DNA from: Alkalilimnicola ehrlichii MLHE-1
GTDB taxonomy: Bacteria; Pseudomonadota; Gammaproteobacteria; Nitrococcales; Halorhodospiraceae
DNA: 32,000 nt
Assembly (NCBI RefSeq): GCF_000014785.1
Contig: NC_008340.1
Location: 2,400,001-2,432,000 of the forward strand
Direction of reading: 5' to 3'
Position 1 is the first letter of the stretch, and every line of letters starts with the position of its first letter. Positions 1 to 32,000 of this stretch are shown here, piece after piece. A program made the position numbers and the translations under genes. Under the pieces are notes generated by a model. The model saw only the letters and a list, made by a program, of their open reading frames with translations, searched no databases and was not told the DNA's origin.

Positions 1-714
1 AAGCTCGACGTGGAGGGGGACAATTGGGCCTATGGCTTCAACCTGGGGGCCCTGTTCGAACCGGTCGAGGGGACCCGCCTCGGGGTGGCCTACCGCTCGC
101 GCATCACCCATGACCTTTCGGGGGATGCCGAGTACGACCCGGCGAACTTCGGCCCGGGCACCGCCGAGCCCCAGGAGGTCGGGGGGAGCGCCAAACTGCG
201 CCTGCCCGAGACCCTCAGTCTGGGCATCCACCAGGCGATCAACGACCGCTGGGCGGTGATGGCCGACGCCACCTGGACCCGCTGGAGCCGCTTCGATGAG
301 CTACGGGTGGATTTCGACGAGGACATCACCATCGGCACCACCCTGATGGGGCCGATCACCTCCTCCGGCAGCGTCGACGACTACAGCTGGGACGACACCT
401 GGTTCGTCGCCCTGGGCGCCACCTTCCGTCCCAACAACGAATGGGCACTGCGGGTCGGGGTGGCCCACGACGAAAGCCCGGTCAGCAACTGCTGCCGCAC
501 CCCGCGCATCCCGGACGAGGACCGCACCTGGCTGGCCTTCGGCGCCAGCTACCAGCCCAATGACAACGTGAAACTGGACTTTGGCTACACCTACATCTGG
601 CTGGACGACGCCGATATCGTGCTGAACGACGACAACCCCAATGTCCCGGACGTGGAGGGCGAGTACGAAAGCTCTGTGCAGATCCTCACCGCCTCATTCA
701 ACTACCGGTTCTGA
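1..714 (+). CDS. fadL: FadL/TodX-family outer-membrane transporter for long-chain fatty acids or hydrophobic compounds (5' end cut by window edge)
   Basis: The frame is open from base 1 ([21 protein letters not shown]...). The product ends in ...SFNYRF with a terminal Phe, typical of OM beta-barrels. The alternating beta-strand pattern and the RIPDEDRTW region resemble FadL family members as I recall them. Confidence 0.8.
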
Positions 715-739
715 CAGCCCGCCTGTCGATCGCCCCACC

Positions 740-775
740 GGGGGCCGGACACCCCCGTTCGGCCCCTTTCTCATT
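740..775 (+). terminator. Putative intrinsic terminator downstream of fadL
   Basis: 7-bp stem GGGGCCG (741-747) / CGGCCCC (760-766) with a 12-nt loop, followed by TTTCTCATT. Confidence 0.4.
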
Positions 776-922
776 CCACCAGCCGGACCTCACTCCATTT
801 TTTTATTCGTATCCGGCATTAAATTACCACGATCAATTCTTTTTTTTGCTAAGCCCCAGGCGTTACGCTCTCTCAAACCGTCAACGCCTCGTCACGGGAT
901 GGGAGACTGGAGAGCCCGCGTT

Positions 923-1660
923 ATGGCCAACAGACCACAGGCATTGAAGATCCACCCCCAGCCGGTTCTCGCCCCCGGGGAGCTCGACTCGGTCCGACGG
1001 CAACTGGCGGCGGCATCGGCGCAGGAGCGTGTGCGCTGGGGCCTCGCCCGCTTCCCCGGACGCATTGTCCTCGCCTCCAGCTTCGGGGCGCAGGCCGCGG
1101 TGTCCCTGCACCTGGTGACCCGTGAACAGCCCGACATCCCCGTGGTACTGGTGGATACCGGCTATCTCTTCCCGGAGACCTACCGCTTTGTGGACGAGCT
1201 CACTGAACGGCTCGGTCTCAACCTTCAAGTCGCCCGCCCGGCGCACTCCGCGGCCTGGCAGGAGGCGCGCTTCGGCCGTCTCTGGGAGCAGGGCGTCGAG
1301 GGGATCGAACGCTACAATCGGATGAACAAGGTCGAGCCCATGCAGCAGGCCCTGGAGACCTTGGGGGCCGACGCCTGGTTTGCCGGGCTGCGCCGGCAGC
1401 AGGCGCACTCGCGGCAACAACGGCAGGTGGTCGAGATCCAGAACGACCGGGTCAAGGTGCATCCGATCATCGACTGGACAGACCGGGATGTCCACCGCTA
1501 CCTGACCCGCCACGACCTGCCCTACCACCCCCTCTGGCACGAAGGCTACGTCTCCATCGGCGACGTCCACACCACCCGCCGGCTCGCCGACGGCATGAGC
1601 GAGGAGGAGACGCGCTTCTTCGGCCTGCGCCGGGAGTGCGGTCTGCACGACCTGGTCTGA
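923..1660 (+). CDS. cysH: Phosphoadenosine phosphosulfate (PAPS) reductase, thioredoxin-dependent
   Basis: Conserved core [42 protein letters not shown] and C-terminal catalytic ECGLH. Start chosen at ATG 923 (MANRPQ...); ATG 899 is an alternative. The ORF-track extension back to 641 is a low-complexity Pro/Ser-rich read-through of the intergenic region. Confidence 0.85.
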
Positions 1661-1783
1661 GCATCGGCCTGGTTGACGCCCGCCCCCGCCTCCGCGGTCA
1701 GCGGTGGCGGTCGGCGGGTGGGTGGCGTCAGACGCCGGACACGCCCGCCGTCGGTTCCCGGGTCCTGCGCTCACTGGATCTGG

Positions 1784-2098
1784 TTATCCTCCGGACGCTG
1801 GGTGACTCCACGAGACCGCCAGATAGCCCGCCGCGATCACCGCCAGGGTCAGTAACAGCAACCCCAGCCAGGCCCCGCGCCAGGACGATCCGGAGGCACG
1901 CAGATTCAAATACACCATCGCCACCTGGTGGGCCTTGAAGCCGGTGCTCAGCAGCAGCAAGCCGGCGGACCACAGCGGCAATGTCCGGGCAGCCCCTTCA
2001 CCGCCCAGTTGCGCGGCGCACATGGAGAGCCCGGTCAGCGCCATCAGCACCGCCCAGGTCTGCAGCAGCCGGCGTTTACCGGGCAACGGTTGAGTCAT
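1784..2098 (-). CDS. norF: Small membrane protein, cytochrome oxidase subunit IV-like (NorF-type NO reductase accessory protein)
   Basis: 104 aa with about 3 hydrophobic helices. The ATG at 2098 lies 3 nt after the norE stop (2102-2104). Its position after a cox-III-like gene, divergent from norCBQD, matches the norEF arrangement. Confidence 0.6.
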   Translation of the reverse strand: MTQPLPGKRRLLQTWAVLMALTGLSMCAAQLGGEGAARTLPLWSAGLLLLSTGFKAHQVAMVYLNLRASGSSWRGAWLGLLLLTLAVIAAGYLAVSWSHPASGG

Positions 2099-2101
2099 CG
2101 C

Positions 2102-2698
2102 TCACCTCAACAGGTAGATCAACGGATACAGCAGCACCCAGACCAGATCCACCATGTGCCAGAAGGCCGTGCCCGTCTCCACATGGGTCATGCGCGGCCG
2201 CCAGACCACCAGCGCCAGCAACACCAGGCCGAACACCACGTGGGCGAAGTGGAAACCGGTCAGCAGGTAGTAGAAGGTAAAGAAGGTGTTGCTCTCAGGC
2301 GTGAGCCCGGCACCCAGTTTGTCGGCGTACTCCACCACCTTGATCACGGCAAAGACCAGTCCCAGCACCATAGCGGCCAGTAACCACTGACGGCATCGCC
2401 GAACCCCTCCCACCGCGACGGCCTCCAGGGCTAGCGCGGCAAACAGACCGCTGGTGAGCAGAATGAGGGTGTTCAGCCCGCCCAGTAGCGGGTTGAGCAG
2501 TTGCCGCGAGGCCTCAAACACCTCCGGTTCGCCGGCGCGGGCCCAGGCAAAGGCCGCGAAGAAGGCGGCAAAGACCACCACCTCACTCAGGATCAACACC
2601 CACATCAGCGGGTTTCCGGGCAGCCCGGCCAATGGGCCCCAGCCCGGATTGCAGACCAACGGGGCCCCGCCGTTATCGGTCCCACCACCTGGTCGCAT
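2102..2698 (-). CDS. norE: Cytochrome c oxidase subunit III-like membrane protein (NorE-type NO reductase accessory protein)
   Basis: Polytopic membrane protein with a cox-III-like C-terminal region (FFTFYYLLTGFHFAHVVFGL...FWHMVDLVWVLLYPLIYL). ATG 2698 is preceded by GGAGGG. The ORF-track start at 2716 is a TTG. Confidence 0.75.
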   Translation of the reverse strand: MRPGGGTDNGGAPLVCNPGWGPLAGLPGNPLMWVLILSEVVVFAAFFAAFAWARAGEPEVFEASRQLLNPLLGGLNTLILLTSGLFAALALEAVAVGGVRRCRQWLLAAMVLGLVFAVIKVVEYADKLGAGLTPESNTFFTFYYLLTGFHFAHVVFGLVLLALVVWRPRMTHVETGTAFWHMVDLVWVLLYPLIYLLR

Positions 2699-2742
2699 CA
2701 GCCCTCCATCGCGCAAGGCCCTCCCCCCGCGCCGTTTTCGAA

Positions 2743-2756
2743 TTGCCGTGAATCAA
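2743..2756. promoter_or_regulatory. Candidate FNR/DNR/NnrR-type box (TTGCCGTGAATCAA) in the norE-norC divergent intergenic region
   Basis: Fits TTG-N8-CAA. It has one perfect ATCAA half-site of the TTGAT-N4-ATCAA consensus; the left half (TTGCC) is degenerate. Confidence 0.35.
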
Positions 2757-2792
2757 GTTTGCAGCGCTTTTCCATGCCCACCGCTGGACTTA

Positions 2793-2815
2793 AAGATGCT
2801 GTTATTTTACATCTT
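2793..2815. promoter_or_regulatory. Candidate NsrR-type operator (11-1-11 inverted repeat) upstream of norC
   Basis: AAGATGCTGTT-A-TTTTACATCTT. The outer arms AAGATG/CATCTT are perfectly inverted, and the architecture equals the recalled NsrR consensus AAnATGCATTT-n-AAATGCATnTT. It lies in the AT-rich patch about 80 nt before the norC start. Confidence 0.4.
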
Positions 2816-2894
2816 ATGGCTCTGGCTGACAGGTCACGTTAATCCGCAGCATCACGGCACTGAGCCATCGCCATCAACTGGGGGGTATACGCCG

Positions 2895-3347
2895 ATGTCC
2901 GACGGTCTGACCAAGGCCGCGGCCCGGAACATTTTCTTCGGCGGGTCGCTGTTCTTCTTCATCCTCTTTGCCGCACTGACGGCACACAGCCACTGGTACA
3001 TCGTCAATCACTCCACCGACCACGCCGGCATGACCGACTCGGTCGTGGCGGGTAAGGAGGTCTGGGAGGAGCACAACTGCATTAATTGTCACACCATCCT
3101 CGGCGAGGGCGCCTACTTTGGCCCTGAGATGGGCAATGTCTGGACCCGGTTCGGCGGGCACCGGAGCCCCGAGGGTGCACGCGCCGCCATTGCCGGCTGG
3201 ATACGCGCCCAGCCCACCGGGGCCCCGGGGCGGCGGCAAATGCCCTACTTCGAAATCAACGATGAGGAGATGGACGCGCTGATCGATTTCCTCGAATGGA
3301 CCGACAACATCGACACCCAAGACTGGCCGCCCCACCCATCCGGATGA
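2895..3347 (+). CDS. norC: Nitric oxide reductase subunit C (membrane-anchored mono-heme cytochrome c)
   Basis: MSDGLTKAAARNIFFGGSLFFFILF... N-terminal anchor, heme-c motif CINCH, then TILGEGAYFGPEMGNV and PGRRQMPYF. Close match to Pseudomonas/Paracoccus NorC as recalled. The upstream part of the 2454 ORF is non-coding read-through. Confidence 0.92.
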   Translation: MSDGLTKAAARNIFFGGSLFFFILFAALTAHSHWYIVNHSTDHAGMTDSVVAGKEVWEEHNCINCHTILGEGAYFGPEMGNVWTRFGGHRSPEGARAAIAGWIRAQPTGAPGRRQMPYFEINDEEMDALIDFLEWTDNIDTQDWPPHPSG

Positions 3348-3407
3348 GCCACCGGCACTGACTGAACCACCGGTACAACGGGTCCCGAGACGAGGAGCAC
3401 GTCAACC

Positions 3408-4751
3408 ATGAAGTATGAAACCCAACGGGTGGCCTACCCCTTCTTTCTGGTCGCCATGGCGCTGTTCGCGCTGCAGATCACCTTCGGCATTCTGGCCGGC
3501 ACGGTCTACGTACTGCCCAACTTCCTCGCCGAAGCGATGCCCTTTCACATCATCCGCACCAGCCACACCAACCTGTTGATCGTCTGGCTACTGATCGGCT
3601 TCTTCGGCTGCACCTACTACCTGATACCGGAGGAGACGGAACACGAGCTCTACAGTCCCAAGCTGGCCTACATCCAGCTGGGGATCTTCGCCTTTGCCGG
3701 GGCCGCCGCCCTGGTGGGCTACCAGTTCGGTATCCACGAGGGACGCCACTACCTGGAGCAGCCCTTTTGGGTGAAGAGCTTGCTGACCCTCTCCTTCCTG
3801 ATGTTCCTGTTCAACACCACGATGACGCTGATCAAGGGCCGGCGCACGGCGGTGAGCCTGGTGCTCATGCTGGGCCTTTGGCTGGCGGCCATCTTCTGGA
3901 TGTTCGCCTTCTATAACCCGTCCAACCTGGCGCTGGACAAGCTCTACTGGTGGTGGATCGTCCACATCTGGGTGGAAGGCGTCTGGGAGCTGATCATGGC
4001 CGCCCTGCTCGGCTACCTGCTGATCAAGCTCACCGGCGTGGATCGGGAGATCATCGAGAAGTGGCTGTATGTGATCGTCGGTCTGTCGCTGTTTTCCGGT
4101 CTGCTCGGCACTGGCCACCACTATTACTGGATCGGCACCCCCGGCTACTGGCAGCCCATCGGCAGCATCTTCTCCACCCTGGAGGTCATCCCCTTCTTCG
4201 CCATGGTGGTGTTCGCCTTCTACATGTTCTGGAAGGGCAGCCGGAATCACCCCAACAAGGCGGCCATGCTGTGGACCCTCGGCTGTGCGGTCATCGCCTT
4301 CTTCGGCGCCGGCGTCTGGGGCTTCATGCACACCCTGTCGTTCATCAACTACTACACCCACGGCACCCAGATCACCGCCGCCCACGGCCACTTGGCCTTC
4401 TTCGGGGCCTACGTGATGCTGGTCCTGGCGCTCATCTCCTACGCCATGCCGCAGATGCGCCGGGTCCAGCCCTACAACCAGGTGATGAACATGTGGTCCT
4501 TCTGGATCATGACCTCCGCCATGTGCTTCATGACCTTCACCCTGACCTTCGCCGGTGTGGTGCAGACCCACCTGCAACGGGTGCTGGGCATGAACTTCAT
4601 GGAGGTGCAGGGCCAACTGGATATGTTCTACGTGATGCGGCTGGGTGCGGGCGTGGCCGTGGCCGTAGGCCTGGTACTGTTCCTCTGGTCGATTTACGGC
4701 CGGACCCGCGAGCAGGTGCCACAGACGGCCAATGTCCCAGGCACCGCCTGA
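3408..4751 (+). CDS. norB: Nitric oxide reductase subunit B (cNOR catalytic subunit, heme-copper oxidase superfamily)
   Basis: 447 aa, about 12 TM helices, His ligand motifs (GTGHHYYWIG, TAAHGHLAFFGAY, WGFMHTL). GAGGAG SD lies 10 nt upstream of ATG 3408. The gene sits directly after norC. Confidence 0.93.
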   Translation: MKYETQRVAYPFFLVAMALFALQITFGILAGTVYVLPNFLAEAMPFHIIRTSHTNLLIVWLLIGFFGCTYYLIPEETEHELYSPKLAYIQLGIFAFAGAAALVGYQFGIHEGRHYLEQPFWVKSLLTLSFLMFLFNTTMTLIKGRRTAVSLVLMLGLWLAAIFWMFAFYNPSNLALDKLYWWWIVHIWVEGVWELIMAALLGYLLIKLTGVDREIIEKWLYVIVGLSLFSGLLGTGHHYYWIGTPGYWQPIGSIFSTLEVIPFFAMVVFAFYMFWKGSRNHPNKAAMLWTLGCAVIAFFGAGVWGFMHTLSFINYYTHGTQITAAHGHLAFFGAYVMLVLALISYAMPQMRRVQPYNQVMNMWSFWIMTSAMCFMTFTLTFAGVVQTHLQRVLGMNFMEVQGQLDMFYVMRLGAGVAVAVGLVLFLWSIYGRTREQVPQTANVPGTA

Positions 4752-4775
4752 CTGCCTTCCGGCCAGGCCACGACG

Positions 4776-4808
4776 GTCTGCCACCGGGTCCGGAACCCGG
4801 TGGCAGAC
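4776..4808 (+). promoter_or_regulatory. Perfect 14-bp GC-rich stem-loop between norB and norQ (intercistronic attenuator or mRNA-stabilising hairpin candidate)
   Basis: GTCTGCCACCGGGT (4776-4789) - CCGGA - ACCCGGTGGCAGAC (4795-4808). No U-tract follows. Confidence 0.6.
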
Positions 4809-4861
4809 CCGCTCCGGCTGAGCGATCCCGACCCGTTCCCGATACGCAAGAGGTCCGGCTC

Positions 4862-5674
4862 ATGCCCCGATCCGCAGAAGCACTGGCAACGCCATCCCGC
4901 GACACTCCCTATTACGAGCCCGTGGGCGGTGAATGCCGCCTGTTCGAGCACGCCCACCAGCACGGCCTGCCGCTGCTGCTCAAGGGCCCCACCGGCTGTG
5001 GCAAGACCCGCTTCGTCAGCCATATGGCCACCCGCCTGGGCCGGCCGCTGTACACCGTCGCCTGTCATGACGACCTGACCGCCGCCGATCTCACCGGCCG
5101 CTACCTGTTGCAGGGCGGCGAGACCCGCTGGGTGGACGGCCCGCTGACCCGCGCGGTGCGCGAGGGCGGGATCTGCTACCTGGACGAGGTGGTGGAGGCG
5201 CGCAAAGACGTTACCGTGGTGCTGCACCCGCTCACCGACGACCGCCGTGTGCTCCCCCTGGAACGCACCGGCGAGCTGTTGCAGGCCCCGAAGGACTTCA
5301 TGCTGGTGGTCTCCTACAACCCGGGGTATCAGAACATCCTGAAGACCCTGAAACCGAGCACCCGGCAACGCTTCATGGCGCTCTCCTTTGACTTTCCCCC
5401 ACCGGAGACCGAGGTGGCCATCGTCAGTCGCGAGAGCGGGCTGGACCGGGACCGCTGCCTGGCCCTGGTCAACCTGGCGGTGCGGCTACGCGCCCTCAAG
5501 GGACAGGACCTTGAGGAGGGCGTCTCCACCCGGCTGCTGGTCTACTGCGCCAGCCTGATCCGCTCCGGCGTCCCCATCCTGGAGGCGGCCCACTGCACCC
5601 TGGTGGAGCCGCTCAGCGACGATGAGGACGTCAAGGCCGGACTCGCTGAAGCCGTGCACGCCACCTTCGGCTGA
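4862..5674 (+). CDS. norQ: NorQ/CbbQ-type MoxR-family AAA+ ATPase (NO reductase maturation)
   Basis: Walker A GPTGCGKT, Walker B ICYLDEVVEA, and a YNPGYQ...LKPSTRQRF region typical of CbbQ/NirQ/NorQ. AAGAGG SD precedes ATG 4862. Confidence 0.9.
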   Translation: MPRSAEALATPSRDTPYYEPVGGECRLFEHAHQHGLPLLLKGPTGCGKTRFVSHMATRLGRPLYTVACHDDLTAADLTGRYLLQGGETRWVDGPLTRAVREGGICYLDEVVEARKDVTVVLHPLTDDRRVLPLERTGELLQAPKDFMLVVSYNPGYQNILKTLKPSTRQRFMALSFDFPPPETEVAIVSRESGLDRDRCLALVNLAVRLRALKGQDLEEGVSTRLLVYCASLIRSGVPILEAAHCTLVEPLSDDEDVKAGLAEAVHATFG

Positions 5675-5702
5675 CCATCCGCCCGAGGCGCAGGAGAAGC
5701 CC

Positions 5703-7646
5703 ATGCTGCAGTTCCTGGAGGTGGAAGAGTTCGTCGGTCGCCACTGGCACCGTTGGGCATCGCAGGCACGGAGCTACCCGCGCCACCCGGAGGCCGCGGT
5801 CCAGCTCGCCACCCTGCGCGGCCTCCTGGGCGTGTTCTTCCGCGCCAGCGGGGGGCCGGCGGGGGTGCCGGTGGCCTCCATCGTGGCCCGCAACTCCCGT
5901 CACCGCCTGACCTGGCGGCAGCGCCTCGGGTTCGACGAGGAGCCGGTGGATCGGGCCCGCCGCGATGAGGAGAACCTGCTGCTGCCACCGGTGCTGGACT
6001 ACTTCCCCACCGCGGCTCAGAACCGCGACCACTATCTTTGGCTGGCGGCCTTCCTGGCCCTGGCGCGGCCACCGCGCACGGACCGCCTGCACGACCCATT
6101 GCAGCAGGATATCGTCCGGCTGCGGGAGGTCCACCGCGTGATCCAAACCATCCGCGACCGGCTACCGGGGCTCCACCAGCGTTACCGCGCCCTGGGCAGC
6201 GCCATGCTGGCACTGCGCCCCCGGCGCCGCCTGCCGCCCCAGGAGTCCGCCGTGGAGCTGGCCGTGCAGTACCTGCTCGGGGCCGCCCTGCCGGGTCGGA
6301 GCGCCGCCACGGCCATCGTCCGCGCCGTCACCGATCCACAAGTGGCCCTGGATGCGTTCCAGGCCGACCGGGATTACCGACCACCCCTGCCCATGCCGCT
6401 CTGGGGCGAGGTCGTCCCGCTGGGCACGGGGACCGGCGCCAAGCCGGGCGAGGGCCACGACGAGGGCGGCGCCACGGGCAGCCCCAAGCAGGCCAGCGAG
6501 GGCAAGCGCCAGGCCGAGCGCCGTCACCAGGACCAATGCGAGCGCGACGACCCGCTGGTCCTCAACCGCTTCGAGAAGATGCTCTCCTGGACGGAGATGG
6601 TGAACGTCAACCGGCTGGTTGAAGACGAGGAGGACGAAGAGGCCAAACGGGCTGCTGAACAGATCGAGGAGATCACCCTCAGCCCCCATAAGCAGCGCGC
6701 GGCCACCCGGCTGAAGGTGGACCTGGACCTGCCGCCGGACGCCGTCACCGGCGATCGCCTGCGCGCAACCCACACCTACCCGGAGTGGAACTTCCGCAAG
6801 CAGGCCTACCTGCCGGACCACTGCGCCGTGCACACGGACCTGCAGCCCGAGGAGGGCGAGGCCTGGCGCCCCGATGCCGGCACCCGCCGGCGCATCCGCC
6901 GGGTGCAACGCCAGTTCGAGGCCCTGCGCCCGCGCCGGGAACTGCTGCGCGCCCAGATCGATGGCGCGGAACTGGACATGGACGCCACCATCCGCGCCCA
7001 TTGCGACCTCCGGGCCACCGGCGAGGGCTCCGACAACATCTACCAGGCGGCCCGCTGCCAGGCCCGCGACCTGGCGGTGGCGATCCTGGTGGACTGCTCG
7101 CTCTCCACCGACGCCTGGCTGGAGGATCAGCGGATACTGGATGTGGAGAAGGAGGCCCTGCTGGTGCTGGCCCATGGCCTCAAGGGCTGCGGAGACGATT
7201 ATGCCATCTACACCTTCACCTCCCACCGGCGGCAGAAGGTCTGGGTAAATACCGTCAAGGCCTTCGACGAACCCCTCCAGGCGCGGGTGGAGCGCCGGAT
7301 CGGGGCACTCAAGCCCGGCCATTACACCCGCATGGGACCGGCGCTACGCCACGTCTCCGGCGAATTGGCCAAACGGCCCAATAGGCACAAACTGCTACTG
7401 GTGCTCACCGACGGCAAGCCCAACGATACCGACTACTATGAGGGCCGCTACGCCATCGAGGACACGCGCAAGGCGGTACGGGAGGCCCGGCGCCAGGCCC
7501 AGACGGTGTTCGGTGTCACCGTGGACAGCGAGGCCCAACAGTACTTTCCTTACCTGTTCGGACGGGCCGGCTACAGCATCGTCCAGCGGCCCGCCCACCT
7601 GGCCCAGAGCTTGCCGGCCATCTACCGTCAGATCATCAGCGAATAG
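5703..7646 (+). CDS. norD: NorD, von Willebrand factor A domain protein (NO reductase activation, partner of NorQ)
   Basis: C-terminal VWA domain with MIDAS-like ILVDCSLSTD and LLLVLTDGKPND. AGGAGA SD precedes ATG 5703. Its position after norQ fits the pairing. Confidence 0.88.
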   Translation: MLQFLEVEEFVGRHWHRWASQARSYPRHPEAAVQLATLRGLLGVFFRASGGPAGVPVASIVARNSRHRLTWRQRLGFDEEPVDRARRDEENLLLPPVLDYFPTAAQNRDHYLWLAAFLALARPPRTDRLHDPLQQDIVRLREVHRVIQTIRDRLPGLHQRYRALGSAMLALRPRRRLPPQESAVELAVQYLLGAALPGRSAATAIVRAVTDPQVALDAFQADRDYRPPLPMPLWGEVVPLGTGTGAKPGEGHDEGGATGSPKQASEGKRQAERRHQDQCERDDPLVLNRFEKMLSWTEMVNVNRLVEDEEDEEAKRAAEQIEEITLSPHKQRAATRLKVDLDLPPDAVTGDRLRATHTYPEWNFRKQAYLPDHCAVHTDLQPEEGEAWRPDAGTRRRIRRVQRQFEALRPRRELLRAQIDGAELDMDATIRAHCDLRATGEGSDNIYQAARCQARDLAVAILVDCSLSTDAWLEDQRILDVEKEALLVLAHGLKGCGDDYAIYTFTSHRRQKVWVNTVKAFDEPLQARVERRIGALKPGHYTRMGPALRHVSGELAKRPNRHKLLLVLTDGKPNDTDYYEGRYAIEDTRKAVREARRQAQTVFGVTVDSEAQQYFPYLFGRAGYSIVQRPAHLAQSLPAIYRQIISE

Positions 7647-7663
7647 GCCCTGACGGGGGGAAC

Positions 7664-7855
7664 ATGCCCAATCGACGCTATCTGACCGCTTTCGCCATCG
7701 CCGCCGTCATCTCTATGGGGGCGGTGTGGCTGCTCGCCTGGCTGATCAACAATCATGACTGGGGCGTGGCCATGATGCTCATCGTGCCCCTGGCGGTGTT
7801 CCTGATGATCCGCCTAGCGCGCCGGCTGGACCGCTGGGCCCGGGATGGGGGCTGA
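7664..7855 (+). CDS. Hypothetical small membrane protein (63 aa, two predicted TM helices)
   Basis: ATG with a G-rich SD 17 nt after the norD stop. Strong G/C third-position bias consistent with coding. No family recognised. Confidence 0.45.
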   Translation: MPNRRYLTAFAIAAVISMGAVWLLAWLINNHDWGVAMMLIVPLAVFLMIRLARRLDRWARDGG

Positions 7856-7863
7856 TCAGCCCC
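7848..7863. repeat. Perfect 16-bp palindrome GGGGCTGATCAGCCCC containing the abutting stop codons of two convergent genes
   Basis: TGA (7853-7855, + gene) and TCA (7856-7858, stop of the - gene) sit at the palindrome centre. It could fold as a short hairpin on either transcript. Confidence 0.7.
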
Positions 7864-8251
7864 GCCCGAAGCCCAGCCCGCGGGGGTTGGGCACCGCCCG
7901 TCCCTGCATCAAGTCATTGACGCCCACCGCGCAGCGCCCCACGGCCCAGACCATCCAGGCAGCCAGGATGAAATAGCCGAGCAGGGTCATGGCCAGGCCC
8001 AATGCCACGGCCAGCAGCAACAGCCCCAGCCAGAAGGTGCGGATCTGGAAGGTGTAGTGGCTCCTCAGCCATGCCGGTGCCCGGTTACGCCGCCAGTGGG
8101 CCAGCACCACCCCCACCGGGGCGGTGGCCACCATCATGATACCGCCCAGCAGCAGCAGGTAGACCGTCGCGGCCCAGGTGCCGCCTCCGCCGGCCGTTGC
8201 CTGTTCGTCCTGCAACGTGGCCGGGCCCTCTGCCCCTGATGAATAGGACAT
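7856..8251 (-). CDS. DUF4870-like integral membrane protein
   Basis: ...VVLAHWRRNRAPAWLRSHYTFQIRTFWLGLLLL... resembles the W-L-x-SH-x-x-x-QIRTFW core that I recall for the DUF4870/COG3671 family. Start set at ATG 8251 (MSYSS); upstream in-frame codons look non-coding. Confidence 0.6.
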   Translation of the reverse strand: MSYSSGAEGPATLQDEQATAGGGGTWAATVYLLLLGGIMMVATAPVGVVLAHWRRNRAPAWLRSHYTFQIRTFWLGLLLLAVALGLAMTLLGYFILAAWMVWAVGRCAVGVNDLMQGRAVPNPRGLGFGRG

Positions 8252-8313
8252 AACATACTCCGTTAATACACCTTCCAAGGCTAACGCACCCGTCCGCCCC
8301 GACACAATGGAGC

Positions 8314-8358
8314 TTCTGCCAGAGCGACCGATCACGAGCCGACAGCTTTCTGGCAGAA
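8314..8358 (+). repeat. Perfect 10-bp inverted repeat TTCTGCCAGA / TCTGGCAGAA with a 25-bp spacer, in the leader or promoter of the 8392 gene
   Basis: Arms at 8314-8323 and 8349-8358. The right arm ends 33 nt before ATG 8392. Confidence 0.6.
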
Positions 8359-8391
8359 TCAGTCACAGCACCCACCAATCGCAGGAGCGGC

Positions 8392-11031
8392 ATGACAACA
8401 CACTACGAAGATCGCGTGGTCTCCACCGGGATCGACGGCCTGGACCAAGTGCTGGACGGACTGCGCATCGGCGACAACGTGGTTTGGCGGGTGGACGACC
8501 TGGATGACTACCGGCGGTTCGTCCGCCCGTTCGTGGATGCCGCCCAGGCCCAGGGCCGCTCCATCATCTACCTGCGCTATGGCCAGCACGCCCCGCTGCT
8601 GAGCCCGGACGAGGGCATCCGCATCGTCAGCCTCGACGCCCTGGGCGGCTTTGAGGCCTTCACCCGGCAGGTCTACCAGCTGATCACCGACCATGGTCAC
8701 GGCGCCTTCTATGTCTGTGACTGCCTCTCCGACCTGCTCAACGCCTGGGCCACCGACTATATGGTGGGCAATTTCTTCCAGGTAATCTGCCCCTATCTCT
8801 ACGAACTGGATACCGTGGCCTACTTCGCGCTGCTGCCGCACAGCCACTCCCACGGCACCCTCGCGCGGATTCGCGAGACCACCCAGGTGCTAATCGACGT
8901 GCGGCGGGCGGACAACGAGATGCAGGTCCAGCCGGTTAAGGTCTGGCAGCGCCACTCTCCCACCATGTTCCTGCCCCACCGCCAGCGTGGCGAGCGGTTC
9001 CTACCCGTGGTGGACAGCAGCGACGCCACCCGGCTGCAGGCCCAGCTCGAGCAGCGCCACCAGCAGTTGAGCCAGCAACGGCTACTGGATTACTGGGATC
9101 GGCTCTTCCTGCGGGCCTCCCAGGTGTTGTCCGAGGACCACAACACCACCGCCCGCGAGGCCGTGCGCGACCAGATCCTCAACGTGCTGATCTGCCGTGA
9201 GCCCCGCATGCAGGCGCTGGCCCGGCGCTACCTCAACCTGGAGGACCTGCTGGGGATCCGGGCACGGATGATCGGCAGCGGCTATATCGGCGGCAAGGCG
9301 GTGGGCATGTTGCTGGCCCGGCGCATCCTGCTGGAACACGCTCCCGGGACCTGGGCAGAGCATCTGGAACCCCACGACTCCTACCACCTGGGCTCCGATG
9401 TCTACTACGCCTACATCGTCCACAACGGCTGGTGGCCACGGCTGATGCGGCAACGCACCGATGCGGGCTACTTTGAGGAGGGCCGCGCCCTGCACCAGGC
9501 CATGCTGCAGGGGCGGATGCCGCCGGAGGTACGCCAGGAGCTGGAGCGCATGCTGGACCACTACGGCCAGTACCCCATCCTGGTGCGTTCCAGCAGCCTG
9601 ATGGAGGACGGCTTCGGCAACGCCTTCGCCGGAAAGTACGAGAGCATCTTCTGCGTCAACCAGGGGGACCCCGAAGAGCGACTGGCCCGCCTGGAGGACG
9701 CCATCCGCCAGGTCTACGCCTCCACCATGAGCGAAGACGCCCTGGTCTACCGCCGCCAGCGCGGGCTGTCCCACCAGGAGGAGCCCATGGCCCTGCTGCT
9801 CCAGCGGGTCAACGGGCGCTACCACGACCACCTCTACCTGCCCGACGCCGCCGGGGTGGGCGTCTCACGCAACACCTTCGTCTGGGATGCGGACATGGAC
9901 CCGGCCGCCGGGATGCTGCGCCTGGTCATGGGCCTGGGCACCCGTGCCGTTGATCGCATCGAGGGCGACCACGCCTGCGTCGTCGCCCTCGACCAGCCCC
10001 ACAAGCGCCCCTACCGCAACCGCGACGACGTCTACCGCTTCTCCCAGCACCTGGTGGACGTGCTTGACATCAACGACAACGAGCACCAGTCGGTGCCCCT
10101 GCGCGACCTGGTGGCACAGGCGCGGAGCCTGCCCCTGGCCCGCCTGGGGGAGCAGGACCGGGAGGCCACCCGGCGCGCCCGCAGCCTGGGCCACGACAGC
10201 CCGGTCTGGCGCCTGACCTTCGACCCGCTGCTGCGTGATAAGGCCTTCGTACCCCTGGCACAGGACCTGCTGCAGACCCTGGAGGCCGCCTACGAGCACC
10301 CGGTGGACGTGGAGTTCACCGTGCACCTGGACGCCCAGGGTTCGCCCAGCTTCAACATCGTGCAGTGCCGCCCACTGGCCACCCTGGGCGCCAACCAGGA
10401 CCCGGTGCGGCTGCCCGCCCGGGTCGCCCCGGAGCGGCTGTTCTTCGCCACCCGCGGCCACTTCATGGGCGGCAACATCGACCTGCGCATTGCCCGCATC
10501 ATCCACGTGGACGGACCGCGCTACGCCGCCTTAAGCACCAGCCAGAAGTACGCGGTGGCCCGCCTGGTGGGGAGCTTGAACCGGGCCATGGCCGACCGCA
10601 TCGCCTGTCCGGTGATGCTCATCGGCCCCGGCCGCTGGGGCACCAGCAGCCCGGAGCTCGGCGTGCCGGTGCGCTTCGCCGATATCAGCAAGGTGGCCGT
10701 GCTGGTGGAGGTGGCCGAACTGGGCGCCGGCATGGTGCCGGACCTCTCCTTCGGCTCGCACTTCTTCCAGGACCTGGTGGAGTCAGAGATCGCCTACGTG
10801 GCCCTGTTCCCGGGCGAGCGCGACAGCGACTACCAGCCCGACTGGCTGGAGCGGCTCCCCGGCCATTGTCGTTTGCCATTGGACGCCGCTCCGTCCGATG
10901 TTGAGACCGTGGAGGACCCGGCGGTGGCGGCCGTGGTGAGCCACTTCCAGGTCAATGATCAGGGCCTGCGGGTGGTGGCGGACGTGGTCCGGCAGCGCCT
11001 GTTCTGCTTTCAGCCGGAGGAGACCGCCTGA
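8392..11031 (+). CDS. Uncharacterised PEP/pyruvate-binding (PPDK_N-type ATP-grasp) domain protein with a degenerate KaiC/RecA-like N-terminal domain
   Basis: Residues about 10-190: STGIDGLDQVLDGLRIGDNVVW... is KaiC/Rad55-like, but no GxxGxGKT P-loop is visible. Middle: GGKAVGMLLARRIL and ILVRSSSLMEDGFGNAFAGKYES, hallmarks of the PEP synthase/PPDK nucleotide-binding domain. The C-terminal roughly 250 aa (LIGPGRWGTSSPELGVPV...FGSHFFQDLVE) lack an obvious swivel phospho-His motif. AGGAG SD lies before the ATG. Confidence 0.8.
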   Translation: MTTHYEDRVVSTGIDGLDQVLDGLRIGDNVVWRVDDLDDYRRFVRPFVDAAQAQGRSIIYLRYGQHAPLLSPDEGIRIVSLDALGGFEAFTRQVYQLITDHGHGAFYVCDCLSDLLNAWATDYMVGNFFQVICPYLYELDTVAYFALLPHSHSHGTLARIRETTQVLIDVRRADNEMQVQPVKVWQRHSPTMFLPHRQRGERFLPVVDSSDATRLQAQLEQRHQQLSQQRLLDYWDRLFLRASQVLSEDHNTTAREAVRDQILNVLICREPRMQALARRYLNLEDLLGIRARMIGSGYIGGKAVGMLLARRILLEHAPGTWAEHLEPHDSYHLGSDVYYAYIVHNGWWPRLMRQRTDAGYFEEGRALHQAMLQGRMPPEVRQELERMLDHYGQYPILVRSSSLMEDGFGNAFAGKYESIFCVNQGDPEERLARLEDAIRQVYASTMSEDALVYRRQRGLSHQEEPMALLLQRVNGRYHDHLYLPDAAGVGVSRNTFVWDADMDPAAGMLRLVMGLGTRAVDRIEGDHACVVALDQPHKRPYRNRDDVYRFSQHLVDVLDINDNEHQSVPLRDLVAQARSLPLARLGEQDREATRRARSLGHDSPVWRLTFDPLLRDKAFVPLAQDLLQTLEAAYEHPVDVEFTVHLDAQGSPSFNIVQCRPLATLGANQDPVRLPARVAPERLFFATRGHFMGGNIDLRIARIIHVDGPRYAALSTSQKYAVARLVGSLNRAMADRIACPVMLIGPGRWGTSSPELGVPVRFADISKVAVLVEVAELGAGMVPDLSFGSHFFQDLVESEIAYVALFPGERDSDYQPDWLERLPGHCRLPLDAAPSDVETVEDPAVAAVVSHFQVNDQGLRVVADVVRQRLFCFQPEETA

Positions 11032-11057
11032 GCGGCGCCATCGGCGCCACCCGAGCG

Positions 11058-11098
11058 AAAAAAACCGCCCGGGGCGGATGGCCCGCGGGCGGTTTTCC
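11058..11098. terminator. Bidirectional intrinsic terminator between the convergent PEP-binding gene and gdhA
   Basis: A7 run, then stem AAAACCGCCCG (11061-11071) / CGGGCGGTTTT (11086-11096), extendable by GGGC/GCCC. Four T follow on the + strand and seven U on the - strand transcript. Confidence 0.75.
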
Positions 11099-11134
11099 AG
11101 GGCGGCATTACCGCCGCGATCGGGCCACACCCGA

Positions 11135-12496
<1,362 letters not shown>

Positions 12497-12504
12497 TTAA
12501 ATTG

Positions 12505-12521
12505 CGCACCCAATGGGTGCT
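12505..12521. promoter_or_regulatory. Candidate NtrC-type site / 7-1-7 palindrome in the gdhA leader
   Basis: CGCACCCAATGGGTGCT has the core GCACC-N5-GGTGC of the recalled NtrC consensus TGCACCAAAATGGTGCA (12/17). It is a perfect GCACCCA-A-TGGGTGC palindrome located 22-36 nt upstream of the gdhA ATG. Confidence 0.35.
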
Positions 12522-12573
12522 GGCATTCGTGGGCCACCGGAGACAGGTCGCCCAATTTAAGTTCAGGGGCGGG

Positions 12574-12595
12574 GATTTTGCACCAAAATCGAACA
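12574..12595. promoter_or_regulatory. Second NtrC-like half-site embedded in the palindrome GATTTTGCACCAAAATC, upstream of gdhA
   Basis: TGCACCAAAAT (12579-12589) equals the left 11 nt of the recalled NtrC consensus, but the right half is poor (CGAACA). GATTTTG-CAC-CAAAATC is a perfect 7-3-7 palindrome (12574-12590). Confidence 0.3.
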
Positions 12596-12636
12596 GATTG
12601 ACATCTTTGGGCCTGTATCGATTCGTCGCACGCCAA

Positions 12637-12665
12637 GACGCCGGCCCCTCTCTGGGGCCGGCGTC
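12637..12665 (-). terminator. Strong GC hairpin downstream of fadE (end of the beta-oxidation operon)
   Basis: Perfect 12-bp stem GACGCCGGCCCC / GGGGCCGGCGTC with a 5-nt loop, 41 nt after the stop at 12706. Only a UU tract follows on the minus transcript. Confidence 0.5.
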
Positions 12666-12705
12666 CCGGTCCGGATGCTCCGTTTCTGCGCGGGCCGCGG
12701 GGCGG

Positions 12706-15180
12706 TTACCCGGTGGCCTGGCGCCGCCAGTGGGCGGCACCGGATCGCCCCGCCGGGGCGGCGGGGCTGATCGCCTCCGGCGGGAAGGCATCGGTGATGA
12801 TGCAGTCGTAGCGCAGGTGCTCCCAGGCCTGCAGTTGCTCGGCCTCGGCCGCGGTGATGAGCCCCTTGCCACGGGCGTCGGCGATGCGCTCGGCGAAACT
12901 GAAGCCCTGCGCCTCCCCCTTGGCCACCCACTTCTGGAAGCGGTTATAGAGGGGCTCCACCGCCACCAGGGTCCGCAGCGCCACCTCCATCCGGCCCATG
13001 GGGTCGTCCCGGTCATCCTCCGCCCAGTAGCCGATCGCGGTCACTCGCTCACGGACGCCACCGGGCTCCATCAGGGCCTCGGCCACCCGCTGGCCGTCGC
13101 GGTCGGCGGCCGGGTGGTAAGGCCGCCCGAGGGGGAAGATCACCCGGCGCAGGACGCCGGCCAGCAACCGGTTCGGAAAGTTACGAAGGAAGCCGTCGAA
13201 GGCCTCGTAGATGGCGTTGAGCGAGTCGTCGAGGGCCCAGCGCAGGAAGGGGCGCTCGGCCTCCGGGCTCCCGGCGTCCTCGTGGAACTTGAGCACCGCC
13301 GAGGCCAGGTAAAGGTGGCTGAGCACATCCCCCAGGCGGGCTGAGAGCCGTTCCCGGCGCTTCAGGTCGCCCCCCAGCACCCCCATGGCCACATCGGAGA
13401 CAAAGGCAAGGGCCGCACTCATGCGCGAGAGCTCCCGATAGTAGGGGGCGGTGGCCCCCTTGACCGGACTGTCGCCGAGGCGGGCACCGGTCAGCCCCAG
13501 GACGAAGGCGCGCACACCGCGGTTCAGCGAATACCCGATATGGCTGAACAGCAACCGGTCGAAACCGGCCAGGTCGTCCTTGCGCGCCGCCTCCATCTCC
13601 GGAAAGACGTAGGGGTGGCAGCGGATGGCCCCCTGACCGAAGATCATCAGGTTCCGGGTGAGGATGTTGGCCCCCTCCACCGTAATGCCCACTGGGATGG
13701 CCTGGTAGCCGTAGCCCAGGTAGTTGCGCGGCCCGAAGATGATGCCGCGCCCCCCGTGCACGTCCATGGCGTCGTTCAGGGAGGTGCGCATCATCTCGGT
13801 CATGTGGTACTTGGCGATGGCCGAGACCACGGAGGGCTTCACCCCCAGATCGCCCGCGCTGGCCGTGAGCCGCCGGGCCGCTTCCAGCCGGTAGGCATAG
13901 CCGCCAATCCGCGCCATGGCGGCCTGCACCCCTTCGAACTTGCCGATGGGCAGCTTGAACTGCCGGCGGATGCGGGCGTAGGCGCCGGTCATGCGCGCGC
14001 TCATGTGACCGGCGGCGGTGCCCAATGCGGGCAGGGAGATGGCTCGGCCCACCGACAGGCACTCCATCAGCATGCGCCAGCCGCGGCCGGCCATCTCCGG
14101 CCCGCCGATGATCCAGTCGAGCGGGATGAAGACATCCTCGCCCTGCACCGGGCCGTTCATGAAGGCCATCCCCATGGGGAAGTGGCGCTCCCCCACCTGC
14201 ACCCCCGGGTGGTCGGTGGGCACCAGGGCACAGGTGATACCGCAGTCCCGCTCACCGCCCAGCAGCCCGTCCGGGTCGTGCAGCTTGAAGGCCAGACCCA
14301 GCACCGTGGCCACCGGCGCCAGGGTGATATAGCGCTTGCTGAAGCTCAGGCGGATGCCCAGCACCTCCCGGCCCTCATGCTCGCCCCGACAGACCACCCC
14401 GTAGTCGGGCATGGCCGCCGCATCGGAGCCCACATCCGGGCCGGTGAGGGCGAAACAGGGGATCTCGCGGCCGTCGGCCAGGCGCGGCAGCCAGTAGTCC
14501 TTCTGCGCCTGGGTGCCGTATTGCATCAACAGCTCACCCGGCCCCAGGGAGTTGGGCACCATTACCGTCACCGCGGCGGAGATATTGCGGGTGGCAATGC
14601 GGGTGACCACGCAGCTCTGGGCGTAACTGGAAAACGCCCGGCCGCCGTACTGCCTGGGGATGATCAGGCTGAAGAAGCGCTCACGGCGGATGAAGTCCCA
14701 CACCTCGGCGGGCAGATCGTGCGCCTCGCGCTCGATCCGGTCGTTATCCAGCATCCGGCAGAGTGTCGCCACCTGGTTATCCAGAAAGGCCTGCTCCTCA
14801 TCGCTGAGCCGGGTCACCGGGGTCTCGCGCAGGCGCTGCCAGTCCGGCCGGCCCTGGAAGAGCTCGCCTTCCCACCAGGTGTCCCCGGCCTCCAGGGCCT
14901 CGCGCTCGGTGGTGGTCATGGGCGGCAACACCCGCTTGAAGGCCTGGAACAGGGGCCGGGTGATCACCCGCCGGCGCAACGCCGGCAGGTTGAACAGTAA
15001 CGCCACCGGTGCCAACACCAGCGCGGCGAGAGCCACCGCCGCGCCGGACGCCGCGCCGACAACCCAGAGGCCCAGCAGGTAGAGGGCCACGGCCGCTGTC
15101 CATACCGGCAGCCGTGCGCCGGCATAAGCCAGGGCCAGAAAGCCCGCCAGGGCCACCGCGATCGCAAAGATGAGGGTCAT
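12706..15180 (-). CDS. fadE: Large FadE-type acyl-CoA dehydrogenase (N-terminal membrane segment plus C-terminal DUF1974-like extension), paralog 1
   Basis: About 824 aa. TM-rich N-terminus, then ERFFSLIIPRQYGG, CFALTGPDVGSDAA and ITVEGANILTRNLMIFGQGAIRCHP, typical of E. coli FadE-like enzymes. ATG 15180 is preceded by GGAGGAG and lies 16 nt after the thiolase stop. Confidence 0.9.
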   Translation of the reverse strand: MTLIFAIAVALAGFLALAYAGARLPVWTAAVALYLLGLWVVGAASGAAVALAALVLAPVALLFNLPALRRRVITRPLFQAFKRVLPPMTTTEREALEAGDTWWEGELFQGRPDWQRLRETPVTRLSDEEQAFLDNQVATLCRMLDNDRIEREAHDLPAEVWDFIRRERFFSLIIPRQYGGRAFSSYAQSCVVTRIATRNISAAVTVMVPNSLGPGELLMQYGTQAQKDYWLPRLADGREIPCFALTGPDVGSDAAAMPDYGVVCRGEHEGREVLGIRLSFSKRYITLAPVATVLGLAFKLHDPDGLLGGERDCGITCALVPTDHPGVQVGERHFPMGMAFMNGPVQGEDVFIPLDWIIGGPEMAGRGWRMLMECLSVGRAISLPALGTAAGHMSARMTGAYARIRRQFKLPIGKFEGVQAAMARIGGYAYRLEAARRLTASAGDLGVKPSVVSAIAKYHMTEMMRTSLNDAMDVHGGRGIIFGPRNYLGYGYQAIPVGITVEGANILTRNLMIFGQGAIRCHPYVFPEMEAARKDDLAGFDRLLFSHIGYSLNRGVRAFVLGLTGARLGDSPVKGATAPYYRELSRMSAALAFVSDVAMGVLGGDLKRRERLSARLGDVLSHLYLASAVLKFHEDAGSPEAERPFLRWALDDSLNAIYEAFDGFLRNFPNRLLAGVLRRVIFPLGRPYHPAADRDGQRVAEALMEPGGVRERVTAIGYWAEDDRDDPMGRMEVALRTLVAVEPLYNRFQKWVAKGEAQGFSFAERIADARGKGLITAAEAEQLQAWEHLRYDCIITDAFPPEAISPAAPAGRSGAAHWRRQATG

Positions 15181-15196
15181 GGTTGTCTCCTCCACC

Positions 15197-16387
15197 TCAC
15201 ATCCGCTCAAACAGACCGGCCGCGCCCATGCCGGTGCCCACGCACATGGTCACCAGGCCGTAGCGGCCGCCGGTGCGGCGCAGTCCGTGCACCAGGGTGG
15301 CGGTACGGATGGCACCGGTGGCCCCCAGCGGATGGCCCAGTGCGATGGCCCCGCCCTGCGGGTTGATCCGCTCCGGGTCCAGCTCCAGGTCGCGCATCAC
15401 CGCAAGGCTCTGGGCGGCGAAGGCCTCGTTGAGCTCCACCCAGTCCACGTCGGCCGCCCGGAGGCCGGCCTGTCGCAACACCCGCGGCACCGCCTCCACC
15501 GGCCCGATGCCCATGATCTCCGGCGCCACCCCGGCCACCGAGAAGCCGACGAAGCGCGCCAGCGGCGTCAACCCCAGGGCGCTGACCCGGCGCTCGCTCA
15601 TCAGCACCACGGCGCCGGCGCCGTCACTCATCTGCGAGCTGTTCCCCGGGGTGACGCTGCCCCGGGCCGCGAAGGACGGCTTGAGCTTGGCCAGCGCCTC
15701 GGCGCTGGTCTCCGGCCGCGGCCCCTCATCGCTGTCCACCACCCGCTCCTGCAGGGCCACCGCGCCCCCCTGCGGGTCCAGCACCGACTCGCGCACGGTG
15801 TAGGGCAGGATCTCGTCGCGGAAGTGCCCCGCCTCGGTGGCGGCCACCGCCCGCTGGTGGCTGCGCAGGGCGAAGGCGTCCTGCGCCTCACGCCCCACAC
15901 CCCAGCGCTCGGCCACCTTCTCGGCGGTGATACCCATGCCGTAGGCGATGGCCCGATGCGGGTCGTCCTGGAACAGGGCGGGGTTGAACTGTGGCTTGTG
16001 GCCCATCATGGGCACTTGGCTCATGGACTCGGTGCCACCGGCCACCACCACGTCGGCCTCGCCCAGACGGATGCGGTCGGCGGCCAGGGCCACCGCCTGC
16101 AGCCCCGAGGCGCAAAAGCGGTTGACGGTGTAACCGGGCACCCGGTCCGGCAGCCCGGCCAGCAGGGCACCGATGCGGGCCACGTTCAGCCCCTGGCTGC
16201 CCTCGGGCATGGCGCAGCCGACGATCACGTCGGCGATCTCGGCCGGATCCAGCCCCGGGCACCGGTCCACGGCGCCGCGGATCACGTGGGCCAGCAGATC
16301 GTCCGGGCGGGTGTGGCGGAAGGCGCCGCGCGGGGCCTTGCCCACCGGGGTGCGCTGGGCGGCGACGATGTATACGGTTTCAGTCAT
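15197..16387 (-). CDS. fadA: Acetyl-CoA C-acyltransferase (3-ketoacyl-CoA thiolase)
   Basis: 396 aa. Thiolase motifs VNRFCASGLQAV (active-site Cys), NEAFAAQ, and GGAIALGHPLGATG...CVGTGMG. GGAGGAG SD is present. Confidence 0.9.
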   Translation of the reverse strand: MTETVYIVAAQRTPVGKAPRGAFRHTRPDDLLAHVIRGAVDRCPGLDPAEIADVIVGCAMPEGSQGLNVARIGALLAGLPDRVPGYTVNRFCASGLQAVALAADRIRLGEADVVVAGGTESMSQVPMMGHKPQFNPALFQDDPHRAIAYGMGITAEKVAERWGVGREAQDAFALRSHQRAVAATEAGHFRDEILPYTVRESVLDPQGGAVALQERVVDSDEGPRPETSAEALAKLKPSFAARGSVTPGNSSQMSDGAGAVVLMSERRVSALGLTPLARFVGFSVAGVAPEIMGIGPVEAVPRVLRQAGLRAADVDWVELNEAFAAQSLAVMRDLELDPERINPQGGAIALGHPLGATGAIRTATLVHGLRRTGGRYGLVTMCVGTGMGAAGLFERM

Positions 16388-16422
16388 GGTCTCTCACTCC
16401 TCCATTCGGTAACCGCACCGGC

Positions 16423-18840
16423 TCAGTTGCGCAACGGCTTGCCCGTCTTGAGCATATGGACGATGCGCTCGCGGGTCTTGTCGCTGCGCAGCAGCGCCAT
16501 GAACGGCTCGCGCTCCAGCTTCAGCAGCCACCCCTCGGGGACCGTGCTCTCGGCCTCCACCTCGCCCCCGCAGAGGGCGGCGGCGGCGTGCTCGGCCACC
16601 GCAAAGTCGTGGTCGGAGATGAAGCCGCCGGCGTGCAGGTTGACCAACTGCGCCTTCAGGTTGGCCAGCCCCGCCTTGCCGGCCACCCGCACCGGGGTCT
16701 CCAGCGGCGGCCGGTAGCCCGACTCGGCCAGGGCCCGGGCATGGGCGTGGGCGACGTGCAGGATCTCGTGGGGGTTGAGCACCACGGTGTCGGAGGGGCG
16801 CAGCAGGCCGAATCGTCTCGCCTCCACGGCACTGCGGGCGACCTTGCCCATGGCGATCATCTCGAAGTAGTTGCGGATAAAGGGGAAGACGTCGCCGTCC
16901 GGGGTGAGCGCGGAGGCGCGCCGGGCGAGCTCCTTGCAGCCGCCACCGGCCGGAATCAGCCCGACGCCCGCCTCCACCAGCCCCAGGTAGCTCTCCAGCG
17001 CCGCCACCACGTGGTCACAATGCATGACGAACTCGCAGCCACCCCCCAGGGCCATACCGCGTACCGCCCCCACCACCGGGATGCGGGCCTGGCGCAAACG
17101 GCCGGTGGCCTGCTGGAAGCGGGCCACCATCGCCGCCAGGGCGTCGTAGTCCTCCCGCTCCAGGGCGTCGACCACCTGCTTGAGGTTGGCGCCCACGCTG
17201 AAGGGCGCCTTCGGCTGCCAGAGCACCAGGGCGCGGTAGCGCTGCTCGGCCTCGGCCACCGCCGCCAGCACCCCCTCCAGCACGTCGGCACCGATGGCGT
17301 TCTGCGGGGTGCGGAAGCTGAGGATGCCCACGTCCGCCTGCAGGTGCCACAGGCGCACCGCGTCGGTCTCGAAGGTGGTGACCCCGGTCTCCTGGTCGGC
17401 CTCGCCCAGCACCCGGTCGGGGAAGTACTGGCGCTGGTAGACCGGCAGCTCCGAGCGCGGGTGCCAGCCGTAGTCGAGCGCACTCCAGGAGGCCTCGGGG
17501 CGGTGCACGGCGTCGAGGGTGTCCACCCAGTCGGGCAGCGGCACCGCGGCCAGGGCCTGCCCGCTCTCAATATCCGCCCGGATCCACTGCGCCACCCGCT
17601 GCCAACCGGCCGCCTGCCAGGTCTCGAACGGCCCCAGCGTCCAGCCAAAACCCCAGCGCATGGCCAGATCCACGTCGCGGGCGTTGTCGGCGATCTCACC
17701 CAGCCAGTAGGCGGCGTAGTGGAAGACATCCCGCTGGATGGCCCACAGGAACCGCGCCTGGGGGTGGTCGCTGTCGTGCAGGGCCGCCAACTTCTTCGCC
17801 GGGTCCCGCTCGGCCAGGATGGCCTGCAGCGCCTCGTCCGCCTGCTGTCGGGCGTCCCGGTAGTCGCCGCGTGCCGGGTCGAAGACCTGGATCCGGCCCG
17901 CCTGTTTGCGATAGACCCCGCAGCGGGTCTTCTGTCCCAGCGCCCCCTGCGCCACCAGACCGTCCAACCAGTCGGGCAGGTGGATGTACCCCTGCCACGG
18001 GTCCTCGTCCAGCAGCTTCGCCGAGCCGGCGACCACGTGCTGCAGGGTATCGAGGCCCACCACATCGGCGGTGCGGAAGGTGGCCGACTTGGGCCGGCCG
18101 ATGGCCGGTCCGGTCAGCGCATCCACCACGTCGGCGGGGATGCCCAGGCGCTCGGCGTGGTGAAGGGTGGCGGCGATGGAGAAGACCCCGATGCGGTTGG
18201 CCACGAAGTTGGGGGTGTCCCGGGCCCGGATCACCCCCTTGCCCAGGGTGCCCACCAGGAAGGTCTCCAACTCGTCCAGCACCGCCGGGCGGGTGGACCG
18301 GCTGGGGATCAACTCCACCAGCGGCATGTAGCGGGGCGGGTTGAAGAAATGCACACCGCAGAAGCGCTCGCGCACCGCGTCGGGAAGCACCTCGGCCAGG
18401 GCGTTGATGGACAACCCGGAGGTGTTACTGGCCAGCAGCACCTCGGCGGGCAGATGGGGCGCGATGCGGGCGAACAGCTCGCGCTTCAGATCCAGCCGCT
18501 CGGCGATGGCCTCGATGACGAAATCGCAGTCGCCCAGTTGCCCCAGGCCGGTGTCGTAGTTGGCCGGCACGATCCGGTCGGCCACCGCCGGCTCGGCCAG
18601 CGGGGTGGGCTGTGCCTTGCGCAGCCCCTGGATAGCCTTGCGGGCATTGGCGTCCTTATCGGCACCCCCGGCGGGCAGCTCGAAGAGCACGGTCTCCACC
18701 CCGGCGTTGACCAGGTGGGCAGCGATCTGTGCCCCCATCACCCCGGCACCCAACACGGCGGCGCGGCGGATGTAGCGGGGCCGGCGCTCGGAGCCGGCGC
18801 CGGCCCGGGGTGCCATCCGGCTTTTCAGTACTGAACTCAT
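16423..18840 (-). CDS. Bifunctional 3-hydroxyacyl-CoA dehydrogenase / enoyl-CoA hydratase with dehydrogenase-first domain order (FadN-like)
   Basis: N-terminal Rossmann motif AAVLGAGVMGAQIAAHL, and C-terminal crotonase fold (VGAVRGMALGGGCEFVMHCD). Start at ATG 18840 (MSSVLKS) with GGAGGAG SD; the ORF-track extension to 19038 overlaps the upstream gene. Confidence 0.88.
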   Translation of the reverse strand: MSSVLKSRMAPRAGAGSERRPRYIRRAAVLGAGVMGAQIAAHLVNAGVETVLFELPAGGADKDANARKAIQGLRKAQPTPLAEPAVADRIVPANYDTGLGQLGDCDFVIEAIAERLDLKRELFARIAPHLPAEVLLASNTSGLSINALAEVLPDAVRERFCGVHFFNPPRYMPLVELIPSRSTRPAVLDELETFLVGTLGKGVIRARDTPNFVANRIGVFSIAATLHHAERLGIPADVVDALTGPAIGRPKSATFRTADVVGLDTLQHVVAGSAKLLDEDPWQGYIHLPDWLDGLVAQGALGQKTRCGVYRKQAGRIQVFDPARGDYRDARQQADEALQAILAERDPAKKLAALHDSDHPQARFLWAIQRDVFHYAAYWLGEIADNARDVDLAMRWGFGWTLGPFETWQAAGWQRVAQWIRADIESGQALAAVPLPDWVDTLDAVHRPEASWSALDYGWHPRSELPVYQRQYFPDRVLGEADQETGVTTFETDAVRLWHLQADVGILSFRTPQNAIGADVLEGVLAAVAEAEQRYRALVLWQPKAPFSVGANLKQVVDALEREDYDALAAMVARFQQATGRLRQARIPVVGAVRGMALGGGCEFVMHCDHVVAALESYLGLVEAGVGLIPAGGGCKELARRASALTPDGDVFPFIRNYFEMIAMGKVARSAVEARRFGLLRPSDTVVLNPHEILHVAHAHARALAESGYRPPLETPVRVAGKAGLANLKAQLVNLHAGGFISDHDFAVAEHAAAALCGGEVEAESTVPEGWLLKLEREPFMALLRSDKTRERIVHMLKTGKPLRN

Positions 18841-18856
18841 CGTCTCCTCCCTCTTC

Positions 18857-20719
18857 TCAGTGTTGACCGGACTGGCGGGCGCTGCCGCCCGGGGTATCGT
18901 GCCCGGCGTACAGGGTGGCCAGCTCATCCTGGAAGTGCTCCGCGATCCGCGCGCGCTTGAGCTTAAGCGTGGGGGTGAGCATGGCGTTGTCCACGCTCCA
19001 GGGCTCGGGCAGGACCCGCAGGCGGCGAATCTGGGCATAGCCGGGGAAGGCGTGCAGCAGGTGGCCGACCCGTTCCAGCAGGTAGCGCTCCACCCGCGGA
19101 TCGTCGCGGGCGGCGGTCACCGCCTCCGGCAGACCGTGCTCGCCGGCGACGCTGGGCCAGACCGCCTCGTTCAGCACCACCAGTGCCCCCAGGTAGGGCC
19201 GGCCCTCGCCCACCACCATCACCTGCTCGAACACCGGGTCGTTGGCGATGGCCAGTTCCATGTCCGCCGGCGGCACCTTCTCGCCGTTGGCCATGACGAT
19301 GATCTCCTTGAGCCGGCCGGTGATGGTGATCCGGCCCTCGTCATCCAGCCGGGCCTGATCCCCGGTGTGCAGCCAGCCGTCGCGGTCCAGTGCCGCCGCC
19401 GTGGCCTCGGGATTGTTCCAGTAGCCGAGCATGATGTTGGGGCCTCGGGCCAGCAGCTCGCCCTGCTCGCCGATGCGCACCTCCACCCCGGGCAGCGGTT
19501 TGCCGACGGTGCCTGGGCGGTTGTCCTCCAGGGTGTTCACCGAGATCACCGGGCTCGACTCGGTGAGCCCGTAGCCCTCCAGCACCGGCACCCCCAGTGA
19601 CAGGAAGAGCTGGGCCACCTCCCGGCTCAGCGGGGCGCCGCCGCTGATGGCCACCCGCACCCGGCCGCCCAGCCGGGCGGTCACCTTGCCGGCCACCAGC
19701 CGGTGGAGCAGCGGCCAGGCCAGTTCCCTGGGGTGCCAGCCGCACAGGCCCTGGCCTCGCTGGTAGCGGTGCCAGCCGACGCGGACGGCGCTGTGAAACA
19801 GCGCGCGGGCCAGCCCCGACTTCGCCTTCAGGCCCTCCTGGATACGTCCGTAGACCCGCTCGTAGATGCGCGGCACGCTGACCAGGGCGGTGGGCCGGTG
19901 GGTGGCCAGGTCCTCGGGCAGATCGGGCACCGAGCGGGCGTAGGCCACGGTGGAGCCGGTCATGATCGGCAGGTAGTAGCCGATGGTCCGCTCCAGCGTG
20001 TGGGAGAGCGGCAGGAAGGAGAGGAACAGGTCGTCTGGGTAGATGGCAATGCGCTGCAGGCCCGCGTAGGCGTTCTCCAGCATGTTCCGGTGGCTGAGCA
20101 TCACGCCCTTGGGCCGGCCGGTGGAGCCGGAGGTATAGACGATGGAGGCCAGGGCGTGGCCGTCGCGGGGCGGCTCGGGCGGATCGCCGGGATCGCCCTC
20201 GGGCGCCAGCCAGGCCTCCAACGCCACCACGGTGCCCCTGCTGTCGGCCGGCGCCACGCCCTGGGTGACCACCACCCGCTGCACCGCGTTCAGCCGGTGG
20301 CCGCCCCGCTGGATGGCCTGCCAGGTCTCCGCCTGCTCCAGGATCAGCACCCGCGCCCCGCTGTCCTCCAGGATATAGGCCACGTTGTCCGGCCGGTCGC
20401 TGGTGTAGAGGGGCACCACCACCAGCCCCAGGGCCAGGGCCGCCTGGTCGAACAGCACCCACGGCCAGCCATTGGGCAGCATCACCGCCACGGTGTCACC
20501 GCGCTGCAGCCCCTCCCGGGCCAGGGTCGCCTGCCAGCGGCGGACCGCCTCGGCGGTCTCCCGCCAGGTGTACGTCCGCCAGCTCTGGTGGGCGTAGTCG
20601 TACTGACGGTAGGCCGGCGCATCGGGGCTGCGCCGCACCCGCTCCAGGAACAGCCGGTGCAGGGTGCCGGCCTCCCCCGGTTCGATGTAGTCGGTTGTCT
20701 TCTCCACGGTCTCCTCCAA
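18857..20719 (-). CDS. fadD: Long-chain fatty acid-CoA ligase (AMP-forming acyl-CoA synthetase)
   Basis: AMP-binding motif IVYTSGSTGRPKGVMLSH, plus GYGLTESSP and LHTGD. The ORF-track start at 20719 is a TTG. GTG 20707, just after GGAGGAG, is an equally plausible start. Confidence 0.88.
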   Translation of the reverse strand: MEETVEKTTDYIEPGEAGTLHRLFLERVRRSPDAPAYRQYDYAHQSWRTYTWRETAEAVRRWQATLAREGLQRGDTVAVMLPNGWPWVLFDQAALALGLVVVPLYTSDRPDNVAYILEDSGARVLILEQAETWQAIQRGGHRLNAVQRVVVTQGVAPADSRGTVVALEAWLAPEGDPGDPPEPPRDGHALASIVYTSGSTGRPKGVMLSHRNMLENAYAGLQRIAIYPDDLFLSFLPLSHTLERTIGYYLPIMTGSTVAYARSVPDLPEDLATHRPTALVSVPRIYERVYGRIQEGLKAKSGLARALFHSAVRVGWHRYQRGQGLCGWHPRELAWPLLHRLVAGKVTARLGGRVRVAISGGAPLSREVAQLFLSLGVPVLEGYGLTESSPVISVNTLEDNRPGTVGKPLPGVEVRIGEQGELLARGPNIMLGYWNNPEATAAALDRDGWLHTGDQARLDDEGRITITGRLKEIIVMANGEKVPPADMELAIANDPVFEQVMVVGEGRPYLGALVVLNEAVWPSVAGEHGLPEAVTAARDDPRVERYLLERVGHLLHAFPGYAQIRRLRVLPEPWSVDNAMLTPTLKLKRARIAEHFQDELATLYAGHDTPGGSARQSGQH

Positions 20720-20741
20720 ACGCCTCGCAAACGGGCTGTCT

Positions 20742-23069
20742 TCAGGCAGCCTCTGATTGACACCGCTGTGCCGGTCGCGGCACTTTTCCGGGCCGGGACA
20801 GGTCCGCGGCCTCGAATTCGTCCACCTGGATCACCCGCATCACCGCTTGGTGGGCCGCTCGCAGCCGGCGGTGGTCCGGTTCGCTGATCCCCCCCGCGTC
20901 CAGCGCCGCCTGGTGGAGCGCGGCACCGTCGAGATCGGGCAGACGGCCGTCGCGCACCGCCTGGCGCAGGCGTTGCTCCAGGTCCTCGGTGGCCACCACC
21001 TCGCGCAGGGCCCACTCCAGGGCGCCGGTGGCGTCGTCGCGATCCCGACTCAGGTACAGCCCTGCCGTGAGCCGGTCCCGCACCTCGCCCGGTTCCAACA
21101 GGGTCTCGGCCACGCGGCGACCCAGGCGGTCGTCCGCGGGGCGCCGGCGCCGGCCCCAGGGGAAGAGCAACCGCCGCAGCAGGAACGCCGCCGGGCGCAC
21201 CGGCAGGTTGGCCAGAACCCGGTCCAACCGCTCCTGGATGCGGTAGAGCCCCTCCTGGCAGACCCAGTCCAGCAGGGGCCGGTCGGCGATCGGACAGCCG
21301 TCGTCCTCGTGCTGTTTCAACGCACAGCTCATCAGGTAGAGCTCACTGAGGACGTCCGCCAGCCGGCCGGAGAGGCGCTCGCGCCGCTTCAGCTCGCCGC
21401 CGAGGATCAGCAGCGCGGCATCCGCAACCAGGGCAAAATTGGCCGACTCGCGTGCGAGCTGGCGGTACCAGCGATCCAACGCACCGGCGCCGGGGGCACT
21501 GGCCAGGCGACCGCCGGTGGCGTTGTGGAGGGCCACCCGACCCAGGTTGGCGAGCAGGTGGCGCACGTGGCCCCAGAAGGCGCGGTCGAAGCCCGTCAGG
21601 TCCCCCGCCTGGGCGGTCTGCACCTCCCGCAGCAGCCACGGGTGGCAGCGCAGGGCCCCCTGCCCGAAGACGATCATGCTGCGGGTCAGGATGTTGGCCC
21701 CCTCCACGGTGATCCCCACCGGCAGGGCCTGGTAGGCCCCGAAGAGGGTGTTGGACGGGCCGGTGCAGATGGCCTTGCCGCCATGCACATCCATGGCGTC
21801 GGTGATGGCCTCGCGGCCGCCGGCGGTGGCCTGGTATTTGAGAATGGCCGAGATCACCGCCGGCTCGATGCCGGCATCCAGGGCGGCGGTGGTGACCCAG
21901 CGGCCGGCGTCCAGGCGATAGGCCTGGCCGGCAATGCGCGTCAGCGCCTCCTGCACCCCCTCGAAGCGGCCCACCGGGGTATTGAACTGGCGGCGCACCC
22001 GGGCGTAGGCGCCAGCGGTGCGCGCCGCCAGCTTGGCGTTGCCCACGCCGGCGGCCGGCAGCGAGATCGAGCGCCCCGCGGCGAGACAGCCCATCAACAT
22101 GCGCCAACCCTGGCCGGCGCGCGGCGGCCCGCCGATGATGAAATCCAGGGGGATGAAGACATCGCGCCCGCGGGTGGGGCCGTTCTGGAAGGCCACCCCG
22201 GCCGGGAAATGGCGTCGGCCGATCTCCACGCCGGGGTGATCGGTGGGGATCAGTGCCACGGTGATCCCGGGCACCGGACCCCGGCCCAACAGCTCGTCCG
22301 GATCCTCCAGCCGGAAGGCCAGGCCCAGCACCGTGGCCACGGGGGCCAGGGTGATGTAGCGCTTGTCCCAACTCACGCGCATGCCCAGCACCCGCTCTCC
22401 GCGGTAGTCGCCGTAACAGACCACCCCACGATCGGGGATGGAGGCCGCATCGGAGCCGGCGGTGGGCCCGGTGAGGGCAAAACAGGGGATCTCCTCCCCC
22501 CGGGCCAGGCGCGGCAGATAGTGGTTGCGCTGTGCCTCCGTCCCGTAGCGCAGCAACAGCTCCGCCGGGCCCAGCGAGTTGGGCACCGAGACCGTGACCC
22601 CGGCGGTGCCCTCACGCGCGCCCACCTTCATCACCACCTGGGAGTGGGCGGCGGCGGAGAACCCCAGGCCGCCATAGGCCCGGGGGATGATCATCCCGAG
22701 CAAGCCCTGATCGCGGATAAAGCGCCAGACCGGCTCCGGGAGGTCCCGCTGCTCGTTCACCTCCCAGGCGTCGAGCATGCGGCAGAGCGCCTCCACCGGC
22801 CCGTCGAGAAAGGCCTGCTCCGCCTCGCTCAGCCGCGCCGGGGGCAGCGAGCGCAGCACCGCCCAGTCCGGCCGGCCGGTGAAGAGCTGCGCATCCCACC
22901 AGGTATCGCCCGCCTCCAGCGCCTCCCGCTCAGTGGCGGAGATTGACGGCAGCCGCTGCCGGAGCAGGCCCATGACCGGGGCGCTGAGCAGCGAACGGCG
23001 CAGCGGCGCCAGCCACAGCAGCGCCAGCACCAGTAGCACCGCAACCGCGATGAGGTAGCTCAGCATCAT
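20742..23069 (-). CDS. fadE: Large FadE-type acyl-CoA dehydrogenase, paralog 2
   Basis: 775 aa, collinear with the 12706-15180 product (LLGMIIPRAYGG, CFALTGPTAGSDAA, ITVEGANILTRSMIVFGQGALRCHP). Tandem ATGs at 23069 and 23066 follow GGGAGGAG. Confidence 0.9.
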   Translation of the reverse strand: MMLSYLIAVAVLLVLALLWLAPLRRSLLSAPVMGLLRQRLPSISATEREALEAGDTWWDAQLFTGRPDWAVLRSLPPARLSEAEQAFLDGPVEALCRMLDAWEVNEQRDLPEPVWRFIRDQGLLGMIIPRAYGGLGFSAAAHSQVVMKVGAREGTAGVTVSVPNSLGPAELLLRYGTEAQRNHYLPRLARGEEIPCFALTGPTAGSDAASIPDRGVVCYGDYRGERVLGMRVSWDKRYITLAPVATVLGLAFRLEDPDELLGRGPVPGITVALIPTDHPGVEIGRRHFPAGVAFQNGPTRGRDVFIPLDFIIGGPPRAGQGWRMLMGCLAAGRSISLPAAGVGNAKLAARTAGAYARVRRQFNTPVGRFEGVQEALTRIAGQAYRLDAGRWVTTAALDAGIEPAVISAILKYQATAGGREAITDAMDVHGGKAICTGPSNTLFGAYQALPVGITVEGANILTRSMIVFGQGALRCHPWLLREVQTAQAGDLTGFDRAFWGHVRHLLANLGRVALHNATGGRLASAPGAGALDRWYRQLARESANFALVADAALLILGGELKRRERLSGRLADVLSELYLMSCALKQHEDDGCPIADRPLLDWVCQEGLYRIQERLDRVLANLPVRPAAFLLRRLLFPWGRRRRPADDRLGRRVAETLLEPGEVRDRLTAGLYLSRDRDDATGALEWALREVVATEDLEQRLRQAVRDGRLPDLDGAALHQAALDAGGISEPDHRRLRAAHQAVMRVIQVDEFEAADLSRPGKVPRPAQRCQSEAA

Positions 23070-23156
23070 CTCCTCCCTTCATCCTCCGGGCCCCGGCGAT
23101 CTGTCGCCGCCTGGGGCGGATGCCGGCGGTCGGATCGCCGCCGGCCGGCTATAGGT

Positions 23157-23170
23157 AAAACGTTTGTTTG
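23157..23170. promoter_or_regulatory. PsrA-type operator candidate upstream of the fadE paralog 2 operon
   Basis: AAAAC-GTTT-GTTTG fits the recalled PsrA consensus (G/C)AAAC-N2-4-GTTT(G/C). It lies about 90 nt upstream of the 23069 start, next to a CCGGGG-(T/A)8-CCCCGG hairpin (23174-23193). Confidence 0.45.
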
Positions 23171-23213
23171 ACGCCGGGGTAAAAAAACCCCGGGACCCCG
23201 CACGACCCGGACC

Positions 23214-23903
23214 TCAGCCCGAGCCGGCGGCCACCTCGGTCGTACCCGCCTCGCTGGCCTCCTCCTGCAGCTCCGGGGGCAGCGGGGCGCGCAGCCCACC
23301 CACCAGAAAGGGCACCACCCGCCGAATGATCTCCCGCGGCTCGTCCGGGTTGGCGCTGCGGCTCGCCGCCAGCACCTGCATCATGTCGTTGCCCGCCATG
23401 ACGTAGGACATCACCCCCACCATGAAGTGCAGGCGCCAGTAGAGCTCGCCCTTGGGTAAGTCCGGCAGCACCTGGCGGAAGGCCGGCTTGAAACGACTGA
23501 CCAGCCCCTCGTTGGCCTGGCGCATGTGGTCGTGCAGGAAGCTGGCGTGCTCGGTATAGGTACGGCCCATCAGGCGCACGAACCGGCTGCCACCGCCACC
23601 GTCCCGGCTCAGTTCCAGCGGCGGGCCGATGAAGGCCTCAATCAGCCCCTCCAGGGTGAGCTCGCCGGCGCGTTCCAGCCGGTCCAACCGGCGGATGCGC
23701 TCGCGGTTCAATGGCTCCAGCCGCCGCCCCAACACCGCCTTGATCAGCCCCTGCTTGGAGCCAAAATGGTAATTAACTGCGGCCAGATTGACCTCCGCCT
23801 GCGACGTGATCTGGCGCAGCGAGGTCTGCCCCAGGCCGCGCTCGGCGAACAGCCGCTCGGCCGTGTCCAGAATGCGTTCCTTGGTGTCGGAGGCTTCGGC
23901 CAT
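23214..23903 (-). CDS. psrA: TetR-family transcriptional repressor, PsrA-like fatty-acid-responsive regulator of beta-oxidation
   Basis: The N-terminal HTH ERILDTAERLFAERGLGQTSLRQITSQAEVNLAAVNYHFGSKQGLIKAV is very close to Pseudomonas PsrA as I recall it. The later LYWRLHFMVG and VVPFLVGGLRA motifs also match. It heads a fad operon and is flanked by PsrA-type palindromes. Confidence 0.7.
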   Translation of the reverse strand: MAEASDTKERILDTAERLFAERGLGQTSLRQITSQAEVNLAAVNYHFGSKQGLIKAVLGRRLEPLNRERIRRLDRLERAGELTLEGLIEAFIGPPLELSRDGGGGSRFVRLMGRTYTEHASFLHDHMRQANEGLVSRFKPAFRQVLPDLPKGELYWRLHFMVGVMSYVMAGNDMMQVLAASRSANPDEPREIIRRVVPFLVGGLRAPLPPELQEEASEAGTTEVAAGSG

Positions 23904-23921
23904 GGTGTCAGATCCCGGAGT

Positions 23922-23935
23922 TAAACGTACGTTTA
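23922..23935. promoter_or_regulatory. Perfect 14-bp palindrome TAAACGTACGTTTA: PsrA-type autoregulatory operator candidate
   Basis: AAAC-N4-GTTT core, 19 nt upstream of the psrA ATG. It overlaps the predicted transcription start of the promoter listed next. Confidence 0.55.
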
Positions 23936-23963
23936 TTTATAGCGCCTCTCAGCGCCGGGTCAA
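23936..23963 (-). promoter_or_regulatory. Sigma-70-type promoter candidate for psrA
   Basis: On the minus strand: TTGACC (23963-23958), 16-nt spacer, TATAAA (23941-23936). Confidence 0.5.
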
Positions 23964-23972
23964 GCCCCTTTT

Positions 23973-23989
23973 ATGGTGCGTCGCACCAT
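23973..23989. repeat. Perfect 17-bp palindrome ATGGTGCG-T-CGCACCAT in the psrA-cbpA divergent intergenic region
   Basis: 8-1-8 inverted repeat read directly from the sequence. It sits 10 bp beyond the psrA -35 and 36 bp before the cbpA -35-like element. Confidence 0.6.
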
Positions 23990-24024
23990 TCTGGCCCGCC
24001 CTGGTTCCCGAGGCAACCGACTGC

Positions 24025-24054
24025 CTTGAAGCCACCCCGTTGACGACCCATATA
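24025..24054 (+). promoter_or_regulatory. Sigma-32 (heat-shock) type promoter candidate for cbpA-cbpM
   Basis: CTTGAA (24025-24030), 15-nt spacer, ACCCATATA (24046-24054), compared with the recalled consensus CTTGAA-N13-15-CCCCATnTA. The ACGACCCATATAG stretch resembles E. coli dnaK P1. Confidence 0.45.
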
Positions 24055-24127
24055 GATGAAGAGGATGCGAATAAGACGTAGCGACAGCTGAAAGTGCCAT
24101 GGGCCACTACGAGGGACACGGACGCGC

Positions 24128-25099
24128 ATGAAGTTCAAGGACTATTACCAGATCATGGGCGTCAGCCGGGACGCCAGCCAGGACGAAATCAGGCGGGCCT
24201 ACCGCAAACTGGCCCGCAAGTACCACCCGGATGTGAGCAAAGAGCCGGACGCGGAACAGAGATTCAAGGAATTGGGCGAGGCCTACGAGGTCCTTAAGGA
24301 CCCGGAAAAGCGGGCCGCCTACGACCAGCTGGGACGCGACTACCAGGCCGGACAGGACTTCCGGCCACCGCCGGACTGGGGTGAACAGGGCTTTCAGTTC
24401 CACGGCGCGGAGTTCACCGGCGCGGACGCCTCGGAGTTCAGCGACTTCTTCGAGTCGCTGTTCGGGGGCGGCTTCGGCCGGCCGGGGGGATTCGCCCGGG
24501 GCGGCCGCCGGGCCGGCGGCCCCCACTTCCGGGCCCGCGGTGAGGACGCCCACGCCCGTATCCTCATCGACCTGGACGACGCCTTCCACGGGGCCAATCG
24601 CACCCTGACCCTGAACACCACGGAGATCGGCGACGACGGGCGGCCCCGGCGCCGGGAGCGCACCCTCAACGTGCACATCCCCAAAGGGGTCCACCAGGGC
24701 CAGCACATCCGCCTGGCCGGACAGGGCAATCCGGGCATCGGCGGCGGCCCGCCGGGCGATCTCTTCCTTGAGGTGGCGTTCCGCCCTCACCCCCTCTACC
24801 GGGTGGAGGGACGCGACGTCTTCCTCGACCTGCCGGTGGCGCCCTGGGAGGCCGCCCTGGGGGCCCACGTGCAGGTGCCCACCCCCACCGGCAAGGTGGC
24901 GCTGCACATCCCGGCGGGCTCGCTGGGGGGACACAAGCTGCGGCTGAAGGGCCGTGGTATCCCGGGCCATCCGCCGGGTGATCTCTACGCGGTGCTGCGG
25001 ATTGCCCTGCCACCGGCCGATACCGAGGCGGCCCGCAAGGCCTACCGCGACATGCAGCAGGCCCTCGACTTCAACCCGCGCGCCAGGCTGGGGGTGTGA
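24128..25099 (+). CDS. cbpA: Curved-DNA-binding protein CbpA (DnaJ-like co-chaperone)
   Basis: J-domain [52 protein letters not shown] with HPD. There is no Zn-finger region, and the C-terminus is CbpA-like (PWEAALGA..., [12 protein letters not shown]). Confidence 0.92.
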
Positions 25100-25104
25100 A
25101 CACC

Positions 25105-25428
25105 ATGACAAGGAAGATGCAGACGGTCATCCGCGGCGAGATCCTGGAAGAGGAGGTGGTGCTGACCCTGGGCGAGTTGTGTCGGGTCTGCCGGCTGCCC
25201 GCCGACGAACTGCTGGTGATGGTGGATGAGGGCATCATCGAACCGCTGGAGCGCGGCCCCACCACCCAATGGCGGTTTCACGGCGCCAGCGTGCGTCGGG
25301 TGCACCGGGCAGTGCAGCTGCACCGCGACCTGGGCGTGAACTGGGCCGGCGCCGCCCTGGCCCTGGAGCTGCTGGAGGAGATGGAGTCGCTACGCCAGCG
25401 CCTGCAGCGCCTGGAGGGCCATCCCTGA
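25105..25428 (+). CDS. cbpM: Chaperone modulatory protein CbpM (MerR-like)
   Basis: Immediately follows and overlaps the cbpA stop. LGELCRVCRLPADELLVMVDEGIIEP...VRRVHRAVQLHRDLGVNWAGAALALELLEE resembles E. coli CbpM. An alternative GTG start at 25096 overlaps the cbpA TGA. Confidence 0.85.
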   Translation: MTRKMQTVIRGEILEEEVVLTLGELCRVCRLPADELLVMVDEGIIEPLERGPTTQWRFHGASVRRVHRAVQLHRDLGVNWAGAALALELLEEMESLRQRLQRLEGHP

Positions 25429-25594
25429 CGGGACGGGCCCCGCCCGGGCCCGCCCGGTTCGGTGCCAGCCCGCCGGGAGACCGTATTGCGCCGGGCCGCC
25501 TGCCCGGCGAGCGGTGTGCGCTCCAGCAACCTGAGGCCACACTTGGTATCCTATGCGGTTCCCTTGCATTAGCCGCCGACGTAGCCACCAGACC

Positions 25595-29290
<3,696 letters not shown>

Positions 29291-29596
29291 AAGCGGGTGC
29301 CGGCGGGGCCCAGGGTGAGAGGCGCTGCGACTTTTCACCGCACCCATCCAGTGGGGCCACCCGCCGGAGCCGGCGCCCTAACCGGATTCGATGCTGGGCT
29401 CCCCATGAATCAATGAGATAACCTGGCAGCGCGGTCATAATTATCGCCTAGGAGGAGTTGGAGCCCCCTCACTCCCCCCGTCGGCGTAGTCGGTCTCCAC
29501 CTTTCGGGGTATTGCACCGGCACCGGGAAGACACCACGCTTAAGCCCTAACACATCAGTAGACCCGGCGCGCCAAGCGTCGGCTCCGGTAAAGGCC

Positions 29597-30367
29597 ATGC
29601 ACGACTACAAGACCGACAACATCACTCCCCTGAGCCAGCGGCGCGACCGTTGCCGGGGCTGCGGCCTGCGGAATATCTGTTTCGGCATCCTCCACCACGC
29701 CCCCGAGGCGGATCTGCTGGAGCGGCTGATCTGCCGGCGCGGTCCCCTGCCCTCCGGCACGGTGCTGTTCGAGGCCGACGACCCGCTGGAGCGGTTGTGC
29801 GTGATCCGGGTGGGGTCAGCACGACGGGAGAGCCCGACCGGGGGCGAGGGGGGCACCCGGCGCGTGGTCGGCTTTGCCCTGCCCGGGGAGGTGATGGGGC
29901 TGGACGCCCTCTACCAACAGCGCCACCCCACCAATGCGGTGTTGCTGCAAAGCAGCTACGTCTGCGAGCTGCCCTTTCAACCGCTGCAGGCACTGGCCAG
30001 CGAGGTGCCCCAGCTCTGGCACCAGTTGCTCCGGCTCTCCGGGGAGGCCGTCTACCAGCACAAGCGCAGCCGTCTGGCCATGAGCCAAACGCTGGCCGAG
30101 GCCCGGCTCGCCCACGCCCTGCTGGACCTGGCACACCGGATGGCCCGGCGCGGCATGTCCGCCCAGACCCTCGATCTGCCCATGCCGCGCCAGGAGCTGG
30201 GCAATCAACTCGGCCTGGCGCCCAATACCACCAGCCGGGCCTTCCGTTTCCTGAAAGAGCAGGGCTGGCTGGAGGCGGACGGCCGCCAGATCACCCTGCT
30301 GGACCCCGAGGCCCTGGCCAAGCTGGCGAACTGGTCGGAGCCTACGCCGACGGCTCGCTCGGCCTGA
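29597..30367 (+). CDS. fnr: FNR/ANR-type Crp-family oxygen-sensing transcription regulator ([4Fe-4S] Cys cluster present)
   Basis: N-terminal C-x2-C-x5-C (CRGCGLRNIC) plus the central Cys in SSYVCELPF match the FNR C20/C23/C29/C122 pattern. cNMP-like beta-roll is present, and the C-terminal HTH is ELGNQLGLAPNTTSRAFRFL. Confidence 0.85.
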   Translation: MHDYKTDNITPLSQRRDRCRGCGLRNICFGILHHAPEADLLERLICRRGPLPSGTVLFEADDPLERLCVIRVGSARRESPTGGEGGTRRVVGFALPGEVMGLDALYQQRHPTNAVLLQSSYVCELPFQPLQALASEVPQLWHQLLRLSGEAVYQHKRSRLAMSQTLAEARLAHALLDLAHRMARRGMSAQTLDLPMPRQELGNQLGLAPNTTSRAFRFLKEQGWLEADGRQITLLDPEALAKLANWSEPTPTARSA

Positions 30368-30815
30368 AGCGGCGCTCGCCCTCCGCCACCAGCCCCGCCA
30401 GTCGCAGCAGCGGTCGCCGGAAACGGGGGGGCAACGCCTCGGGATCGAGCTGGTCCAGGGCGTTCTTCGCCATCAGGCCCAGCTCGGTATCACCCTGAAT
30501 ACTCAGCCGCCGCTGGAAGAAGAGCGTATCCGGGTCGGCGCACTCGCCGGCCATCAGCAGGAAGGCCCCGAGGTCGCCGCGGATGGAGGCCTCCGGCTCG
30601 CACCCGTGGGCCGCCACCAGCCGCCCGTCCCGCCAGCTCAACGGCAGGGCCAGGCCCCAGTCCCTCAGCCGCACCTCCAGGCAGCGCGCCTCCAGGAAGT
30701 CGAACACCCCATCCGCCAGGGGGTCGGCCAGTGCCTGGTTGATCAGCCCTACAAGCACCCGGTCCAGGCGCCGCTTGAGGAATCGTGCCCCGGGGGGCGT
30801 TGGCAGATGCGTCAT
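30342..30815 (-). CDS. ubiT: SCP2-domain ubiquinone biosynthesis accessory factor UbiT (YhbT-like)
   Basis: DPDTLFFQRRLSIQGDTELGLMAKNALD is near-identical to the E. coli YhbT core as recalled. The ATG at 30815 overlaps the ubiV stop (ATGA) and is preceded by AGGAGG. Confidence 0.85.
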   Translation of the reverse strand: MTHLPTPPGARFLKRRLDRVLVGLINQALADPLADGVFDFLEARCLEVRLRDWGLALPLSWRDGRLVAAHGCEPEASIRGDLGAFLLMAGECADPDTLFFQRRLSIQGDTELGLMAKNALDQLDPEALPPRFRRPLLRLAGLVAEGERRFRPSEPSA

Positions 30816-31729
30816 ACCTGTTCCTCCTGCTCTTGTGCCTGGCGAGCCAGCCGTGCCATGCCAGCCTCGCCGAACCAGTAGCCATCGCAACAGGCCGCCG
30901 GGTCCAGTCCCGGGATCAGGGCCGGCGCCGGCCGGCCCGCGGCGACCGCCGCGTAGGCGTGCACTACCGCGGCCATATCCTCGCCCCAGGGACTCAGACG
31001 GATGGCGGTGGCCCCCGCGTCGCGGACGGAGTCCAGGGCGTCCAGCAGGTGCAGCCAGCGGCCGGACTGCAGTTGGATGCCGTTGATACGCAGGAACTCA
31101 TCGCCGTCCCGGGTGGCCATGGGCAGGCCGCTGGGGTGTTCCAGGCAGCGAAAGCCGCATTGATCCTTGGGCCGGTCCACCGCCCGGGCGGTAAAGCACC
31201 GCGCCGACCAGGCCAGCGGTAGCGGGCCGAAGACCTGAACCTCGACCTCCAGGCCCTCGGCCGCCTGCCCCAGTCCGTCAACATTGTCGCGGACCATCTC
31301 CTCCGGCATCTCCACCGGGGGCACCCAGACCCGCATCCCCGCCGATTGCAGCACTGCCAGGGTGCGGGGGTTGTAGACATTCAGGGTGGGCCCGGCGACG
31401 AAGGCGGCACCCGCCTCCCGCGCCAACTGCACCGCCCCCATGTCGTTGGCCTCCACCCGGAATTCGCCGTTCTCGCACAGGCGCCGGACCACGCCCATCT
31501 CCGAACGCGCCTCCACCAGCGCCAGGCTGGAGAGCACCACCGCCTTACCGGCCTGGCGCAGCTCCCGGCCCAAGCCGATCCAGTCATCCAGGCTGAAGGC
31601 GCGGCGCTTGCTGCACACCGTCTCCCCCAGATAAACGGTATCCACCGGCCAGTCGGCCACCGACTGGTAGAAGGCGCTCAGGCGCTCGGCCGGCCAGTAA
31701 TAGGGCACCGGCCCCAGGGTCACTTGCAT
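30812..31729 (-). CDS. ubiV: U32-family protein UbiV (YhbV-like), O2-independent ubiquinone hydroxylation
   Basis: MQVTLGPVPYYWP..., YLGETVCSKRR, and WSARCFTARAVDRPKDQCGFRC carry the four Cys that bind the Fe-S cluster in E. coli UbiV. Start 31729 has a GGGAG SD. The in-frame ATG 31750 overlapping the ubiU stop is an alternative. Confidence 0.85.
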   Translation of the reverse strand: MQVTLGPVPYYWPAERLSAFYQSVADWPVDTVYLGETVCSKRRAFSLDDWIGLGRELRQAGKAVVLSSLALVEARSEMGVVRRLCENGEFRVEANDMGAVQLAREAGAAFVAGPTLNVYNPRTLAVLQSAGMRVWVPPVEMPEEMVRDNVDGLGQAAEGLEVEVQVFGPLPLAWSARCFTARAVDRPKDQCGFRCLEHPSGLPMATRDGDEFLRINGIQLQSGRWLHLLDALDSVRDAGATAIRLSPWGEDMAAVVHAYAAVAAGRPAPALIPGLDPAACCDGYWFGEAGMARLARQAQEQEEQV

Positions 31730-31746
31730 GGGCATTCGCTCCCGCA

Positions 31747-32000
31747 TCATTGCCAGCTCCGGTGATAGGCGCCGAGGGTGGTCTGGGCCCCTTCCGACAG
31801 CTCCGCCAGGGTGCTCATCCAGTCCTCGCGCGGGCGAAAGCCGTTCCGGTCGGCCTGGCAGGCGTCGATCGCCTGGCGCCAGATCCGCGCCACCTGGGCC
31901 ACGTAGGCGGGACTGCGCTGGCGGCCCTCAATCTTCACCGCGCTGATGCCGGCGGCCATCAGCTCCGGCAGCAGGCCGAGGGTGTTGAGGCTGGTGGGCG
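31747..32000 (-). CDS. ubiU: U32-family protein UbiU (YhbU-like), C-terminal part only (5' end beyond window)
   Basis: The frame is open to the window edge. ...TSLNTLGLLPELMAAGISAVKIEGRQRSPAYVAQVARIWRQAID...SEGAQTTLGAYHRSWQ matches the E. coli YhbU C-terminus as recalled. Confidence 0.8.
   Translation of the reverse strand, partial: PTSLNTLGLLPELMAAGISAVKIEGRQRSPAYVAQVARIWRQAIDACQADRNGFRPREDWMSTLAELSEGAQTTLGAYHRSWQ

Follow-up and report, generated by a model that had tools for sequence, protein, structure and literature searches.

The ubiTUV locus is defined by a ubiV gene situated directly 3' of ubiU together with a co-localised ubiT, and the layout with all genes on the same strand is one of four main architectures distinguished among 1566 loci in Pseudomonadota (PMC11707229, ISME J 2024). 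In Pseudomonas aeruginosa, ubiUVT is essential for anaerobic UQ9 synthesis and for denitrification (bioRxiv 10.1101/2020.03.22.002311). In Escherichia coli, ubiT possesses its own FNR-dependent promoter in addition to a constitutive one (PMC10470549).

The locus described here is situated at the end of a window, i.e., the whole analysed stretch of 32,000 nucleotides, which is 100% identical to the Alkalilimnicola ehrlichii chromosome CP183314.1. With a probability of roughly 0.93, judged from the sequence, it constitutes the A. ehrlichii ubiU-ubiV-ubiT operon of the O2-independent branch of ubiquinone biosynthesis. It comprises the following features:

30342-30815, minus strand: ubiT, SCP2-domain protein of 157 aa, predicted accessory factor in anaerobic ubiquinone synthesis (Pfam, NCBIfam, E. 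coli alignment)
30812-31729, minus strand: ubiV, 305-aa U32-family protein with predicted [4Fe-4S] cluster (NCBIfam, E. coli alignment)
31747-32000, minus strand: 3' end of ubiU, the last 83 of 331 codons; the full gene extends to window-equivalent position 32742
30812-30828, minus strand: ubiV/ubiT junction, ATGA overlap and ribosome-binding site within the end of ubiV
31727-31749, minus strand: ubiU/ubiV junction, ubiU stop, GGGAG ribosome-binding site and probable ubiV start
29597-30367, plus strand: gene of an FNR-type (Crp/Fnr family) regulator, convergent with ubiT

According to the open reading frames and the sequence itself, ubiV follows right after ubiU and ubiT is co-localised with both on one strand. 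The trio is found in the order U-V-T that the initial annotation had given, with all three proteins above their equivalog cut-offs and all eight cysteine ligands present. The same operon order is exhibited by P. aeruginosa (PA3913-PA3912-PA3911), whose quinone is likewise ubiquinone and which respires nitrogen oxides as well; its neighbouring genes are molybdopterin genes, whereas the A. ehrlichii operon is flanked by the convergent FNR-like gene and a divergent gene for a Zn-dependent dehydrogenase. The E. coli genes ubiT and ubiUV (yhbT and yhbUV) are orthologous, ubiV also lies directly 3' of ubiU and the eight Fe-S cysteines are conserved. Comparison with the E. coli locus bears out that ubiT is divergent from ubiUV there, whereas in A. 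ehrlichii it occupies the third and last place in the operon, its start overlapping the ubiV stop; moreover, E. coli has naphthoquinones, too, for anaerobic growth. The U-V-T order, which had been contrasted with E. coli, is nevertheless not unusual, as it corresponds to the P. aeruginosa operon (bioRxiv 10.1101/2020.03.22.002311) and, with ubiV after ubiU and ubiT downstream on the same strand, to one of the four main architectures (PMC11707229). An Alkalispirillum-like relative (UbiV 77% identical, U-V-T order conserved), Thioalkalivibrio nitratireducens and Methylonatrum kenyense share this layout.

Concerning the individual proteins, UbiT matches the Pfam SCP2 domain with 60.5 bits and the NCBIfam equivalog NF047962 with 120.5 bits (cut-off 46.9), the latter being its sole NCBIfam family match at E <= 0.01; assignment to UbiT, as distinct from UbiJ, is based on the SCP2 domain in combination with this equivalog model. 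It is 39% identical to E. coli UbiT, and the motif DPDTLFFQRRL.I.GDTELGL is invariant in the alignment. UbiV reaches 357.9 bits with the equivalog NF047965 (cut-off 275) and 371.6 bits with the E. coli YhbV model NF011991 (cut-off 283), at 45% identity to E. coli UbiV over the full length. The E. coli [4Fe-4S] ligands have been established experimentally as C39/C180/C193/C197 in UbiV and C169/C176/C193/C232 in UbiU (PMC6747719). Those of UbiV align with C46/C185/C198/C202 in the numbering of the 312-aa open reading frame, and the CXnCX12CX3C spacing is kept, X12 and X3 included.

As the window contains ubiU only in part, the identification of this gene depends on the public genome of identical sequence. 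The 83-aa fragment in the window scores 117 bits with the NCBIfam UbiU model, of which it covers positions 249-331 (35 bits with the TrhP model), and shares 73% identity with E. coli UbiU. The full gene of 331 aa, read from the identical genome (L083:10151-11146), scores 558.2 bits with the equivalog NF047963 (cut-off 440) and exhibits 66% full-length identity to its E. coli counterpart. All four UbiU ligands are invariant in the alignment to E. coli UbiU; these residues lie outside the window, in L083. Continuation past base 32000, as had been proposed as a check, hence completes ubiU with its full set of Fe-S cysteines. The motifs quoted in the initial annotation are likewise all present, i.e., VCSKRR, SARCFTAR and QCGFRC in UbiV, KIEGRQRSPAYV...TTLGAYHRSWQ in UbiU and DPDTLFFQRRLSIQGDTELGL in the SCP2 protein. 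Searches of PDB sequences with UbiU, UbiV and UbiT gave no matches.

A placement of the two U32 proteins in a different clade (a TrhP/TrhO partner, RlhA or a true peptidase), together with an SCP2 protein that would be a lipid carrier unrelated to them, is highly improbable. The Pfam family Peptidase_U32 is common to all U32 proteins, and the full-length UbiU does match the TrhP model (E = 1e-49); the score, however, amounts to 169 bits (cut-off 534), which excludes the TrhP clade that had been named as a possible misplacement. TrhP (YegQ), a prephenate-dependent tRNA uridine-34 hydroxylase, shares the U32 fold family, a conserved cysteine motif and O2-independent hydroxylation, but its model is longer (449 positions), it acts on tRNA, and no UbiV or SCP2 gene accompanies it. 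Against another U32 clade also stand the equivalog scores of UbiV and UbiT, the cysteine pattern, which is specific to UbiU and UbiV, and the occurrence of the three genes together in the arrangement that defines a ubiTUV locus (PMC11707229). At the level of sequence, the identity as ubiU-ubiV-ubiT is settled by the curated HMMs and the ligand residues. The proteins of the locus are identical to MLHE-1 entries (UbiT to ABI57476), for which RefSeq already uses the names UbiT and UbiU, such that the assumption of a persisting annotation as protease and sterol carrier does not apply; the system, the gene order and the linkage to FNR-type regulators are already published as well.

At the ubiV/ubiT junction, the plus strand reads TCAT at 30812-30815, corresponding to ATGA on the coding strand, as the initial annotation had stated; the ubiV stop thus overlaps the ubiT start by 4 nt, and the AGGAGGA Shine-Dalgarno sequence of ubiT (30822-30828) is situated inside the end of ubiV. 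The same overlap at this junction is found in the Alkalispirillum-like relative (L090), in T. nitratireducens (L094) and in M. kenyense (L095). At the ubiU/ubiV junction, the ubiU stop TGA (31747-31749) is followed by a GGGAG ribosome-binding site (31739-31743) and an ATG at 31727-31729. An ATGA overlap (31747-31750) exists here only if the first ATG of the open reading frame (30812-31750, 312 aa) is taken as the ubiV start, instead of the ATG at 31729 (305 aa). In relatives, ubiU and ubiV are separated by 16-23 nt containing a Shine-Dalgarno sequence, without an upstream in-frame ATG; in the alignments, M1 of E. coli UbiV and the first position of the NCBIfam profile fall on M8/Q9 of the long open reading frame, and both the gene callers and the Alkalispirillum-like relative begin UbiV at MQ(V/L)TLGP. 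For this reason, an exact look-up of the 312-aa form yielded no entry; look-ups of UbiT and of the FNR-like protein led to the source genome. Judging from the relatives and the ribosome-binding site, the ATG at 31729, 17 nt past the ubiU stop, is the most likely start of ubiV, and the upstream ATG at 31750 is probably not used. Overlapping stop and start codons, which had been claimed for the operon in general, are therefore confined to the V/T junction, with a 17-nt spacer at the U/V junction. On this basis, ubiV would be translated from its own ribosome-binding site, and ubiT would be translationally coupled to ubiV via the ATGA overlap. Within the operon, neither promoter-like nor terminator-like sites were found on the coding strand, and a single transcription unit starting upstream of ubiU would cover all three genes. 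When the operon and the 720-bp upstream spacer were scanned against Rfam, no family was obtained at E <= 1.

Concerning the control region, an FNR-type site is found upstream of the first gene in 87% of ubiTUV loci; in same-strand loci, a predicted FNR site is situated upstream of ubiU in 78% and is lacking in 22% (PMC11707229). A UbiV search of genome contigs gave loci with at most 54% identity, mostly of Lysobacterales and without the source genome, which served as a comparison set. Of 77 related loci, 60 exhibit an FNR box with at least 7 of 10 matches centred 60.5-67.5 bp upstream of ubiU. T. nitratireducens possesses a perfect FNR box at exactly 64.5 bp, and Methylonatrum a box with 9/10 matches. 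The FNR boxes of the A. ehrlichii ubiU promoter, the inspection of which had been recommended, present a divided picture: a canonical box was not found at 60.5-67.5 bp upstream of ubiU, but there is a half-site, TTGATTCAGCGCTT, at 64.5 bp (6/10 matches, TTGAT kept), and the sole box with at most two mismatches upstream of ubiU, TTGCCATCGATCAA (8/10), lies at a distance of 602 bp. Between ubiU and this distal box, around 500 bp with nine CCGTCATYGCGAG repeats are inserted; the repeat cluster is situated upstream of the half-site and is strongly folding. By eye, no convincing -10 element could be recognized at class-II distance from the half-site. Throughout the 16.8-kb locus, five FNR-box matches with at most two mismatches were counted against 1.26 expected, which is a weak excess.

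Because the FNR box is reduced to a half-site, anaerobic induction is less certain in A. ehrlichii than in most relatives. It is possible, though doubtful, that the genes are ubiUVT without classical FNR control, being expressed constitutively, as has been proposed for Magnetococcia, or from a promoter that arose with the repeat-rich insertion upstream of ubiU. Such a situation would fit the retention of TTGAT alone where T. nitratireducens and Methylonatrum possess perfect or nearly complete boxes, the separation of ubiU from its only 8/10 box by the repeats, and the share of same-strand loci without an FNR site upstream of ubiU (PMC11707229). However, the functional E. coli sites F1 (TTGATTTAAGGCAG) and F2 (TTGATTTATACCGC) are likewise one-sided (PMC10470549), the half-site of A. 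ehrlichii is situated at exactly the conserved distance, and the distal box has a conserved equivalent in the Alkalispirillum-like relative, 98.5 bp from ubiU.

The operon abuts the FNR-type gene, as had been noted initially: the two are arranged tail to tail, and the last 26 nt of the regulator gene (30342-30367) overlap the end of ubiT. The encoded protein contains the Pfam domains cNMP_binding and HTH_Crp_2, and its C19/C22/C28/C123 align with C20/C23/C29/C122 of E. coli FNR. Its best NCBIfam match is the Fnr subfamily, with 152 bits below the cut-off of 228, and its recognition helix reads NTTSR, whereas E-T-x-S-R is found in 30 of 33 aligned relatives (counted in an alignment of 33 sequences, since a regular expression applied to 149 matches also caught other SR dipeptides and was dropped). 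The recognition helix of FNR, E--SR, reads TTGAT. On account of the score below the cut-off and of the N in place of E in the helix, the gene is regarded as FNR-like rather than as an orthologue of FNR/ANR. Identity to the nearest cluster outside the lineage amounts to 41%; by sequence, the gene is a lineage-restricted paralogue with a predicted atypical DNA-recognition helix.

This FNR-like protein might be a dedicated regulator of ubiUVT which has changed its DNA specificity and replaces the general FNR/ANR at the ubiU promoter, but we consider this unlikely. The only other lineage with the paralogue exhibits the same synteny and the same 26-nt tail overlap, the four Fe-S cysteines are retained while a near-invariant E of the recognition helix is replaced by N, and two of the four same-strand U-V-T genomes examined carry the paralogue, these being the same two that have no box with 7/10 or more matches at 60.5-67.5 bp upstream of ubiU. 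Yet the upstream regions of ubiU and the fnr-like gene in A. ehrlichii and the Alkalispirillum-like relative have only 8-10-mers at chance level in common and no alternative motif, Crp/Fnr genes adjoin ubiUV only sporadically in other genomes (2 of 80 loci, in each case at a distance of more than 2.5 kb), and convergent neighbours need no functional link. It would be similarly speculative, and improbable in our estimation, to assume that the control of anaerobic ubiquinone synthesis was rewired in the Alkalilimnicola/Alkalispirillum lineage with the loss of the FNR box, the E-to-N paralogue either regulating ubiUVT specifically through a new target sequence, or it and ubiT influencing each other via convergent overlapping transcription. 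A lineage without the usual FNR box and with an unusual FNR paralogue adjoining might provide a small case study of transcription-factor rewiring.

Concerning the function of the ubiU-ubiV-ubiT operon, by homology to E. coli and P. aeruginosa, UbiU and UbiV would form a heterodimer with one [4Fe-4S] cluster per subunit, bound by four conserved cysteines each, and would perform the O2-free ring hydroxylations at C5, C1 and C6 of polyprenyl-phenol intermediates. The oxygen donor reported for UbiU-UbiV is prephenate, which also serves TrhP, a related tRNA hydroxylase. UbiT, as an SCP2 lipid-binding protein, is thought to hold the hydrophobic intermediates and may be the anaerobic counterpart of UbiJ. 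The operon would thereby keep the high-potential quinone pool of A. ehrlichii supplied under anoxia. A role in ubiquinone-dependent respiration during anoxic growth on nitrogen oxides, as suggested in the initial annotation, would fit the organism, which employs ubiquinone and is capable of anaerobic growth on nitrate (PMC2500031). The finding adds little beyond correct annotation, namely the presence of the O2-independent ubiquinone pathway in a soda-lake bacterium that depends on ubiquinone, respires nitrate and oxidises arsenite; this offers a sensible explanation for a high-potential quinone pool under anoxia.

Within the window, norCB(Q)D is situated at about 2896-7646; the distance from the 3' end of this cluster to ubiT amounts to 22.7 kb, in agreement with the 23 kb given before for the separation from cNOR. 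The anaerobic growth of A. ehrlichii with nitrate includes growth with arsenite as electron donor, and norCBQD is located nearby.

Three consecutive minus-strand genes occupy positions 30342-32000, as the initial annotation had stated, and ORFs and direct reading of the sequence confirm this; all of the peptide motifs quoted there are found in the three ORFs. The features concerned are the following (window coordinates, except for L083, the matching stretch of the A. ehrlichii chromosome CP183314.1, which continues past the window end):

2896 (start ATG), norC
3408-4751, norB
5622-7646, norD
29597-30367, plus strand, FNR-like gene (Crp/Fnr family), convergent on ubiT
30342-30815, minus strand, ubiT, SCP2-domain protein of 157 aa (ORF and sequence reading)
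30812-31750, minus strand, ubiV, U32-family protein of 312 aa from the first ATG (ORF and sequence reading)
31747 to window end, minus strand, last 83 codons of ubiU, U32 family (ORF and sequence reading)
L083 10151-11146, full-length ubiU, 331 aa, read from CP183314.1
L083 11218-11631 (window-equivalent 32814-33227, beyond base 32000), nine CCGTCATYGCGAG repeats in both orientations

The nor genes lie in the same window as ubiUVT, with 22.7 kb between the end of the nor cluster and the operon. The metH ORF (25553-29290, plus strand) comprises 1245 aa from the first ATG; public calls start 14 codons later (1231 aa).

Concerning the identity of the three products, Pfam returns SCP2 and Peptidase_U32 only, and the curated NCBIfam equivalog models served as the specific test. 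UbiT scores 120.5 bits (cut-off 46.9) and UbiV 357.9 bits (cut-off 275), while the 83-residue UbiU fragment reaches 117 bits on positions 249-331 of the UbiU model and 35 bits on that of TrhP. Exact matches to the FNR-like and UbiT proteins occur in complete chromosomes; window positions 22001-32000 are 100% identical to CP183314.1 (L083 coordinate + 21596 = window coordinate). The full-length UbiU read from there reaches 558.2 bits on its own model (cut-off 440) and just 169 bits on that of TrhP (cut-off 534), which rules out a TrhP identity. Compared with the E. coli K-12 reference genes, taken from the annotated chromosome, identity amounts to 45% in UbiV, 39% in UbiT (with the block DPDTLFFQRRL.I.GDTELGL invariant), 73% in the UbiU fragment and 66% in the full UbiU. 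In the alignments, C39, C180, C193 and C197 of E. coli UbiV correspond to C46, C185, C198 and C202, and C169, C176, C193 and C232 of UbiU, shown to bind the cluster by Pelosi et al. (PMC6747719), are all kept. The proposed identification as UbiU, UbiV and UbiT is therefore correct: the model scores exceed the cut-offs, no cysteine is lost, and nothing places the proteins with TrhP or RlhA, two other clades of the U32 family. The three proteins are identical to ABI57475, ABI57476 and ABI57478 of A. ehrlichii MLHE-1, and RefSeq names two of them "ubiquinone anaerobic biosynthesis accessory factor UbiT" and "ubiquinone anaerobic biosynthesis protein UbiU"; ubiUVT is here a known system of known architecture, already so annotated in the public genome.

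At the ubiV/ubiT junction, the plus strand reads TCAT at 30812-30815, i.e., ATGA on the coding strand, such that the ubiV stop overlaps the ubiT start, as had been claimed; an AGGAGGA ribosome-binding site (30822-30828) is situated 6 nt upstream. The ubiV ORF begins with four in-frame ATGs (31727-31750, minus strand; M1, M2, M6 and M8), among which M8 alone (ATG 31729, 17 nt past the ubiU stop) has a well-spaced GGGAG, 9 nt upstream, and matches the start in relatives and E. coli. Since gene calls and relatives start ubiV at this ATG (MQ(V/L)TLGP), and since the locus of an Alkalispirillum-like relative (L090, 77% UbiV identity) has no upstream in-frame ubiV ATG, translation of ubiV probably does not begin at the ATGA that overlaps the ubiU stop (31747-31750). 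The ubiV/ubiT overlap is kept in L090, Thioalkalivibrio nitratireducens (L094) and Methylonatrum kenyense (L095), with gaps of 16-23 nt between ubiU and ubiV. No promoter-like or terminator-like site is present on the coding strand inside ubiUVT, and from the sequence we infer co-transcription and translational coupling of the three genes.

In E. coli K-12, ubiT is divergent from ubiUV, whereas A. ehrlichii carries U-V-T on one strand. This contrast, to which the initial annotation drew attention, is real but not novel. PA3913-PA3912-PA3911 of P. aeruginosa is described as a ubiUVT operon without which denitrification fails (bioRxiv 10.1101/2020.03.22.002311), and three-gene loci (n = 106) are reported among 210 genomes by Pelosi et al. 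(PMC6747719). In the 1566 loci surveyed in ISME J in 2024, ubiV always follows ubiU, while ubiT may precede or follow them on either strand, giving four main architectures (PMC11707229). In a set of 80 loci retrieved by UbiV similarity, for the most part from Lysobacterales, ubiU and ubiV are adjacent throughout, and ubiT is usually convergent downstream or missing from the 6-kb flank; U-V-T on one strand is found in all four Ectothiorhodospiraceae-type genomes examined. In Methylonatrum kenyense, nnrS and a Dnr-like regulator precede ubiUVT (L095 1996-3911), with nosR and moeA near; in T. nitratireducens, nnrS follows ubiT (L094 6643-7784).

The suggested role in ubiquinone-dependent anoxic respiration fits traits described for A. 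ehrlichii, which uses ubiquinone, oxidises arsenite and can grow on either nitrate or oxygen (PMC2500031, citing Hoeft et al. 2007). That ubiUVT is recurrently linked to genes of nitrogen-oxide respiration agrees with what was found in P. aeruginosa. The curious points left at this locus are its regulatory region and the neighbouring FNR paralogue, which is atypical.

The FNR-like protein keeps all four FNR Fe-S cluster cysteines and scores 152 bits on the NCBIfam Fnr subfamily model, below the cut-off of 228. Its nearest relative outside its own cluster shows 41% identity (exhaustive search, 1.84 billion representatives), and an Alkalispirillum mobile homologue (83%) is the sole match in a word-indexed search; by sequence comparison, the protein is lineage-restricted. 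Across 33 aligned recognition helices, with the 30 best representatives and E. coli FNR among them, the site of E. coli E209 holds E in 30, and N in the Alkalilimnicola and Alkalispirillum proteins only (NTTSR versus ETxSR). In FNR and CRP this glutamate is among the residues reading the TTGAT half-site, and because it is replaced here, an altered DNA specificity is conceivable. The coding sequences of ubiT and the FNR-like gene share their last 26 nt (30342-30367), leaving therefore no space for terminators between them, and this tail-to-tail overlap is kept in L090 (7360-7385). Unlike this gene, the Dnr-like regulator of Methylonatrum lacks the cysteines and lies directly upstream of ubiU. 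That the FNR-like protein might be a dedicated ubiUVT regulator has a low probability, because an FNR-like gene of any kind occurs within 6 kb in just 2 of 80 loci (a Lysobacterales-biased set) and no alternative motif common to the upstream regions of ubiU and the regulator gene in A. ehrlichii and the Alkalispirillum-like relative rose above chance.

In E. coli, FNR activates ubiUV and ubiT via the one-sided sites TTGATTTAAGGCAG and TTGATTTATACCGC (PMC10470549), and for 78% of same-strand loci the 2024 survey predicts FNR sites ahead of ubiU (PMC11707229). Our scan (form yTGAy-N4-rTCAA, at least 7/10 matches, distance from centre to ubiU ATG) agrees with that prediction: 60 of 77 related loci possess a box centred 60.5-67.5 bp upstream, with at least 8/10 matches in 49, against a mean of 0.02 loci in shuffled controls. 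At 64.5 bp, T. nitratireducens carries TTGATGCAGATCAA, a perfect box, and Methylonatrum carries TTGATCGGGGTCAA; at exactly this distance A. ehrlichii exhibits only TTGATTCAGCGCTT, with one half-site intact. Its sole 8/10 box, TTGCCATCGATCAA, is situated upstream of both ubiU (602 bp) and a divergent Zn-dependent dehydrogenase gene (119.5 bp), and is conserved in L090 as TTGCCATGCATCAA, 98.5 bp from ubiU in a spacer of 220 bp. Oxygen-responsive control of ubiUVT is plausible in A. ehrlichii but less well supported than in most relatives.

The ubiU/dehydrogenase spacer measures 721 bp in A. ehrlichii, around 500 bp being added between the TTGCCATCGATCAA box and ubiU, and this whole upstream region lies past base 32000. 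The added stretch contains the nine CCGTCATYGCGAG repeats; neither the 220-bp spacer of L090 nor the 32-kb window has such a cluster. No Rfam family matches the repeat region, and strong folding is predicted for it in the event of transcription (z = -6.55). Two A. ehrlichii strains differ there by an indel of 29 bp.

The called ubiU of T. nitratireducens (L094 3797-4984, CP003989.2) comprises 395 aa, with an E. coli-like start MELVCPAG at 3986; the public call probably includes 63 codons too many, and TTGATGCAGATCAA (L094 3915-3928) falls within this N-terminal extension. A further FNR/Dnr-type box, TTGCCGTGAATCAA (2743-2756, plus strand), has its centre 146.5 bp ahead of the norC ATG and shares a TTGCC-N4-ATCAA flavour with TTGCCATCGATCAA and TTGCCATGCATCAA.
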